From Vulcanimicrobiota bacterium (GTDB taxonomy: Bacteria > Vulcanimicrobiota > Xenobia > Xenobiales > JADMJV01), in contig JBFWNU010000005.1 of assembly GCA_050250895.1 (NCBI GenBank), forward strand, positions 32,001 through 96,000: a stretch of 64,000 bases of DNA, in the 5' to 3' direction. Shown here piece after piece: positions 1 to 64,000 of the stretch. The number at the start of each line of letters is the position of its first letter. Position 1 is the first letter of the stretch. The translations under genes and the position numbers were made by a program. Below the pieces are notes generated by a model. The model was not told where the DNA came from. It saw only the letters and a program-made list of their open reading frames with translations, and did not search any database.

Positions 1-8371: not shown

Positions 8372-10437
8372 GGGCCCCACCACGACGGTGGGCCATAGAC
8401 CGAGACCCTGGCGGAGTCTATTCTGGACTCGCTGCCGGCCAGGTTGACCCGCTTGAGTGTTTCAAGCGAATAGCTATCGAAAACGATCTCGTCGCTGTCG
8501 GGACTCCAGCAAAAGTCCTCGATCTCGGCCCCGGCCGTGAGCCTGGCCACTGCCTTGCCCGGCCCTGTGGGATTGTCGCCGTTGGCTCGGGTGTAGTAGA
8601 GGTCTTCGTTGTCATAGTCAGTGAAGGCAATAAAGCTGCCATCGGGAGAAAAGCGCGGGTAGGCAGCCTCGAGAGTTGACGGAGTGAGGGGAGTAGCCGG
8701 CGGCAGACCGGTGATGGTGGCGGGCACGTCGATGATATGCACCACCCCGTCGCGAGTGAAAAGCACCTGATCGCCATTGGGGGACCAGGTGGGATATTCG
8801 TCGGCGCTCGAAGCCGGGGAGGCCGGCGGTTGGCTGAGCTGGGCAAAGCCCGTGCCATCGGGTCTGACTCTGCAGATGAAGGACTTTCCGCTGGCCGGCG
8901 AGCGGGTGAAGACGATCCAGTTGCCGGCCGGACTCCACTGGGGGCCATAGTCGTCATGGCCGGCCGGAGGGGTGAGGACCAGGCTGGGGGTGGCCGAGCC
9001 GTCGGCACGCACTTGATGAATGGCGGTCGAGCCGGCCGGAATCTCCATGGCGAAGGTCAGGCGGGTGCTGTCGGGCGACCAGCTGGGCCGGGCCTCGTAG
9101 TCGAGGTAGGTGCCCAAATCGACCAGTTTGCGCAAGCCGCTGCCGTCGTTATTCACCGCCCACACGATCTCGTCGTAGTCGTCGTAAAAGGCGACCTGGC
9201 CGCCGTCAGGCGAAAAGCACGCATAGTCGTGGGCGTGGCCGTCGCCGGGCACCGAAACCACCACCAGGCCGGTGCCGTCGCTATTGCAGATATAGATCTC
9301 GGATTCTTCGTCATCGTCGTTGGGATCCCAACCCGAGAAAGCGATGCGGTGCTTGCGGATGGTCTGGACAACCCCGTTGCTGCCCACCTGGCGGGTGTCT
9401 TCCAGGCCGGCCGGGTCACTCACGTGGCAGGTCAGGGTATAGGTGTCGCCCTGGTTGCTACCCCCCGGCGGGGTCCAGGTCCAGGTTCCCTTCCAGCCCT
9501 GACCGGGCATCCACTCCAAAGCGTTGGGCGAGGCCGCCGAGAAGCGTCCTCCTGTGCCGGTCCAGCGCACGCTCAGGGGATCTCCATCGGGATCGTTGGC
9601 GACCACCGTCAAAGTGAGATAACCGTCGCGGGTGATCAGCGAACTGACGCCCGAGGGCAAGGCCAGCGGCTCGGGCTCGACCACCACGTCGACAATAGCC
9701 GGGGCCGAGTTGCCTCCTGCGGGCAGCGGTCGCGCCGGGGGAACAGCCGGCATGGCCAACCGCGGAGATTGGGGCACCACCAGACCGGCCGCGCCGGGAC
9801 GCACCTCGACCTTGCCGGTGGCGCTGATGTGGATCGAGTAAGGCTGGCTGAGCGCCGTCGGCGCGAAATAGCGCAAGCTGGTGGGCAAGCTGCCGCCCGG
9901 GTCGGCGGTGGGGCTGTACTCCACCCCGTGCGAACTCAGCAGAATGAACGCATCGCCGAAGAAAGGAAGTCCATTGCTGGTGGCCTCGCCTGAGGGGGTG
10001 AAGATGACCGCGTAGTCTTCAGGCGCCGGTGGGCTCCACAGGCTGGGGTCAAAGCTGCCCAGATTGGAGCCTGTCCCGGCCTGATCCCGGCTGGCCGCGC
10101 CCCAGACTCCGACGAAGACACAAGCATCGGGATAGTGGTTCTGAAACTGAACCGAGCGCACCACCCGGGGCGCTTCGGGTCCTTCCAGCAGATAGAGCGA
10201 TTGACTATGAGCGGCCGCGCCAGCATTACTGGGAAAGGCCACCGCCACGGGGGTCTGGCGGCTAATGGCTTGCTGCCGAGCAGCGCGCAACTCTTCGGCC
10301 ACCTCCTCGGCCAGGCCCCGCGTCTGGGCCGTGGCCCGACTGCTGCGCAAGCTCATTAGCCCGAAGCTGGCCGTCAGGGCTACCAGCAGCATGGCCAGAG
10401 CCAACTCCAAAAGACTGAATCCGCGTCGGGCCCTCAT
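8368..10437 (-). CDS. Large prepilin-type protein (FimT/GspH-like N-terminus, Ig-like domain, TolB/PD40 beta-propeller)
   Basis: RRGFSLLELAL, LRAARQQAISRQTPV, DPDGDPL, repeated PxWSPDG motifs. Confidence 0.85.
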   Translation of the reverse strand: MRARRGFSLLELALAMLLVALTASFGLMSLRSSRATAQTRGLAEEVAEELRAARQQAISRQTPVAVAFPSNAGAAAHSQSLYLLEGPEAPRVVRSVQFQNHYPDACVFVGVWGAASRDQAGTGSNLGSFDPSLWSPPAPEDYAVIFTPSGEATSNGLPFFGDAFILLSSHGVEYSPTADPGGSLPTSLRYFAPTALSQPYSIHISATGKVEVRPGAAGLVVPQSPRLAMPAVPPARPLPAGGNSAPAIVDVVVEPEPLALPSGVSSLITRDGYLTLTVVANDPDGDPLSVRWTGTGGRFSAASPNALEWMPGQGWKGTWTWTPPGGSNQGDTYTLTCHVSDPAGLEDTRQVGSNGVVQTIRKHRIAFSGWDPNDDDEESEIYICNSDGTGLVVVSVPGDGHAHDYACFSPDGGQVAFYDDYDEIVWAVNNDGSGLRKLVDLGTYLDYEARPSWSPDSTRLTFAMEIPAGSTAIHQVRADGSATPSLVLTPPAGHDDYGPQWSPAGNWIVFTRSPASGKSFICRVRPDGTGFAQLSQPPASPASSADEYPTWSPNGDQVLFTRDGVVHIIDVPATITGLPPATPLTPSTLEAAYPRFSPDGSFIAFTDYDNEDLYYTRANGDNPTGPGKAVARLTAGAEIEDFCWSPDSDEIVFDSYSLETLKRVNLAGSESRIDSARVSVYGPPSWWGP

Positions 10438-11159
10438 CGGTGCCGCCTTCTACGATCGTGTCGCTTGGGTTGGTGGCGGTCGTGGCGCGGCCGCGCACTG
10501 GTGGTTGCCGCTGAGTAGGCTGGCTCGTAGTGCCGCGGTCGGTTGCGCGAGCCCTGTTCGGGCGGAGGGTCGACGTCGAGGGGTTGGCCCACAGCCTGGG
10601 TTGGCGCGGCCTGGACCAACTGGTTGGACCGCACTCGCCAGCGCTTGGGGCCAAGGCTTAGCTCGAGGTGATAGCGCCCGGCCGGCCGGTGGGTGGCCAC
10701 CTCCACGGGAACTTCGAAGGTTCCCGTCTGGGGGTCGACCTCGGCCGCCACTTCGTAGGGCAGCTCGGGAAACACGACATGCACCTGCAGATCCGCCTGA
10801 GGCTTTTCGACCCGGCCCACCACCACCGTCTTGAGTTCGTCGGGTGGAGCAACGACCGGTTTGGGCTCACTACCACTGGTCAGCCAACGCAAGATTGACA
10901 CCAGGCAGACCAGGCCCACCATGGCCGTGGCCAGCTTGTAGGAGTCGGGCATGGGTCCGCGAGGCCGTGGCAAGACCCTGGGTGGGGTAGGTGCAGGTGA
11001 GGGAGCGGCCGCGATGGCGTCGAGGGGTGACTTGGAAATCTGCTCGATGGTGAACTTACGCGAGCGCAGGGCCGTCTCGGCGGATGCCAAACTGGAGGCT
11101 TCAATAGCCCCTCTACGTTGCCGTCCCTGGCTATCGCGCACCAAATAGTAGAATCGCAA
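10434..11159 (-). CDS. Membrane protein carrying a PilC N-terminal-like module
   Basis: FYYLVRDSQGRQRRGAIEASSLASAETALRSRK, then a Pro linker, one TM helix and a beta-rich domain; ORF open to 11207. Confidence 0.7.
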   Translation of the reverse strand: MRFYYLVRDSQGRQRRGAIEASSLASAETALRSRKFTIEQISKSPLDAIAAAPSPAPTPPRVLPRPRGPMPDSYKLATAMVGLVCLVSILRWLTSGSEPKPVVAPPDELKTVVVGRVEKPQADLQVHVVFPELPYEVAAEVDPQTGTFEVPVEVATHRPAGRYHLELSLGPKRWRVRSNQLVQAAPTQAVGQPLDVDPPPEQGSRNRPRHYEPAYSAATTSARPRHDRHQPKRHDRRRRHR

Positions 11160-11210
11160 TGGGTGCCCCTGCCTTTTCAGGATACCACGCGAAACCTCTA
11201 CCAGCAAACG

Positions 11211-11744
11211 CTAGCCGGCGTACTTCAGTCGTTCGCCCACCAGCTCCAGGCTATGGAGCAGCAGGTTGTTGCCCTGGCGCAGCTGGTCGAACGCCCCCAC
11301 GAGCCGGTCGAGTTCCTCGGACTCGGAGTCGAAAAACTCGCGGAATCCGCCGCACCCTCGATCGTAGTGGGTCAGCCCTCGGGCCAGCATGCTGGCCACC
11401 CGGCTGTGAAAGTCGTCATCCAACCCCTGGCGCTCGAGGCTGTCGAGCAGGCTCAACATCTCGGGCACGGTAGAGTCTTCAAACTCGACCAGTCGCTCGC
11501 TCATCATCTGAGCGTGCTCATGCAACTCTTCAAAGGCGTCCTCGCCGTCGAGACAGGCATCCACCAGAGTGGCGAGCTCGGTGATATACTCTGTTTCGTA
11601 ATTGACCCTCGGGGCGGGAAAGTCTCCGCCCGACAGACTGGCCATCAGGTGACCGTCCCGCGGAAGGTTCAAGAGATAGTGGTCACAGTGGGGACAGTAG
11701 CGCAGCCCGGGGGTGGTGGCACAGCATAGAACGCAATACTTCAA
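11211..11744 (-). CDS. Hypothetical protein with N-terminal zinc ribbon
   Basis: CxxC...CxxC followed by an acidic helical domain; overlaps the glpD stop. Confidence 0.7.
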   Translation of the reverse strand: MKYCVLCCATTPGLRYCPHCDHYLLNLPRDGHLMASLSGGDFPAPRVNYETEYITELATLVDACLDGEDAFEELHEHAQMMSERLVEFEDSTVPEMLSLLDSLERQGLDDDFHSRVASMLARGLTHYDRGCGGFREFFDSESEELDRLVGAFDQLRQGNNLLLHSLELVGERLKYAG

Positions 11745-13705
11745 GCCAGATTATTTCGGGCATAAAACGCCTGGGCCTGCTCCAGCTCTTTGGCCTTCTG
11801 CTGGTCGCTCCAGCCGAGCGTCTCGGCCATCAGGTCGACGGTGCGCGGTAGAGCCCTCACGGTGGCCTTCTCGTCGATAAATGACAGGCGAGTGCGGCGC
11901 GAGAGCACGTCCACGGCCGTGGTGGCGTACTCGTGCTTGCAGGCGTAGACCACTTCGGCTTCGAGATAGGGATGCGTCGGAGCCAGCCGCTCGCCCAGTC
12001 CGTCCTTGGCCAGGTCGGCTACGGCCAGGGCCCGGTCCCCGTAATTGTGAGCCAGGTGGTCGGCCACGTCATGGGGCAGCCCATAGCTTTGCTCCAGTTG
12101 ACCCGTCAGTGATTCCGAGAAGCCATGGGCACCGATCAACTTGGCGCTGGCCCGCTGCGAAGGCTGGGCCTCGAGATGGCCGTGCTCGACCGCTTCCTGG
12201 ACCACTTCTTCGCCCATCCGTCCAAAGCTGGTCCACTTGCCGCCGCCGATGGTGATCAGGCCTGAATCCGACACGTCGATGATATGCTTGCGCGAAATCG
12301 ACGCGGTGGCGCCCGGCTTGACCTTCTCGTGGGGGTCGCGCACCAGGGGACGGATGCCCGTCCACACCGAGGTGACGTCGCTGCGGCCGATCTGTTGCTC
12401 GGGGTCGAGGTAGCCGTTGGCCAGGTCGATGAGATACTTGACGTGCTCTTCGCTGGTGCGGGGCTCGGTGGTGATTTCGGTCTTCTCTTCGGTGGTGCCG
12501 ATGAGGGTGCCGCCTTCGAAAGGCTTGAAGAAAGCCACGCTGCCGTTGGGAGCCTCGGGAACCAACAGACCTTCGCGCATCTTGAGCTTGTCGACGAACA
12601 CGTGGGTGCCGGCACTGGGCACTACCAGTTCCGGCGTCTGTGGATCGTCCATCTTGCGAATGCCGTCGATGAAGGGGCCGGTGGCGTTGATCACCGTCTT
12701 GGCCCGCACCGTGAAGGTCTCGTCGCTGCGGGTGTCCTGCACGCGGGCGCCGACGACCTTGCCATCCTCTTTGACCAGGTCCAACACCTTGACGTAGTTG
12801 GCCACGGCGGCCCCGTGGGCCGCAGCCGTGGTGGCCAGGCCGACATTCATGCGCGAGTCGTTGAACTGTCCATCCGAGTAGGCCACCCCGCCGCGCAGAC
12901 CCTCCGACTTGACCTCGGGCAGCCGCTCTTTGACGGCGCTGGCCGAGAGCATTTTGGTGGCTTCGAGCCCGGCCTGTCCGGCGATGCGGTCATACAGCCA
13001 AAGGCCGGCGTAAAAGTAGGGCAACTCGGCGTAAGAGTAGACCGGGGTGATCAGGCGAATCTCGTCGGTCAGATGAGGAGCCATTTCCAGGAACGCTTTG
13101 CGCTCGTGCAGGCCTTCTTTGACCAGGCCGTATTGCTCGGCGTCGAGCTTCTTGACCGCCTTCTCCAGATAGCGAACCCCGCCGTGAATCAGCTTGGTGC
13201 TCTTGCTGGAGGTTCCCGAGGCGAAGTCGCCGGCTTCGACACAGGCAACCTTTAGCCCACGACGGGCCGCCTCGAGGGTGGCCCCGGCGCCGGTGGCCCC
13301 GCCGCCGATGACCAGTACGTCGAACTCTTCGCCGGACTTGAGGCGGTCGAGTTGCTCGGTGCGGGTGGGAACGACCCAGTTCTGCTCGGGCATCTGACGA
13401 ATTTCGTCGAGACTAAATTGCTTGGGGGCTGGGGGAGCCGCGGGGGCAGTGGCGGCTGCGATGGCCGCGCCCGCGATTGCTCCTACTGCGGCTGCTCCCA
13501 CCTGGCCTACCCAGCCGAGCTGTGAAAGCAAGGCGCTGGCGGCCAATCCGGTGGCCCCACCAAGGGTAGCTCCGGTGAGCAGCCGAGGGGTGCTGGGACG
13601 ACTGCCCAGGCTGACCTGGTCGGTCGGCTGAGTGGCTGGCTGGCTGCTGGCCGCGGCCGGTCGGTAGGTGGGAACCTGGCTATTGAGAAGAGCTTGGACT
13701 TTCAC
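11741..13705 (-). CDS. glpD: FAD-dependent glycerol-3-phosphate dehydrogenase with ~100-aa N-terminal extension
   Basis: FDVLVIGGGATGAG, DFASGTSSKSTKLIHGGVRYL, VINATGP, GIRPLV, GGKWT, C-terminal DAO_C (EAEVVYA...DVLSRRTRL). Confidence 0.92.
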   Translation of the reverse strand: MKVQALLNSQVPTYRPAAASSQPATQPTDQVSLGSRPSTPRLLTGATLGGATGLAASALLSQLGWVGQVGAAAVGAIAGAAIAAATAPAAPPAPKQFSLDEIRQMPEQNWVVPTRTEQLDRLKSGEEFDVLVIGGGATGAGATLEAARRGLKVACVEAGDFASGTSSKSTKLIHGGVRYLEKAVKKLDAEQYGLVKEGLHERKAFLEMAPHLTDEIRLITPVYSYAELPYFYAGLWLYDRIAGQAGLEATKMLSASAVKERLPEVKSEGLRGGVAYSDGQFNDSRMNVGLATTAAAHGAAVANYVKVLDLVKEDGKVVGARVQDTRSDETFTVRAKTVINATGPFIDGIRKMDDPQTPELVVPSAGTHVFVDKLKMREGLLVPEAPNGSVAFFKPFEGGTLIGTTEEKTEITTEPRTSEEHVKYLIDLANGYLDPEQQIGRSDVTSVWTGIRPLVRDPHEKVKPGATASISRKHIIDVSDSGLITIGGGKWTSFGRMGEEVVQEAVEHGHLEAQPSQRASAKLIGAHGFSESLTGQLEQSYGLPHDVADHLAHNYGDRALAVADLAKDGLGERLAPTHPYLEAEVVYACKHEYATTAVDVLSRRTRLSFIDEKATVRALPRTVDLMAETLGWSDQQKAKELEQAQAFYARNNLA

Positions 13706-13711
13706 TTCCCC

Positions 13712-13737
13712 AGTCTAGCCGGCTGGCCTGAAAAAAA
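13712..13737 (-). promoter_or_regulatory. Leaderless promoter, motif TTTTTTTCAGGCCAGCCGGCTAGACT
   Basis: -10-like TAGACT lies 6 nt before the GTG start; near-identical to 15245..15270. Confidence 0.6.
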
Positions 13738-13744
13738 TCTGGAC

Positions 13745-13815
13745 CTACGGCTCCAACACCCGGAGAAAGTCGAAGAGAGCGAAGTCGCGCTGGTTGAAAG
13801 TTGCGAGATGATCAT
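13745..13815 (-). pseudogene. Remnant of a PIN-domain (VapC-like) toxin
   Basis: ATG overlaps the antitoxin stop (ATGA); a shifted frame reads DHLATFNQRDFALFDFLRVLEP*, a typical PIN C-terminus; the body of the gene is missing. Confidence 0.6.
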
Positions 13816-14042
13816 CGCTCCAGCATCTCGTCCATCAATTCGGCGCGAGTCCAGTCCTGGAGGAGCGGGCCAGATTCGTGGGCCTCCAGAGCCAGCAAAG
13901 AGCCCTCGGTTCGGCGACTCTCTCGTAGATAGCGGGACATTGCCTCACGGATGAGCTCGGCAACCGGGCGACCCAGGCGAGCAGAAAGCGATTTGAACTC
14001 TTGGTAATCGCGCTCTCCGACATAGATCGATATGGGTTTCAT
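13812..14042 (-). CDS. Ribbon-helix-helix (CopG/VapB-like) antitoxin
   Basis: MKPISIYV...FKSLSARLGRPVAELIREAMSRYL; TACCAT -10 lies 6 nt before the ATG at 14042. Confidence 0.8.
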   Translation of the reverse strand: MKPISIYVGERDYQEFKSLSARLGRPVAELIREAMSRYLRESRRTEGSLLALEAHESGPLLQDWTRAELMDEMLER

Positions 14043-14074
14043 ATATCGATGGTATCGGTCCAGGACCCTCGATG

Positions 14075-15238
14075 TCAACGCGACCGAGCAGAAATCTCCT
14101 CGGCCAACCTGGCCAGATAGTCGAGGATGAAGGCTTCCGACATTCCCACCCCGCCAAACATTGGTTGGGCCGCTTTGGCCAGGCTTTCGTCGAGAGCCTC
14201 GGCCTGGCGAGCCACGGTGTCCATGGTCTTGACCGCGTTGACCGGGTCGACGGCTTTGGGTGAGGCTGTCTCACCGCTGAGCATGGTGGCGCTGGCTCCC
14301 GAGCGCACGGCGAAATGCACGTTGGCTACGTCACTGCGGGCCGGGCTGGTGGAAAACTCCAGGTTCTCCATCATCTCGGTGGCGTCGATGACCGGCTTGC
14401 CGCGCAGTTTGCACAGGTTGATGGTCAGCTCTTCGAGCACGGCAATTTTGGTCATGTCGGTGTTACTGCCCCAGTCGCCGCGAGGCACCATCACCACGTC
14501 GGCCTCGTCGACAATTTCGGAAAGGTTGCGAAGCCCCGAGATGTCCTCGGGCTTGGCCACGATGATGGGATCGTAACCCAACCGACGAGCCTCTTCGCGC
14601 ACCAGGCGAAGGTGGCCGGCATCGCGCACGTTGGAAACCGCCAGCATGTCGGCCTTGACCTCGGCCGCCCAGGCCAGACGCTCCGCGTCATCCTGAGGAA
14701 AGAGCGGCAGGTCGAGAGCGGCGCCGGGCACACTGATGCCGGCCTTCTCGGTGAGGGTGCCCCCGCGGGTCACCTGGCAGACCAGCTGCCCGTCGTTTTT
14801 CTCCACCACTTCCATGGCGATCTTGCGGTCTTTGAGAAACACCGTCTGCCCCGGCTCGAGGTCGGTCAGAATGGCCTGCTGGCTGACTTCGACTCCGTCT
14901 CGACCGAGCACGAACTTCTGTCCCTCTTGCAGCTCGACCGAGCCGCCCGGCAGTTTGCCGATACGCACCCGCGGTCCCGGCAGGTCGGCCAGGATGGCCA
15001 CCTGCTTGCCGGTTTCCTGGCTGGCCCGCCGGAAGGTGTCGGCTGCCTGGAGGGTCCACTCGTGGCTGGCGTGGGAAAGGTTGAAGCGAGCCACATCCAA
15101 CCCCGCCTCGAGCTGGGCCGTCGCCTGGTCATAGCTATCCGAGTTGGGACCCTGGGTGGCCACAACGCGAGTGCGGGCCTCTCCCGGGGCGGGAGGGTCG
15201 AGGAAGAGGTGGCGGGCTCTCTGGGCGGGTGTGATCAC
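14075..15238 (-). CDS. pyk: Pyruvate kinase-like protein (barrel and B domain, no C domain, divergent motifs)
   Basis: TRVVATQGP, ARFNLSH, DLPGPRVR, MVPRGDWG, KPVIDATEMMENL, MLSGETA. Confidence 0.8.
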   Translation of the reverse strand: MITPAQRARHLFLDPPAPGEARTRVVATQGPNSDSYDQATAQLEAGLDVARFNLSHASHEWTLQAADTFRRASQETGKQVAILADLPGPRVRIGKLPGGSVELQEGQKFVLGRDGVEVSQQAILTDLEPGQTVFLKDRKIAMEVVEKNDGQLVCQVTRGGTLTEKAGISVPGAALDLPLFPQDDAERLAWAAEVKADMLAVSNVRDAGHLRLVREEARRLGYDPIIVAKPEDISGLRNLSEIVDEADVVMVPRGDWGSNTDMTKIAVLEELTINLCKLRGKPVIDATEMMENLEFSTSPARSDVANVHFAVRSGASATMLSGETASPKAVDPVNAVKTMDTVARQAEALDESLAKAAQPMFGGVGMSEAFILDYLARLAEEISARSR

Positions 15239-15244
15239 CTGACC

Positions 15245-15270
15245 AGGTTAGCCGGTCGGCCTGAAAAAAA
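15245..15270 (-). promoter_or_regulatory. Leaderless promoter, motif TTTTTTTCAGGCCGACCGGCTAACCT
   Basis: TAACCT lies 6 nt before the GTG start; near-identical to 13712..13737. Confidence 0.6.
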
Positions 15271-15302
15271 GCTAAGAGGCCGCGAGGGGCGAACTCGTTG
15301 GT

Positions 15303-16154
15303 ATGAAAAGAGATTTCTCCGAAGCCCTCAAGCAAGCGCTGGCTGCGGCCGTGACCACAGCCAGGGGCGGCAGCGTCCACTCGGGTCACCTGCTGGCCGG
15401 GTTGCTCCAGTTTCCCCGCACCAAGGCCGCCCGTATCCTGACCTGCCTGGGCCTGACCCAGGCGCGCCTCGAGGAACTCGAGGTGAGCGAGGACGGCGCT
15501 CCGGGCGACTTCACCCGACCGGTCCGCCAGGCGATGGCCTCTTTGCCCAACTTTTACCAGGATCGCAAGCTGGCCATCTTCTTCAGCGGCCGCGACGAAG
15601 CGATCTTCCCCGAGCAGCTTGCCTATAGCCTCATTCGCGAGCCCAGTTGCCAGGCGCCCGGCCTGCTCGGCCTCGAGCTCGACCGCTACATGGCCCAGTG
15701 GGAGTGGTTGAGCACTTCGAGCCTCGGCACGATCGGTTCCCGGCGCCGTCGTGGCGGCGAACACTCTGTCGACCTCAAGACCGATGACCTTAACCTCAGG
15801 CTGGCCCTCGACGGTATCCACGAGGGTTTGCAATCGCTCGAAGGCGGTCTCGCCCTTGAGCCCGAGGTCGCCAACCAGTGCCACGAACTACTATCCAGGC
15901 TCCCCGAGGCCTGTGGGCCCATCCTCGACTACCGGCTCACCGCCACCGAGGTGCCACACCTGGAGCGCCTCGACAAGCAAGTTCGCCGCCTGGCCCGGCT
16001 GGCCGACGACCTGAGCCAGGTCGCCGCCAGCCAGGCTCCAGCCGAGATCCGCCAAGCTGCCGATCAGGCCCTGACCGACGCCATCACCCTGCACGACTTG
16101 CTCCTCACCAACCTCAAGCTCGGCTACAACCGCCTCGTGCGCGAATTGGAATGA
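15303..16154 (+). CDS. Clp N-terminal (Clp_N) domain protein without AAA+ module
   Basis: FSEALKQALAAA...VHSGHLLAGLL...AARILTCLG, then a coiled-coil C-terminus. Confidence 0.65.
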   Translation: MKRDFSEALKQALAAAVTTARGGSVHSGHLLAGLLQFPRTKAARILTCLGLTQARLEELEVSEDGAPGDFTRPVRQAMASLPNFYQDRKLAIFFSGRDEAIFPEQLAYSLIREPSCQAPGLLGLELDRYMAQWEWLSTSSLGTIGSRRRRGGEHSVDLKTDDLNLRLALDGIHEGLQSLEGGLALEPEVANQCHELLSRLPEACGPILDYRLTATEVPHLERLDKQVRRLARLADDLSQVAASQAPAEIRQAADQALTDAITLHDLLLTNLKLGYNRLVRELE

Positions 16155-16243
16155 GCGCGGTCGATAAGCATACTTTCAGTCCCGCCGGTTAGGCTGCAAT
16201 TCGTCCGGCCTGGCTTCTCGCAAATTGGAGAAGGCCTCAGAAA

Positions 16244-16804
16244 ATGGAAATCAGACTCAACGACACCGCTCGAGTACGCCTGGGTAAACTCGAGTTCGAA
16301 CACGTCAAGGACGGAGCCCTCGACGACGGGCTGACCCAGGTTGTCCAGGCTGCTCTGGGCGACAAGGCCATCCTGGGAGTAGAAGACCCCGCCTGGATTC
16401 AGGCTGAAGCCCGGCTGCGCGCCGGAGATTTCCAGGGTCTTGCTTCAGACGGCTGGCAGATCACGCAACAACGCAGCCCCTCATGGCTTGAAGACGGCCA
16501 ACGTCACCAAGAGATTCAACAGGTTTTGAGCCGCTCGGTGGGCAACCGGGAGCAGGTCCAACAGAAGTCGGTGATGACCGTGACCACCGGCACCTTTCAC
16601 TGGGACCGCAAGCACCGGGGAGACGCCCCCGAGGGGGCCGTTCCCGAGCCCTGCGAGTCTCCCAGCCACCGCTACCTCGAGACCTCGGCGGCCGCCGATC
16701 GGGCCAGGGTCGCAGTGGTCCTTTCGGGCCGCGCCGGAGCCTTCGCTCACGAGGCCGTGACCATCCACGGCGAAGAGGCCTTTATCAGTCCTCACCCCCA
16801 ATGA
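16244..16804 (+). CDS. Hypothetical protein
   Basis: GGAGAAGG RBS-like sequence upstream; plausible codon usage. Confidence 0.65.
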   Translation: MEIRLNDTARVRLGKLEFEHVKDGALDDGLTQVVQAALGDKAILGVEDPAWIQAEARLRAGDFQGLASDGWQITQQRSPSWLEDGQRHQEIQQVLSRSVGNREQVQQKSVMTVTTGTFHWDRKHRGDAPEGAVPEPCESPSHRYLETSAAADRARVAVVLSGRAGAFAHEAVTIHGEEAFISPHPQ

Positions 16805-16866
16805 CCCGCCCGGCCGCTGCCAACTCCTTCGCGAGGGCATCGGCTGCAACTATCGAAATCTAGAAC

Positions 16867-18285
16867 GTGGATTTCGAACTGCCCGAGGTCGCCCACACGC
16901 GCACCCCAGAAGTCGAGGCGCTCTTGTTGGCCTGCGGACCTGACCCTGCCCCGACGCGCGTTTGGGTGAAGGTCCTCAAGTCCGAATTGGGAGCCAATCT
17001 ACTGGCCAGGCTCGGAGTCACGCTCTCGGCCGTCGAGGAGGGGCTCGTTCCCTCGGCGGAGTCGATGGACAAGGTCCTTGGACACGCCGCCAGTCTGGGG
17101 TTGATGAGGTCAAGCGATTGCAGCGAATCCTTCTTCCATGCCCTGTTGAACGATCCCCTCAGCAACTTCAGCCAGGCCGCGGCTGAGCAACGAGAGAAGC
17201 TCTTGTCTCTGGCAGAGCAGCGCATTCGTTCAGGCGAGTTGACCTGGCTCGAGTTTGGCGACCGGTTCACGCCCGAAACCGAAGGCGAGCAGATAGAACG
17301 GTGCCTGGTCAAAGCGAGCTGGATCCCTGAGAGAATTCGGGCCAGCTTGACCGAGCAGGCCAAGAGCTGGATCGGTCCGCCAATTGACGAACCTCTGGTC
17401 CTGGTTCCCAGCCTCGTGCAGTTAAAGCACCTTGCCTTTGCTCTAATCCGAAGTCCGGCCGTGCAGCATTTGATGAGCGGGGTGGGTGTGGTGCCCTCGC
17501 GCCTCGGCTACGCCTTCGAACGTCTGATGCCCGAGATGCCAGGAGAGTTGGCTCGACGCGAAGTGACGGTACCCCCGCGGATGTGGGTGGTCGTCCCGGC
17601 CTGCGAAGAAGCCCAGCGCCTGGGCCATGCCGAGGTCGTTCCCGACCATCTCTTGCTGGGCTTGCTGGCGGATGATGAGTGTGCGGCAAGCCTTGCCCTG
17701 GTCGAGGCCGGGTACGATCTGCGCCAGCTACGCCGCCAGGTTGAAGCCGGGCTACAGGCGGACCAGACTGGCGAGAGTCGCTTCAGCGAAGAGGCAAAGG
17801 AGGCTCTGGCCGCGGCCGCCTGGGCCACGCAGAGCTATCGGCCAGATTCTTTGTATTTGTTGGCGACGCTCTTGCCGATGTCGAGCCATCTCGACGAGTC
17901 GCTGGCGGACCTGCTGGGGCGAAGGGCCGCGGGCGACTTGGAGGACGGTCGCCTCGAGATGGGCGGGCTGTGGATCGGGATGCTCACCGAGGACGTCGTT
18001 TCGCGACTGGGTCCCCCAACCACGGTCGGCGAGGAGGAGGACCAACTTGGCTGGAGCGCCGACGGCGTCGTGGCGGTGATCTCTCAGGGAGCCGTGCGTC
18101 AACTGGCGGGTACGGAGATGATTCGAAATGGCCGGACGGTGCTTGGGTTTGGCGACTCGCGACGCAAGGCCGAATTGCTGCTGGGCCCCGACCTTTGCAA
18201 GCTAGTTCTCGGCGATGAGCCGGTCTGGGTGAAGGTCTCCTGCCTGGGAAACAAAGTCTGCATGATCTCCTTGGAGGCTGGTTAG
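16867..18285 (+). CDS. Clp_N repeat-containing protein without AAA+ module
   Basis: ACEEAQRLGHAEVVPDHLLLGLL...AASLALVEAG; FSEEAKEAL. Confidence 0.7.
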   Translation: MDFELPEVAHTRTPEVEALLLACGPDPAPTRVWVKVLKSELGANLLARLGVTLSAVEEGLVPSAESMDKVLGHAASLGLMRSSDCSESFFHALLNDPLSNFSQAAAEQREKLLSLAEQRIRSGELTWLEFGDRFTPETEGEQIERCLVKASWIPERIRASLTEQAKSWIGPPIDEPLVLVPSLVQLKHLAFALIRSPAVQHLMSGVGVVPSRLGYAFERLMPEMPGELARREVTVPPRMWVVVPACEEAQRLGHAEVVPDHLLLGLLADDECAASLALVEAGYDLRQLRRQVEAGLQADQTGESRFSEEAKEALAAAAWATQSYRPDSLYLLATLLPMSSHLDESLADLLGRRAAGDLEDGRLEMGGLWIGMLTEDVVSRLGPPTTVGEEEDQLGWSADGVVAVISQGAVRQLAGTEMIRNGRTVLGFGDSRRKAELLLGPDLCKLVLGDEPVWVKVSCLGNKVCMISLEAG

Positions 18286-18779
18286 TCCAGACTTCCAGCT
18301 GGAACCAGGCGCGCCGCGAAGTCCTCGGTCTCGGGGCTGGCATAGAACCGGAGTTCTCGACCGTCATTGGTTGTAATGACGGCAAATGACGGCGGCCCGA
18401 GCATCATGGTATGACTGCTATGGGCGTACCCTACCCGTGCAAGCAGAGTGTCCCACGCGTCCGCCTTCGCCTCCCGACGCCGGTCCGCGCAAAGGCTTTT
18501 CAACAAGCCCTCGAACTCGTCGATCGAGATTTCGAATTCGGCGGCGGGATTGGTTGACCAGTCGAGACCGGAGGGGCCGAACAGGCTGGCGCTTACCCGG
18601 GACTCCTGTGGAACCAGGGTCAAACGATAGCGCTCGCCGCCCAGCCGGACCGAGCAGACAAGTTCGTTGACCCTGGAGGCGTCAACCCAGAACGAGCGGG
18701 AGATGGCGAGCCCCGCCACGGTCAGCGTCAATCCCACCAGTAGAAAGACGACTACCCCTCGATTTAGGAAGCGCTCCAC
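18282..18779 (-). CDS. Hypothetical single-TM protein (paralog of 21930..22427)
   Basis: N-terminal TM; shared L.C...L....RL...P, AEF and A.PET..F...L.P motifs; TAAACT 6 nt before GTG. Confidence 0.7.
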   Translation of the reverse strand: MERFLNRGVVVFLLVGLTLTVAGLAISRSFWVDASRVNELVCSVRLGGERYRLTLVPQESRVSASLFGPSGLDWSTNPAAEFEISIDEFEGLLKSLCADRRREAKADAWDTLLARVGYAHSSHTMMLGPPSFAVITTNDGRELRFYASPETEDFAARLVPAGSLD

Positions 18780-18788
18780 CGTTCCAGT

Positions 18789-19100
18789 TTACAGCGAAGG
18801 CGCTGAGGTGTCGACAGGTTCGCTCAAGAAGAAGGCCTCGCCAAACTCGGGATGCGGCTGGATCGTGAAGCCGAGCCCTTCCAGCACACGTCGGAGTTTG
18901 GGATTCGGTTTGGCGCAGTGGACCGCATACACCACCCACTCGATCCGCTCGAGTTCGCGCCGACGGGCGATTGCTCGCGCCAACCTGGCGACGGCCGGCA
19001 AGATTCCCTCGCCCCTCCCTCGATGTGAGCTAATTTCGGCCCCAGACCTCCCTTCTGGGCCGAATCACAAAGCCACCTGTCGTCTTCCAGCTGGAAGTCG
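18789..19100 (-). pseudogene. Frameshifted hypothetical gene
   Basis: Two ORFs join as LAHIEGG[G]EGILPAVARLARAIARRRELERIEWVVYAVHCAKPNPKLRRVL if one G is restored in the G-run near 19011-19019; 5' end unclear. Confidence 0.5.
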
Positions 19101-19314
19101 TCCTGAAAATGTTCTGATTCCCTAACATTTGCAATGAGAGGATTGTCCCCGAAGATTACTCCCAACTTCAATCGGGGCCACAACGTCCATGATGGGCGCT
19201 TTCAGCCCTCCCCGTACCGTCCATGGCTGGCGAAGTCGTTTTTCAGTCAGAGACCCTGCTCGCAGCCTCCTGTGACACGAGCCGGAAACCCAATAACCAA
19301 GCCGTTTCGTCGCG

Positions 19315-19343
19315 TTGATCCGGGCCGGATTCTTGAGTAAAAT
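19315..19343 (+). promoter_or_regulatory. sigma70-type promoter of the HNH gene
   Basis: TTGATC-N17-TAAAAT; GGAGG RBS precedes the ATG at 19384. Confidence 0.6.
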
Positions 19344-19383
19344 GGGATCATTCCTTGATTCTTCTTCTACTCGGAGGTCGGCT

Positions 19384-20571
19384 ATGTCATCATCTCTATC
19401 GGGACTCTCCCACTCACTACAACAGCTCTCACACCAGCAACTACATCAGCGAAACCGCCAGGCCAGCCAGCGTTCTTTTGGCTGCGAATGGGAACTGGCC
19501 GCCCACCTGCTGGCCACCGAACGTAGCGGTCTCTATCGCCACATGGGCAGCGGAAGTGTAGTCGGCTACGCGATCCGCCACCTCCATCTGCATCCCCAAA
19601 AGGCCGGCGAACTCCTCAGTTTGGCCAAAGTTTTCGAGCAACTGCCCCTGATCTCAGAGGCCTTTCGCGAGGGCAAACTCTGCTGGAGCAAAGCCCGCGC
19701 TCTCAAGCGGATCACCACTCCCGAAAACGAACGCGAGATGCTGGAATTCGCCCTCAAGAACAAGGCCCAGACGGTCGAGCGCGCCGTGGCTCTGACTCCC
19801 ACTGAACACAAGCGCGGCCAGGCTTTGAAAGCTTCGCTCGAAGCTCGCGAAACCCAGCCTGGGCTTGAGTTTGTCGAGCAACCCGCAGAGGCAGTCCAAA
19901 AGCCAGCTACGACCTCCGTTCCCGCGGTTCCAAAGCTGAGACAGGTTGTTCTGCTGCTGACCCCCGAGCAGTATGCCATCTACGAGCAGGCCAAGAGAAT
20001 GGTCGAGGCGCGCCAGGGCAAGCGCGTCAGCAAAGAGACGGCCGTGGCCGAGATGAGCAGGGCTCTGCTCGCCTCGGCAGACAACCGCAGCAAAGTGCGC
20101 CATCAGGTCATCGTCCACGTGAACGGTGTCACGGGCGAAGGGTTCTACGATACCGACCGGGGACTGCTGCCGGCCGAACCGGCGGCCGTTGACGAGGCGA
20201 TGAAGCAAACCGGCATCGTGGTGGCTTGTCCCCCACCCGAACTTCCAGCTGGAAGTACCCAGCCCGAGCAATTGCCGTTGCTGCCGAGTCGGTCGAAAGT
20301 GCGGCCGGGCCTTCCGGTGGGTTTGGTGCGAGCCGTGCATGCTCGGGCCTTAGGCCGCTGTGAGCGATGTTCGTGTGCTGGCGGCAACCTGGTGGTGCAC
20401 CACGTTCGCGCCTGGTCCGAGACCCGGTGCCATCGGCTAGAGGACTTAGAGCTGTTGTGTCCGAGTTGCCACGCCAACGAGCACGAGAAAGACTTTGCAA
20501 CCCGGCCGCAGTGGAAGGCCGCGCGGGAGGCCGCCGTGCAGCGTCGGCGCACCAGGTCTCGCTCGGGCTGA
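19384..20571 (+). CDS. HNH endonuclease with DUF222-like N-terminal region (likely selfish/mobile gene)
   Basis: LYRHMGSGSVVGYA, LPLISEAFREGKLCWSKARALKRITTPENE; C-terminal RCERC...VHHVRAW...LELLCPSCHANEH. Confidence 0.85.
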   Translation: MSSSLSGLSHSLQQLSHQQLHQRNRQASQRSFGCEWELAAHLLATERSGLYRHMGSGSVVGYAIRHLHLHPQKAGELLSLAKVFEQLPLISEAFREGKLCWSKARALKRITTPENEREMLEFALKNKAQTVERAVALTPTEHKRGQALKASLEARETQPGLEFVEQPAEAVQKPATTSVPAVPKLRQVVLLLTPEQYAIYEQAKRMVEARQGKRVSKETAVAEMSRALLASADNRSKVRHQVIVHVNGVTGEGFYDTDRGLLPAEPAAVDEAMKQTGIVVACPPPELPAGSTQPEQLPLLPSRSKVRPGLPVGLVRAVHARALGRCERCSCAGGNLVVHHVRAWSETRCHRLEDLELLCPSCHANEHEKDFATRPQWKAAREAAVQRRRTRSRSG

Positions 20572-20573
20572 GG

Positions 20574-21473
20574 CTACCCGGTTTTCGGGCGGGGCCAAAG
20601 AGCCGGCGGCTTCTGGCGATTTTCGACCATGGCCTGGATTGCCTTCGGGGAGTGCCCCCGAGCGGCTAACACGCGGCGGGCGAAAGCTTCGAACTCGTCG
20701 CCCAGAACGTCTGCGACAAAGACCGGAAAGTGCCATTGTTCGCAGCGTTGTTGGGCCCGCGGCAGGTAGACCTCGCCGCAGACCTGGCAGGTCTGCTCGC
20801 GATCAAAGGGCACGGCCATGTCGGGCGTCGCCTTGCAGCGAGGGCAGTGGCCGAATGTCGTGAGATACCCCAGGTCGGAGTGGCCGTAGGGCGCCAACTC
20901 GACCTGGAGTGGCAAGCTGCTGCGCAGGGCCAGGCGGAAGTGGGCGAACTCTTCGCCGTCGAGGGTCTCGAAGAGCTGAGATAGTAGGCCACGCTGATCG
21001 TCGGTAAGGGGTGACTGGAGCCAGAGACCGTAATAGACAGGCTTCGTTTCAGGGAAAGCCGCGCGAAACGGCGCCTCCAGCCCAAGCTTGGCCACGCTCT
21101 CGAGCAGCCAATCCTCGGTCTCATCGGGATGGAGGTAAAAGGCACCGTGGCAACCCGCCGGCCGTTGACCGGCGAGATTGGCGTCGCAGCCGTGGCACAG
21201 ACTCGCGCCGTGCTCGAGCAGAGCCCCGTGCAAGGGGAAGCCGATATACGGAAAATCACGCCACACGCCAGTATCATCGGGAATGTCGCAGCCATCGACC
21301 AGACAGATGTTCTCGAAGACCTCGCCGTCTCCCAGGAGGCCCAAATCGAAGAGTTCCCGAGAGGTGGCCTCGGGCGAGTTGGAGTGGGTGCGGTAGGCGC
21401 AGGGTCGCTCGAGGCACCACCGCACCGCCTGGAGGGTGGCCGGCACGGGGGGGATTTCGCGCCGCCCGGTCAC
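20574..21473 (-). CDS. Hypothetical Cys-rich protein with zinc-ribbon motifs
   Basis: GTGA overlap with the upstream stop; CHGC, CPRC and CQVC motifs. Confidence 0.7.
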   Translation of the reverse strand: MTGRREIPPVPATLQAVRWCLERPCAYRTHSNSPEATSRELFDLGLLGDGEVFENICLVDGCDIPDDTGVWRDFPYIGFPLHGALLEHGASLCHGCDANLAGQRPAGCHGAFYLHPDETEDWLLESVAKLGLEAPFRAAFPETKPVYYGLWLQSPLTDDQRGLLSQLFETLDGEEFAHFRLALRSSLPLQVELAPYGHSDLGYLTTFGHCPRCKATPDMAVPFDREQTCQVCGEVYLPRAQQRCEQWHFPVFVADVLGDEFEAFARRVLAARGHSPKAIQAMVENRQKPPALWPRPKTG

Positions 21474-21919
21474 CTTGCCTGGAGGGTGTAGCTGTGGACC
21501 TGGCCGTTGTTGGGGTCGAAGTTCACCTGGAAGAGGCCGAAGTCGCGCCAACCAGCGGCCCAGCCACAGCCGGGACGGTCGATTCGCTGGGGCGGGCCAT
21601 AGAGGGCCGTGAGTTCGGCCTCGGTGGTGTCGCCGTCGAAGTGCCGCTCTCCGTGGCTGAGACGAAGTCCCGATATGCTCCGGACCCGCCCGTCCTCTCC
21701 GAACTGCAGTTCGCGGCGCTCGTCGTAGGCCCAGAGGCGGTGCTCGGCGTAGTCGGGCGGGCCCAGCAGGTCGCGCACCTGTGTCTCGCTATCGCCCAGG
21801 CGAACGCCGTCGACGGCGAGTTGCGGGGTGGGTCGATGGAGGAACACCACCAGGGCCACTCCGGCTAGCAGGGCAAGAAGCTCGATCGTTCTTTTCACGT
21901 CGAGCCTACGCACGCCCAT
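21470..21919 (-). CDS. Hypothetical exported protein (BamE/SmpA-like LG.P repeats)
   Basis: N-terminal hydrophobic segment; VRLGDSETQVRDLLGPPD and LYGPP repeats. Confidence 0.65.
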   Translation of the reverse strand: MGVRRLDVKRTIELLALLAGVALVVFLHRPTPQLAVDGVRLGDSETQVRDLLGPPDYAEHRLWAYDERRELQFGEDGRVRSISGLRLSHGERHFDGDTTEAELTALYGPPQRIDRPGCGWAAGWRDFGLFQVNFDPNNGQVHSYTLQAR

Positions 21920-21929
21920 AGGCGACGGT

Positions 21930-22427
21930 TCAGGGGGCCGGGGCTTGAGTGGCCCAGACAGAGGACGGCAAGAGCCCTACGACAAAGCGATTGGTCTCTG
22001 GAGTGGCTGAAAGGCTGACCAGAGAGCCGTTGGTCTTCTCCAACTCCACCCAGGCGTAGAACGTCGACTGAGGGTTGCCCTGGGACGGCCCCAGGTTGAT
22101 CCATCCCAGGCTATCGTCGAGTCTGTCATGGCGATATTCGGCGGCGACTCGCGCCATCAACTCCTCGAGTTGAGTCGGGGTGAGGGTGAATTCGGCGATA
22201 GGATTCTCGCTGTCGAAGTCACGCAACTTGCAGCGAGCGGACCCGCCGGTTGGAGTCACTTGCAGTCGCCACACGCCGGCGGGTAGCACAATTCCGCACT
22301 CGAGGGAACGGACCTGGGCCGGATGGAGACTGGCAGAGTACCACAGCCCCGCAAAGCCCGCCGCCGTCACCAGCAGGCCGAGCACCATCAGGGCAAGGGG
22401 GTCGGGCCGCGGCCGAGGAGAGTCCAT
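21930..22427 (-). CDS. Hypothetical single-TM protein (paralog of 18282..18779)
   Basis: TM helix; TATCAT 6 nt before ATG. Confidence 0.7.
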   Translation of the reverse strand: MDSPRPRPDPLALMVLGLLVTAAGFAGLWYSASLHPAQVRSLECGIVLPAGVWRLQVTPTGGSARCKLRDFDSENPIAEFTLTPTQLEELMARVAAEYRHDRLDDSLGWINLGPSQGNPQSTFYAWVELEKTNGSLVSLSATPETNRFVVGLLPSSVWATQAPAP

Positions 22428-22476
22428 CTCTGGATGATAGCAACGGGGCCGGCTGGTTGTCGATAAGCCGAATCTG

Positions 22477-23937
22477 CTAGCTGCGCCAGAAAGGCTGCAA
22501 CAGGCGCGACCAGTTGCGTTGCTTTTGCTGATATTCCCAGGCCATCTTGTCCAGGCGCTTCTTGGGGATCTGGGTGGCTACCGAGGCATGGGTGGTCGGG
22601 TCGGCCACGTAGAGATAGCCGAGCATGTCGTAGAAGCGCTGCTGGTCCAAGGCTGACTCGCTCCAGTATTTCAGCTGCAGCACGTTGATCTTCTCGGCGG
22701 CCAGGGTCTCGTACCAGCGGGTCAGGGGCAGACCCAGCGGGCGTAGCGACGGCTCGCTGGCCACCAGCACCATGGCCAGTTCGGCGGCGGCATCCTCGGG
22801 TTCGCCGGTGATGGCCAGGTCGGCGTCGGCGATGAGCGCGAAAGCGAACTCTTGCAGCATCGAGAATTTCTCGAGTGCGGCCATGGTCTCCGCCGTCTGG
22901 GCCGGTGGGTAGCGGCGCGAGAGGCGGGCCTCGGCGTCGTCGAAGAAGTCCTGGCTGAGCAAGATCTGGCCCGAGTGGGGCAAGAAGGCGTTGCGCTGGA
23001 GTTCGACCTTCTTATAGACCACCGTCAGGTTTTTGGGCAGTTTGAAAGTGGCTTGCAAAAGCGAGACCATCTGAGCGAAGTTGCCACGTCGCGTCAGTTC
23101 GGTGATGGGCAAGAGCTTGCCCTCGGCGGGAACGAAGGTTAGGCTGCGCGGGTTGGCGGGTTCAGGGGTGACCGTCTGCAAGCGATAGGGTCCCGCGGTG
23201 ACCTGGTGGGCTGCCAGCAGGCGACGCCAGCGGGCTACCTTTTGAGGATAGCGCTCGTGGGCCAGGCGCAGGCGGGTGTAAGGGACCAGCGGGCTGATGA
23301 TGGGGCTCAGTTCGGTGGGGTTCGAACCGTAGAGAAAGCAGAGTATCTTGTAGAAGCGCTGCGAGTTCATCGAGTGCTCGTCCCAGAAGGCCAGTTCCGA
23401 GAGGCGCACTTCGGAGCTGCCCATCAGGCGAAACCAGTTGGCCGCCGCCAGCGACTGTCCGACTCCGTGGTCAGAAAGCGCGTCAAGGCCAATCAGGGTG
23501 GCGAATTCGTCGGCCGAATCCTCTTCACGGCCGACCGCCGGCAGGTCCAGTTCATGAATGAGGGCATGGCCCAGTTCGTGCAGCAAGATGAAGTCGACGG
23601 TGGCTCGCGTCTGTTGCTCGGGGTCGGGCAGGCCCGAGCGGCGGAACAAGTCGAGCAGAAAGGCCACCAGGTTGTAACTGACCGTGATGCGGTGCTCGGC
23701 CGGGCTGTACCAGGCGTTGATCTTGGGGTGCTCTTGATAGACGATGGGCAGGGCCCGGGGCAGCCGGTAGGTGCGGTTGATATAGGCCGGCAGGTCGCGG
23801 TGAAGCGGGTCGGCTTGCAACAACAACCGCATCTGCTCGCCCCGAGCGGTCGTGCCGGGCTGCCACTCCGAGGTGACCGCCGGCTGGGCGAAGGCAAAGC
23901 TGGTGAGTAAGAGCAGAAGAAGAACTCTGAGAAGCAT
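22477..23937 (-). CDS. Secreted putative metallopeptidase, tandem DUF4344 domains
   Basis: Signal peptide; INAWY, LHELGHALI, GREEDSADEFA, WDEHS..QRFY; second degenerate copy. Confidence 0.85.
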   Translation of the reverse strand: MLLRVLLLLLLTSFAFAQPAVTSEWQPGTTARGEQMRLLLQADPLHRDLPAYINRTYRLPRALPIVYQEHPKINAWYSPAEHRITVSYNLVAFLLDLFRRSGLPDPEQQTRATVDFILLHELGHALIHELDLPAVGREEDSADEFATLIGLDALSDHGVGQSLAAANWFRLMGSSEVRLSELAFWDEHSMNSQRFYKILCFLYGSNPTELSPIISPLVPYTRLRLAHERYPQKVARWRRLLAAHQVTAGPYRLQTVTPEPANPRSLTFVPAEGKLLPITELTRRGNFAQMVSLLQATFKLPKNLTVVYKKVELQRNAFLPHSGQILLSQDFFDDAEARLSRRYPPAQTAETMAALEKFSMLQEFAFALIADADLAITGEPEDAAAELAMVLVASEPSLRPLGLPLTRWYETLAAEKINVLQLKYWSESALDQQRFYDMLGYLYVADPTTHASVATQIPKKRLDKMAWEYQQKQRNWSRLLQPFWRS

Positions 23938-23969
23938 AGCGGCAGTCTAGCCAGGTCCGTTGTGATTGT

Positions 23970-24443
23970 CTAAACGCTGACCTTGCCTTTGAGCACGTCC
24001 AGGAAGGCGCGCACCAGGTCGCTGGTGCTGAGCACTCCCACCACCACTTTGTCGCGGGTCACCACCACCCGGTGGATGCGAAAGTTGGTGAGGAGTTCGG
24101 CGGCCGCCCGCAGCTCAGCATCCTCTTCGATGTCGAGCACCAGCTTGGTCATGATCTCTCCCACGAATTTGTCGCTGGGGTCGGGCTCCATCAGTTCGAC
24201 GTAACGCCAGGAGGGGTTCACGTAGTACTCGGTCAGCTCGGGGTCGCTGCCTTTAGCCGTCTCGCGGGCGACGTCAGATAGCGAGACCACGCCCTGTAGC
24301 TTGCCTTCTCGGTCGACCACCGGAGCTCCGGTGATCTGCTTCTTGCTCAGCAGAGCCGTCAGTTCCGGTACCGGCATCTCGGGGGTAACGCAGATCGGCT
24401 CTCGTTGCATATAGTCACGAACCTTCATATCGGCTCCCTTCAT
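23970..24443 (-). CDS. CBS domain protein
   Basis: VRDYM...ITGAPVVD..GKLQGVVSLSD; IHRVVV...GVLSTSDL. Confidence 0.9.
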   Translation of the reverse strand: MKGADMKVRDYMQREPICVTPEMPVPELTALLSKKQITGAPVVDREGKLQGVVSLSDVARETAKGSDPELTEYYVNPSWRYVELMEPDPSDKFVGEIMTKLVLDIEEDAELRAAAELLTNFRIHRVVVTRDKVVVGVLSTSDLVRAFLDVLKGKVSV

Positions 24444-25369
24444 TTTCCCACACCTATCTCGAATAGGCCCGTTGAATCGGCTCGGGCGCGGGCCATGCCG
24501 GCAGTGTTAAACGGCATGACCGTGTGTCCCTGGCGGTCTACCGCGATGAGACCGCCACAGTCGTCAGGCAGGCTGGCGATGGCCGCGCGAGCAGCCTCGT
24601 CCAGGCTAACCTGTTGGTAAAGCATGCGGGCGCTGACGTCGTGGGCCAGGGCCCGGCGAATGAACTCTTCGCCGGTGCCGGTGCAAGACACGGCGCAGCT
24701 GGCGTTGTCGGCATAGGTGCCGGCCCCGATCAGGGGGCTATCGCCGATGCGGCCCCAGCGCTTGTTGGTCAGGCCTCCAGTCGAGGTGGCCGCGGCCAAA
24801 TTGCCCTGGCGGTCGCGAGCCACGCAGCCGACCGTTCCTTTTTTCTTTTCTTGCAGCTGAAGGCGACGCTTTTCGGTCGAGAAATAGCTGTTGTCGACTC
24901 GCTCCACCCCGCATTCGGCGGCGAACTCTTCGGCTCCAGCCCCGGCGAGCAGGACGTGAGGAGTATCGGTCATGACGCGGTGGGCCAGTTTGATGGGGTT
25001 CTTGACCGTCTTGACCCCGGCCACCGCCCCGCAGCGATGGTCGCGTCCGTCCATGACGGCGGCGTCGAGTTCATGCTGGCCGGCGGCGTTGAAGACAGCG
25101 CCCTTGCCGGCGTTGAAATAGGGCGAATCTTCGAGCATGGCCACCACCGTCTCGACGCATTCGAGACTCGTGCCGCCCTGTTCGAGAAGGCGGCTACCGG
25201 CGCGGAGCGCGGCTGTAAGGGTCTGTTGATAGCCTTGCAGTTCGTCGGCCGACAGGCGAGCTGGATCGGCGCCCGCGCCGCCGTGGATGACCAGGGCCCA
25301 ATCGGGCGACTCGGCCCAGCCCGGAGCCAGGGCGCACAAGCAAAGCATCAGCATGAGAGAGCGTCGCAT
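24440..25369 (-). CDS. iaaA: Isoaspartyl peptidase / L-asparaginase (Ntn hydrolase) with signal peptide
   Basis: IHGGAG, LEDSPYFNAGKG, GTVGCVA, ATSTGG, GRIGDSPLIGAG, SCTGTGE. Confidence 0.9.
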   Translation of the reverse strand: MRRSLMLMLCLCALAPGWAESPDWALVIHGGAGADPARLSADELQGYQQTLTAALRAGSRLLEQGGTSLECVETVVAMLEDSPYFNAGKGAVFNAAGQHELDAAVMDGRDHRCGAVAGVKTVKNPIKLAHRVMTDTPHVLLAGAGAEEFAAECGVERVDNSYFSTEKRRLQLQEKKKGTVGCVARDRQGNLAAATSTGGLTNKRWGRIGDSPLIGAGTYADNASCAVSCTGTGEEFIRRALAHDVSARMLYQQVSLDEAARAAIASLPDDCGGLIAVDRQGHTVMPFNTAGMARARADSTGLFEIGVGK

Positions 25370-25464
25370 CCCAGGCACTTCGTAACCCGCGACAAACCTC
25401 CCTGGGGCCAGCCGGCAAGCTCTTGGCAACAAATCGTTCGAAGGCTGGCTGATAGACTCCAGCC

Positions 25465-26349
25465 ATGGTCTCGACTCACTACACGCACTATCACTCGGGC
25501 AACACCCAGGATGTCCGCCCCCGTCATCGGGGCGGGCTGGCTCTGATTGGCGGAGGCGCCGATGTGGATTCGGCCTTTCGCTACTTAATCGACCGGGGCG
25601 GAGGCGGCGACTTCCTGGTGCTGCGGGGCAGCGGCGCCGACGGGTATCAGGACTATGTCAGCGAGCTGGGCGGGGCCAACTCGGTCGAAACGCTGGTGCT
25701 TCACGATCACGAAGCGGCCAGCGACCCTTTCGTGCTCGAGCGGATCGAACGAGCCGACGCCATCTTTCTGGCCGGCGGGGATCAGTGGAACTACGTGGGC
25801 AAGTGGAAGGGGACCCCTTTGCTCGAGGCGCTCAATCGGGCTTTGCTCAACGGAGTGCCCATGGGAGGCACTTCGGCCGGGCTGGCCGTGCTGGGCGAGC
25901 ATGTTTTCACGGCCGAGCGCGACACCATCACCAGCCAGCAGGCCATGGCCGACCCCTATCATCCGGCCTTGACGCTAGAGTCGGACTTTCTGAAAGCTCC
26001 CGCTCTGGAGGGTGTCATTACCGACAGCCACTTTTCTCAACGCGAGAGGATGGGGCGGTTGGTGAGTTTCATGAGTCGCCTCGAGCCCTCGACCGTGGGT
26101 ATCGGCGTGGATGAGGCCACCGCCGTCCTGGTGGATGGCCACGGTCACGGCGACGTGGTGGGGGAGGGAGCGGCCTATTTCGTGCGGGGGGACGGGCCGC
26201 CCGAGCATTGTCTGCCCGGAGAACCTCTGACCTTCGAGGGGTTGCACGGCTATCGCGTCGAAGCCGGTCAACATCTCGATCTGCCCCAGTGGACCAGTGA
26301 TGGCACACCGCTGGCGGTCTCGGTCAGAGAGGGCACGTTAGTGGATTGA
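25465..26349 (+). CDS. Cyanophycinase (peptidase S51)
   Basis: LIGGGAD, ADAIFLAGGDQ, GGTSAG nucleophile, DSHFSQRERMGRL, GIGVDEATA. Confidence 0.88.
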   Translation: MVSTHYTHYHSGNTQDVRPRHRGGLALIGGGADVDSAFRYLIDRGGGGDFLVLRGSGADGYQDYVSELGGANSVETLVLHDHEAASDPFVLERIERADAIFLAGGDQWNYVGKWKGTPLLEALNRALLNGVPMGGTSAGLAVLGEHVFTAERDTITSQQAMADPYHPALTLESDFLKAPALEGVITDSHFSQRERMGRLVSFMSRLEPSTVGIGVDEATAVLVDGHGHGDVVGEGAAYFVRGDGPPEHCLPGEPLTFEGLHGYRVEAGQHLDLPQWTSDGTPLAVSVREGTLVD

Positions 26350-26366
26350 AGGATAAAAAGGAGCGG

Positions 26367-26972
26367 ATGCCGGTTGGCGACGCCGCTCGCAACAAGCTGA
26401 TCGCCTATGGCATCGTGGCCGCCCTGGTGGGAGTGATGGCCGTATTGGGCGTGCGCTCGGTATCGGGCCCTCAGCTGTATAAGGGCGACAAGCTCGAGAC
26501 CATGACCTGTCGTCTCTGCGACGGCACCGGCCAGGTCAATGGTGAGCGCTGCAAGGGTTGCCTGGGGGCCAAGAAGGTGAAGGTCATCCTCCCCGGGCCC
26601 GAGCATCCCGTCGAGGTGCGAGGCACGGTGCGCGATGCGAGCGCTTTCAAAGACCGCGAAGAGGCCCAACAGATGGCCGACGCCGAGCCTTACAAGGCCG
26701 GTTTGAACGTGGTCAAGGGTGCGGTCAGGGGGGCGGTCATCCGCTTCGCCGGAGACGACAACACCATCAAGATCGACGGCAAAGCCACCGGCCGCTATCG
26801 CTGCGCCCTCAAGCCCGGCAACTACAAGGTGACGGTCGAGGCCGAGGGGTTCGCGCCCTACCAGCAAGAGCTGACCGTCGAGCCTTTGAAAGACCCGGTT
26901 TGGCCCGATATGCCCGGGGTACCTGACGACGACCATCAGAGCCTCGACCTGAACTTGATTCTCACCCGCTGA
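26367..26972 (+). CDS. Membrane-anchored protein with CxxCxGxG zinc finger and carboxypeptidase-regulatory-like domain
   Basis: TM; CRLCDGTG...CKGCLG; LKPGNYKVTVEAEGF; AAGGAG RBS. Confidence 0.75.
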   Translation: MPVGDAARNKLIAYGIVAALVGVMAVLGVRSVSGPQLYKGDKLETMTCRLCDGTGQVNGERCKGCLGAKKVKVILPGPEHPVEVRGTVRDASAFKDREEAQQMADAEPYKAGLNVVKGAVRGAVIRFAGDDNTIKIDGKATGRYRCALKPGNYKVTVEAEGFAPYQQELTVEPLKDPVWPDMPGVPDDDHQSLDLNLILTR

Positions 26973-27022
26973 GTGTCAGCACCTGTCCTGCGTTTTTCGG
27001 TGAGGGGGTTTATACTCTAGGG

Positions 27023-27892
27023 ATGCGCCATCTGCTTTTGTTGTTGCTTTTCACCGCACCGGTTCTGGCCCAGATTTCGCCACCCGACAAGGCCAGGCTG
27101 GTGGGCTCGGACCCGGTGGTGACCTTTCGCTGGCCAGGCAAGGCCAACCAGTCGTATTTCTTGCAGATCCTGGCCGGAACCGCCGAGGCTTACGCCGAGT
27201 CCGTGAAAGGCAATTCGATCCAGCTGCGTCTGCGTCCCGGACCGCTGTATCGTTGGAAGGCCAGCCAGATCGTGGGAGGCGGCTATCGAACGGTGGCGGA
27301 AGGCCAGTTTCAACTCAGCTCGGACCTGGTCTTCGATTTCAACGGTCGACGTGGCCGGGACGGCCTCGAGGCACCTCGGTCAGGCAGCTACAGCCTTCCT
27401 CACGAGGGGGGCAGAGGAGAGGCGGGAGGCAATGCGCCCAACCTGCGCATCGAACTGGTGCCGGGGGAGGAATACACCGCGGTCACCATCACGGGCGCAC
27501 CGGCAATTCGCCGCTTTTTGTTATTGCCCGGCAGCCAGCCTCTGCAAATCTTCGCTCAAGGGGGTGATGGCGGCAGCGGGGGGGCAGGCTCTCAGGGCTA
27601 TCCGGGCTATTTTGAATTCTACAACGGCTACGTCACCTACACGGGCGTGCCGGGTGGAAACGGAGGCCCGGGTGGACCGGGAGGTAATGGGGGCAACGTG
27701 GTGATCGACGGCCCCCCCGACCTGGTCGAGGTCCACAACGAAGGAGGGCGCGGTGGTGAGGGCGGTCTGGCCGGAGCCAGTTCGCGCCCATACAACACGC
27801 CTCCCTACGGCTATAGCTATCCCCAGATCGCCGATGGGCGGCCCGGTCCGGCCGCCCCCGATGGACGCGATGGTGTGGTGACGCGCCGCTAG
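27023..27892 (+). CDS. Secreted Gly-rich (collagen-like GxxG) protein
   Basis: Signal peptide; GGDGGSGG / GGNGGPGG repeats. Confidence 0.75.
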   Translation: MRHLLLLLLFTAPVLAQISPPDKARLVGSDPVVTFRWPGKANQSYFLQILAGTAEAYAESVKGNSIQLRLRPGPLYRWKASQIVGGGYRTVAEGQFQLSSDLVFDFNGRRGRDGLEAPRSGSYSLPHEGGRGEAGGNAPNLRIELVPGEEYTAVTITGAPAIRRFLLLPGSQPLQIFAQGGDGGSGGAGSQGYPGYFEFYNGYVTYTGVPGGNGGPGGPGGNGGNVVIDGPPDLVEVHNEGGRGGEGGLAGASSRPYNTPPYGYSYPQIADGRPGPAAPDGRDGVVTRR

Positions 27893-28242
27893 ATGTCGAA
27901 AGTGAAGCTGCTGTTGGTGAAGCCGCCGTTTTGCTGCGCGGCCTGATCGAACTGCATGCGCTCGACGGTCCAGCGAACCGGCCAGATGCCGCGCTTTTCA
28001 GAGAAGTGCTCGAAGGTCTGGGTCTCGCCGTCTTGACTGACGGTCACTTTGTCGCGGGTGCCCAAATCGTTGTCAAAGAAGCTGCCAGCCTTGATCTGGC
28101 CCTCGGGTAGGGCGAGGTCGGTGGTCACCTCGTAACGGTCGCCTTTGACGGAGATCTGTTGGGGGTGGTCGGCGGCGGCCTTCTGGATGCCGGTCTTGAC
28201 GGCGTGATAACGAGCGACGATTTCCTGCTTGCTCTGGATCAT
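27889..28242 (-). CDS. Hypothetical protein
   Basis: Strong AGGAGG RBS; GC3-rich codons. Confidence 0.7.
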   Translation of the reverse strand: MIQSKQEIVARYHAVKTGIQKAAADHPQQISVKGDRYEVTTDLALPEGQIKAGSFFDNDLGTRDKVTVSQDGETQTFEHFSEKRGIWPVRWTVERMQFDQAAQQNGGFTNSSFTFDI

Positions 28243-28280
28243 GGGATCCTCCTTGTCCAGGCGAGCCTAAGGCAGTGGCC

Positions 28281-28703
28281 TTAAAAAATCGTGACTAATG
28301 CCTGGCAGAAAGCCTCGACCTCGGCCGGAATTCCCGAACCATAGTTGCTGTGCTGGCGTTGGCCGTTCCAGCCGCAGAGATAGTTGGTGAACCCGCCGCT
28401 ACCCAGATCTTCACCGAGTTCGAGGGTGTAGAACCCGGGAGGGTCAGTGGTAAAGCGAAGGGCCACGAAGTGGGCTTCGGGAGGTTCGGCCGGCGGTGGC
28501 AGCACCAGCACGTGAAGGCCGTTCTGGTGATGGCTAAACGAGAGCGGCGGAGGAGGCAGGTCGCTGGGAGTGGTGTGCATGCCGGCATGGACCCACAGGC
28601 GCCGCAGCAGCGTGGGCTCTTCGAGCAGGCGCCGGGCCGAGGCCGGGTCGGAAAAGACCAGGTCGGGCAGCACGCGGTGAACAAAGGCATAGTGTTGGGT
28701 CAT
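28281..28703 (-). CDS. Hypothetical protein
   Basis: HYAFVHRVLP...FYTLE...LCGW...HSNYG; overlaps the upstream stop. Confidence 0.7.
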   Translation of the reverse strand: MTQHYAFVHRVLPDLVFSDPASARRLLEEPTLLRRLWVHAGMHTTPSDLPPPPLSFSHHQNGLHVLVLPPPAEPPEAHFVALRFTTDPPGFYTLELGEDLGSGGFTNYLCGWNGQRQHSNYGSGIPAEVEAFCQALVTIF

Positions 28704-29206
28704 ACCCGATAACCTTCCAATGGGATGCCCGCATCGAAGTGAACCTGACCACCCTCGGTGGTTTCGAAAACATCCAGGAACCGTCCGCCGTGAAGTTTCA
28801 TGCCGAAGGCTCTGGGAGTGACCTTGAGCCAGCCCATGATGCTGTACTCTTCGCTAGCTCTGGTGACCACGTAAGGGCGTTCGAGGGAGCCGTCGCCCGT
28901 GGCCAACAAGGCCTCGCGCAGCTTCTGAGCAAAGTAGAATTCGAGATCGCTCGCTTTTTCGTCGCCCTTTTTTTCGGCCACCACGCCGAGCGCGATGTGC
29001 AGCCCCGGGTTGAGGAGATGGTTGGGAAACTGGGCTCGGGCCATTTCTTCGGCCTCGTCCAATCGCTCGGCTTCGATCAGCTCCCACACCTGGTCGGGAG
29101 CGGCCTGCTCGGGCCGAAAGGCTTCGAGGTCGATTACCTGTTGACGCAGGGTTTCATAGGTGGGAAGCCCCGGCTCGCGCAAGAAGTTGACCACCAGCTC
29201 GTGCAT
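28700..29206 (-). CDS. DUF4919-like protein
   Basis: ALLATGDGSLERPYVVTRASEEY motif. Confidence 0.7.
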   Translation of the reverse strand: MHELVVNFLREPGLPTYETLRQQVIDLEAFRPEQAAPDQVWELIEAERLDEAEEMARAQFPNHLLNPGLHIALGVVAEKKGDEKASDLEFYFAQKLREALLATGDGSLERPYVVTRASEEYSIMGWLKVTPRAFGMKLHGGRFLDVFETTEGGQVHFDAGIPLEGYRV

Positions 29207-29228
29207 CGTGACGACTTTGCCACCGGGT

Positions 29229-29900
29229 TCAACTTCCCTTCGATGTCAGTATGACCGGGTGAATCGACCGTGGGCTTCCTCCCAGGAGAACGGTCGTCAA
29301 CTGGCCCGCTTCCAGGTCGACTGCGAACGGAGTCAACTCGAAGGTGGAGCCGGCGGGGTGGAGCTGGAACAAGTGGTGACCGGCCTCGAGGTCGAGGATT
29401 TCGCTGCAGTGTGCATATTCCAATCCCGCTATCAGCTCACGGTCGGCCTCCACCAGGTCCAGGCCAACGAGGGTGGGCACCGCGTGCATCACCCGAAGGC
29501 TGGCGTGGTTTTTGTCTGTCCGGACGTGGTCGCGCAATACTCGCAGTTGCGGGCCATAGCCCCTGGCCGAGTGGTATTCTTGCCCTTCAAAACGGGCTCG
29601 GAAGTGGTCCCAGACACCGGTCTTGGAGCGGGCCGACGGCAGGCCGAAGAAGACCAGTGTCATGGGCTGGGCGGGCAGGCCCAGGCGTTGCGAGAGGAGT
29701 GGCCGGCCGGCTTGCTGCAAAGTGATTCGGGTGACCTCGGCGGGGTTTTGCCAGGGCCCGACTGGTTGCCCGGTCGGCAAAGTGACCGTCCGCTCGCCGA
29801 TCGAGACCTTGAGGTCCTGGGCTTCAACCAGGCTGACGCAACGCACGCGGCCCCAGGTTGGGGTGGTGAGCAGACAGAGCACGAGTAACAGCCTAGCCAT
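29229..29900 (-). CDS. Secreted DUF4397-like protein
   Basis: Signal peptide; ASLRVMHAVP..VGLDL...L.Y...S. Confidence 0.65.
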   Translation of the reverse strand: MARLLLVLCLLTTPTWGRVRCVSLVEAQDLKVSIGERTVTLPTGQPVGPWQNPAEVTRITLQQAGRPLLSQRLGLPAQPMTLVFFGLPSARSKTGVWDHFRARFEGQEYHSARGYGPQLRVLRDHVRTDKNHASLRVMHAVPTLVGLDLVEADRELIAGLEYAHCSEILDLEAGHHLFQLHPAGSTFELTPFAVDLEAGQLTTVLLGGSPRSIHPVILTSKGS

Positions 29901-31158
29901 CCGTAGCCACCCTTTGCAGCAGATAGGGTCGCCCCAGGAAGATCAGGGCCACCGTCACCAGGAATAATGCCAGCGGAACGGTGGCCGAGATCGCCAGTCG
30001 AATCACCAGGAAGACTCCGACCACCGACCCTACCGCCATCCCCGCCAGGGCGATCCAGGAGTGCGAGTCGAGCTCGTGATAAGCGATCACATTGACCACG
30101 CCGAAAGTCACCAGAAAGGCCAGAGAGGCGGTCTCGACGAGCACCGACAGCGAGCCGGTGGTGGCCAGCACTGTGGCCATGCTTCCCAGGCAAACTACCG
30201 CGAAGCTGGGCACCTCCCGTTCATTGGTCCGCTCGAACACCGCCGGCAGTTCGCCTTCCTCGGCAATGCGAGCGGCGAGCTGGGCGGACGAGAACAGGGT
30301 CGAATTGATGGCCGCCGAGGTAGCCATGGCGGCGGCCACGGTCAGGACGATCAGACCCGGGTAGCCCACTGCCTGATAGGCGGCCAGCGAGAGAGCCACT
30401 TGCTTTTTTTCGATCACGGCCAGGGCCCCCGCCAGGCTGGTCGTTCCCAGGGCCACCAGGACGTAGAGGGCGATCACGAAAACGACGGCGCTGACCACCA
30501 CCGGCACCAGGTACCGCTGGGGGTTCTCGATCTGCTCGTACTCGTAGGCCACCAGCTGAAACCCCTCGTAGGACACGAAAATCGAGGCTGCTCCGATGAG
30601 CGCCGTCCAGCCTGGCTGCGGTTCGATGCCGGCGACCAAATTGACCGGTTGGAAATGGAGCAGGCCGTAGACAGCCAGCGCTGCCAGGACAAACAGGTTG
30701 GCTGAGACAGTCGCGATCTCCAGGCCCTTCATCTTGCCGACGCCGCCCAGATTCAAGCTGATCAGGCTAACCATTGCGAGTAGGGCCAGGCCCCGGGTCC
30801 AGGCCGGACTGCCCCCAAAGGCGTAGGCCACGTACTGCCCAAAGGCAAAGGCATAGAGGGCGATGGTCAGCACGTAGCCCAGCAGCAGGATCCAGGCGAG
30901 CGAGCCGGCCGGTCCTTCCATCTCAAGCTCTTCGAGAAACTCGAAGGCTCCACCGGAGCGCCCAAAGTGATTCGAGAGGCGGCAGTAGTTGATGGCGCTA
31001 GGTAGGGCTACCACGCCAGCCAGTAGCAGGCTGAGCCAGGCCCATTGGCCGGCCAGGCCCACCACCACACCCAGGGCCGTGTAGATTCCTCCGCCGACCA
31101 TACCTCCGGCCACCAACGACCAGAGAGCGATGGGCCCGATCTTTTGCTGGTCGCTCAC
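29893..31158 (-). CDS. APC family amino acid permease
   Basis: GGMVGGGIY, FVSYEGFQL, ~12 TM helices. Confidence 0.9.
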   Translation of the reverse strand: MSDQQKIGPIALWSLVAGGMVGGGIYTALGVVVGLAGQWAWLSLLLAGVVALPSAINYCRLSNHFGRSGGAFEFLEELEMEGPAGSLAWILLLGYVLTIALYAFAFGQYVAYAFGGSPAWTRGLALLAMVSLISLNLGGVGKMKGLEIATVSANLFVLAALAVYGLLHFQPVNLVAGIEPQPGWTALIGAASIFVSYEGFQLVAYEYEQIENPQRYLVPVVVSAVVFVIALYVLVALGTTSLAGALAVIEKKQVALSLAAYQAVGYPGLIVLTVAAAMATSAAINSTLFSSAQLAARIAEEGELPAVFERTNEREVPSFAVVCLGSMATVLATTGSLSVLVETASLAFLVTFGVVNVIAYHELDSHSWIALAGMAVGSVVGVFLVIRLAISATVPLALFLVTVALIFLGRPYLLQRVATDG

Positions 31159-31274
31159 GACTTCATGCTAAAAGAAGAACGGCGAGCTCGGCAGAGCCGA
31201 TAGGGTCGTGAGGGGGGCATCCCTATGGGTAGGCCCCAGCGGGTATTTCAACCCACCCGCGAGAATGGCCCGGG

Positions 31275-32207
31275 ATGCAACCCCGATCGATGGTGTTCAT
31301 CGGCAGCAAAGAGCTCGGCTACCAAATCCTGACGGCCACTCTTGAAGCGTTCCCCGGCAAGATCACTGCGGTGGTGACCCTCGACGACCGTCAGGACCAG
31401 CGTAGCTGCTATGACCTGCTGGTCGAACTGGGCCAACGGCACCAGCTGCCTGTCTACACGCTCGACAAACCCTCGCAATTGGCCGCGGTGCTCACTCGGG
31501 AAAGTCCTGACCTGTGCCTGGTGGTGGGTTGGTACTGGCTCATCCCCGAGGCTCTTCTGAACGCCGTGCCCGCTGGCTTCGTGGCCATCCATAACTCGCT
31601 TTTGCCCCGCTATCGGGGTGGCTCGCCTCTGGTGTGGGCCTTTCTCCAGGGAGAGACCGAAGTGGGGTTTTCGGTGTTTCGGCTACAACCGGGCCTCGAT
31701 GACGGTCCGCTCTGGGCCCAGCACCGCGTCCCGGTGCACCCCGACGACTACATCGGTGACCTGCTAGCGCGCGTCAATGGGGCGGTGGTGGCCGCCTGGC
31801 CGTCGGTGCTTTCCACTATCGTGGACGGTCAGGAGCCCAGTCCGCAGAGGGACCATGGAGTGACGTTCTGCGGCTTGCGGGCCCCCTGGATGGGGCAGAT
31901 CGACTGGTCTTTGCCGGCCGATGACCTCGAGCGCTTTGTGCGGGCTCAGTCGCGGCCTTATCCCGGTGCCTTCAGTTTCTATCAGGGCCGAAAGGCTATC
32001 GTCTGGAGGGCTCGCCGCTTCGAGCATCCTTACCTGGGCGTGCCGGGGCAGGTCCTGACCCTCAAGCCGCAACTGCTCGTGGCGTGTGGCGACCACCGCG
32101 CCCTGGTGCTCGAGGAGATGGAGTTTGAAGACGGCGCAGACCCGATCCAGTCTCTAGCCATCCCGCTCGGGTCTAGCCCTCAGACACCGACGGCAACGAC
32201 ACGCTGA
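31275..32207 (+). CDS. Formyltransferase (Fmt/ArnA N-domain family)
   Basis: IHNSLLPRYRGGSP, LDDGP, IDWS, RAQSRPYPGAF. Confidence 0.85.
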   Translation: MQPRSMVFIGSKELGYQILTATLEAFPGKITAVVTLDDRQDQRSCYDLLVELGQRHQLPVYTLDKPSQLAAVLTRESPDLCLVVGWYWLIPEALLNAVPAGFVAIHNSLLPRYRGGSPLVWAFLQGETEVGFSVFRLQPGLDDGPLWAQHRVPVHPDDYIGDLLARVNGAVVAAWPSVLSTIVDGQEPSPQRDHGVTFCGLRAPWMGQIDWSLPADDLERFVRAQSRPYPGAFSFYQGRKAIVWRARRFEHPYLGVPGQVLTLKPQLLVACGDHRALVLEEMEFEDGADPIQSLAIPLGSSPQTPTATTR

Positions 32208-33555
32208 AACAAGAGCCTTGCCCGGGTGCACTTCGGACTGACACCGAGCCGCCCGCGCTTTCGACCGCGGCTTTGACCAGCGCCAATCCCAGACCGCTTC
32301 CTCCGGCGCTGCGAGCAGGATCGACCCGAAAAAACCGTTCAAAGATTCTCTCTTGATGCTGGGCCTCGATACCCGGTCCATTGTCTGCCACTTCCAGGCG
32401 CAACCCGCCTGGCTCGGGCCTAGCCGTCAGGCCTACCCTTCCGCCGGCCGGCGTGTACTTGATGCCGTTGTCGAGCAGGTTGACGGTCAACAGTTCCAGA
32501 GCCTGGGACGAAAGCGCCACCCGAGGCAGGTCTTGACTCAGCTCGACCACGAGTTCTGTCTGGCGCTCCTCGGCCCCAGGTCTCACCGCCTCCACGGCCC
32601 GTTTGAGCGCCTGGCTGACTTCGCAAGAAGCCCCGCTCCTGCGCGACTCCTCCAGCCTGGTCAGGTCCAGCAGCGTGTTGGCCAGGCTGGCCAGGCGGTC
32701 GATCTGGTCATCGAGTTCGCTCAGATAGCGCCGGGTCAGCTCCTCATCTTCGAGTCCACCATCCAGCAGAGCCTCGGTTCTTAGTTTCATGCGCGTCAGG
32801 GGAGTGCGCAATTCATGGCTTGCATCTCCGACGAACCGGCGTTGGCGTTCGACCGAAGCGCGCAACTCGGTCAGCATGGTGGCGAAGGCTTGGGCCAGCG
32901 AGGCTATCTCGTCGTCGCCGGTAACCGCTACAGGGGCTTGCCAGTCGCCGCTGGCCACCTTCAAAGCGCTGTCCTCGAGTTGTCGCAGTGGACCCACCAA
33001 CCGGCGACTGAGGGCAACCCCACCCACGAGAGCCAACAGCAGGGTGACCAGGCTGACGACGGCCATCCGCAGGCGGAGGCTGCGGCTGCGAGCCTCGGCC
33101 CGGGTCCGCCCTATCGCCAATCGAACCACCCCCAGGGGCCCGCCCCGGTGCGAGATGGGGGCCACCGCATAGACCCATTCGGCGTCGAGTCGATGCAACG
33201 GGCGGCCTGCCAGGGCCTCGGAGAGTTCTCGGCGCACCAGCCCGCCTTCTCCGGCCAGCGGGTGTCCGCTACGATCGGTCACCAGCACGGTAGCGCCGCT
33301 TCGCTGGGCCACCTGGGCGGCCCAACTGGCCAGATGCGGCAATTCCTCGTAGTCACCCTCTTCGAGTTCATGGAGGTAGCCCGAGAGCGGGTCCTCGAGG
33401 TAGCGAGCAGCCAGCAGCGCTTGAATTTGAAGATGATTGGCGCTTTCTTCGAGCTGGGCCTCGGAGACGAGCTGTCCAACCCCCAGATTGACCAGCAGCA
33501 GAGCCAGGCTCAAGAGCCCGCCGATCACGGCCAGGATCCGGTGTTGGATTCTCAA
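32173..33555 (-). CDS. HAMP-domain sensor histidine kinase
   Basis: Two TMs, HAMP, DASHELRTPL, NLLDNGIKY, DNGPGI, GSGLGL. Confidence 0.93.
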   Translation of the reverse strand: MRIQHRILAVIGGLLSLALLLVNLGVGQLVSEAQLEESANHLQIQALLAARYLEDPLSGYLHELEEGDYEELPHLASWAAQVAQRSGATVLVTDRSGHPLAGEGGLVRRELSEALAGRPLHRLDAEWVYAVAPISHRGGPLGVVRLAIGRTRAEARSRSLRLRMAVVSLVTLLLALVGGVALSRRLVGPLRQLEDSALKVASGDWQAPVAVTGDDEIASLAQAFATMLTELRASVERQRRFVGDASHELRTPLTRMKLRTEALLDGGLEDEELTRRYLSELDDQIDRLASLANTLLDLTRLEESRRSGASCEVSQALKRAVEAVRPGAEERQTELVVELSQDLPRVALSSQALELLTVNLLDNGIKYTPAGGRVGLTARPEPGGLRLEVADNGPGIEAQHQERIFERFFRVDPARSAGGSGLGLALVKAAVESAGGSVSVRSAPGQGSCFSVSLPSVSEG

Positions 33556-34235
33556 GCGTCCGCCAGGCGGTAGCCCACGTTTCGCACCGTCAAAATGAGT
33601 TGAGGGCGACTCGGGTCCTGCTCGAGCTTCTCGCGAAGCCAGCGAATGTGCACATCCAGAGTCTTGGGGTCGCCGATCCAGTCGGCTCCCCAGACTGCTG
33701 CCAGCAACCGTTCGCGTTCGACCACCGCTCCGTTGGCCTCGAGCAAACCGCGCAACAGTTCGAACTCCCGAAAGGATAGATGAACCGGCTGGCCATCTCG
33801 CCGCACTTCACGCCGGGACAGGTCGACCATCAGATGACCCAGTCGCCGCTCGCTTTTCTCCTCTGTGTAGCCGACCCGGCGCAGGTTGGCCCGCACTCTG
33901 GCCAGCAGTTGACGTGTCCCGAAAGGCTTGACGATATAGTCGTCGGCTCCCAGTTCCAGTCCGACCACCTGATCCGACTCTTCGCCTCGGGCCGTGACCA
34001 TCAGAATCGGCACGGTGCTGAAACGCCGGATCTCGCGACAGACCTCGAGCCCATTCATTTTCGGCAGCATCAGATCCAGCAGCACCAGGCTCGGCGCCTG
34101 GGTGCGGGCCATTTCAAGTCCGGTCTGGCCATCAAACGCCTGCAGAACCTCGAAGCCCTCGCGACGCAAGGCCAGACCCAGCGGGTCCTGAATCATCGGG
34201 TCATCCTCGATCAGCAGGATTTTCTCGGCGGCCAC
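33552..34235 (-). CDS. OmpR/PhoB-family response regulator
   Basis: ILLIEDD, LLDLMLP, GADDYIVKPF, LDVHIRWLREK, TVRNVGY. Confidence 0.93.
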   Translation of the reverse strand: MAAEKILLIEDDPMIQDPLGLALRREGFEVLQAFDGQTGLEMARTQAPSLVLLDLMLPKMNGLEVCREIRRFSTVPILMVTARGEESDQVVGLELGADDYIVKPFGTRQLLARVRANLRRVGYTEEKSERRLGHLMVDLSRREVRRDGQPVHLSFREFELLRGLLEANGAVVERERLLAAVWGADWIGDPKTLDVHIRWLREKLEQDPSRPQLILTVRNVGYRLADA

Positions 34236-34278
34236 CCTGGCTTGATTTGTGCCTGGCGAGGGGGCGTCCTTCCCGCGC

Positions 34279-34773
34279 TTAGTCGTCATCATCGTGGCGG
34301 GCGCCGCCGCCATCAACAGCAGGCGCCGACACGGCCGCCCCACTAAATTCTGTGTGGCGGAACTCGCCCCCGGCCTTAGCTGTTAGAGCCAGCGAACCGA
34401 AGGTCAACAGGGCCAGCACTGCCAGGGCTCCCAGGGGAGCGGCTGGCAGCTCCCGGTTGCGCCAACCAATCAGCGCCCCAAGCGAGAGCATGCCTAGCAC
34501 CGAGGTTGCGATCAGAGAGATCTCGGCGCGCTCTTCGTGCTCGTGAATCAGGCGCTCACTGACCCCGGCGATGTGCTCGACCTTCTCTTCGGCGGGCTCG
34601 CCGGTGAGATAGGCTGGCACGGCTGCTAGAGCCGCCAGGGCGAAGGTGGCCAGAGCGGCTCGTTTGAGGTCTGAGCTACGGGCCAATCCAGCCGCCCCCA
34701 ACAGGAGCAGGCCGAAGGGAACGCCCAGCACAGGTAGGTGATTAAGAAGCAGGTGAAGGTATGCGGTATCCAT
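34279..34773 (-). CDS. DUF2231-like membrane protein
   Basis: HLLLNHLP, YLTGEPAEE, IHEHEE, GGEFRH; 4 TMs. Confidence 0.7.
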   Translation of the reverse strand: MDTAYLHLLLNHLPVLGVPFGLLLLGAAGLARSSDLKRAALATFALAALAAVPAYLTGEPAEEKVEHIAGVSERLIHEHEERAEISLIATSVLGMLSLGALIGWRNRELPAAPLGALAVLALLTFGSLALTAKAGGEFRHTEFSGAAVSAPAVDGGGARHDDDD

Positions 34774-34814
34774 ACCCTTAGCTTAGCCGATCAGGGTAAA
34801 GACTGGCCAAAGCG

Positions 34815-34834
34815 CAGGTTAAGCTCAGGTTAAG
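34815..34834. promoter_or_regulatory. Tandem direct repeat CAGGTTAAG-N2-CAGGTTAAG, probable OmpR-family binding site
   Basis: 11-bp period, upstream of the operon encoding the OmpR-type regulator. Confidence 0.55.
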
Positions 34835-34851
34835 GCCCGAAACACCGGTCC

Positions 34852-36471
34852 ATGAGCGACTTCTTTCAAGCCTTACGCCAGGCGAGGCCAAACCCCGACG
34901 GTCGGCGCTGGCTTTATGTCCCTTACGATCAGCTCAGCGACGAGCTCGGGCCGCTGGCGAGCGAGCCGGCCGAGGAACTCGGCGTCGTGCTCATCGAAAA
35001 TCCTGGCAAAGCCGCTCGCCGACCTTATCACCGCCAGAAGCTGGCTTACATCCTGGCCAACCAGCGACACTTTGCCCTCGAGCAAGCAGGCCGCGGCGTG
35101 GCGGTGCGCTATCTGGTGGCCGACAGCTATGCCCAGGCCCTGGAGTCGGTCTCTGAACTGGGACCTTTGCGCGTGATGGAGCCGGCCGAGCGCGAGCTGC
35201 GCCGGGAACTGGCCCCCCTGTTCGAGTCGGGCTTGCTCGAACAGTTGCCCCACGAAGGCTGGCTGACCACCCCCGAACAGTTCAGAAAGAGTCAGAAGTC
35301 GGGCGGCTTCAAGATGGATGCCTTCTATCGCAAGGTTCGCCAGGACACCGGAATTTTGATGCGCAACGGTTCGCCCGTCGGCGAGAAGTACAGCCACGAC
35401 GCGGCTAACCGCCAGGCCTGGTCGGGTGAGCCCGAGGCTCCCGAACCGCCCGCCTTCAAGCTAGACCCTATCAAGCGCGAGGTGGGCCAGCTGATCGAGA
35501 AGAGCTTTGGTCATCACCCCGGGCGGCTGGACCTCGAGCGCCTGCCGGCTAGCAAAGACGAGGCCGTTAGCCTGTGGGAGTGGGCCAAGCAGCATTGCCT
35601 GAAGAGCTTCGGACCCTATGAAGACGCCATGTCGTGGCGCTCGCGAGGAGTCTTTCATACTCGCATCTCGCCACTGCTCAACCTTCACCGCATCCTGCCC
35701 CGCACCGTCATCGCCGAGGTGCAACAACTCGACATTCCCTTGTCTTCCATGGAAGGCTTCGTTCGCCAGGTGATCGGCTGGCGCGAGTACGTGCGACACG
35801 TCCACCGGGAGACGGACGGCTTCCGCAGTCTGGGCGGCAGGATGAGCCGTCAGGGTGACGGCGGCTACGAGCGGTGGGCGAACCAGGCCTGGCCCGGTCA
35901 ACCCCCCGAAGAACAAGCCGAGCCCAACTTTTTCGAGGCGTCTCAGGACTTGCCCCCGGCCTACTGGGGCCGGCCCAGCGGGCTGGCGTGTCTTGACCAG
36001 GTCGTCGACGACGTGTGGTATGAAGGCTGGAGCCACCACATCACCCGCCTGATGGTCCTCTCCAACCTGGCTACGCTTTTGGATCTCTCGCCTCGCCAGC
36101 TGACCGACTGGTTCTGGGTGGCTTACATCGATGCTTTCGACTGGGTCGTCGAACCCAACGTGCTGGGCATGGGCACCTATGCGGTGGGAGAGTTGATGAC
36201 TACCAAGCCCTATATCTCGGGGGCTGCCTACATCCACCGCATGAGCGACTACTGCCAGCGGTGCCGCTTTGATCCCAAAAAGGACTGCCCTATTACCCGT
36301 CTGTACTGGGCCTTTTTGGGCCGCCACGCCGAGCGTCTCGAGGGCAACTTTCGTCTGGCCATGCCGCTACGCAGCCTGGCCAAACGTAGTGCGGCCAACA
36401 AAGCCAAAGACGCCGAAACCTTCGAGCGGGTGCTCGCAACCCTCCAGGCCGGAGGCCGGCTCGAGCCTTAG
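34852..36471 (+). CDS. Cryptochrome/photolyase family protein (FeS-BCP / PhrB-like)
   Basis: DQL, HRQKL, MDAFYRKVR, FGPYEDAM, EGFVRQVIGWREYV, HHITRLMV, KPYISGAAYI..MSDYC..C......C. Confidence 0.9.
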   Translation: MSDFFQALRQARPNPDGRRWLYVPYDQLSDELGPLASEPAEELGVVLIENPGKAARRPYHRQKLAYILANQRHFALEQAGRGVAVRYLVADSYAQALESVSELGPLRVMEPAERELRRELAPLFESGLLEQLPHEGWLTTPEQFRKSQKSGGFKMDAFYRKVRQDTGILMRNGSPVGEKYSHDAANRQAWSGEPEAPEPPAFKLDPIKREVGQLIEKSFGHHPGRLDLERLPASKDEAVSLWEWAKQHCLKSFGPYEDAMSWRSRGVFHTRISPLLNLHRILPRTVIAEVQQLDIPLSSMEGFVRQVIGWREYVRHVHRETDGFRSLGGRMSRQGDGGYERWANQAWPGQPPEEQAEPNFFEASQDLPPAYWGRPSGLACLDQVVDDVWYEGWSHHITRLMVLSNLATLLDLSPRQLTDWFWVAYIDAFDWVVEPNVLGMGTYAVGELMTTKPYISGAAYIHRMSDYCQRCRFDPKKDCPITRLYWAFLGRHAERLEGNFRLAMPLRSLAKRSAANKAKDAETFERVLATLQAGGRLEP

Positions 36472-36995
36472 GCGAGCATCTGCTGAAGAGTTTTGACCAC
36501 CTTCAGGTTGCGCATGGTCATCGAGACACCCAGGCCCTTTTCGAAGTAGGCGTTGGTCAGTTTACTGCGACCGATACCGTCGGGACAATGCAGATAGACG
36601 GCCCGACCGATCACCGAGAACTGTTCGCTCTCTTTTTTGACGGGCTTGAGTTCGACCTCGGCGGGCTCTCGGTCGAGAAAGCCCACGAAAACGCGGGTCG
36701 GACTCTCTTCGCCCGCTTTGGCATAGGGGTTGGCAGCCGCGATTTCGTCCATCGTCTCGGAAGAGATGACCATCACCGAGACCTCGTAGCCCCACTTCTC
36801 TTTGATGGCCCCGCTAATGGTGTCGGCCAGCTTCTTGGGAGAGCCCTTAGCCAGGAAGACGACATTGCCGGTCTGGATGTAGCTTTCCACATCCTGGAAG
36901 CCTTGTTCGCGAAACAGATCGCGCAATTCAGCCATGGCGATTTTGTTGTGCCCCCCAACATTGATGCCCCTCAGCAGGGCCAGCCACTTTTGCAT
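36468..36995 (-). CDS. DUF1697 domain protein
   Basis: ALLRGINVGGHNKIAMAEL, YIQTGNVVF, TMRN. Confidence 0.9.
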   Translation of the reverse strand: MQKWLALLRGINVGGHNKIAMAELRDLFREQGFQDVESYIQTGNVVFLAKGSPKKLADTISGAIKEKWGYEVSVMVISSETMDEIAAANPYAKAGEESPTRVFVGFLDREPAEVELKPVKKESEQFSVIGRAVYLHCPDGIGRSKLTNAYFEKGLGVSMTMRNLKVVKTLQQMLA

Positions 36996-37237
36996 GGGCC
37001 GTGCTTCCAGGTTGGAAAGCGACTCCCTGGGCCAAATCATTAGGATTTCTTTAGAGGCTAGAGGGTGTTTTTGATCGTCGCCAACGCCACGCCGGCCTAT
37101 GCTGATGCCATGTTGGAGATCGTCATCGGACTGGCTATCCTTTTCCTCACGTTGGTTGCTCTAGCCTCGGCTCTGGCCGAGATCAAGGGAAACCGGCCGT
37201 CCTCTTGCGAACCATGGGGCTCGGAGGGACAAGCCGG

Positions 37238-37672
37238 ATGCAGCGAATCGAGCAATACCTTGACCTGATGCTTCACGTGCTCAGGGCCGACGGGGTCGTC
37301 GACCCGGCCGAGCGAGAGAAATTCATGGCTATCATGGTCGAAGGCTTGCAGCTTCGACCCGAACTGGTCGAACGTTACCGCAAGGCTCTGGAATGCTCGG
37401 ATTGGACCGAGGTCAGCGACGATGAGTTGGCGGCCCTGGGAGAGGGCCTCGAGCCTGGCTCCATCGCTCACATGGTCAAAGATGCCTATGCCATGGCCGA
37501 GGCTGACGGCAACTTCGATGTCAGCGAACTGGTCCTGGTGCGGCGTTTCCTCAAGGCGATCGGGATTCCCGAGACGCGCATGGAGGCTATCGACAACTGG
37601 GCCCGGGTGTCGCTCGAAGTGGCCCGCAAGGGCGAGCGCCTCTTTGTGCGGGTCCCTCAGGAGGCTCGCTAG
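37238..37672 (+). CDS. TerB-family protein
   Basis: ADGVVDPAE and ADGNFDVSE motifs; GGAGG RBS. Confidence 0.8.
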   Translation: MQRIEQYLDLMLHVLRADGVVDPAEREKFMAIMVEGLQLRPELVERYRKALECSDWTEVSDDELAALGEGLEPGSIAHMVKDAYAMAEADGNFDVSELVLVRRFLKAIGIPETRMEAIDNWARVSLEVARKGERLFVRVPQEAR

Positions 37673-37840
37673 ATGTCGGGGTTTTCGGCCTTTGCCGCTG
37701 CCTCGTTTCAGATGAAGAAGCTAGCCGAAGGGGCGGTGGCCTTCAGCTTCCACGAGCAAGCCGACGGGTTTGCCGAGAGTCTTGACGACGGCATCACTCT
37801 GAGCCCTCAGGCGCTGGCCTTCTTGCACGACGAGGAGTAA
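37673..37840 (+). CDS. 55-aa small protein (below the ORF-track cutoff)
   Basis: GGAGG RBS, ATG directly after the terB stop; MSGFSAFAAASFQMKKLAEG...DDGITLSPQALAFLHDEE*; followed by a hairpin. Confidence 0.5.
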   Translation: MSGFSAFAAASFQMKKLAEGAVAFSFHEQADGFAESLDDGITLSPQALAFLHDEE

Positions 37841-37842
37841 AG

Positions 37843-37985
37843 AAATTAGGCCGCCCGCAGGCGGCCTTCGCGAAGGTGGTGGGCCACCTTCCCCATTGTT
37901 GGAGCCGAGTTCGTCGGCTCACCCCTATCCCCGTGTTGGACTGAGGGCACAGCCTCAGTCTAAACGCTGTTTACAAAATTGTAAC
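37843..37985 (-). ncRNA. Candidate structured small RNA of unknown family
   Basis: Own sigma70 promoter, a series of hairpins, a terminal GC hairpin and no convincing ORF. Confidence 0.5.
37848..37867. terminator. Intrinsic terminator-like hairpin AGGCCGCC-N4-GGCGGCCT
   Basis: 8-bp stem between convergent units; followed by AATTTCTTT on the minus strand. Confidence 0.6.
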
Positions 37986-37991
37986 AAAGTG

Positions 37992-38020
37992 AGTATAGCA
38001 CATCGAGAAAAGGCGAGCAA
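37992..38020 (-). promoter_or_regulatory. sigma70 promoter TTGCTC-N17-TATACT with extended -10 TG
   Basis: Exact 17-nt spacer; points into the hairpin array. Confidence 0.65.
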
Positions 38021-38034
38021 CCGAGAGGTTTGGA

Positions 38035-38643
38035 CTAGTTCCTCATGCGGACCACGCCCTCGAGACGGACTCGTTCTTCATCGCTGCGACCGTAGCGTTG
38101 CTTGCGAGCATCGAGGGTCACCCTCAGCAGGGGTTCGTTGGTGGGCGGTTGGGAGTCTAGAAAGAAGGAGCAATCGTAGATGTCGGACGCCAGCCGGCGT
38201 CCGGCCGTGAGATACCCCGTGATGTTGGTCCCGGTGCTCGAGATAGGAGCGGCCGTGGTGGTGGGGGACGCCAGGGGGACCTCGCGACGAAGCACCTGCC
38301 GGGTGGCCGGGTCGTGATAGAGGACGACGTATTTCTGCCACAGTGGCTGGCCGGCCGCGTCCACCTGAAAGTCGGTGTCGTAGACGGCCGAGAGAAAAGC
38401 GACCGAGCCATTGTTGGGGCCAATCGTCACCGAGTCATAGACCGTCTGCTCGGCGTCGCGCGAGAAGCGGCTCAGCACCGCCTGGTTGGCGCGCACCAGA
38501 TCGGTGGCCGCGTTGGTGCGCATCAGGGCGTTGGAACCCAGGCGATAGATGGCGAAGATGGCAGCTGTCAGCAACCCGAGTAGACAGGCCGAGATGAGCA
38601 CCTCAGGCAAGGTGAAGGCCTTATGGGTAGAGGTAGGTTTCAA
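38035..38643 (-). CDS. Prepilin-type protein (PilW-like)
   Basis: KAFTLPEVLIS; FLSA and PLWQKYVVLY motifs shared with 59620..60399. Confidence 0.8.
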   Translation of the reverse strand: MKPTSTHKAFTLPEVLISACLLGLLTAAIFAIYRLGSNALMRTNAATDLVRANQAVLSRFSRDAEQTVYDSVTIGPNNGSVAFLSAVYDTDFQVDAAGQPLWQKYVVLYHDPATRQVLRREVPLASPTTTAAPISSTGTNITGYLTAGRRLASDIYDCSFFLDSQPPTNEPLLRVTLDARKQRYGRSDEERVRLEGVVRMRN

Positions 38644-39049
38644 GCTCGACCTTATGATTGCGTCCCCAGCGAATCTGGACCTGCACGGAACGGGGCGGAC
38701 TGATGGCTCCAACCACCGGCACGGTATCGGTGCGCACGATGATGTCGTAGCGCGTCCCATCGATGGTGGAGCTGGGGTAGGGCGTGGGAGGAAACCCGGT
38801 TCCAGCCGGTGGGGTCGGCACCGTGGCGCTGCCGTCAAAGAGGTTCTGGCCGGGCGGAATGGACGCGTAGCCCTGGGCTCGCGCCCGATCCAGCACCTGG
38901 CGGCCCAGCTCGCCGGCGGTGGCCAGCTGGGTCGACTGGGCGCTGAGCGTCACTCCGCCAAGAAAGACCTGGATAGTCCCCAGCAAAGCCACCGCCAGGA
39001 TCCCCAGGGCCACCACCACCTCCATGATGGTAAAGGCCCGTCGTCTCAC
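38621..39049 (-). CDS. Prepilin-type protein (PilV-like)
   Basis: RRAFTIMEVVVALGIL...VQVQIRW. Confidence 0.82.
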   Translation of the reverse strand: MRRRAFTIMEVVVALGILAVALLGTIQVFLGGVTLSAQSTQLATAGELGRQVLDRARAQGYASIPPGQNLFDGSATVPTPPAGTGFPPTPYPSSTIDGTRYDIIVRTDTVPVVGAISPPRSVQVQIRWGRNHKVELETYLYP

Positions 39050-40878
39050 TAGCGGGCCACCCAGGTGGTCACCGTCATGGGTCCGGTGGCCGCCTGCGAA
39101 GTGTCGTCGAAATAGGCCTTGTTGTAGGTGATGCTGGTGCCGCTATTCAGCAGAACGTCTCCGGGAGCCACCGTTTGGCCGTTGATGTCGACGGGCTGTT
39201 GCGAGCCGTCGTCGTTGGCGATGACCGCGCCCACAATGTTGACCTGATTGTCGGCATAGAAGTAGCCGTTGGTGTAGATCACTCCCTGGAAGTTCGAACT
39301 TCCCAGGCGACCGAAGCCAATCTGCTGATGGATGGAAAGCACCTGACCCCAGAGGTGGGCGTGGGTGGTGTACTGGTCGCCTACGCTGTCGAGCAGACCG
39401 GCGTGGGTGGAGGGGATGTCGGGATTGAAGTTGTTGAGGACATTGAGGTCTCCGCCCAGGTGGCTGCCGCCCCCTTTGAACAGGTCCGAGACATAGGTCA
39501 ACCGCTTGACCATGAACTGCTCGGTCGGACCGCTGCCAGCGGCGTTGACCACCGTGGCAATTTTTTCTAGCACGGCCTCGTCGCTACCGCCGAAGCCGGG
39601 CTGGCCGGTATTGAACGGCGCCAGAGTGCGCTGGATGTCGACCCGGCGGTCGCGCACGGTGGTGCCGAAGTCGGCCACCCCGTAGTTCTGCATATCGGTA
39701 TCGAGGGCGTCGAGAGCGGTCTTGGCCTGGTCCCACCAGAGGGACAACTGGGGATTGCCCTGAGCCGTGGCCAGGTCCTGGATGTATTGGTCTCCGTCGA
39801 AACCGGTGAGTTCGACGCTGCCCTTGCTGAAGATCGAGACCTTGCGATCGTTGTTGGTCACGATGGTGGCGTCACCGCGAAAGACGGTGGCCGGCTCGTC
39901 GGGGTCGGCGCCGTTCACGTAGAGCCCCCCATCGCCGGTGATCGACCCGTTGACGGTCACCTTGCCGTTGACATAGAGGGTGGCGCCGTTGAGCACCAGA
40001 TCGCCATTGACCAGCAGGTCTCCGTCATAGTAGAAGTCTTCCGGAGTGCCGCTGCCCAGAGTGGCTCCACCCACGGCGGGAACGGTGGCCGGCGTGGCCG
40101 TCTGTTTAGCCAGGATTTCCGCCTCGATGTCGACGGTGGGAAAGGGCTTGGCGCTGGCGTTGTTCTGGGTCGGCGGGCTGCCTCCGAGGGTGGCGCCGGT
40201 GAGGCTGATGCCCGAGGCCGCCACTGCACTGACCGTGCCGGCGATGGTAGCGGTGGTGCCGGGGTCCTGGGTCCACTTGATCAGGTCCGGGTCGCTACCG
40301 GCAAAGTTCGAGTGAATGCCCGCCGGTTCAGGGGTGGGATCGTCGAGGGCCCCGATGCCCTCGACGCGTACGTCTCCTCGCATGTGGACCCGGCCCGAGT
40401 TGAGCAGAGCCACGTCCACCTCGGGGCCTCCACCCCGCCGCACCAGCACCTCGACTACGCGCTCGACCGGGCCCACCCGGGCTACCACCACCAGATCGGC
40501 CACGCCCGGGGGTACGGTGCCGTCGCCCCGAGGGCCATTGACCACGGCCAGTCCGGCCAGGTTGTTGACCGACTCGTGCTTACCTACCGACTGGGTGTCG
40601 GCGTTGGTATTGAAGATCAGAGTGTAGCTGCCCCGGCCCCCCAACAACGTGGTCGAGTTGAACCCGCCCACCCAGGCCCGGTTGGCCTCGAGTTCGGCCA
40701 GGGCGTGAGCCACGCCCGCTTCGGCTGCGCCCAGCGCAGCCAGGCGGTCGGTGTGGCCTCTGGTCGTGAAGTTGCCCCCGGTGGCCCCGGCCACAATGGC
40801 CACGAGCATGATCATCAGCACCGTGGCGAATAAGAGCGCTGTAATGAGGGCGATGCCCCGCCGTGTCCCGTTCCCCAT
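39049..40878 (-). CDS. Large PilX-like protein with beta-rich C-terminus
   Basis: RRGIALITALL, ALGAAEAGVAHALAEL; TATTAT 6 nt before the ATG at 40878. Confidence 0.8.
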   Translation of the reverse strand: MGNGTRRGIALITALLFATVLMIMLVAIVAGATGGNFTTRGHTDRLAALGAAEAGVAHALAELEANRAWVGGFNSTTLLGGRGSYTLIFNTNADTQSVGKHESVNNLAGLAVVNGPRGDGTVPPGVADLVVVARVGPVERVVEVLVRRGGGPEVDVALLNSGRVHMRGDVRVEGIGALDDPTPEPAGIHSNFAGSDPDLIKWTQDPGTTATIAGTVSAVAASGISLTGATLGGSPPTQNNASAKPFPTVDIEAEILAKQTATPATVPAVGGATLGSGTPEDFYYDGDLLVNGDLVLNGATLYVNGKVTVNGSITGDGGLYVNGADPDEPATVFRGDATIVTNNDRKVSIFSKGSVELTGFDGDQYIQDLATAQGNPQLSLWWDQAKTALDALDTDMQNYGVADFGTTVRDRRVDIQRTLAPFNTGQPGFGGSDEAVLEKIATVVNAAGSGPTEQFMVKRLTYVSDLFKGGGSHLGGDLNVLNNFNPDIPSTHAGLLDSVGDQYTTHAHLWGQVLSIHQQIGFGRLGSSNFQGVIYTNGYFYADNQVNIVGAVIANDDGSQQPVDINGQTVAPGDVLLNSGTSITYNKAYFDDTSQAATGPMTVTTWVAR

Positions 40879-40973
40879 GTTAACATAATAGCAACAAATC
40901 GACCGGTTTGCACCCATCCAAAAGTAGCGAAATCGACAGGATGGCTGGGGGCGAACGGGCGAATGCGAACCGC

Positions 40974-41597
40974 ATGCAGGTGATCGCCGTCAACGTAGGA
41001 CAGGCCAGGACTCTCGTCAAGGGTCGGGGCCAGAGCAAAACCGGCATCTTCAAGACCGCCGTCGAGGGTCCGGTGACGGTCGGTCCCCTCGGGCTCGAGG
41101 GGGACGTGCAGGTCAACCGCAAGCACCATGGCGGCCCGGACCAGGCGGTTTATCTATATGCGGCCGACGATTACGTCTGGTGGCAGAGTCAGTTGGGTCG
41201 CGAGCTTGAGCCGGGCACGTTCGGTGAGAACCTGACTCTCGACACCTTTGGCACCGAGCCCCTGGCCGTGGGCGACCGCCTTCGACTGGGAGAGGTCTTG
41301 CTCGAACTCACGGCACCCCGCGTACCATGTGCTACCCTGGCAGCCCGCATGGGCGAACCGGGCTTCGTCAAGCGATTTCACCAGGCGGGTCGACCGGGTG
41401 TCTACGCCCGGGTGCTGGAAGCGGGCCGGCTCGAGGCCGGGCAAACGGCGAACTGGGAGGCCCGAGGCCAGGTGAGCATAGAGGAGCTATTTGGCCTCGT
41501 TTATCAGAGCAAGGCCGAGCCGGCCAGGCTGGCGGCGGTCTTAGCTGCGCCTGTGGCGTCTCGTCTGCGTGAACTCTTGGAATCGCGGCTGGCCTGA
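40974..41597 (+). CDS. MOSC domain protein (YiiM-like)
   Basis: TGIFK, GLEGD, HHGGPDQAV, FGENL, PRVPC, RPGVYARVL. Confidence 0.9.
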   Translation: MQVIAVNVGQARTLVKGRGQSKTGIFKTAVEGPVTVGPLGLEGDVQVNRKHHGGPDQAVYLYAADDYVWWQSQLGRELEPGTFGENLTLDTFGTEPLAVGDRLRLGEVLLELTAPRVPCATLAARMGEPGFVKRFHQAGRPGVYARVLEAGRLEAGQTANWEARGQVSIEELFGLVYQSKAEPARLAAVLAAPVASRLRELLESRLA

Positions 41598-42610
41598 GCC
41601 TCATCCACCAGCCGCACCACCAGATCCAGCAGTTTCTGGCCGCGAGGACCGGCTAACTCTACATAGCGCTGGCGCACGGGTAGGCTGGCCTCGACAAAGC
41701 GCGCCCGCTCCTCGGGCGTCAAACGGACCACCTGAATCCCCGGACGGGCCTCTTTGATCTGCTCGAGGCGCTCTTGATTGTAGCGCTTCTGCAAATCGAA
41801 GATCTCGCCGTGCAATTGGGCGATGACCTCGTCGACCATGTCTCTTCGTTCGGGCGACAGGTCCTGATAGAACTTGCGGTTGGCCACCGCCGTGGTGAAG
41901 AATTGGGCCTGGCGGGCGAAGATGAGATAGTCGCAAACTTCATAGAAGCTCATCTCTTGAATGGCGAAGATGGGGTTGACCTGACCGTCGATCATCTTCA
42001 GTTGCAGGGCGCTGTAGACCTCGCCGTAGGGGAGGGGAGTCGACGAGGCTCCATAGGCCTGATAGGCGGCCAGCAACAGCGGTGAGGTCATCACCCGAAA
42101 CTTGACCCCCTCGAAATCGGAGGGCTGGTGGATGGGCTCGTTGGTGGTCCACACCTGCCACCCCTCGGAATAGATCGAAAGTAGCTGGAAGCCCTTTTCG
42201 GCGTACAGCTCGTCAAAGGCCCGCGTGAGTTCTGGGTCCTCGAGCACCTCACGATTGACCGCCTGGTCGGCCGAGAAGAGATAATGCAATAGCAAGACCT
42301 GGACCTCGGGAATCAGCTTGCCGATATGCCCCGGCGAGGCCATCGCAAACTGCAGAGTCCCGTTATAGAGTAGTTCCGTGGTTTGGTCTGAGGTTCCCAG
42401 CGCACCATAGGGGTAGATCTTCACCCGGATCTTTCCGCCCGACCTGGCTTCGATGAGCTCCTTGAAGCGCCGGGCGTAGGCGTCTTGCACGCTGCCGCGA
42501 GTCTCTTCGATAGCGAAGCGCCAGGTTTCGGGACCCGGCTGATTCGTAGCGCAACCGCCCAGGCACACCAGGGCTACCAGGCTCAGCCAGACGCGAGCTT
42601 TACTAGCCAT
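41504..42610 (-). CDS. dctP: TRAP transporter substrate-binding lipoprotein, TeaA/UehA-like
   Basis: Lipobox-like LGGC; WRFAIEE..GSVQDAYA, KFRVMTSPLL, YGEVYSALQ..IDGQVNP. Confidence 0.88.
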   Translation of the reverse strand: MASKARVWLSLVALVCLGGCATNQPGPETWRFAIEETRGSVQDAYARRFKELIEARSGGKIRVKIYPYGALGTSDQTTELLYNGTLQFAMASPGHIGKLIPEVQVLLLHYLFSADQAVNREVLEDPELTRAFDELYAEKGFQLLSIYSEGWQVWTTNEPIHQPSDFEGVKFRVMTSPLLLAAYQAYGASSTPLPYGEVYSALQLKMIDGQVNPIFAIQEMSFYEVCDYLIFARQAQFFTTAVANRKFYQDLSPERRDMVDEVIAQLHGEIFDLQKRYNQERLEQIKEARPGIQVVRLTPEERARFVEASLPVRQRYVELAGPRGQKLLDLVVRLVDEAQASRDSKSSRRRDATGAAKTAASLAGSALL

Positions 42611-43869
42611 AGCGAGATCCCTTCGAATTTGATGATGATGGCCGAGGCCAACAGCAAGATGGCGATGAACGGCGGAGTACCGCGAATCACCTCCAGGTAC
42701 GGCTTGCGAAAGACGGCAATGGCCGTGAAAATGTCACACCCGAAGGGCGGTGTGGCCGACCCGATGGCGGCCTGCAAGGTGACTACCACCCCCACATGGA
42801 CAGGATGGATCCCGGCGGCCACCGCCAGGGGATGAAAGATCGGCGTGAGGATCAAGATGACCACGATGGGGTCGACAAACATGCAGCCGATGAAATAGGC
42901 CACCGCCACCGCGCCAAGGATGACCAGCGGCGACGAATCGGGAGTCAGGTGAAGCCAACCGTTGATCAGTTGCTCGGGTAGTTCAGCGAAAGCAATGACC
43001 CAGGAGAAAGCCGCTCCGGCTCCCACGAGCAAAAAGACCACGGCGGTGATCAGCCCGGTGGACAGGGCAATGGAGGGGATGTCTTTCCAGGCCAGCTGGC
43101 CAAACACCATCACCTCGAGGGCAATGGCATACATCACCGAGATGGCGGCCGCCTCGGTGGGGCTGAAAAAGCCGGTGTAGATGCCTCCCACCACAATGAC
43201 CGGAAAGCCCAACGGCAGCAGGGCCTTGCGCAGGCTCTCGCGCCGCTCGCTCCAGCTGGCCGGCTGGGCTCTGGGGATACCCATCTGTCCGGCGGCGATG
43301 TAGCAATAGATGGAAAACATCAGCAGGATCAGCAAGCCGGGACCGATGCCCCCCAGAAAGAGGTCTCCGATGGAAGTGCCCGAGACCACTCCATACACGA
43401 TCATTCCGATGCTGGGGGGAATGAGCAGCGCGATATCGCTGGCGTTGATGATCAGGGCCGTGGCGAACGAATCGGGATAGCCCTTCTCGAGCATGCGCGG
43501 CCGCATGGGGCCGCCTACGGCCACCACGGTGGCCTGGGTCGAGCCCGAGATGGCTCCGAACAGAGTGCAGGTCACCGCGCTGGTGATGGGCAGTCCGCCA
43601 CGAATGTGGCGCACAAAGGACATGACCAGGTCGAGCAATCGATTGGAGGTTTGCCCGGTGGTCATCACATCGGCGGCCAGGATGAACATCGGCACGGCGA
43701 TGAGGGCGGCCGGCTTGACCCCGCCGATCATCTGCTGGGCCATCACTTCCAGGCTCACTCCGGGAAAGCCGCTCAGCAACAAGGTCAGTGAGCCCACCAC
43801 CAGGGGAACCACCATAGGAAAGCCGAGCAGCAGCAGGGCCAGCATCAACAGCGCCACCAGCCCAATCAT
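42583..43869 (-). CDS. dctM: TRAP transporter large permease
   Basis: LIAVPMFILA, FGAISGS, IPPSI, FSPTEAA, TPPFG. Confidence 0.92.
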   Translation of the reverse strand: MIGLVALLMLALLLLGFPMVVPLVVGSLTLLLSGFPGVSLEVMAQQMIGGVKPAALIAVPMFILAADVMTTGQTSNRLLDLVMSFVRHIRGGLPITSAVTCTLFGAISGSTQATVVAVGGPMRPRMLEKGYPDSFATALIINASDIALLIPPSIGMIVYGVVSGTSIGDLFLGGIGPGLLILLMFSIYCYIAAGQMGIPRAQPASWSERRESLRKALLPLGFPVIVVGGIYTGFFSPTEAAAISVMYAIALEVMVFGQLAWKDIPSIALSTGLITAVVFLLVGAGAAFSWVIAFAELPEQLINGWLHLTPDSSPLVILGAVAVAYFIGCMFVDPIVVILILTPIFHPLAVAAGIHPVHVGVVVTLQAAIGSATPPFGCDIFTAIAVFRKPYLEVIRGTPPFIAILLLASAIIIKFEGISLWLVKLASG

Positions 43870-44384
43870 AACGGGTCGGCCCCATCCTCGACATCATAAG
43901 AGATGTAGATCTTATCAGGGCTTCCCAGATTCTTGAAGGCAGTCAAGCAGAACTGTAGACCCGTCATCAACAGGCCCAGAGGAGCCGTGATGTAAACCAG
44001 GTAGAGCGGGACTCGCAACACGGGCGAGATCGTTCCCAGGGCCCTGAGCGTGTTGAGATAAGCGACTGCAAACACGGTCAGGGCAAACATCAGCAAGGCC
44101 GTCAAAACACAGGAAGAGATCATCAGCCGGCGCTTCCAATCGTGGCTGAGCTGGTCATAGAGGGCGGTCATGCGGATGTGGCGGCCGTGGCCGGCGGCAT
44201 AGCTCGCGCCCACGAAGGTGATCATCACGATCAAGAACTGGCACAGCTCTTCGGCGAAAGCCAAACTGTGCCCGAAACCTGTGCGCGTCACCACATTGGT
44301 GGCGGTCAGGCCGGCGATGGCAAGAATTCCAAAGCTAATCAGAAATTCTTCCAGTCGCCGTATGCAACGGAAAAACGCCAGCAA
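43866..44384 (-). CDS. dctQ: TRAP transporter small permease
   Basis: NVVTR, AEEL, GRHIRM; 4 TMs. Confidence 0.88.
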   Translation of the reverse strand: MLAFFRCIRRLEEFLISFGILAIAGLTATNVVTRTGFGHSLAFAEELCQFLIVMITFVGASYAAGHGRHIRMTALYDQLSHDWKRRLMISSCVLTALLMFALTVFAVAYLNTLRALGTISPVLRVPLYLVYITAPLGLLMTGLQFCLTAFKNLGSPDKIYISYDVEDGADPL

Positions 44385-44482
44385 AACCAGGGAGACTACT
44401 TGCTTTCGGGACCCACGCTCGAATCCCCCCCCTAGAAAAATAAAGGACCTGAACGTGTGTTCCTCAAAGCCGTTACTATCCC

Positions 44483-45490
44483 GTGATTGAATTACAGCAG
44501 GTTTGCAAGGTTTTCCATGCTCCTGACGGCCGTGAGGTGCATGCCGTCAAGAACATTACGCTGACGGTGGAAGAGGGCGAGACGGTCTGTCTGATCGGCA
44601 CCAGCGGCTCAGGCAAGACGACCACGATGAAGATGATCAATCGCCTGATCAATCCCACCAGCGGCAAGATCCTGGTGGGTGGTCAGGACGTGCTCGAGCA
44701 AGACCCGATCCAATTGCGCCGGGGCATCGGCTACGTCATCCAGAAAGGTGGGCTTTTTCCCCACCTGACCGTGCGAGCCAATGTGGCGATGCTCTGTCGC
44801 CTCGAGAATTGGGAGGCGAGTCGCACGCGCGCGCGAGTCGACGAGCTGCTGAGTCTGGTCAACCTGCCACCCGACGAGTATGCCGAGCGCTATCCGGGCG
44901 AGCTGTCGGGCGGTCAACGCCAGCGCGTCGGGGTGGCCAGGGCGCTAGCCCTCGATCCCGACTACATCCTCATGGACGAGCCGTTCGGAGCCCTCGACCC
45001 AATCACTCGCGATCAGATTCACGAAGAGTTCACCACCCTGAAAGAACGTGTGAAGAAGACCATCGTCATCGTCACCCACGACATGGCCGAGGCCTTCAAA
45101 CTCGGGGATCGCATCGCCTTGATGCACAATGGCGAGATGATCCAGTGCGGCAGTGAAGACTATTTTCGTTCCCAGCCGGCCAACGAGTTCGTGGTCGACT
45201 TTCTCAAGAGTCACCTGTCTCGCCCGGCTACCGCCCAGGAGATCGTGGACCCTGAAGTGCCGGTAGTGACCCGACGTAACGGCGCTCGAATGCAGCTGGT
45301 CCAGGACGAGGACAGACTGGTCCTTCATCGCGATGACCAGAGTTGGGAACTCAAAGCGATCGCGGCGAACTGCGGGGTCTCTCAGGCCTTCGAAGAGATG
45401 CTCGACGGTGCGGCCCCGGCCGTGGCCGTGGCCGACGGCGAGCGGGTGCTGGGCGTGATCACCAGAGAGAGCTTGATGAATGCCCTTTAG
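44483..45490 (+). CDS. Osmoprotectant ABC transporter ATP-binding protein (OsmV/OpuCA-like)
   Basis: GTSGSGKTT, MKMINRLI, GYVIQ..GLFPH, LSGGQRQRVG, MDEPFGALDP; degenerate CBS tail. Confidence 0.9.
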   Translation: MIELQQVCKVFHAPDGREVHAVKNITLTVEEGETVCLIGTSGSGKTTTMKMINRLINPTSGKILVGGQDVLEQDPIQLRRGIGYVIQKGGLFPHLTVRANVAMLCRLENWEASRTRARVDELLSLVNLPPDEYAERYPGELSGGQRQRVGVARALALDPDYILMDEPFGALDPITRDQIHEEFTTLKERVKKTIVIVTHDMAEAFKLGDRIALMHNGEMIQCGSEDYFRSQPANEFVVDFLKSHLSRPATAQEIVDPEVPVVTRRNGARMQLVQDEDRLVLHRDDQSWELKAIAANCGVSQAFEEMLDGAAPAVAVADGERVLGVITRESLMNAL

Positions 45491-47018
45491 GCGCTGGCTG
45501 CTCATACTGATGGCGATGTTCGCTCTGGCGCTGGGGGTGGGGGCCGAAGACAATCCTACCATCGTAGTGGCCAGCAAGACCTTCGCCGAGTCTCGCATTC
45601 TGGGCGAGATCATGGCCCAGCTGATCGAGTCCCAGACCGACCTGCGGGTGGAGCGAAAGTTAGGGCTGGGCGGCACCATGATCTGCTTTGAGGCTTTGCG
45701 TAAAGGCGAAGTCGATGTCTACGCCGAGTACTCCGGCACCGGCCTGGTAACCATTCTCAAGAGAGAGCCCGTCAAAGAGCCTCTCAAAGCCTACGTACAG
45801 ACCGCTCGGGGCTTTCGCAACCAGTATGATCTCATCTGGCTGGCTCCCTTTGGCTTCAACAATACCTATGTGCTGGTGATGCCCGAAAAGGTCATCCAAC
45901 AGACCGGTTTTCAGCGGGTGTCTGACCTCTCGGATACGGACTTTCCCGTAGACGGAGGCTTTACCCACGAGTTTCTCCAGCGGCCCGACGGTTGGCCCGG
46001 GTTGAGCAAGACTTATGACCTTGATTTTCCGGTGCGAGGGGTCGAACATGCCCTGGCTTATCAGGCCATCCAGGGCGGTAGCATCAACGTCATGGATGCG
46101 TTCTCTACCGATGGCAAGCTGCTTCGCTTTCACCTGATTCCGCTCGAAGACGACCAGAATTTCTTTCCTCCCTACCAGGCCTGTCCGGTGGTGCGCCGCG
46201 AGACTCTCGAGGCCCACCCCGAGTTGCGACAGGCTCTCAACAGCCTGGCTTTTCGCATCGACGACCAGACCATGCAACGATTGAACTACCAGGCCGAAGA
46301 AGAGGGCAAGAGCTTCCCCGCGATCGCTTCGGATTTTCTCGAGGAGATGGGCCTGCAGGCCCCGCCTAAACAGACCGCAGCCACAGGGCGAGGCTTCTGG
46401 CAACTGCTCTTGAGCCGCCACATGGGCTCGCTGTTGCTCGAGCATCTCGGCCTGACGCTGGTGGCCGCCGGCCTGGCTACCCTGGTGGGTGTTCCCGTCG
46501 GGATCTTTATCACCCGCAAAGAACGGCTGGCCCAGCCGGTGCTGACCGCCACCGGTGTCATCCAGACCATCCCCAGCCTGGCTCTGCTGGCCTTTCTCAT
46601 TCCCATTCCTTTTCTCGGTTTGGGAGCGACCTCGGCCATCGTGGCTCTGTTTCTGTATGCCCTGCTGCCGATCGTGCGCAACACCTACACCGGCATTCGC
46701 GAAGTCGATCCCAATTTGATCGAGGCCGCGCGGGGCATGGGCCTGCGCGAGTCGCAGATCCTCTGGAAGGTGCAGCTGCCCCTGTCCGTGCGAACCATCA
46801 TGGCCGGCGTGCGGACTTCGACCGTCATCGGGGTGGGCGTCGCCACCCTGGCGGCCTTCATCGGAGCGGGTGGTCTGGGGGAGCCCATCATTACCGGCCT
46901 GCAGCTTAGCGATAACTTGATGATTCTTTCGGGAGCCCTGCCGGCCGCCGGACTGGCCCTGTTCTTCGAGGCAGCCCTCGGCCAGCTCGAGGTGGTGCTG
47001 GCCCCTCGTGCGGCTTAG
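45480..47018 (+). CDS. Fused glycine betaine/osmoprotectant substrate-binding and permease protein
   Basis: SKTFAES, YAEYSGT, GFNNTY, LEDDQNFFPPY; IQTIPSLALL, EAARGMG. Confidence 0.9.
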   Translation: MPFRRWLLILMAMFALALGVGAEDNPTIVVASKTFAESRILGEIMAQLIESQTDLRVERKLGLGGTMICFEALRKGEVDVYAEYSGTGLVTILKREPVKEPLKAYVQTARGFRNQYDLIWLAPFGFNNTYVLVMPEKVIQQTGFQRVSDLSDTDFPVDGGFTHEFLQRPDGWPGLSKTYDLDFPVRGVEHALAYQAIQGGSINVMDAFSTDGKLLRFHLIPLEDDQNFFPPYQACPVVRRETLEAHPELRQALNSLAFRIDDQTMQRLNYQAEEEGKSFPAIASDFLEEMGLQAPPKQTAATGRGFWQLLLSRHMGSLLLEHLGLTLVAAGLATLVGVPVGIFITRKERLAQPVLTATGVIQTIPSLALLAFLIPIPFLGLGATSAIVALFLYALLPIVRNTYTGIREVDPNLIEAARGMGLRESQILWKVQLPLSVRTIMAGVRTSTVIGVGVATLAAFIGAGGLGEPIITGLQLSDNLMILSGALPAAGLALFFEAALGQLEVVLAPRAA

Positions 47019-48871
47019 GGTTGGTGCGTGTGGGCGGTGTGCCAGGTCTCGACAAAGGGATAGGCGTCGCGGTTAAAGTCTACCCCCACCTGATAGTCGA
47101 ACGTGCCGGGATGGGCCCCGACGAGAAAGCGACCTGCCTTGTTCTCTAGCGGAATGATCTTGGCCCCAGCGTTCTTGCGCACTCGCGCAACCAGATGCCA
47201 GCCATCGGGAACAGTGCGGTCGGGACGAACCTCGAGCCACACCCCCTGCTCGTCTTGCACGACGGTGGTGGCCAGGCGAGGAAGGCGTGCCAGGAAGTCC
47301 GCCTCCTCGGATTCGAGCTGCTTGAGTCGGCGGAGCCAGGCGGCTCGGACTCGTTCGAAGCTGAACTCCTCGGCCTGCAGGGTGTCCTGCCAGAACACCA
47401 CCGGATCGTTGAGCTCGGGGGCGTCGGCTCGGCCGATGGAGTGATAGACTCGACCCGGTGCCGTGGGTCCGTAGAGGTCGACCAGGGCGGCGACCCACAG
47501 TTCTCCCAGGGTGTAAAGGGCGCCCTCGTCGAGCCGCAGCTTGAACTGCTCGGGGTCGGTCAGGTCGGTGAACTTGAGGTGATGACGACTCCAGAGGGCC
47601 ACCGCGTGTTGGCGCGAGGCTCGGCGGCTGCGCTTGCTGGTGATATTCTCGAAAGCAGCGAACTCCGAGCTGCCCTCGCAGAAGAACGAAGCCGCGGCCG
47701 CATAGTCTTGCAAGCGCTGCCCGGCGATGCGGTGGGCCAGCACGTGGCAGGTCTCGTGGAAGAGAACATGCTCGAGCAGGCTGGGGTCGCCGTCCTGGGT
47801 GATGTCGACCCGCATCTTGCCCTTGGAGGCGATGCCCAGATGAGCGTAACTGACATCGGTAAGGTCGGCCACGATGGGAGGCCCGGACGGAGCCGCCAAC
47901 ACTTCCACGGCCCGCTCATAGATTCGATCGGCCGAATCGGCCAGTTGAACAGCCCGGCTTCGCAGGTTGACGGGAAAGGTGAATTGATAGTGGCTGGTGC
48001 TCAGGCGGGCTGTTTGAAAAGACTGAAACGTCTCGGTCTCTTCCTCGGGCGCGTCCCCGCCCATCAAGGCGATGCTCAGCAGGATCACGATCAGAAAGCC
48101 GGTGCAACCCAGGGCGAAGCGCCCGGGCAAGGCCCGAGCTGCGTCTTCGTAAGCGCGGGTGGCCTGACCGCCGCGGCCGCTCCAGAGCCGCTCGGCCATG
48201 ACCAGGCAGACGAGCGCCGCGGCCAGGTGATAGAACACGTCAGACCAGGCCACCTCCAGGTAGACTCCGTAGTAGCGGGCCGCGCCCAGCCGGGTGGGAT
48301 CCAGCCAGATCAGTTTGGGGGCGATAGTCTCGAAGCGAGTGACCAGCCAGGCCAGGGCCGCCCACACCAGCAGGCCGTAGTTGCGTCCAAACGAGAGCAA
48401 GAGCCCGTGGGCGAGCCCCAGACCCGCCACCAGCGCCCACAGGCAAGCGATCGTGAGGGCCGTAGCCAGGCGAAACTGAGCGAAGCCCATCGAGTCGTTG
48501 CTGGCCAGATGGAGGCCGAAATAGAACAGCTGGGTGAAGGTAACCACGGCCAGGATCAACAGCTGGGCCGCCGACCACTTGGCCGCAAAGATGCCGCGCC
48601 GGCTAATGGGCAGAGTATGCAAGAAGGCGATGGTGCCGTCTTCATATTCGCGCGGAAACAGGCAGAAGGCGAGCGAGAAACCGAAGAGATAGTGGAAGAA
48701 CGAGAGGCTGCGCGAAGAGTCTGGCTTGAGAACATCCAGCATGTCGGTCCAGCCCATCTGGTCGATGGGGGCAACCAGCAAGGCCATGACTCCGTCGAGC
48801 AGAAAGAGCGACAGGAACAGCAGCGCCACCGGCAACAGCTGGGCCAACTCTTTGCGGACCAGCGAACTCAT
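47015..48871 (-). CDS. ABC-2-type permease fused to a gluzincin-like metallopeptidase domain
   Basis: LVRKEL, E.EDGTIAFLHTLPISR..I..AK; HETCH plus downstream FCEGSSEF. Confidence 0.75.
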   Translation of the reverse strand: MSSLVRKELAQLLPVALLFLSLFLLDGVMALLVAPIDQMGWTDMLDVLKPDSSRSLSFFHYLFGFSLAFCLFPREYEDGTIAFLHTLPISRRGIFAAKWSAAQLLILAVVTFTQLFYFGLHLASNDSMGFAQFRLATALTIACLWALVAGLGLAHGLLLSFGRNYGLLVWAALAWLVTRFETIAPKLIWLDPTRLGAARYYGVYLEVAWSDVFYHLAAALVCLVMAERLWSGRGGQATRAYEDAARALPGRFALGCTGFLIVILLSIALMGGDAPEEETETFQSFQTARLSTSHYQFTFPVNLRSRAVQLADSADRIYERAVEVLAAPSGPPIVADLTDVSYAHLGIASKGKMRVDITQDGDPSLLEHVLFHETCHVLAHRIAGQRLQDYAAAASFFCEGSSEFAAFENITSKRSRRASRQHAVALWSRHHLKFTDLTDPEQFKLRLDEGALYTLGELWVAALVDLYGPTAPGRVYHSIGRADAPELNDPVVFWQDTLQAEEFSFERVRAAWLRRLKQLESEEADFLARLPRLATTVVQDEQGVWLEVRPDRTVPDGWHLVARVRKNAGAKIIPLENKAGRFLVGAHPGTFDYQVGVDFNRDAYPFVETWHTAHTHQP

Positions 48872-50736
48872 CAGGGAACCACCCATCGGCCGGCCACCAG
48901 GCGGACCGGGCAGCCAAGCTCGGGAACATCCACCTCGAGAGCGCAGAAGATGCGCTCTCCGCTGGTATAACGCGAGTCGAGCTGAAACTTCTCTGAGCCT
49001 CGACAGAAGTGTTCTTCGCGCAGCAGCTTCGAGGCCGGCAGATAGGCGTCATAGGGTCCCACCTCGGCGTGGACCAGGGCACACGCCAGCGCTTGCTGGC
49101 TGGGTACGTCAAAGGCGTAGTGGATGGCATCCCCCCTCACTTCGAGCCGGCCTTGAAAAGAGTCCAGGCGGGTCATCAAGTCCGCGTTCTGGCGGCGCCA
49201 GTGCTCCATCTGCTCGGCCCAACCGCTCACGAACTCGGGCCAGGGGACTCCGCAGACTTTTTGGAAGCGCTTGGGAAACGGATAGAACCACTCGCGAACG
49301 GTTTGCCGCGAGTCGCTGGGCGAAACCTGGGTATAGAGGCTGCGGGCCAGCTCGAGCACGGCTTCGCGCCCGCGGGTCTGCTCGAGATAGAGCACCCCGG
49401 AATAGGCCAGGGCTTCGGCCAGGCGATCACCCAACCGGTCGGTGCTCAGGCCCCAGTCTCGCACTTGCTCGGCGGTCAAGCGGCCGCCCCGGATGGCGAA
49501 GAGAGCTCTCGGGATCAGCGCGGGGGTGGCCGCTTCGCGTTCGACCCACCAGCGGCCGAAACCGTCGAGAAACCAGTGGCGATTCTCGAGATAGGCGCGA
49601 CCTTTGGTGTGATTGCTGAGCACGTCGTGCAGACAGCGTGAGGCAAAGCCCCGCTGGTCGAAGTCGGGAGCCTCGAAATTGCAGCGGAGCAGGACTCCTT
49701 CGTTGTCGGGAAGGCTGCCTTCGTCGAAGGTCTGGCCGTCGAGGGTCGGATCGCAGATCACCCGCAGGGGTGGCCACTGGTCCACCGCCAGAGTGGTTTG
49801 CAACTGGCTCAACTGTTCCTCGAGAAAGACCATCAGGCGATGGGCGGCCGGTGAAGGTTGGTCGTCCAGGCAAAGAATGTGAAGCGGTACCTTCTGGCTG
49901 GTCAGCACCCCTTCTTTGCCCAGGTCATAGGGGGGCTTGGCCTTTTTGGCGTCATAGATGGTGGTTGCGAACATGCCGAGCACGATCAGCAGGGCGGCCA
50001 GGCATTTTTCCTTTTGCGAGAGCCGTCCTGCCATGGTCTCGGCCAGCGAGCCCTCTTTCCAGGTGCCGGCCAGCCAGGCCGCCGCCGCGAACACCACCGT
50101 CAGAAACAGACTCTCGCCCAGCTCCTTCCAGGGTAAGAGATTGCGCTCGAACGGCATCTCGGTCGGAGAGATCAGAGCCAGCGGACCGAACTTCCATAGA
50201 TCGAGTTCGGTGGTGCCGGCGAGAGTCAACAGCCCGATCAGAAAACCGAGGTAGAGCGGCGTTCGAAAGCGTCCCGCAAACCCCATCAGAAAGCAGAAGC
50301 TCCATAAGAAGGCCACGTAGGCCAGGGTGCGCAGGCTCAAAAGCCCGGCGAACCGCCAGCCCACCGGTTCGCCCCGCAAGGCCAGCACGATTCCCAGGCA
50401 GACCGCCGCCAGCCCCGCCAGCGCGAGCACGCAACAACCCAGCCCGAATTTGATGGTCACCATCCGGCCTCGGCCGATGGGAAGCGTCTCTAGAAAGAGC
50501 TGGGTTCGGCCGTGGTACTCGACCACCACCAGCCGGTGAGCGCAAAAGAAGGCGGCTAACGGGATGTAGGCCAGCAAAAAGGAGGGGATCAGCTCCAACA
50601 TGCTGGTTTTGTTCTCGGAGGCCGCATGACCCAATGCCTGCAAACCCAGCATCAGCCCCAACCCGACCAGCAAGCCGAGCGCCGCCCAGCCGTGATGGAG
50701 CAGTTCTTTGTAGAGCAGGGCTCGGACCTGACGCAC
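48871..50736 (-). CDS. ABC-2-type permease fused to a degenerate peptidase-like domain
   Basis: LLYKEL, EYHGRTQLFLETLPIGR; HDVLS / WFLDG in place of HExxH / F.EG. Confidence 0.72.
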   Translation of the reverse strand: MRQVRALLYKELLHHGWAALGLLVGLGLMLGLQALGHAASENKTSMLELIPSFLLAYIPLAAFFCAHRLVVVEYHGRTQLFLETLPIGRGRMVTIKFGLGCCVLALAGLAAVCLGIVLALRGEPVGWRFAGLLSLRTLAYVAFLWSFCFLMGFAGRFRTPLYLGFLIGLLTLAGTTELDLWKFGPLALISPTEMPFERNLLPWKELGESLFLTVVFAAAAWLAGTWKEGSLAETMAGRLSQKEKCLAALLIVLGMFATTIYDAKKAKPPYDLGKEGVLTSQKVPLHILCLDDQPSPAAHRLMVFLEEQLSQLQTTLAVDQWPPLRVICDPTLDGQTFDEGSLPDNEGVLLRCNFEAPDFDQRGFASRCLHDVLSNHTKGRAYLENRHWFLDGFGRWWVEREAATPALIPRALFAIRGGRLTAEQVRDWGLSTDRLGDRLAEALAYSGVLYLEQTRGREAVLELARSLYTQVSPSDSRQTVREWFYPFPKRFQKVCGVPWPEFVSGWAEQMEHWRRQNADLMTRLDSFQGRLEVRGDAIHYAFDVPSQQALACALVHAEVGPYDAYLPASKLLREEHFCRGSEKFQLDSRYTSGERIFCALEVDVPELGCPVRLVAGRWVVP

Positions 50737-51590
50737 TAGCTGTGGGTGACCATCTCCACGAAGATGTCCTCGAGGCTGAGTTCTTCCAATCCCTCGAGGT
50801 TCGCGAACACCGAGGGGTCGAGGGTCCGCAAGACGACCTGCCGTTCTCCTTCGCGGATACGGTCGGTGTAGACGGTGAAGTCCGCGAAGGTCGTCTCGTC
50901 CTCGGCCGGCAGTCTGAGCATGCGAACCTGCGAGCGCAGCTCTGCGAGGCTGCCCTCATAGGCCATCTGGCCGCCCTCGATGATGCCCAGGCGGTGGGCC
51001 ACGCGTTCAACCTCTTCTACCAGGTGCGAAGAGAAGAGCACAGTATGGCCGTCGTCACGGGTTTGCTCGCGGACGATTTCGAGAAATTCTCGCCGGGCCA
51101 CCGGGTCCAGACCGGCCGTCGGTTCGTCCAGCACCAGCAGGGGAGGCTTGTGGGCCAGGGCCAGAGCCAGCGCCTGTTTGGCTTTCATTCCCCCTGAAAA
51201 GGTGCCGATGGGGCGCTCGGCCGGCAACTCCATGGTCTGGACCAGACGAGCGTACTCCTCGTCGTTCCAGGTGGGGTAAAATCCGCGCACGAACCGGCCG
51301 ATAGAATGGGGTGTCATCCAGGGATAGAAATTCTGCTCCTGGGCCACATAACCGATGCGTTGGCGCAACTCGGTGTCTTGACTCGACATGGGCTGACCAA
51401 ACAGCTCGACAGTGCCAGCCCCGATTTCAAGAATACCCACCAGGATGCGCAGGGTGGTGGATTTGCCAGCGCCGTTTCGCCCCAGAAATCCATAGACCTG
51501 ACCGGCCTCGACACTCATGTCCAGACCCTTGAGCACCTGCACGCGTCCGTAGGCCTTGTTGAGTTGCCGAACTGCCACCACCATGGCCAA
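50736..51590 (-). CDS. ABC transporter ATP-binding protein (ABC-2 exporter type)
   Basis: GRNGAGKST, FSGGMK, LDEPTAGLDP, SSH. Confidence 0.93.
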   Translation of the reverse strand: MAMVVAVRQLNKAYGRVQVLKGLDMSVEAGQVYGFLGRNGAGKSTTLRILVGILEIGAGTVELFGQPMSSQDTELRQRIGYVAQEQNFYPWMTPHSIGRFVRGFYPTWNDEEYARLVQTMELPAERPIGTFSGGMKAKQALALALAHKPPLLVLDEPTAGLDPVARREFLEIVREQTRDDGHTVLFSSHLVEEVERVAHRLGIIEGGQMAYEGSLAELRSQVRMLRLPAEDETTFADFTVYTDRIREGERQVVLRTLDPSVFANLEGLEELSLEDIFVEMVTHS

Positions 51591-51699
51591 CGTCTTTCGC
51601 GGCCATGGCCGATCGAACCTACGGGGATGGGGGGGAGGCTATCCCCGGGGGGGACGCCGTGGTCGGGCTCGGCCCCTAGAATAGAATCAGGAGGCGAAC

Positions 51700-52011
51700 A
51701 TGAAAAAGTTGATTTTGTTGATGGTATTGCTCCTGGCCGGCTCGGCCTGGGCGATTGACGTGGAGTTTCCTTATCCCGATGAAGGCATGGTCTTCTTCGA
51801 GGCGCAGGCGGCTGCCATAGACACTCCGGTCAGCTATCCGCCCAACGCCGTCTTCTGGCAAAACGACCGCGGTAAGGCCCAGCAGGCCGTGAACAGGGCC
51901 TTTCCCCCCAACGCGACCAAGGTTCAGAAGGTGACCTTGACCCACAGTCGGGGGCCGGTGACCTACGAGCAGGTTTTGCGTCAACTCGAGCCGGAACTGG
52001 TGGAACGCTAA
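51700..52011 (+). CDS. Small secreted hypothetical protein
   Basis: AGGAGG RBS; signal peptide ending AWA. Confidence 0.75.
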   Translation: MKKLILLMVLLLAGSAWAIDVEFPYPDEGMVFFEAQAAAIDTPVSYPPNAVFWQNDRGKAQQAVNRAFPPNATKVQKVTLTHSRGPVTYEQVLRQLEPELVER

Positions 52012-52084
52012 TCCAAGCCTGTTACCACCGATTGGCTTACTTGGCCTCGGCATGGACCTGGCCGACTGAATCCCCGGCCGGCGA

Positions 52085-52215
52085 ATCCGATGGGACCCCG
52101 CGAGATACCCGAGCCACCAGTATAGCTTCTTCGCTGACTTCGATCTCGGTGGTGACGCTGCGACGGTCGAGGCCGTCATACTCGAACTCGCTTCGGTGGG
52201 CGCCCATCACGATGG
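52085..52215 (-). pseudogene. Degenerate Rhs core remnant (internally deleted duplicate)
   Basis: 52138-52215 nearly matches 53858-53935; 52111-52131 matches 53820-53840. Confidence 0.7.
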
Positions 52216-52467
52216 GGAACCCCGGTGAGTCTTCCGGGCCCGAGGTGAGCTGTCGGCCCGGGAGCGCTCGTTCGTGCGCAGTTATCTCAGTTCGATGTGG
52301 TCTGAGAACTGCGCCCGCGCGCGTTTCCGTCACGCCTACCCCCTGCTCCTTGCAGTCTTTGCTCACGTCCCGCGTCGCTGGTGAGCGCCCTTGGGCAAAG
52401 GGCGCGACAGCGCCCCGGTGACGTTTCAGCGAGGCCGTGAGAATAGGAACCAATCGAGGAATGAGCG

Positions 52468-53145
52468 CTATCCCTCATCAATGAGTTCCCGAATCATCGA
52501 GTACAGTTCGTCTTCGTTCCAGCCAGAATAGCCCTTGATGTCTACTAGAGCTGGGTTGGCCAACCTTTGAGCGTGTAACTCTTGGAGTCTTTCAACCCTA
52601 CTCAGTCCCTCTGGAAGCTCTTCCTGTCTCTTGCGAACGCTGTCCACAAAGCGATCCATGGTAGCCTTCGAGAGCTTGCTGATCATTAGACTCTCCACGG
52701 CCTCAATAGCTAGACCGGCGTTCTCGATCTCCGCTTTATGGCGCAATAAGACGACCTCGAGGGAATCCAACCAATCTGGGGATGCCAAGACTCTGTCAAC
52801 GTTCCTTAGAAAGTCCGACCGGTCCTCGAACTCTCTCTTCGATGTTTCAGTTCTTAGCCTTCTGCTTGCAGAGAGAACGCTTCTCGCTAGAAGTTTGAGA
52901 GATTCAGGAAAAGCCTCATTTGTGGCTAGTAACTCCGTCCACACAGCGACCTGATCGAATCTCGTGTCGTAATCGCCGGAAGACCAGTATGGGTCAGACG
53001 GTTCGTCTCTAACGATCGCCTCGTAAAGAGTCGATGTGATTACGAGTTCCTCCAATTCTGTCCCGCTCCCGGATTCCGCCATAGCCTGAACGGCTCGGAC
53101 TAACTGCCAGCCAAAAGACTCGTATTGATTCTTGAGGGACCTCAT
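52468..53145 (-). CDS. Putative immunity protein of the Rhs toxin
   Basis: ATGA overlap with the Rhs stop, GAGGAGG RBS, low-GC codon usage. Confidence 0.65.
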   Translation of the reverse strand: MRSLKNQYESFGWQLVRAVQAMAESGSGTELEELVITSTLYEAIVRDEPSDPYWSSGDYDTRFDQVAVWTELLATNEAFPESLKLLARSVLSASRRLRTETSKREFEDRSDFLRNVDRVLASPDWLDSLEVVLLRHKAEIENAGLAIEAVESLMISKLSKATMDRFVDSVRKRQEELPEGLSRVERLQELHAQRLANPALVDIKGYSGWNEDELYSMIRELIDEG

Positions 53146-56100
53146 GGGTTATTCCTCCTCGGTATCTTGATCCCGAGTCGACAGAGAGTATACAAGAAGT
53201 CGCAGGCCGCAAGTTTTGTGTCAGTATTTTCAGAAAGCATCCAAGCGCCCTCAGAGACTGCCGCTATCTCGGCGGCCAACTCGAGATTGTTTTTCAGTAT
53301 GGCTTCCGCGATCGTTGTAGTTCCCCAATGAAGTAGGGAGTCCCAAACAGCCTGTTCCTTTCGTACCTTTCTCAAGCACCTTTGATATTGCATAGAACAG
53401 TCATCTTGGCATTCCAACCCCGCTGGATCCACCCAGTTTATCGGGTTCCCACCCACATAGGCATACAGGTTCAACCCACCCTCGTAGCCTATCGGGTCCC
53501 GCGAAATGAACCTGCCCAAGGTGGCGTCGTAAACTCGGTAGGTGGCCAGGTCCAGACCCGTCAGTTCGTGGTGGAAGAGGCCGGCGTAGCCGAAATCGCT
53601 GTCGGCATCTCCGGCTACCTTGGTCCGCTCGCCGTAGATGGTGTAGCGGTAGTCGGCTACGGTGTTGCCGTTCTCGTCGAGCAGCGAGCGGACCGAGCCG
53701 AGGTGGTCGGTGGTGTAGAAAAGCTTGGCGCCGTTGTCGATGACGCCCTGGCCGAAGTAGCGCTTCGTGATCGGGAAGTCTTGCACCAGACCATCGCGCT
53801 CGCACACGATGGCCCCACCGAGCCACCAGTATAGCTTCTTGGACACAATCACGCCGTCTTCGATCTCGGTGATGACACTGCGACGGTCAAGGCCGTCATA
53901 CTCGAACTCGCTTCGGTGGGTGCCCATCACGATGGCCGTGACCCGGCCCTGACCGTCCCACTCGAACAGTTTGCCGTCGAGCTCGGTGGTCTGCCCTTTG
54001 GCGTCATAGACCTTGGTTCCGGGGGAGACCACCTGGTTGTTGGAGTTATAGCCGAAGTCGGTGGTGACGCCGGCCACCGTCATGCTGGTGATGTTGCCGG
54101 CATCGTCGAAGTCGTAGCTGGCATAGGGCGTCTGGTTGAGGTTGACGCCCACCAACCGGCTGAGGTTGTCGTAGCTATAATTGTAAGTTTCCGTGGTTAC
54201 CGTGCCGGTTCCTCCGCCGCCGGTGTCATCATCGTCCCAGCCGCTGTCCCATTCCCAGAGACAGCTGAGGAACTCGTAGATCGCTCGGGAAGCCCGCCTC
54301 CGTTCCCGGCGAAGTTCGCACTCGAGGTCCGATTCGTCTTCGTCGTGGTCGCAGTCGTCGTGACCGTGGCCATGGTTGTTGTTGGCGTTGTTTCCGTGAC
54401 CGTGGTTCCCGTTGTGGCTGTTCCCGTGGTGACCGTTGTTGCCCTGGTGGTTGTTAGCCTGGTGACCATTGTTGCCGTGATGGCCGTTATTACCATTGTG
54501 GCCACTATTTCCGTGGTGGCCACTGGCACCATGGTGACCGTTGTGACCGTTATTCCCGTGGTGACCATCCCCATGGTGACCGTTGCTGCCATGATGGCCA
54601 TTGCCGTGGTGACCGTGTCCGTGGCCGTGGCCATCACACTGGTCGTCGTCATCGTCATCGTCATCGTCGTCGTCATCCCCGCCCCCGCCTCCGGGGTCGG
54701 CGGCGCCGCCCAGGCTCTGGACCATCTGGGTGATCCGGCCGATGGGATCGTAGGTGTAGTCGAACTGGCTCAACACGGCGCCGTTGCGCAGGTTCATGAT
54801 TTGCAGCAGGCGCCGGTCGCCCTGGTTGGTGTCGTAGCTATAAGCCATATTGGGCCCGACCGTCGAGGTCACGCCGGTGACCTGGCCGGTGGTGCCGAGA
54901 TAGGTCATCTGGAACGTGTCCAGAGCATTGGTGGTGGAAGTCGGCCGCCAGAGCTGGTCATAGATCACGCTCTCGGGGCTGCCGTTGATGATGCTGCCGC
55001 TCGGCCGCCCGGCCACGTCATAGGAGAACGCGGCCAGGTCGCCATAGGGGCCGCTGATCGAGGCGACCTGGTTGGCCCCCAGGCTACCCACCGGCACATA
55101 GTTGAGAGTGGTGGTTCCCTGGCCGTCGGTCATGCTCAACGGGCGCGACAGGAAAGAGTCCTGAGTGAAGGTTACCGCTGGCGTGCCGTCGCTGTAGGTC
55201 ACGCTCTTGAGCATGTTGTCCAGGAAGTAGTCGTAGGTTTTGGTGTGCCCCAGCGCGTCGGTGACGGTGCTCAGCCGACCGCAGCAGGGCTGGTAGCTCA
55301 CCGTCTGGGTGGCGCCATCGGGATAAGTCTTGCTCAGCAGGCGCTGTTGGATATCGTATTGGAAGGTGGTGGCGTTGCCGTTGGGGTCGGTCAGCCCGGA
55401 AGGGGCGTTCTCGAGACCGTAGGCCAGCGAGGTGATGCCGCCGTTGGGATCGATGACCGAGGTGACGCGCTGCAAGGCGTCGTGATGGATCTGGGTGATG
55501 CGGCCGATGCGGTCCTGCGTCCGGAACAGATCCAGGCGGTCATAGGTCAGGCTGTCGGTGGTGCCGTCAGGATACTGGACGCTGACGGGACGATCGAAGT
55601 CGTCATACTGGACCTCGACGGTATAGCCTTCGGAATCGGTGGCCGAGGCCACTCGCTCGGCCGAGTCGTAAGCAAATGTGGTCTGCTTGCCCAGTGGTTG
55701 GGTGATCGAAGCCAGGTTGCCCGAACTGGTGTAGGTGTAGTTCGTGGTCTCGCCCAGCGGGTTGGTGGCGGAGAGCATCAGGCCGCGGGCGTCATAAGAG
55801 AACGAACTGCTCTGCCCGGCAGCGTCGGTGAGGTTGGTGATGTTGTGGTTGGCATCGTAGGATGCGGTGAAGAGCGTCTGCCCACCCACCGAGGCACTGG
55901 TGAGATCGATGCCGTTGGCGTCATAGGTGTAATCGTAGACGCGGCCCTGAGGGTCGATCATCTGGGTGACATTGCCCCGGGTGTTGTATTGGTAGCGCGT
56001 GACCTGGGAACTGCCGTCCCCCAGGACCTGGCCCACATGGGTGACGTTGGAGTCACCGGCGAAGATCGTGTTGTACATCGGGTGGCCGTTGGGCGGGTAG

Positions 56101-58265
56101 AGATACCAGACCCTGTTCTGCAGAGGTTTCTTGAAGCTCTCCAGGACGCGCGCCCTGGCCTCGCCGCCTGGCGTCTCGATATGCATGAAGTGATAGATGG
56201 TGGCCTTGGTGTAGTCGAGAGTGGCGTCGAGCTGCTGCGGCTCCCAGAAGAACGTATTGCGGTAGGCCAGATTGGTGTTGCGAACCGGCATGCCTTGAGG
56301 GGTCTGGCTCTCTGAGTTGTAGGGCTCGCGGCCTTCGTTGGACTCGTAGCGGTAGCGACGACCGGCGGGGTCGGTGATCTCGAGGACCCGGTCATACGGC
56401 ACCGGGATGAGATGGCGATTGTGGTTGATATCGGCGTAGAGGAAGGTGGTCGTGCCGTAAGGCGTGGTCATGGAGTTGATGAAGTCGTTCTCTTCATACT
56501 GAAAACTCGAAGTCAGGCCGATCACGTCGGTGATCGATTCGAGGTGGCCATCGGCGCTATAAGTAAAGGTCGCTGATCGCCCGAACGGGTCGGTGACCCG
56601 CGTGATTTTGAGCGGGTCTTCGGCCAGCTCATAGGCGATGGTCATCGGACGGTCGACGGCGTCGCGAATCTCGCTCAGGCGCCCCTGGTCGTCGTAGGTC
56701 AAGCGGGTGGCGTTGCCTTGAGCCGTGATGCGAGCCGTCAGGTGATAGCGCTCGCCGATCTGATGAAAATACTCGTCGCGGGAACCATCGGGATACTCCA
56801 GGCTAAAGCCGCTGCCGGTGTAGCTGAGGAAGGCGTCCGTATAGGCACCTTTGTCCGAGATGGTTGCTCCGTTGGTGAAGGTGTAGCCGTCGGTCCCGCC
56901 GCCGGTCTTGTAGATCAGCGCCTTATTGTCGGTGGCGCGGGTGTCGGTCACAAAGCTGGTCCAGTTGCTGGTCCATTTGGGCCCCAGGTTGGAGTAATCG
57001 AAGATGGCCGGCTGACTGGCTTCGCGGTGGCCGTAGGTCACTCGGAAGGGCACCGCAAAAGCGCCCGGGCTCAGACCCACCGGCGTGTCGGATAGACGCA
57101 GTCCAATCAGCATCGTGTGGGCACTCCATTGGGCCATACCCGACATTGCGGTGGTGAGCCCCGGCCCTCCACCCGACGCGGGGGCCGGACAGGTCGGAAA
57201 GGCGTCCTCGTCGCCCGAGGCTTCATTCTCTCTACGGTCTCGAGTCACCCCGCGACCCCACACCGTCTTCGCCTCACTCGCCGGCACCTTACGCCAGCCC
57301 TTCGGCAGAGACCCGGCCGGGACCAGGAAGTATCCACTCGCCTCTTCTTCCAGGACCTGAGGCTCCATCTTGATTTGCGAGCGCCCCAGGCCAGCCGTCT
57401 CGTCGCCCACCGGATAGATTCCGTTCTGGGGCTCGAGCAGAGCGGCGAAGTGTCCTACTTTCCAGTGTACGACGGCCGGAGTGAGGATAGCGCTTCCCGG
57501 CTGGCGAAAGGCCATCTGATAGTCCATGCCCAGCCGCTCCGAGAGGCCGTGAACCTGGGCCAGCGAGGTGCCGCGAGTGGTCGAAGGAAGGCTTTTGATA
57601 ATCCTGGCCGTCTCGACATCCCAGGCGTTAGTACATTGGCGGATGCGGCGCAGGGCGGCCGGTCCACACAAGAAGGCGACCTCAGGTCTTTGCTTCATGG
57701 TCGTCAGCGCTTCGTGAGCATCCACGACCCACTCGGTGGCGGCGCCTTGCAGCGAGCGGCCTTTGGCCTGCTCGAGCAGCGGCTCCAATTCTTCCACCCT
57801 ACCGATATGGGAGAGCGTCATCGCGTATTCACCCAGAGCCCTATCGGCCAGGGGCTTGATGCGCGGGTCTTGGACGGGCTCGAGTTCTTTCCAGGCCTGG
57901 CTCAGGCAAGCCAGGGCGCGGGTGAACCTTCCTGAGTCGCGATAGTAGGTGCCCAGATTGAGCCGCACCGACGGAGCCCACGGGTCTTGGGGATGTTCTC
58001 TGAGGAAAGCCTCGAGGAGATCGACCTTTTGGGACTTCGTACGAGCGTCGGAGCGATACTGCTCGAGCACCTGAGCCAGGCCTCGGTCGTCGGCACCTGG
58101 CTTGATGGGCACGAAAGGCTCGGGGAAATCCCCTCGGAGCATGGCCAGTCGGACTTGCGGCGGACTGGCGGGAGGACTGTTCGTGGCAGTGGGGGGACCC
58201 AGACTCGAGCACCCTCTGAAAATCACGAGCAGAGCAAGGAAAACCTGAAGCCTACCCACCGTCAT
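53142..58265 (-). CDS. Rhs/YD-repeat polymorphic toxin with N-terminal signal, TPR-like and peptidase C39-like domains
   Basis: YD repeats; core DHLGSV...YAG...RVYD...[40 protein letters not shown]...VVHW..GHF C39 motifs. Confidence 0.92.
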   Translation of the reverse strand: [1707 protein letters not shown]

Positions 58266-58631
58266 ACGCAGACACCTCCCCGACCAGATGGGCAGCTAAG
58301 CGAAGCAACCCTCTCCAGAGGGTACAGCTTGCCGACTGCTATTTTCAGTAGTCATAAGAGTATCCCTTTTTTATGCAAAGTCAAGTTTTAACAGGTGTGC
58401 TGCGTTAGCTACTCTTGCCGTCTTCTGGACTCGAAGAGATGTCTCAATTTGCCAAAAGAATGGATGCCTTACAATTTTTGGTCTCTGGACAGTGCGTGCT
58501 GTCGTGCTGTGCTACCGAATGCACTTGAGGCTCAAAAGCCAGGGAAGGCGCACGGCTTAGCCTGGAATGTCGGGCGGAATGGGCACATAGGTGAGTCAAC
58601 CACCCGCCTCCCGGGCCGCAACACGATACCT

Positions 58632-59060
58632 CCGCGCCCCCCGCGGAGCCCCGCGGTTTCCATTTCAAGCGTCCACCCTCGAGACGCGCCACCCCCTCGG
58701 CGGTTTCAACGTCGGCGCTCGCTCGATGTGAAAACCGCGGAGGACGCAGAGTTCGCGAAGGTGTGGCGAGGCTTCAGGGGCGGTGTCTCTGGAGGTCAGT
58801 GGCCCGTCTTGGAAGGGTTAAGAGATTGGGGTGGAGGAGCCAGAGGCGACCAGGTGAGCGCTCGTTCGATGGGGGGCTGACCTCCCAGGTTCGGGCGGCC
58901 AATCCCAAAAAAAATGCGGTCGAGAGCCAACCCTTCCAGATGCACGGCCCTCCCCGCGCCCCCGCGCCCCCCGCGGAGCCCCGCGGTTTCCCATTTCGAG
59001 CGGCCACCCTTCGAGTCACACCACCCCCTCGGCGTCTTGGCGACTCGGCGGTTTCCCAAA
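58632..59060. repeat. REP-like GC-rich repeats (two ~70-bp direct copies plus inverted variants)
   Basis: 58632-58702 resembles 58962-59034; AAACCGCGGAGGACGCAGAG at ~58732 is an inverted relative. Confidence 0.6.
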
Positions 59061-59128
59061 GGCGCGGACATTTAGATGGTCGAGTCGGCCAAGGAGGCAA
59101 CCGCCGCTCCGGTCGGGAATTCCTTGGT

Positions 59129-59623
59129 ATGTTTGGAAAACCGCCGAAGCAACCCCAGCAACTCAGCATCGAGATCCCGACTGCCAAAAGCAAGCCCAAG
59201 GGGCAGGCCGAGCTACGGGCTCGCCGTTTCGTGCTGGAAGACGACGACGGGTCGGTGCGGGCCCAGTTGCAGAGTGCCGGCAACGGAGCCGTGGCCCTCA
59301 CCTTTCACGACACGGGGGGTAAGTTGGGAGTGATTGTCGGGCTAGACCCCAAGCAGGCCCCGACGCTCGCTCTTTTGCACGAGGGCAAAAAGAAGGTGGC
59401 GGTCGAGCTGGATCGAGCGAGCGGCCAGCCCAGCCTGACCCTCGAGGGCCCAGCTGACTCGAAGGTGGTGGTGGGCTTTGGCGAGCAACACCAGGCTGGG
59501 GTGACCATCCACGATCAGGCCGGTCGGCTGCGACTGCGCATCTCGGTGGCGCCGGACGGCAGCACCGAGGTCGCCCTCTATGACAACAAAGGCTACGTGC
59601 GCGAGTCGCTCAAGCGCGCCTAG
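59129..59623 (+). CDS. Hypothetical beta-repeat protein
   Basis: Repeated L..D..G..R..L units; the upstream part of ORF 58763 runs through repeats, so the ATG at 59129 is preferred. Confidence 0.7.
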   Translation: MFGKPPKQPQQLSIEIPTAKSKPKGQAELRARRFVLEDDDGSVRAQLQSAGNGAVALTFHDTGGKLGVIVGLDPKQAPTLALLHEGKKKVAVELDRASGQPSLTLEGPADSKVVVGFGEQHQAGVTIHDQAGRLRLRISVAPDGSTEVALYDNKGYVRESLKRA

Positions 59624-60399
59624 TTGGCGGGAAAAAAGGAGCGACGGTACTGGCTGGTCTCGGGGCGGGACCTGAGCGAGACCGAGCCAACCCGCAACGA
59701 GCGTTCCAGATTCGGGGTCGAGGACGCTCGCAGGTCGACAACCACTTCACTCCCCGTGCGAGTCACCTCGAAATAGAGTAACCGGGTGGCCACCACTTCG
59801 ACGCTCTCGAGCCCCGCCTCGCCATTCATCGCGGAGATGTCCAGACCGTCGGGTCGAGTCAAATAGGGCGTGATGTCGGTGAGTATCTGCTCCTGGCTGG
59901 CCTCGGGGTCGGTGGTGGGATCGGTCGGCACGCCAGAATCGATGACTTTTCGCAGCAAGATCTTATGGGGACAGAAGTCATCTAGCCCGGCGCTGCCGCC
60001 CTGGCAATCGTAGCCATAAAGCTGTTGATGGCGCTGAGGGACCACCAGATAGTATAGGATGTTGCGCTGCCAGAACGGGTTTCCATCGAGGTCGTGGGCG
60101 AACTCACCGGTCAGGGGATCGATGGCTGACAGAAACCAGAGTGCCTGGCCGTCGGCGGCGCCTCCGGCCAGACTGGCCGGACCGTTGGCCAGATTGATGG
60201 TGGACGCCCCGGCTAGCCCTAGATCGGCCTCCAGCCTGCGGCTGGCCGAAGAGAGGCTCAGGGCCACCGTCTGTCCTCCCGAGCGGTGGCGCCAGTGCTC
60301 CATGCCGCGGGTCATCAGGAGCAGGGTCATGATGGCCAGGATCGAGAACAGTCCGACGGCGGTCAATAGCTCAGGTAGACTGAAGCCCCGCTGAGTCAT
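59620..60399 (-). CDS. Prepilin-type protein (PilW-like)
   Basis: QRGFSLPELL; WFLSA, PFWQRNILYY. Confidence 0.82.
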   Translation of the reverse strand: MTQRGFSLPELLTAVGLFSILAIMTLLLMTRGMEHWRHRSGGQTVALSLSSASRRLEADLGLAGASTINLANGPASLAGGAADGQALWFLSAIDPLTGEFAHDLDGNPFWQRNILYYLVVPQRHQQLYGYDCQGGSAGLDDFCPHKILLRKVIDSGVPTDPTTDPEASQEQILTDITPYLTRPDGLDISAMNGEAGLESVEVVATRLLYFEVTRTGSEVVVDLRASSTPNLERSLRVGSVSLRSRPETSQYRRSFFPAN

Positions 60400-60842
60400 T
60401 CTGGTTCGGTCACCAGTCGACTGGCCTGGGTGCTGAGACGGCCGAAGCCCTGGCGTTCACCACCCAGCCACTTCACCTCGACCCGGACTTGCTTGACCCG
60501 GTTGCTGCCGTCGGCCCCGGTGAGCACGGTTTGGGTATACACTGCGAATTCGAAGGTGGTTGTTCCCGAGGTCACCGAGCCGCTAGAGAAGGCTGGTCCC
60601 GAAGAGGGAAAATCCTGACTCCAGAAGCGAGTCAGCTCGCCGGGGGGGTCGTCCAAAGTGGCCGCCCGCACCGCCCGGCTGAGTTCGCCATCGGCCACCG
60701 CAGCCGCCGCGGCCAGTTGGCTGGCCTTGCTGCCCGCCTGGAGAGAGGCGATCCAAAGGCTGAACATGGCTAGCGCGCCCAGGCTGAGCAGGGCCAGCGA
60801 AATGAGAATTTCGATCAGGCTAAAGGCCCGCGCCCGATTCAC
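60396..60842 (-). CDS. Prepilin-type protein (PilV-like)
   Basis: RAFSLIEILISL...KQVRVEVKW. Confidence 0.82.
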   Translation of the reverse strand: MNRARAFSLIEILISLALLSLGALAMFSLWIASLQAGSKASQLAAAAAVADGELSRAVRAATLDDPPGELTRFWSQDFPSSGPAFSSGSVTSGTTTFEFAVYTQTVLTGADGSNRVKQVRVEVKWLGGERQGFGRLSTQASRLVTEPE

Positions 60843-60862
60843 TCACCAAGCCTAACAGACAA

Positions 60863-62548
60863 CTACAACTGTTGCAACAACTGGAGCATTGGAGCCAGGG
60901 CGGCCAGGGCGACGAAGCCCGCCACCACCCCTCCTCCCGCCAGGAGAATGGGCTCGAGCAAACGGGCCAGCGCCAGCAAGGCGTCCTGAGCGTCCTCCTC
61001 CAGGCTGGTCGAGGCCCGCATGAGCAACTCCGACAGGTTGCCGGTGGTCATGCCCACCTCGATGATCGAGATCACCATGGGCGGCAGGACCTCGAGACTG
61101 CCGAACGCGGCTGTTACGTCTTCGCCCAGGCCAACCGCCTGGCGCACCCGCCGCAGCTGCCCCTCGACCGCCAGGTTGCCGGCCACTCGCTCGCCCAGAT
61201 CGAGCGAGGCCGTCAGCGGCAGCCCGACGTCGAGAGTCAGACCCATCACATAGACCACCCTGGCCGAGATCATCTTGGCCACCAGGCGACCGACGAGGGG
61301 CATCCGCAAGATAGCCTCGTGCACTCTTCGCCGGATGGCTCGCGAGCGCTGATAGGTCTGGCGAGCAGTGGCCGCCACCATTCCCAGCAGCAGGATCGCT
61401 CCGCTCACCACCAGGGGGTTGCGGGCCAGCCCGCCAAAGGCGACCAGGACGCGGGTGGGCCAGGGCAGTTGGTCGGCCCCGAAGAGGTTAGCGTCCTGCG
61501 AGCAGATGAAGGTGGCGAAGAGCAGGGCCAGCAGCAAGAGCGAGCAGGCCAGGATCACCGGATAGGTCAGCGCGGCGATCACCATTTTCTTCAGTCGCAG
61601 TGCTTGCTCCGAGGCGTCGGCCAGACGGGACAGGGCATAGGTGAGCCGACCCGTCTCTTCGCCCGCCGCCACCAATCCCAGGGCTAACGGGCCGAAGATA
61701 TCGGGGCGCCGGCGCATCGATTGGCTCAAGGAAAAGCCGCTGCTGACTCCCTGGTGGAGCGTCTCCACCAGGCGGTCCAGGTCAGCCTCGCCCGAGTCGC
61801 CCAGCGACTCGAAAGCCCGACTCAGGTTGACTCCGGCCGCGAGCAGGGTGGCCAGGCGGCGATAGAAAGGGGCCATGATCTCGAGAGACAACGAACGTCT
61901 CAGCTGTTCGGGCACCGGTTCGTAATGGGTCCCATAGTCTCGCGAGCGGCCCACCACCTCGACGTTGGTCTGGCCAAACTGAAGGCGTTGCCCGGGAAAG
62001 ACCGGCTCCCAGCTTGAGCCGACCGCTCGCCCGTCACGGCGGGTGCCGTTGGCCGAGCCCAGGTCCTGAACCCAGAGCAGGCCTCCCTTCCAGCGCACCT
62101 CGGCGTGGTTGCGACTGACCCCGCCTCCCACCAGGCAGAGCAGATTGGCCGGGTCGCGACCTATGCCTATGGTGAAGCCGTCTTCCGGCACGCTCACCCG
62201 CTGGCCGTTGGCGGCGACCAATTCGGGGGGCCGAGCGGATGGATCGGGCAAAAAGAAGCTAGCCTCGAGGCTGTTGCCAAAGCGGACCAGAACGCCCGCC
62301 GGGACCTCGGTCCACTGGCCGGGGTTCAGCTTCTTGTCGCTGCAATAGGTGCCGTTGCGAGAGTCGAGATCCCGCATCCAAAGGGTCCCGTCGCGCATCG
62401 TCAACTCGGCGTGGCGACGGCTGATTTGATCCGAGTCAAAGCGCAAACCAGCCTCGAAATCCCGGCCCACGATCAGGTTGGTGGTCGTCTCGGGAATTTC
62501 GAACACCACGCCGCCGGGTAAGGTAAGTCGTGGCCAGCTCGAACTCAC
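60863..62548 (-). CDS. FHA-FHA-PilC/GspF fusion protein
   Basis: Two FHA motif sets (GRD..ISRRHA..DLDSRNGT; GRD..VSRNHA..DLGSANGT) followed by T2SSF domains (LATLLAAGV, GEETGRL, ALTYP, LLEP). Confidence 0.88.
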   Translation of the reverse strand: MSSSWPRLTLPGGVVFEIPETTTNLIVGRDFEAGLRFDSDQISRRHAELTMRDGTLWMRDLDSRNGTYCSDKKLNPGQWTEVPAGVLVRFGNSLEASFFLPDPSARPPELVAANGQRVSVPEDGFTIGIGRDPANLLCLVGGGVSRNHAEVRWKGGLLWVQDLGSANGTRRDGRAVGSSWEPVFPGQRLQFGQTNVEVVGRSRDYGTHYEPVPEQLRRSLSLEIMAPFYRRLATLLAAGVNLSRAFESLGDSGEADLDRLVETLHQGVSSGFSLSQSMRRRPDIFGPLALGLVAAGEETGRLTYALSRLADASEQALRLKKMVIAALTYPVILACSLLLLALLFATFICSQDANLFGADQLPWPTRVLVAFGGLARNPLVVSGAILLLGMVAATARQTYQRSRAIRRRVHEAILRMPLVGRLVAKMISARVVYVMGLTLDVGLPLTASLDLGERVAGNLAVEGQLRRVRQAVGLGEDVTAAFGSLEVLPPMVISIIEVGMTTGNLSELLMRASTSLEEDAQDALLALARLLEPILLAGGGVVAGFVALAALAPMLQLLQQL

Positions 62549-62609
62549 GCTGCCTGCTTCGACGGGCCGGGCGGTTGTCCCCGGGCCGACTGGATGCTAA
62601 ACTCTCAGA

Positions 62610-64000
62610 GTGTTCGTTATGGGGTCGCGGCGCCGAGGCACGGTCGTCATCGTCAGTTTATTGCTGGTGATGGTGATCGCCCTGATCGGGCGGGCGGCGG
62701 TTGGGCTCGACCCCGGGCTGCTGGCCCTCTCGCGCAGCAGCGCCAATCGTGTGGCTGCCCGGCAGGCGGCCGATTCGGGCCTCGACTATGCCCTCCACCG
62801 GTTGCGCGAGAATCCGACCTGGCGCGGCGACGGCAACGCCACCGTGGTGGATACGCCGGCCCTGACGGTGGTCGAACGAGAGGGTAACGTCGTCGGTTTG
62901 ATCCGTCAGCCCGACGGGCAGGTAAGCCAGTTCAGGATTCGCTTCAACTTTCAGGACGGGCCCGGCGGCGGTGACGGCCTAAACGATCCCCCGTCCGACC
63001 TGCGCATCGACCATCCCTACGTATCCTTGAGCAATCTCGGAAGCGGCAGCATGGCTCCACTTCCCCGCGCCGAAGGAGCAGGCTGGAGTGTAACCGACCC
63101 CAGCGTCGGCCCCGGCAGTGTCCCGCGCCGAGCCGTGGCCGTGCTGGTCGAGGGGCGGGCCGGCAAGGGCTTGCGAGAATTGACGACGGCCGCTCCCAAT
63201 CAGGCTCCCGGCGGGCCTGTCTCGACGGTGGTGGTCGAGGGTGTTTACCACCTTGGCCTCAACCAGGACGTGACCAGTGCGGCCCTGATGGCCGGCTCCA
63301 ACATCGACCTGACCGTGGCCGCCGGGGGACAGACCCTGGTTGCTCTCTACGGCGCCGAGGAGGGAGACCGCCCCCGCCTGCGCGCCAAGGGCTCGGTCAG
63401 TGTCACCAATCCTGACGGGACGCCCGGCGACGTGGTCATGGTCAAGGCCGAAGGCGAGATCGGTCGCAATGCCGGGGCGCCTCCCGGATTTGTGGGCAAT
63501 CTTCGCGGGCTGGGGGCCACGCTAGCCCAAGAGAACGTGGGCGACGGCGCCGATTTCTACAATCTTCAATGGGATGCGGTCTCCAAAGCCTCTCCCGACC
63601 CGGCCGAAAGCGTCCACATCCCCGCCGGCACCTATGTGGTCTGGGACGACAACAGCATTCACTACTACGATATGGGCTTTGACGAATACAAGACTTACAT
63701 GGGCAACCCGGCCAATCATAGCGATGCCGGCACGGCCTTGACCTGGGGCTTTCCCCAGATTCGGGACCCGGCCAACTATTCAGCTTTCGACCGCATCGTG
63801 GTCTGGCCCGAGTACGACGACACGTGCCAATCGATCGGCTTCGATCACGACACCTTTATCGAGCCCTCGGCCCGGGGCGTCACCGACTTCACCGTCATGC
63901 CTCGAGGAGGAGCCCCCTTTCTGCCGGATGACACCACTGAGGTCATTGCCGGGGCGGCCGATTCGTATACCAACAATAATGTCCAGGTTCGCGTGGTGCA
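62610..64000 (+). CDS. Large PilX-like protein (partial, runs off the window; absent from the ORF track)
   Basis: TAAACT 6 nt before GTG; MFVMGSRRRGTVVIVSLLLVMVIAL...ARQAADSGLDYALHRLRENPTW; no stop seen to the window end. Confidence 0.8.
   Translation, partial: MFVMGSRRRGTVVIVSLLLVMVIALIGRAAVGLDPGLLALSRSSANRVAARQAADSGLDYALHRLRENPTWRGDGNATVVDTPALTVVEREGNVVGLIRQPDGQVSQFRIRFNFQDGPGGGDGLNDPPSDLRIDHPYVSLSNLGSGSMAPLPRAEGAGWSVTDPSVGPGSVPRRAVAVLVEGRAGKGLRELTTAAPNQAPGGPVSTVVVEGVYHLGLNQDVTSAALMAGSNIDLTVAAGGQTLVALYGAEEGDRPRLRAKGSVSVTNPDGTPGDVVMVKAEGEIGRNAGAPPGFVGNLRGLGATLAQENVGDGADFYNLQWDAVSKASPDPAESVHIPAGTYVVWDDNSIHYYDMGFDEYKTYMGNPANHSDAGTALTWGFPQIRDPANYSAFDRIVVWPEYDDTCQSIGFDHDTFIEPSARGVTDFTVMPRGGAPFLPDDTTEVIAGAADSYTNNNVQVRVV

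Follow-up and report, generated by a model that had tools for sequence, protein, structure and literature searches.

A candidate terminator-capped RNA or possible structured operon tail between converging genes of a Vulcanimicrobiota bacterium

The locus and its genes

The window analyzed here is a 64,000-nucleotide stretch of a Vulcanimicrobiota bacterium genome (contig JBFWNU010000005.1), and within it two sets of genes converge on a gap of 194 nt (37841-38034). From one side comes a pilin-like operon on the minus strand, whose last gene is listed as an open reading frame at 38035..38838, with its stop codon at 38035-38037. The true start of this gene is probably near 38640, just 5′ of the prepilin-type motif KAFTLPEVLIS. 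The product carries the prepilin-type FTLPEV followed by a hydrophobic segment and has 27 matches within the genome, while the adjoining genes match N_methyl and, weakly, PilX_N. From the other side comes a plus-strand pair: a TerB-domain gene (37205-37672; Pfam TerB, E 4.2e-13) that converges on the gap, and directly 3′ of it a partner ORF of 55 amino acids (37673-37840). The TerB gene and its partner are conserved together in G001, a genome of the same genus.

A sequence-only reading had placed a novel small RNA in this gap, transcribed from the minus strand. Every sequence string that it quoted is present on that strand. The element does lie downstream of the pilin operon, which ends at 38035, and no gene follows it on the minus strand, as had been said; the genes beyond it are encoded on the plus strand and run toward it. 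A riboswitch or other cis-acting leader would have a regulated gene downstream on its own strand, and here the downstream genes stand on the opposite one.

A terminator on one strand

The last hairpin of the minus strand, hairpin 5, is a perfect inverted repeat, AGGCCGCC-TGCG-GGCGGCCT, whose arms occupy 37848-37855 and 37860-37867 and pair with a probability above 0.9. Its stem has eight pairs, seven of them GC, around a 4-nt loop, and it is followed directly by AATTTCTTT, which is the build of an intrinsic terminator. The terminator scan lists the hairpin and its T-run as such at 37839..37867 on the minus strand, in agreement with the earlier proposal that the terminal hairpin ends transcription, and the T-run is present on that strand only. 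Throughout the genome, GC hairpins with six or more T in the next 9 nt are found 455 times in the proper orientation and 47 times in the wrong one, an orientation bias from which it follows that hairpin-plus-T sites are mostly real terminators. By the pattern of its letters, the last hairpin is thus taken to be a genuine intrinsic terminator that serves the minus strand only.

The position of this terminator is less ordinary than its shape. For long ORFs of the genome, the median distance from stop codon to terminator is 31.5 nt, with 156 of 326 distances falling at 10-40 nt and just 12 at 130-200 nt. Hairpin 5 and its T-run lie 167 nt past the stop codon of the pilin-like gene, and the terminator scan finds no earlier hairpin-plus-T site between the two. 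There is therefore either an unusually long structured 3′UTR or a further unit in between, and it is the contrast between 167 nt and a median of 31.5 nt that suggests this choice.

One way to account for the region is as a passive end, in which a terminator stack or insulator is joined to a long 3′UTR of the pilin-like operon, and in which the AT-rich patch and DNA motif described below are what remains of a promoter where a rearrangement joined the DNA, and serve no RNA function themselves. Several features would fit. The locus lies between converging genes; transcripts of the pilin-like operon should run through to hairpin 5, since no terminator intervenes; and for the plus-strand operon, too, this hairpin is close at hand, 7 nt after the stop codon. 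Such an end would nevertheless belong to the small class with stop-to-terminator distances of 130-200 nt, and hairpins 2-4 have no T-run on either strand. We return to this account below, where the conservation of the gap is described.

Apart from this locus, hairpin-plus-U terminators are in regular use in the genome, an observation that is useful for annotating the lineage.

Hairpins and folding

Five hairpins had been drawn in the element, and four of them (hairpins 2 to 5) stand as perfect GC hairpins of 7-8 bp. The first, TTACAA/TTGTAA (within 37967..37986, minus strand), cannot form as drawn, as its loop would have only 2 nt; a weak version of 5 bp with a 4-nt loop can. Hairpin 2, GACTGAGG-CTGTGC-CCTCAGTC (37939..37960, minus strand), is an inverted repeat whose arms match perfectly over 8 bp, or at 91% over 11 nt when extended, yet on the minus strand competition from CCCUC...GGGG pairings brings its pair probability down to only about 0.12. 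Hairpin 3, GAGCCGA-CGAAC-TCGGCTC (37902-37908 and 37914-37920, minus strand), and hairpin 4, GAAGGTGG-CCCA-CCACCTTC (37872-37879 and 37884-37891, minus strand), are perfect repeats with pair probabilities above 0.9 and above 0.98, respectively.

The gap folds more stably than its shuffles, with a z of -4.82 on the minus strand and -5.78 on the plus strand, and 0 of 200 shuffles do as well on either one. Every candidate 5′ end of a minus-strand RNA gives a z between -4.3 and -4.5, again far beyond the shuffles. The fold does not reveal which strand is used, because every stem is perfect Watson-Crick.

Clusters of this kind are rare. Four or more perfect hairpins within 140 nt are found at 12 loci in the 9.5-Mb genome, against an expectation of 0.175 under random placement of its 7,469 hairpins. 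The remaining 11 loci are tandem arrays in which short GC hairpins are separated by GCTCC(C) linkers. Since those arrays also combine short GC hairpins with conserved purine- or pyrimidine-rich linkers, and so have the same architecture as the element, the element could be conceived as a degenerate single copy of them, that is, as REP/BIME-like DNA instead of an RNA gene. The similarity between the element and the arrays is not significant: the best local score is 25, compared with 22.2 ± 2.2 for shuffles, and 12 of 100 shuffles reach it. A short-word BLAST of the element in the genome likewise returns only chance or coding matches, and the linker pattern TCCAACA-N1-2-GGGGA occurs three times in the genome, two of them at this locus, against 2.5 expected. 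The element itself is single-copy (one match in the 9.5 Mb), which is not how a dispersed repeat behaves. We consider an origin from the arrays highly improbable.

Linker repeats and the CsrA question

The related tracts that had been seen after hairpins 2 and 3 form a 17-nt direct repeat with 76% identity, represented by TCCAACACGGGGA (37928..37940, minus strand) and TCCAACAATGGGGA (37890..37903, minus strand), the second of which is predicted to be single-stranded. The repeat exceeds chance only modestly, with a local score of 20 against 15.0 ± 2.1 and 6 of 200 shuffles reaching it. In the modeled fold, CCAACAAUGGGGA is single-stranded, and this stretch would be the candidate RNA's likely contact surface.

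The GGA motifs in these tracts had been taken as a hint of CsrA/RsmA binding. In such a CsrA-sponging RNA, GGA motifs would bind and titrate CsrA dimers, and the locus has some of what this calls for. The selected CsrA-binding consensus contains ACA and GGA, both GGGGA tracts of the element follow ACA, and csrA is present once in the genome. The details speak otherwise. Within 37843-37985 GGA occurs twice, each time in a linker and outside the loops that had been drawn, and the fold prediction has the first copy base-paired. No Csr or Rsm family of Rfam matches, even at E ≤ 10. The csrA gene, whose presence had been named as a check, was indeed found: the sole CsrA domain (75.5 bits) forms the N-terminal part of a 395-aa protein whose tail resembles a histidine kinase, and this fused gene stands directly behind fliW-like and flgL-like genes. 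In the fliW-linked arrangement of csrA, it is a protein and not an RNA that is known to antagonize CsrA, and we know of no sRNA sponge in such a protein-antagonist setting. The CsrA proposal is therefore set aside as hardly credible, on account of the two GGA motifs outside loops, the lack of a Csr/Rsm model match, and a csrA gene that is both fused and fliW-linked.

Promoter-like boxes

Upstream of the hairpins, the sequence-only reading had assembled a promoter from TTGCTC (38015..38020, minus strand) and, after 17 nt, TATACT. The first of these, its -35 box, agrees with TTGACA at three of six positions, and it carries no weight in this genome because the genome's promoter consensus has no TTGACA-like -35. 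That consensus reads tTTcAGg (-27 to -21) and tTTcAG (-16 to -11), followed by GC-TAgaCT, and no TTGACA-like -35 signal appears in the genome's own promoter profile. A sigma-70 scan gave 0 sites, so that the proposed promoter is absent from it. The -10 half of the proposal, in contrast to the -35 half, is a good match: TATACT (37992..37997, minus strand), here P1, is preceded by GC as in GC-TAgaCT and scores 1.76 on the upstream profile, a value that places it among the top 3.8% of 59,338 TANNNT hexamers. Transcription from this box would start near G37985. A second box, TG-T-TACAAT (37978-37983, minus strand), has an upstream-profile score of 1.74 and lies inside the DNA motif treated below. 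A third, P2, is TAGACT (37957..37962, minus strand), which is the consensus -10 hexamer and stands 6 nt before a GTG at 37950; its upstream score of -0.36 puts it in the top 20% only. The gap contains four TANNNT hexamers, every one of them on the minus strand, and two score in the top 4% of the genome. As judged from the letters, these four boxes are suggestive of a minus-strand promoter, short of proof.

A possible leaderless reading frame of 34 codons

The spacing of P2 matters in this genome. Upstream of ORFs of at least 100 codons, a TANNNT hexamer is found exactly 6 nt before the ATG or GTG 567 times, compared with 124-212 times at other spacings. The GTG at 37950 opens a frame of 34 codons (MPSVQHG...GRLRAA; 37846..37950, minus strand), in exact leaderless geometry, which had been missed earlier; its stop codon, TAA, stands at the foot of the terminator. 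The locus might then hold a leaderless small-protein gene, in which a TAGACT promoter starts transcription at GTG 37950 and the transcript is translated into a 34-residue peptide. TAGACT-GAGGCT-GTG reproduces the 6-nt peak with the consensus hexamer itself and, scored over the full profile, reaches 1.65, the 57th percentile among true leaderless sites. Among in-gap ORFs of 25-70 codons, a spacing of 6 is the top class (126, versus 59-110 at other spacings), and the indel-free copy in a close relative, described below, fits a reading frame.

This gap-restricted excess amounts to about 30 of the 126, and therefore most such short ORFs must be chance; ORFs of 30-49 codons show no spacing-6 excess genome-wide. 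Further points against a coding gene are that three perfect hairpins, the terminator included, take up 59 of the 102 coding bases, that the peptide is hydrophilic, and that the upstream-only promoter score is ordinary. The peptide has 0 matches at E ≤ 0.001 among 1.84 billion cluster representatives, a collection for which short ORFs are often not called and in which close relatives are nearly absent. It matches not even itself there, and so no gene caller had listed it. Taking both sides together, we think a leaderless gene unlikely.

As a side observation, in about 400 genes of this genome a -10 box precedes the start codon by exactly 6 nt, which is useful for annotating the lineage.

A DNA motif at the first hairpin

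The sequence that had been drawn as hairpin 1 is, from its letters, better read as a DNA motif, TGTTACA-N4-TGTAAAC, than as an RNA hairpin. At this locus the motif is TGTTACA-ATTT-TGTAAACAG (37967..37986, minus strand), and it contains both hairpin 1 and the TACAAT box. Its core, TTACA-N4-TGTAA, occurs at seven sites in the genome, all seven of them between long ORFs. Three sites (this locus, C5:586831 and C6:153781) have TGTTACA-N4-TGTAAACAG in common, a match of 16 specified bases that would be expected about 0.0005 times from base composition by our own arithmetic. The site counts are 7, 9 and 12 in G000, G001 and G009, respectively, and the flanks are conserved in G001 and G009 as ATGTTACA-N4-TGTAAAC(T). 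Among the family's genomes, 16 hold 48 motif sites, compared with 12 sites for the reversed pattern. As proof of enrichment the count in this genome is weak: the motif's 7 sites compare with a single one for the reversed pattern, but for another palindrome of equal composition the numbers range from 0 to 13. The motif contains two TGT-W-A half-sites 11 nt apart, a spacing that presumably resembles the direct-repeat sites of OmpR/PhoB-type regulators.

The motif family normally sits upstream of genes. For 27 sites we recorded on which side a gene starts: the TGTTACA side in 11 cases, the TGTAAAC side in three, both sides in three and unclear in nine, the 27th being this locus. The adjoining genes share no obvious function, with EF-hand, PTP-like phytase, PilZ and subtilase proteins among them along with unknowns. 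At this locus the motif has its rarer orientation, with the TGTTACA side facing the pilin-like stop and the TGTAAAC side facing the hairpins, and this counts against simply reading it as the operator of an sRNA promoter. Eight nt beyond the motif core stands a -10-like hexamer, which is TAGACT here and TATACT at C6:153781, where a gene follows. The site at C5:586831 was considered as a second unit of motif plus terminator and was ruled out, since a 162-aa ORF on the minus strand fills the space.

Read in its usual orientation, the motif would instead drive transcription on the plus strand, giving an RNA that is antisense to the pilin-like gene at its 3′ end, and the hairpins would be only the terminator region of the converging genes. 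Eleven of the 14 one-sided sites have their gene start on the TGTTACA side, which here faces the pilin-like gene, as this reading would have it. Against it, the gap has no plus-strand TANNNT; the nearest candidate, TATAGC, lacks the final T. The plus-strand ORF at this place is an unsupported antisense shadow frame. We therefore regard plus-strand antisense transcription as very unlikely.

Homologs and conservation

The Rfam scan that had been proposed as a check was carried out and found no known family: none reaches its gathering score anywhere in the window, and at the permissive E ≤ 10 over 37700-38150 only chance matches to CRISPR repeats and snoRNAs appear. Across 60 relatives, among them the one other genome of the genus, blastn returns short chance matches and no homolog; two 40-nt matches, in G026 and G029, were rejected because the DNA there encodes Sel1 repeats. 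When a covariance model made from this one sequence, used twice as input, was run on 60 relatives, it likewise gave weak matches and no homolog, and its best match (G006, 26.9 bits) was discarded as lying inside a response-regulator ORF. A scan for the two-linker pattern across about 185,000 species returns 39 loci, all of them tandem repeats in unrelated phyla, and none of these scores beyond 13.9 bits when rescored with the covariance model. A scan of JGI metagenomes with TerB finds no close relative. Among the sequencing runs listed as holding the locus, none is an RNA run. In the accessible part of the small-RNA literature on Eremiobacterota, there is nothing relevant.

In the same-genus genome G001, the ortholog of the pilin-like gene (52% identity) and the TerB pair (70%) are on different contigs with unrelated DNA downstream of them, and therefore the junction at which the gap lies is lineage-specific. 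A close relative of the whole locus does exist, in contigs of three bioreactor-sludge metagenome runs from one study, with about 90% identity and the same gene order. Over 37154-40500 its record has 330 differences and five gaps, none of them in the gap region; over 37788-38282 there are 39 differences in 495 nt and no gap (about 92% identity). The same relative supplies an internal control, as the spacer at 37078-37154 is replaced there by 76 unlike letters. From these alignment totals, and for one relative, an indel-free gap beside an unalignable spacer argues for constraint of some kind.

These comparisons bear on the passive end in both directions. The separation of the two flanks in G001, each with unrelated downstream DNA, is what a rearrangement junction would produce, and the motif has its atypical orientation here. 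Leftover DNA should drift, however, and the gap has stayed indel-free at about 92% identity while the neighboring spacer has become unalignable. Together with the rarity of such a stop-to-terminator distance and hairpins 2-4 without T-runs, this makes the passive end, in our estimate, somewhat unlikely.

Discussion

We tentatively favor, at a probability of about 0.4, a lineage-specific, non-coding and terminator-capped RNA of about 105-145 nt on the minus strand, or else a structured tail of the pilin-like operon with the same end point. Such an RNA would arise in the following way. Its origin would be an AT-rich patch with stacked -10-like boxes (TATACT, TACAAT and TAGACT) and one copy of TGTTACA-N4-TGTAAAC, putatively a protein-binding DNA motif found family-wide. 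With initiation somewhere from 37985 to 37950, RNA polymerase would pass through two or three GC hairpins of high stability before ending at the canonical hairpin-plus-U terminator (37867-37839), and the product would measure about 105-145 nt. Its likeliest contact surface would be the duplicated G-rich CCAACA(N)GGGGA, whose second copy is predicted to be single-stranded; the contact may be base pairing with C/U-rich targets or binding of a protein, and a regulator bound at the DNA motif may gate the promoter. That the promoter fires, that a discrete RNA accumulates and that this RNA has a function is what we infer from the arrangement of these elements.

Of the RNA of about 140 nt that had been proposed earlier, the transcript itself is kept as a candidate and the CsrA role is dropped. 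The minus-strand terminator, its rare distance of 167 nt from the stop codon, TANNNT boxes on the minus strand only and a gap without indels all point to a transcribed unit, and hfq, which is present in the genome, is counted for the small-RNA reading as well. On the other side, the searches above gave no homolog of the element beyond the one close relative. The plus strand folds even better than the minus strand, the stems being strand-neutral, and the promoter boxes are only moderate matches, with an empty sigma-70 scan. The hairpins lie on the TGTAAAC side of the motif, where the gene start is found less often (3 sites, versus 11 on the TGTTACA side), and TAGACT with its 6 nt and GTG opens the 34-codon frame, which fits coding. 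The locus is also a synteny break relative to the same-genus genome, and part of it could therefore be leftover DNA.

If the RNA is real, it would open a way into RNA-based regulation for a phylum in which genetics hardly exists, and it would serve as a natural reporter for the putative regulator that binds TGTTACA-N4-TGTAAAC, a motif upstream of at least seven genes in this genome and of 9-12 in two relatives. If the element is merely a structured operon tail, it is ordinary. In the most ambitious version, a phylum that is barely known and mostly uncultured would gain its first small regulatory RNA, made from a -35-less promoter that is gated by TGTTACA-N4-TGTAAAC, possibly acting also as a leaderless mRNA for the 34-residue peptide, and coupled to the pilin-like operon; we judge this combination rather unlikely.

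Comparison with known systems

Small RNAs such as DapZ, MicL and CpxQ, of the 3′UTR-associated or Hfq type, use the same terminator as the operon upstream of them. The element resembles them in lying directly behind the last gene of an operon with promoter-like boxes at the gene end, in combining stable hairpins, a single-stranded stretch and, at the 3′ end, a GC hairpin plus U-run, and in belonging to a genome with hfq. Unlike them, it is a candidate RNA known from sequence alone, with no relation to them in sequence or in Rfam, and the promoters of its genome are largely leaderless and -35-less. With CsrB, RsmY and RsmZ it has in common several hairpins before a terminator and GGA-containing tracts; known CsrA sponges carry many GGA motifs, whereas the element has its two, outside the drawn loops, and matches no covariance model of this group.

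To the leaderless genes of its own genome, the element is alike in the TAGACT-GAGGCT-GTG geometry, a TANNNT box with 6 nt to the start and the consensus hexamer; it differs in that its 34-codon frame is short, filled with hairpins and without relatives, and in that the upstream TTTCAG boxes of those genes are TTTGT here, at the same two positions. The REP/BIME-like arrays of the genome are also built from short perfect GC hairpins parted by repeated linkers, while the element is single-copy, has two units only and shows no significant sequence similarity to them. Lastly, like the intrinsic terminators of converging genes, hairpin 5 with its T-run is a textbook member of an orientation-biased class; in contrast to them, it is one-sided, lies 167 nt from the stop codon and is preceded by three perfect hairpins without T-runs.

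A family-wide motif

The stretch of the gap at window positions 37967-37986, which contains the first of the drawn RNA hairpins, is one copy of an asymmetric DNA motif, ATGTTACA-N4-TGTAAAC(T), that is found genome-wide in the source genome, G000. Further examples lie on its contigs at C5:586831, C6:153781, C8:207652, C2:660692, C1:2796501 and C1:3699407, and the motif also occurs at loci L127-L166 of G001, the other genome of the same genus, and of the relative G009. Copies precede genes with varied functions at a distance of 16-113 nt, usually with the TGTTACA side facing the gene (11 cases versus 3 in the opposite orientation). We consider the motif to be, probably, the site of a candidate regulator that is conserved in the family. 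In a second family of the order, three genomes (L008, L012, L015) carry the motif in the form TTGTTACAATTTTGTAAA, again ahead of a gene-like frame, here a 69-aa ORF.

Hairpin arrays and promoters of the source genome

Nearly all hairpin clusters of G000 consist of tandem arrays outside the window (C2:652868-657231, C2:581210, C6:49591, C9:179723, C1:2776122 and C1:3623651), whose units are short perfect GC hairpins with GCTCC(C)/GGGAGC linkers, one example being a 73-nt unit in 6.3 copies; these arrays look like REP/BIME-type elements. Also outside the window, C1:3697390-3706744 is a long tandem repeat region with hairpins and several open frames, and one copy of TTACA-N4-TGTAA lies at its edge.

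Over the whole genome, TANNNT is found exactly 6 nt 5′ of the ATG or GTG of long ORFs 567 times, versus about 150 at other spacings, with two T-rich/CAG boxes, 11 nt apart, upstream of it; a -35 hexamer is absent from this genome-wide pattern. By this pattern, leaderless promoters are common in G000.

Genes flanking the gap

On the minus strand, the last pilin-like gene is listed as a 267-aa ORF that shares 218 nt (38621-38838) with the 142-aa gene before it. Its true start is probably near 38640, just 5′ of the prepilin-type motif, and the start codon may be non-standard. On the plus strand, a TerB-domain gene is followed directly by a 55-aa ORF (37205-37840), a pair that is kept in G001, where the small protein is by eye about 60% alike; no Pfam family matched this 55-aa partner. 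The spacer that separates the TerB gene from the DUF1697 gene (37078-37154) is a fast-evolving divergent promoter region, and in a metagenome relative that is about 90% identical it is replaced by 76 unlike letters.

The CsrA fusion gene

At locus C1:553815-556970 (L069), the sole CsrA domain of G000 is fused to about 340 aa of sequence resembling a histidine kinase, in a gene directly 3′ of fliW-like and flgL-like genes. Such CsrA-kinase fusions are unusual.
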